Below are positions 1 through 8,262 of a DNA stretch of 8,262 bases, one piece after another. The notes under the pieces were generated by a model that worked only from the letters and a program-made list of their open reading frames with translations, was not told where the DNA came from and searched no databases. Both the position numbers and the translations under genes were made by a program. Where the stretch lies: IMG/VR virus record IMGVR_UViG_2529292873_000013; one strand, given 5' to 3'. Position 1 is the stretch's first letter. Each line of letters opens with the position of its first letter. The stretch is from a virus. Lineage: Duplodnaviria; Heunggongvirae; Uroviricota; Caudoviricetes.

Positions 1-7214: not shown

Positions 7215-7493
7215 TTACCTCCAGATCCGTTGCTGGAATGTGCGGGACGGACGCGGTGGCCGTTCGGAGTAAGGGAGCCTGACGGAGATTATCCAGTGAC
7301 GGTAGTCGAGGCTAAGGGCTTTTTTAACCTCGCATCCGCGCCTGCGGTAACACTGAATGAGCCATTCGGCCTGTTCTTCAGTGCATGGGGGATGCTGGTA
7401 CCAGTCAGATTTGAATGCGTGAAAACACCGTCCGCGCCTGCTGGCAAAGACGGCAGAATCATCAGAATTGTATAATTTGGTATCGTGCGCCAT
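7215..7493 (-). CDS. hypothetical protein, 92 aa, in the position of rem in the Qin prophage
   Basis: ATG at 7491..7493 gives MAHDTKLYNSDDSAVFASRRGRCFHAFKSDWYQHPPCTEEQAEWLIQCYRRRGCEVKKAL.... The track's TTG start at 7574 lies inside the hok terminator U-tract, so I use the ATG. Stop is 1 nt before the DUF968 GTG. Weak ribosome-binding site. Confidence 0.4.
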   Translation of the reverse strand: MAHDTKLYNSDDSAVFASRRGRCFHAFKSDWYQHPPCTEEQAEWLIQCYRRRGCEVKKALSLDYRHWIISVRLPYSERPPRPSRTFQQRIWR

Positions 7494-7563
7494 CGGTTGT
7501 CTCTGCTGGCGCAGCAGGTGCCAGTTGTTCAGGCTGGCGTGCGAATTGTAAACCAGAATGCCA

Positions 7564-7592
7564 GGAAAAAACAAAACCCGCCGAAGCGGGTT
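7564..7592 (-). terminator. intrinsic terminator ending the hok mRNA
   Basis: Minus-strand RNA: aacccgc-uucg-gcggguu hairpin followed by uuuguuuuuu (plus 7566..7592). Confidence 0.65.
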
Positions 7593-7659
7593 AAGTGCGG
7601 GTGCGTTGAGGATGCCTGATTCATCAGAGGTGGCGAGGGATTTCTCCCCCGCCGGTCTC

Positions 7660-7815
7660 TTACTCCTCAGGTTCGTAAGCTGTGAAGACAGCGACCTCCG
7701 TCTGGCCGGTTCGGATTCGTACCTCGCAGAGGTCTTTCCTCGTTACCAGTGCCGTCACTATGACGGTTAAACAGATGACGATCAGGGCGATTAACATCGC
7801 CTTTTGCTGCTTCAT
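7660..7815 (-). CDS. hokD: Hok-family type I toxin (HokD/RelF-like), 51 aa
   Basis: ATG at 7813..7815 gives MKQQKAMLIALIVICLTVIVTALVTRKDLCEVRIRTGQTEVAVFTAYEPEE: one transmembrane helix and the conserved Cys/Glu Hok tail. An in-frame upstream ATG at 7872 (track ORF 7660..7872) is in the position of mok. The mRNA has complementary 5' and 3' elements and a terminator. Confidence 0.9.
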   Translation of the reverse strand: MKQQKAMLIALIVICLTVIVTALVTRKDLCEVRIRTGQTEVAVFTAYEPEE

Positions 7816-7828
7816 AGCCTGCTTCTCC

Positions 7829-7857
7829 TTGCCTTTCGGCGCGTAAGAGGCTAACCT
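7829..7857 (+). promoter_or_regulatory. putative sok antisense promoter
   Basis: Plus-strand -35 TTGCCT (7829..7834), 17-bp spacer, -10 TAACCT (7852..7857). Same placement and similar hexamers to the plasmid R1 sok promoter as I recall it. Confidence 0.45.
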
Positions 7858-7863
7858 ACGTTT

Positions 7864-7935
7864 GTGAAGCATAGATTGGGCCTCAGATTAATGTTAAGCG
7901 TCTTGCAGGACGCGTAATGTTAACTGGGGCTTTTC
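7864..7935 (+). ncRNA. sok: putative Sok-like antisense RNA, complementary to the hok/mok leader
   Basis: Inferred from the promoter above; transcript would be antisense to the mok-position start at 7872. Downstream stem GTCTGCCT...AGGCAGAC at about 7939..7968. Ends are approximate. Confidence 0.4.
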
Positions 7936-7990
7936 TCTGTCTGCCTTACGGTGGCATGCCCGAGGCAGACAGCCTCAAGCACCCGCAGCA

Positions 7991-8018
7991 ATTCTACTTA
8001 ACTCTCGCTTTACAGCAA
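7991..8018 (-). promoter_or_regulatory. putative hok mRNA promoter
   Basis: Minus-strand -35 TTGCTG (plus 8013..8018), 16-bp spacer, -10 TAGAAT (plus 7991..7996). Predicted 5' end GGGUGCUUGAGGCUGUCUGCCUC resembles the R1 hok mRNA 5' end. Confidence 0.5.
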
Positions 8019-8033
8019 ACCGTTTTGCCCGAT

Positions 8034-8047
8034 ATGGGAATTCCCAT
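8034..8047. repeat. perfect 14-bp palindrome ATGGGAATTCCCAT
   Basis: Read directly from sequence; lies between the stop of the 34-aa ORF and the hok promoter -35. Confidence 0.9.
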
Positions 8048-8058
8048 ACGGAATGAAT

Positions 8059-8163
8059 TCAGTTCCCCAGGCGCTCCATCAAAAACACAACCAGGCAGTA
8101 AACACCCACAACAGCAATAACAGCCAGAGCGCCTTCCATTACCAGTGAAATATCATCCGACAT
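8059..8163 (-). CDS. small hydrophobic protein, 34 aa, strong ribosome-binding site
   Basis: GGGAGGG 4 nt upstream of ATG (8161..8163); MSDDISLVMEGALAVIAVVGVYCLVVFLMERLGN, stop TGA at 8059..8061. Below the track's length cutoff. One predicted transmembrane helix with an acidic N-terminus. Confidence 0.4.
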   Translation of the reverse strand: MSDDISLVMEGALAVIAVVGVYCLVVFLMERLGN

Positions 8164-8262
8164 ATTCCCTCCCTTGGTGTGAATCCCGGCGAACGTTTTT
8201 ACCCCCACCGACAAATAACATATACTAGAAAAGCAATAGCTATAGCAACGCCTGCAAATGCA

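Follow-up and report, generated by a model that had tools for sequence, protein, structure and literature searches.

Does a hokD gene carried by a prophage without relBE form a toxin-antitoxin module of its own, and how exceptional would such an arrangement be? The question is raised by a window of 8,262 nucleotides, the whole of virus record IMGVR_UViG_2529292873_000013 (Caudoviricetes), in which the original prediction, made from the sequence alone, read a full set of hok/sok regulatory parts and contrasted them with Escherichia coli K-12, where hokD follows relB-relE. Region 7565–8018 (minus strand) is very probably a complete hok/sok-family type I toxin-antitoxin locus of the hokD/hokW lineage, and the hok/sok locus in the window is an already known and very common prophage element.

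The window represents the late/nin-to-lysis segment of a lambdoid prophage, with every gene on the minus strand, and the hok/sok locus sits in its nin-to-Q segment (Table 1). Prophage regions of cattle and O157:H7 E. coli match the window with 98% identity over its full length and share its gene order. In annotated relatives hokD is located between cro/replication/nin-type genes and DUF968, rusA and Q, all on the same strand. Compared with its closest relative, the window contains 11 single-base deletions, at 140, 447, 5860, 6151, 6464, 7131, 7139, 7166, 7653, 8022 and 8048. The deletion after 7653 affects the hok 3′ UTR, and those after 8022 and 8048 fall a short way upstream of the -35 hexamer; given these deletions, this copy of the locus, or its sequence, may be slightly damaged. 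Homopolymer sequencing error was considered as their cause and rejected, since the contexts are not clear homopolymer runs. The prophage genes around the hok locus carry frameshifts.

Table 1. Features of the hok/sok locus and of its surroundings in the window (positions are those of the window; nt, mRNA nucleotides of hok)
Feature	Position	Strand	Basis and remarks
SASA-family esterase	1949-3886	minus	Pfam
TerB fragment	within the window	minus	Pfam
Holin and lysozyme	within the window	minus	ORF list
Antiterminator Q	4965-5786	minus	Pfam
RusA	5824-6162	minus	Pfam
DUF968/YdfU-type protein	6168-6458 and 6455-7213	minus	Pfam; split over two ORFs
Predicted full-length hok mRNA	7565..7986	minus	About 420 nt; promoter-to-terminator bounds
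Intrinsic terminator	7565..7592	minus	Stem 7592..7575, then U-run to about 7565
fbi (fold-back inhibitory) element	7597..7611	minus	CCUCAACGCACCCGC; 3′ UTR; retained in K-12
3′-UTR stem-loop	7632..7653	minus	In both folds; conserved pairs 345-352/364-376
hok CDS	7660..7815	minus	51 aa; ATG 7815..7813, stop TAA 7662..7660; identical to K-12 hokD CDS
mok-position ORF	7660..7872	minus	70 codons; ATG 7872..7870, in frame with hok; ORF list
TACG motif	7674..7677	minus	Tyr47 codon TAC 7677..7675; loop of a covarying hairpin; A-to-I editing by TadA published for hokD
hok Shine-Dalgarno	7825..7830	minus	AAGGAG; nearly invariant in the 41-locus alignment
dcb (downstream complementary box)	7847..7851	minus	GCCUC; pairs with mok SD region nt 103-107 in the shortened fold
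Predicted Sok-recognition loop	7861..7869	minus	CUUCACAAA; nt 118-126; loop in the shortened fold
mok Shine-Dalgarno	7881..7884	minus	GAGG, 8 nt before ATG 7872; invariant in 41 loci
ucb (upstream complementary box/anti-SD)	7926..7932	minus	AAGCCCC; partner of mok SD in the full-length fold, of tac in the shortened fold
Stable 5′ hairpin	7937..7972	minus	nt 15-50; in both predicted conformations
tac (translational activator) element	7973..7986	minus	GCGGGUGCUUGAGG; pairs with fbi (full-length fold), with ucb (3′-shortened fold)
Putative hok promoter, -10	7991..7996	minus	TAGAAT, 16-nt spacer; identical in hokW; start site about 7986-7984
Putative hok promoter, -35	8013..8018	minus	TTGCTG; 3/6 consensus match; TTGCGG in the Stx2-phage hokW locus
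Sok promoter, -35	7829..7834	plus	TTGCCT; aligned with TTGCGC of the R1-type locus
Sok promoter, -10	7852..7857	plus	TAACCT, 17-nt spacer; same hexamer as mutated in sokW
Predicted Sok RNA	7864..7934	plus	About 71 nt, ends near 7934 with GGGGCUUUU; sequence and fold

For comparison, one genome per species was scanned, which yielded 53 hok loci; 40 distinct full-length loci from Escherichia, Kluyvera, Photorhabdus, Erwinia, Pantoea and Citrobacter were aligned together with the window (41 loci in total). The 51-aa ORF passed the cut-off of Pfam family HOK_GEF (PF01848; 82.9 bits against 22) and matched PHROG family phrog_251, “MokW-like host killing,” with 114.7 bits, and the genome scan found its coding sequence to be 100% identical to HokD-type loci. 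With the Hok toxin subfamily model NF007279 of NCBIfam it scored 48.5 bits, below the cut-off of 73; the corresponding proteins are named HokD in RefSeq records despite this score. HokD protein is toxic once expressed. Within the coding sequence, TACGAA is invariant in the 41 loci, and RNAalifold reports a flanking stem (313-315/325-327) with 19 and 10 double changes. The Tyr codon of hokD is edited by TadA (PMC5630033).

The in-frame upstream start proposed for the mok position is present and has a GAGG of its own, so that a product of 70 aa is encoded in addition to the 51-aa Hok. An ATG occurs at this position in 40 of the 41 loci: 28 have it in the hok frame, seven have it offset by 1 (as in plasmid R1) and five by 2, where it opens a 19-codon ORF. 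An in-frame mok start is thus the usual state in the hokD/hokW lineage. The sequence of the mok peptide is not conserved among the aligned loci, which would fit a role carried by mok translation rather than by a Mok protein.

A hok promoter can be read at the predicted site; its match to the consensus is, however, weak, and the consensus promoter scan flagged neither this promoter nor that of Sok, both being below threshold. The only minus-strand promoter reported by the scanner (TTAACA-18-TATGCT, 7897..7868) lies inside the leader, where the family model has no counterpart, and was treated as a chance match. The search of Rfam for the Sok and hok families, proposed together with the original prediction, returned RF01794 with 116.2 bits (gathering score 59, E = 1e-26) at 7984..7810, covering the full length of the model (1-157) and starting within the range of the predicted transcription start site. 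This family is named “sok”, matches the hok-sense (minus) strand, and has a consensus that spans the region from tac to the hok AUG; the match is therefore evidence for the hok leader, Sok being the reverse complement of its middle part. Sub-threshold Rfam matches in 7400-8262 (isrK with 27.1 bits against 50, ceN48, CRISPR-DR28, and rsmX) were dismissed as hairpin or terminator look-alikes. In the leader, RNAalifold pairs columns 15-23 of the 5′ hairpin with columns 45-52, with compensatory changes at 17/50. At the other end of the transcript the predicted terminator is present, comprising both a stem and a U-run.

The original prediction included a 5′ element complementary to a 3′ element about 360 nt away, and both elements, like all the other parts named there, sit where it placed them to within a few bases. 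Separated by 362 nt, the tac element GCGGGUGCUUGAGG and the fbi element CCUCAACGCACCCGC pair over 14 bp, with a single bulged C. According to RNAduplex, the energy of this duplex is -27.3 kcal/mol, compared with -17.1 ± 2.4 kcal/mol in dinucleotide shuffles of the 3′ UTR, and is matched by only one of 2000 shuffles. No site on either strand of the window is a better partner of tac than fbi, save the complementary DNA strand of tac itself. In nearly all relatives fbi was found 45-56 nt past the stop codon.

In the alignment, 80.5% of the cells of the tac/fbi helix are in standard pairs, against 34-55% with the partner slid by one to three columns, and none of 500 shuffles reaches the observed covariation score or the observed count of doubly changed cells. 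The MAFFT-based pair count under-counts the lower half of the helix, in which sequences with the bulged C are one column out of register. Because the bulge was misplaced by MAFFT, the best duplex was tabulated for each sequence instead; by this bulge-aware tabulation, which takes the best duplex within a 26-column stretch and leans towards pairing, tac positions 3-14 are paired in at least 38 of the 41 sequences. Across six genera, 39 of the 41 loci preserve the pairing, and compensatory changes occur: position 6 changes from UA to CG in 11 sequences, position 14 from GC to AU in 15, position 12 from AU to GC in three, position 11 from GC to UA in two, and position 13 in one. The two clear exceptions are L015, with a 3′ flank devoid of fbi, and L047, a hokC copy from Shigella with a frameshift. 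The core of this helix (columns 3-8 with 411-416) is also recovered independently by RNAalifold, as is a closed ucb/SD stem that covaries at 64/104 (AU 27, GC 14; 14 double changes). A conserved 5′/3′ pairing, on which the prediction had been staked beforehand, thus exists, being retained and covarying in the 41 loci.

Folding of the minus-strand transcript, also suggested in advance as a check, places the long-range pairing in the minimum-energy structure of the 415-nt RNA (-182.8 kcal/mol, z = -8.6). In this full-length fold ucb nucleotides C58, C59, and C61 pair with G106, G105, and G103 of the mok Shine-Dalgarno sequence. With 42 nt taken off the 3′ end the predicted fold switches: tac nt 3-10 pair with ucb nt 55-61, the Shine-Dalgarno region 103-107 pairs with dcb GCCUC at nt 136-140, and the resulting hairpin presents the loop CUUCACAAA. 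As predicted structures, the full-length and 3′-shortened folds reproduce the closed and open hok mRNA conformations described for plasmid R1 (PMC9841398). The 3′-UTR stem-loop is expected, by analogy, to cap the processed (truncated) mRNA.

On the opposite strand, the proposed antisense promoter is positionally identical to those of characterised relatives; this part of the prediction stood, whereas its hexamers fall below the threshold of the promoter scanner. The -35 position is occupied by TTGCCT or TTGACC in all 41 loci, the spacer is about 17 nt and the -10 hexamer is mostly TAAYCT. The Sok hexamers overlap the hok Shine-Dalgarno sequence and dcb, so that their conservation does not by itself prove that they function as a promoter. 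The predicted Sok RNA folds into an unpaired 5′ tail of about 11 nt and a long hairpin followed by GGGGCUUUU (-33.2 kcal/mol, z = -4.5), and its tail is complementary to the loop CUUCACAAA of the shortened hok mRNA. The sequence thus reads as a putative cis-antisense Sok gene, with a promoter, an RNA of about 65-71 nt and a terminator hairpin, that overlaps the mok translation-initiation region.

The gene order given for K-12 is correct: the Qin prophage of MG1655 carries relB-relE-hokD, with hokD (relF) as the third gene of relBEF. A tblastn search with K-12 RelB and RelE found nothing meaningful in the window; a 34-aa RelE match at 1122-1223 (E = 0.008) lies inside the holin region and was attributed to chance. 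No relBE is present upstream of hokD in the window, which covers about 245 nt beyond the hok promoter, nor in its two closest annotated relatives. With a full leader and without relBE, hokD stands here as an autonomous module, as proposed.

The K-12 and window loci share a lambdoid prophage setting upstream of a DUF968 (ydfU) gene and Q, and differ little or not at all in coding sequence, 3′ UTR, fbi and terminator. Their identity starts at AGGAGAAGCAGGCT, 15 nt before the hokD ATG (position 7829, one base inside the hok Shine-Dalgarno sequence AAGGAG), and runs through the coding sequence, the 3′ hairpin, fbi and the terminator stem; outside these limits the sequences are unrelated. In K-12 relB-relE replaces all sequence beyond this point, and its match to the window begins only there; K-12 therefore lacks the hok promoter, tac, ucb, the mok start and Sok, retaining fbi as an orphan, and represents the rearranged form. 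Passages in papers citing Pedersen and Gerdes (1999) describe K-12 hokD as inactivated by genetic rearrangement. The next gene downstream also differs: rem of K-12 is not homologous to the 92-aa ORF of the window, and no alignment was obtained between this ORF and Rem.

[quoted passage not shown] (2021; PMC8621323). Both are prophage-borne and share about 92% nucleotide identity over the module, identical tac, ucb, mok Shine-Dalgarno, Sok TTGCCT/TAACCT and fbi elements, a 51-aa Hok and an in-frame mok. The sokW RNA was seen by Northern blot as a transcript of 71 nt complementary to the hokW 5′ UTR (PMC8621323), the length predicted for Sok in the window being about 71 nt; Northern blots detected hokW as well. 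HokW is toxic; its toxicity is relieved by sokW under the native sokW promoter and returns when the -10 hexamer is mutated (PMC8621323); comparison of primer YO-421 with the native sequence indicates that the mutated hexamer is TAACCT. The antitoxic effect of sokW is aided by RNase III and Hfq, and sokW is gone after mitomycin C treatment (PMC8621323). HokW appears about 1 h ahead of endolysin, and phage release is halved without hokW-sokW (PMC8621323). HokW production requires RecA and prophage induction, while hokW mRNA is present before induction and does not rise afterwards (PMC8621323). The two loci differ in the C-terminus of Hok (…FVDYESEK in HokW, …FTAYEPEE in the window), in the sequence past fbi, including the terminator, and in the Sok-tail/target loop (CUGAACACA in hokW, CUUCACAAA in the window). 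In addition, hokW is located near an EaA-like gene and the att/int end, whereas the window's locus lies between nin-type genes and DUF968-rusA-Q.

The elements of hok/sok (parB) of plasmid R1/IncF align with those of the window position by position, from tac through the terminator: tac, the 5′ hairpin, ucb, the mok Shine-Dalgarno sequence, the Sok -10 and -35 hexamers on the opposite strand, the hok Shine-Dalgarno sequence, the TACGAA motif, the 3′ hairpin, fbi and the terminator. The same closed and open conformations are predicted for both. Unlike the window's locus, the R1 system is plasmid-borne, its mok frame is offset by 1 nt from hok, its Sok-terminator hairpin is about 18-20 nt shorter, and its tac/fbi helix differs by the one bulged C found in the window. 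R1 Hok is also distant; HokW, a close relative of the window's Hok, is 44% identical to it. Chromosomal loci such as hokC (gef)/mokC/sokC belong to the same family and share the order of elements, the tac sequence, and an in-frame mok giving an extended Hok of 69-70 aa. They occupy, however, fixed chromosomal sites rather than prophages and have a shorter Sok hairpin, and the K-12 hokC copy (L015) has lost the fbi partner.

The autonomous arrangement is widespread. Of 5426 complete E. coli genomes, 4287 contain the hok promoter-plus-leader segment (7790-8020) at a coverage of at least 80%, in a median of two and up to ten places per genome, plasmids included, while 1173 contain the relE-hokD junction. 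About four of five E. coli genomes thus contain the autonomous arrangement and the relBE-hokD order of K-12 is the exception: the autonomous hok/sok module is the majority state, and the relBE-hokD fusion is a derived, minority state. The 231-nt promoter and leader of the window are 100% identical to the copy in another E. coli strain (one strain), and the module also turns up in 79 deposited genomes of phages, many of which are Stx-converting. A survey of 2025-26 reported hok to be enriched about fourfold in prophages.

The predicted anatomy suggests how the locus could operate. The weak promoter would supply a stable full-length mRNA that tac/fbi would hold closed while ucb masks the mok ribosome-binding site. 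Slow trimming of the 3′ end would remove fbi, upon which tac would pair with ucb, freeing the mok site, which forms the hairpin with dcb, and exposing the loop. The unstable Sok of about 71 nt would attack this loop via its single-stranded 5′ tail, and RNase III would destroy the duplex. Should Sok synthesis stop, upon loss of the prophage DNA or upon induction, mok translation would drive hok translation, and Hok would depolarise the inner membrane. By analogy with the characterised systems we infer transcripts and toxicity of the window's copy, as well as 3′ trimming, RNase III cleavage, mok-hok coupling and killing at this locus. Intact anatomy does not, however, guarantee the R1 phenotype.

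The locus could indeed be structurally intact and yet physiologically silent, recently inherited and neither killing nor stabilising, as was proposed for chromosomal hok loci. Passages of later work cite the absence of post-segregational killing and of rifampicin activation for chromosomal hokA, hokB and hokC, and decay is evident among relatives (tac is broken in L005, L047 is frameshifted and L015 lacks fbi) as well as in the frameshifted prophage genes around the locus. Against this, all cis elements of the window's copy are intact, including the paired positions that covary across genera, its promoter and leader recur unchanged in another strain, and the close relative hokW-sokW is active. 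A silent copy is therefore considered unlikely.

Another explanation would make hok mainly a passenger of the phage early-right operon, expressed by read-through from the nin region, much as hokD is within relBEF of K-12, with Sok, tac and fbi of secondary importance. The position of hokD, on the same strand as, and between, the cro/replication/nin genes and DUF968/rusA/Q, means that antiterminated early transcription towards Q must cross it, and the dependence of HokW production on RecA and prophage induction points in the same direction. Yet the gene has promoter-like hexamers of its own, the predicted 5′ end of its transcript coincides with the start of the family model, a conserved tac at the extreme 5′ end together with fbi makes sense only for a discrete transcript, and hokW mRNA pre-exists induction and is not raised by it; mere read-through thus appears distinctly improbable. 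That the 5′/3′ complementarity and the antisense promoter arose by chance around an ordinary gene for a small membrane protein is hardly credible. Both promoters are below the threshold of the consensus scanner, but the Rfam match (E = 1e-26), the covariation in 41 loci and the shuffle test, besides clear homology to characterised loci, already effectively refute this explanation.

Among close hokD/hokW-type relatives, 13 of 20 columns vary at 7860-7879, against one to four in neighbouring bins. Differences between these otherwise near-identical loci cluster in the 9-12 nt that make up the Sok 5′ tail and also the loop it targets, and each of the three copies that share one Shigella flexneri genome has its own version of this tail/loop. 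As an observation this concentration is only mildly new; it would fit copy-specific recognition by the antitoxin. It is conceivable, although rather doubtful, that each prophage carries a private Sok/hok code, so that co-resident prophages give no cross-cover, and that on induction antiterminated transcription through this copy, which lies in the early-right operon on the strand of Q, silences the convergent Sok promoter, so timing the release of Hok. If true, both readings would be refinements of a known system.

Overall, the finding matters little beyond annotation. At such loci RefSeq annotates the hokD coding sequence only, so that Sok RNA, mok and the regulatory mRNA elements are unrecorded in thousands of genomes. 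For the prophage itself the module may influence retention and lysis timing: the likely benefit would be better retention, an earlier lysis after induction or both, in line with the measurements on hokW-sokW, with the exclusion of other phages as a possible further one.

The arrangement of relBE followed by hok, known from the Escherichia coli K-12 prophage Qin, is also found at locus L027 of Kluyvera sp., where RelE and RelB are 97% and 99% identical to those of K-12; the Hok protein of this locus differs in sequence. In a K-12-type copy (L043, E. coli ECMA0423), relE and hok are both degraded. Locus L005, listed with L043 for E. coli ECMA0423, is a full-length hok locus in which tac, the 5' element of the hok mRNA, is partly deleted.

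Comparison of the window with its closest E. coli relative (98% identity) revealed 11 single-base deletions, and insertions of one base were absent. Two longer gaps (7 and 20 bases) are also present, located at the alignment ends or close to them. The single-base deletions split the lysozyme gene (50-621), shorten RusA and break the DUF968 gene into two parts (6168-6458 and 6455-7213). No obvious homopolymers were seen in the sequence contexts of the single-base deletions, which are due either to an assembly artefact or to genuine pseudogenisation in a prophage undergoing decay.

The 34-amino-acid ORF upstream of hok has a hypothetical protein annotated at the equivalent position in two relatives, and matches no family in Pfam, NCBIfam or PHROG; it may encode a further small nin-region membrane protein. 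The nearby promoter-like site is directed away from hok, antisense to the bases immediately preceding the start codon of this ORF. Between Q and the SASA esterase gene, the STnc100 match is flanked by that gene and by a TerB/DUF3927 remnant located downstream of Q. In both annotated relatives, the counterpart of the TerB-type ORF is recorded as a pseudogene interrupted by an internal stop.

Additional features of the window and positions of single-base deletions
Feature	Position	Strand	Remarks
34-aa hydrophobic ORF, MSDDISLVMEGALAVIAVVGVYCLVVFLMERLGN	8059-8163	-	strong GGAGG ribosome-binding site; adjoins the hok promoter on its upstream side
Promoter-like site TTTACC-17-TATACT	8198-8226	+	9/12 consensus match
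STnc100 (Rfam RF02076)	4027-4193	-	full-length match, 101.6 bits vs gathering score 47
48-aa ORF	4365-4511	-	matches C-terminal part of TerB-family protein (Pfam)
Single-base deletions	140, 447, 5860, 6151, 6464, 7131, 7139, 7166, 7653, 8022, 8048		alignment with closest E. coli relative

On the hok-sense strand, the TACGAA motif (TACG at 7674-7677, minus strand), which holds the Tyr47 codon TAC of hok, is invariant in all 41 aligned loci; it is located in a hairpin loop, and the hairpin shows numerous compensatory changes. This codon coincides with the published TadA site in hokC, hokD and hokE, at which A-to-I editing recodes Tyr to Cys (PMC5630033).

The Rfam model RF01794, named "sok antitoxin," follows the polarity of the hok mRNA leader, from tac to the hok AUG (match at 7810-7984, minus strand), so its matches fall on the strand opposite the true Sok gene, a pitfall for automated annotation. 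The hok 3' UTR gave a below-threshold match to isrK, an Hfq-binding RNA of a Salmonella prophage (7571-7652, minus strand; 27.1 bits vs gathering score 50, E = 0.001); the two probably resemble each other only in having a hairpin ahead of a terminator.

Comparison of 11 near-identical hokD/hokW-type loci revealed 13 variable columns out of 20 at window positions 7860-7879, predicted to encode at once the Sok 5' tail and the target loop with the mok start; the neighbouring Sok hairpin (7880-7919) has one variable column per 20. Three copies within a single Shigella flexneri genome (L007, L009, and L013) all differ from one another at the stretch matching 7860-7879. This clustering of variable columns, together with the differences between co-resident copies, suggests that the recognition specificity of Sok and hok is diversifying among hokD/hokW-type loci.

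Follow-up and report, generated by a model that had tools for sequence, protein, structure and literature searches.

Results

An ECs_2755-family gene directly upstream of hok

The window analysed here is the whole of an 8,262-nucleotide stretch of Caudoviricetes DNA (IMG/VR record IMGVR_UViG_2529292873_000013), and the segment considered below matches lambdoid prophages of E. coli O157:H7, among them the Sakai prophage Sp14, at 99-100% identity. At positions 8059..8163, on the minus strand, lies a reading frame of 34 codons plus stop, here called ORF-B, which encodes the peptide MSDDISLVMEGALAVIAVVGVYCLVVFLMERLGN. Its ATG occupies 8163-8161 and its stop codon 8061-8059, as read from the sequence, and a GGGAGGG Shine-Dalgarno (SD) sequence (8167..8173, minus strand, running 8173->8167) stands 3 nt 5’ of the ATG. 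The frame and the near-ideal ribosome-binding site described in a first-pass annotation of this DNA are thus both present, as is the proposed location just 5’ of hok, which lies downstream on the same strand. The frame had also been described as unannotated, which is incorrect: public records list it as ECs_2755 / NP_310782.1 / WP_001278460.1, a “hypothetical protein” of Sakai prophage Sp14. The gene is placed in the early-right arm of a lambda-like prophage; in Sp14, cI/cro, the replication genes and several hypothetical genes, including ECs_2756, are found on its 5’ side, and hok, DUF968, rusA and Q follow in that order on its 3’ side.

A strong SD is conserved in all haplotypes carrying this 34-aa form (34-type), with AGGAGGG in sister haplotypes, and the other ORF-B alleles described below carry AGGAGG or GGAG at similar spacing. 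Within the peptide, residues 11-29 make up a single 19-residue hydrophobic stretch (Kyte-Doolittle mean 2.72), flanked by an acidic N-terminus and a C-terminal tail of 5 residues; the net charge is -3, and an AlphaFold model consists of one helix over residues 2-33 (pLDDT 90). The earlier description of one predicted transmembrane helix with an acidic N-terminus is borne out by these values, and the modelled product would be a single-helix inner-membrane micro-protein, in keeping with the “inner membrane, 1 TM” prediction already given for ECs2755 (PMC5597208). Across the ORF-B peptides the net charge is either -3 or 0, and a basic tail is absent throughout. Because the charge distribution differs between alleles, with an acidic N-terminus in the 34-aa form and a Lys near the N-terminus in the 29-aa forms, the topology of the peptide is uncertain.

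Searches with the ORF-B peptide and its alleles against Pfam, PHROGs, NCBIfam, PADLOC and PDB sequences gave no meaningful match, and a profile search of 1.84 billion representatives returned only the ORF-B family itself, in 23 clusters that are all Escherichia/Shigella-like. Within this narrow range the family is common: among 5426 complete E. coli genomes, 672 carry the 34-aa allele, most often as 2 copies, and 1737 carry a 29-aa allele, designated T. ORF-B is multicopy in O157:H7. The T allele has no RefSeq feature in 24 of 25 sampled records (e.g., among H85-H104), and a WP entry exists for one of its variants (P0113).

In the literature, a full-text search for “ECs2755” returned no match. 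ORF-B is not mentioned in the hokW paper, the 2025 Hok survey or the 2025 small-membrane-protein review, nor is it among the type I toxins in the searched text of Fozo et al. (2010; PMC2887945), and the Neuhaus 2016 and Tree 2014 supplements do not include it. The paper on the sRNA HnrS deals with a different prophage region.

ORF-B is heavily translated in growing cells

Ribosome occupancy, which the first-pass annotation had singled out as a check on the frame, is documented in published data. ECs2755 is one of the 250 short annotated control genes of Hücker et al. 2017 (PMC5597208, S2 Table), and all Ribo-seq figures given here are the literature values from that study. In LB, ECs2755 has an RNA RPKM of 132.6, a Ribo-seq RPKM of 885.0, an RCV of 6.79 and a coverage of 0.95, the group mean RCV in this medium being 1.55; in BHI, the corresponding values are 167.7, 116.7, 0.76 and 0.99 (PMC5597208). 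The same study independently lists another Sakai copy, not identical in sequence, under the name XECs145 as a “novel” translated gene; in LB its RNA is 79.1, its Ribo-seq 346.1, its RCV 4.35 and its coverage 0.99 (PMC5597208). Two Sakai copies are thus strongly translated in uninduced cultures; Ribo-seq reads in multicopy prophage DNA can multi-map, and these two copies do differ in sequence. The mok/hok gene ECs2754, which at 213 bp falls inside the length range, is missing from the translated short-gene table of the same study (PMC5597208).

The transcript levels are informative as well. The short upstream genes ECs2758 and ECs2760 have RNA RPKM values of only about 6-9 (PMC5597208), so that in uninduced cells ORF-B RNA stands roughly 15-20-fold above that of the upstream early genes. 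From this difference we infer a promoter, active in uninduced lysogens, between ECs2758 and ORF-B, and spontaneous induction could account for part of the ORF-B RNA level.

Four diverged alleles with a protein-like pattern of variation

The ORF-B family comprises four diverged alleles of 29-34 aa, all of which retain the frame together with a strong SD and a hydrophobic helix; the frame is therefore conserved across homologous loci, the other property on which the first-pass annotation had made its proposal depend. Besides the 34-aa form, these are the 29-aa allele T of phages Tritos, Evi and mEp460 ((GTG)MLVLKCALAIAAVMAIYCLAVVLMDRLSD, with an AGGAGG SD), a third allele of 30 aa at locus L173 (MLAALKGFVAILAVVAIYCLVVVLMDRLSD), and a 29-aa allele on Shigella/EIEC pINV-type plasmids (MLVLKGTLAIAAVMTIYCLIVVLMERFSD, 137 records). 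Nucleotide identity among the alleles is only 60-80%, with pairwise dN/dS values of 0.16-0.38, and the second codon position shows the fewest changes in every comparison.

The two common alleles can be examined further from their internal variation. Segregating sites fall mainly on third codon positions (0/2/7 and 3/1/10 over the three positions), counts that come from related haplotypes and do not represent independent events. Whereas the 120-nt flanks contain 16 and 85 indel columns, ORF-B contains 0; its nucleotide diversity (0.031-0.034) is also below that of the flanks (0.05-0.09); and the frame is intact at 78 of 78 and 86 of 87 loci. Amino acid replacements are conservative (A/V/I/M, D/E, R/H), and a core motif A(I/V)YCL..(V/I).LM(D/E)R is retained, within which YCL and LM(D/E)R are invariant. 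Judged by these comparisons, the variation has the pattern of a protein under purifying selection, and ORF-B is a bona fide protein-coding gene and not a chance ORF.

Copies of the pINV allele lie, for example, at 2498-2587 and 2516-2605 of two loci from Shigella flexneri / E. coli plasmids (L293 and L294, respectively). The pINV copy is missing from the plasmid gene tables.

The hok segment and its linkage to ORF-B

Downstream of ORF-B, the minus strand carries the mok/hok reading frames (7660..7872), with mok starting at 7872 and hok running 7815->7660, followed on their 3’ side by an intrinsic-terminator-like hairpin (7592-7575, minus strand). The hok mRNA 5’ leader / sok region is recognised at 7810..7984 on the minus strand (Rfam RF01794, 116 bits, E = 1.3e-27). 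A putative hok promoter at 7991..8019 (minus strand; -35 TTTGCT/TTGCTG at 8019-8013, -10 TAGAAT at 7996-7991) was read from the sequence and from alignment to the homologous site of phage Tritos, where the scan calls TTGGCG-17-TAGAAT; the sok/hok-leader match of Rfam, whose 5’ end lies at 7984, fits this position. Where hok ends and the terminator region follows (7571-7652, minus strand), Rfam also gives a match to isrK that stays below threshold (27 bits versus a gathering threshold of 50) and probably reflects no more than the terminator hairpin.

The three prophage alleles of ORF-B all adjoin this promoter on the same strand, with 9-50 nt between the ORF-B stop and the hok -35. Among 34-type loci with enough flanking sequence, hok is the next gene in 74 of 77, the exceptions being IS insertions or a point change; for T-type loci the linkage holds in 86 of 87. 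Exactly 37 nt separate the ORF-B stop from the start of the hok leader at 85 of the 87 T-type loci, so that the stop codon abuts the hok -35, and the L173 allele has the same layout directly 5’ of hok. Scans of the 34-type window and of the T-type locus detected no terminator between ORF-B and hok, and because of this the ORF-B transcript should run into the hok region, which begins 37-80 nt away.

On the other side of ORF-B, the neighbours are wholly different, comprising ORF-A/ECs_2756, a divergent FRG-domain gene of the candidate defence family PDC-S15, or an ORF6N gene. The divergent gene encodes a 444-aa FRG-domain protein, lies upstream of the 29-aa allele in phage Tritos (L003 1163-2497) and likewise at T-type loci, and its product matches PDC-S15 of PADLOC with E = 1e-98; the presence of this neighbour therefore places the ORF-B/hok spot in a hot spot for accessory or defence genes. 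IS-like inserts in the hok start region that leave ORF-B intact were seen at two 34-type loci (L011 and L061) and on a Shigella flexneri chromosome (L005).

The linkage to hok is not reciprocal. Many phages carry hok without ORF-B, as do about 70% of the hok-like places in E. coli genomes, and one identical major Hok allele is found behind 34-type ORF-B, T-type ORF-B, ORF-A alone, or neither. No co-variation of ORF-B type with Hok sequence was detected; furthermore, loci with ORF-B alleles that share only about 60-65% identity have hok segments that agree at 93-95%, which suggests that hok recombines independently. On the pINV-type plasmids, an intact ORF-B (ATG start, AGGAGG SD) is followed by only a decayed remnant of the hok promoter and leader, and icsP begins about 260-290 nt 3’ of ORF-B. 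ORF-B is tightly syntenic with prophage hok and evidently not dependent on it, and its position 5’ of hok is best read as an old synteny at a prophage accessory-gene hot spot and not as an obligate partnership.

A palindrome in one version of the hok-proximal segment

Between the ORF-B stop and the hok -35, at 8029..8051 (no strand), lies a palindrome that had been noted at 8034..8047 and proves to be even longer: a perfect 16-nt core, TATGGGAATTCCCATA, spans 8033-8048 within a 23-nt stretch. The 16-mer is not remarkable by itself in the window, since 13% of simulated windows of the same composition have one. The 23-nt stretch, however, is a 1-nt-deleted copy of a perfect palindrome of 22 or 24 nt, (C)CGATATGGGAATTCCCATATCG(G), at sister loci, where the 22-nt form CGATATGGGAATTCCCATATCG is found at 53 of 81 loci (most of the 34-type) and the 24-nt form in PPompW phages. 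The palindrome ends 42 nt ahead of the hok leader box, with 60 nt at a small number of loci, and this spacing holds whatever gene lies upstream, be it ORF-B (46 loci), Paa/AdfO (25) or another (6). The palindrome is absent from the T, L173 and pINV alleles; together with the constant spacing under any upstream gene, this indicates that it belongs to the hok-proximal segment, of which it marks one version, and not to ORF-B.

At 22-24 nt and at a fixed distance from hok, the palindrome is not a product of chance. It is centred near -55 of the hok promoter and may serve as an operator, an RNA hairpin or a recombination boundary. We considered an intrinsic terminator and rejected it, as the scan called none and the stem is followed by AUAUCGGGCAAAACGG, with no U tract; the RNA fold z-score at the palindrome, -1.76, is unremarkable.

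The exact 20-mer GATATGGGAATTCCCATATC is also found in viral contigs that have no relation to hok, at least 40 in number and 27-66% in GC content (IMG/VR, L174-L292; examples are L218, L257, L283, L236 and L267), which is far above chance for a 20-mer. In about 25 of these contigs it lies inside KilA-N/Bro-N-like genes, where it encodes DMGIPIS, and about 12 present other contexts, some with a second similar palindrome nearby.

ORF-A and promoter-like sites at the window edge

At the end of the window, the minus strand carries the 3’ 20 codons and stop of a second small frame, ORF-A (8199..8262), which continues beyond the window and encodes 25 aa in full, MSRPDAFAGVAIAIAFLVYVICRWG. The stop codon occupies 8201-8199; the ATG lies beyond the window, at 8276-8274, and overlaps the ECs_2756 stop as ATGA, an overlap present in all 130 of the 130 ORF-A copies at the loci fetched. 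Variation in ORF-A is biased towards third codon positions (9/6/19). Relatives are found in 99 phage records, frequently with an Ea22- or DUF551-type gene in front, and in phages 606R7 and pPE4 ORF-A alone lies directly 5’ of the hok promoter.

The first-pass annotation had proposed a weak promoter in this region, TTGCTA (8248-8243) and TATATG (8224-8219) separated by 18 nt. Our sigma-70 calls were based on two hexamers with at least 9 of 12 consensus matches, including an invariant T at -7; the second hexamer of the proposed site ends in G, and the site, which lies inside the ORF-A coding sequence, fails the scan. The scan does pick out a 9/12 match on the plus strand, TTTACC-17-TATACT (8198..8226), in a region with 2 such matches compared to 0.4 expected. 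This site points away from ORF-B, would yield an RNA antisense to ORF-A over its start and 5’ half, and has a -10 that is not conserved in 606R7-type ORF-A; as a promoter it is unsupported.

Comparison with type I toxin loci

The first-pass annotation had likened ORF-B to small membrane toxins, and this reading is not supported: the size class and the hydrophobic helix agree, but the peptide matches no toxin family, is acidic or neutral, and is heavily translated. As a small hydrophobic membrane peptide of fewer than 60 aa, ORF-B does resemble a type I toxin, whereas the silencing of translation during normal growth that is typical of these toxins is not observed, translation being high in both LB and BHI (PMC5597208). 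No Pfam, NCBIfam or PHROG match to a Hok/Gef (PF01848) profile was obtained for the peptide. With respect to hok-type RNA control, the Rfam sok model matches only at 7810-7984, with nothing over 8059-8262, and permissive thresholds yielded the sok/hok leader and sub-threshold noise only. As to an antisense RNA on the plus strand, for which the first-pass annotation had advised a scan, the window shows neither an Rfam match nor a plus-strand promoter facing ORF-B. In the T allele only, a weak opposite-strand match, TTAACT-18-TAAAAT (L003 3116->3087), lies antisense to ORF-B, and this match is not conserved in the other ORF-B alleles.

Discussion

That ORF-B exists and is translated was known beforehand, and as a finding it is a well-grounded but unspectacular “hypothetical small protein”. 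We favour, with a probability of roughly 0.6, the reading that ORF-B is a lambdoid prophage gene for a constitutively made, non-lethal accessory inner-membrane micro-protein, and not a silenced type I toxin. Under this reading, the lysogen would express ORF-B from a promoter lying between it and ECs_2758, making the gene “moron”-like rather than purely pR-dependent; its transcript would read into the hok promoter and leader; and the peptide would insert into the inner membrane as a single alpha-helix, where it could modulate a host or phage membrane component.

Comparison with characterised small proteins helps to frame this proposal. Like the products of the Hok/Gef family (PF01848), to which the hokD/hokW-type gene downstream belongs, ORF-B is predicted to be a single-helix inner-membrane peptide with a Cys in the helix, and it is likewise prophage-borne, on the same strand as hok and with a probably overlapping transcript. 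It differs from Hok/Gef in showing no sequence or profile similarity, in its length (29-34 aa versus about 50 aa) and in its strong translation in growing cells; it also lacks the Lys-rich N-terminus, the C-terminal periplasmic domain, the overlapping mok-like frame and the sok/fbi-type RNA elements. With Ibs, Ldr, ShoB, TisB, DinQ and ZorO it shares the size class, the hydrophobic helix, the restriction to Escherichia/Shigella and the multicopy state in O157:H7, but unlike these it has an exposed strong SD, an acidic or neutral peptide and ribosome occupancy in unstressed cells, and no antisense RNA was found. AcrZ, MgtS, KdpF and CydX (PMC12648545) resemble ORF-B in having about 30 aa, one TM helix and short termini, and ORF-B would also behave like them, being efficiently translated and non-lethal at its native level; this proposed likeness is one of function, there is no homology, and ORF-B resides on prophages and pINV rather than in the core genome. 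Its behaviour seems closest to that of constitutively made small inner-membrane accessory proteins, by analogy and not by membership. The genomic position adds a further parallel, as ORF-B sits in the variable region between the replication genes and nin/Q, next to hok, with other alleles adjoining the PDC-S15 candidate defence gene or an ORF6N gene, and its RNA exceeds that of the upstream early genes by the margin given above in uninduced cells; a moron is defined by its own promoter and terminator, and ORF-B is called moron-like from its position and RNA level.

Several other explanations deserve consideration. ORF-B might be the membrane toxin of an unrecognised type I pair, held in check by an antisense RNA and arranged in tandem with hok/sok. 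Its size and single hydrophobic helix, comparable to Ibs, Ldr, ZorO or TisB, would fit such a role, as would its residence in a prophage beside an existing type I system, and the promoter-like match in the T allele (L003 3116->3087) would yield an RNA antisense to ORF-B. However, that growing cells translate ORF-B heavily speaks against a Hok-like toxin or any other of type I: the two Sakai copies reach RCVs of 6.79 and 4.35 under conditions in which mok/hok is missing from the translated-gene table, and the SD is strong and apparently unsequestered. Nor does the peptide, with its net charge of -3 or 0 and no basic tail, resemble any toxin family, and the 34-type locus offers neither an Rfam match nor an antisense promoter, the T-type match being unconserved. 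A classic type I toxin is therefore unlikely, and we regard the unrecognised pair as unlikely too; strong translation is compatible with toxicity at a higher dose.

The constant neighbourhood invites a different interpretation, in which ORF-B is a dedicated partner of Hok, a membrane antidote or co-factor, and the prophage loci are three-component hok loci. Three diverged alleles do lie directly 5’ of hok despite wholly different upstream neighbours, the terminator-free interval makes a single transcript probable, and each of the two proteins has one membrane helix containing a Cys. Yet the same major Hok allele is found with either common ORF-B type, with ORF-A only, or without any small ORF, which is evidence against an obligate partner, and some 70% of the hok-like places in E. 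coli genomes do without ORF-B; moreover, hok is near-identical (93-95%) across loci whose ORF-B alleles are only about 60-65% identical, and the pINV copy has stayed intact, under purifying selection, after the loss of hok. We consider a dedicated partnership very unlikely on these grounds. It is also conceivable that the peptide itself is irrelevant, translation being tolerated or acting in cis as an upstream frame, so that read-through into hok, or nothing at all, is what matters. The stop codon and the hok -35 are only 9-50 nt apart, many short ORFs with Ribo-seq signal lack any known function, and the family is taxonomically narrow, being confined to Escherichia/Shigella (23 clusters among the 1.84 billion representatives). 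Against this, it is the amino acids and not just the frame that are conserved, as seen in the dN/dS of 0.16-0.38, the conservative replacements and the invariant YCL and LM(D/E)R; ORF-B is free of indels amid indel-rich flanks, and it is kept on pINV, where hok is gone. Of the explanations weighed here we hold this one to be the least probable.

A bolder reading, which we regard as a decidedly long shot, would give the ECs_2755-family product a working part in the membrane, linked either to the hok locus or to the membrane physiology of prophage and host. Such a constitutively made peptide could tune Hok pore formation, or could itself confer exclusion or fitness. If true, a membrane role would explain both the retention of ORF-B directly 5’ of hok in thousands of prophages and its persistence just ahead of icsP on the virulence plasmid of Shigella once hok had decayed there. 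Should the peptide have a role, an uncharacterised and very widespread family would join the few prophage-encoded small membrane proteins.

More broadly, prophage hok/sok loci often carry one or two tightly packed, translated micro-ORFs that are undescribed in hok surveys, and many of these “two-part” loci would, if the membrane role holds, be three- or four-gene modules consisting of ORF-A, ORF-B, mok/hok and sok. ORF-A forms a family of its own, of 25-27 aa with the pattern M..P(E/D)AF...ICRWG and one hydrophobic helix, a copy of which lies at L002 9180-9257. Through the ATGA overlap it is translationally coupled to the gene upstream, and in some Shigella proteins the ORF-A segment forms the C-terminal tail of a DUF551 protein.
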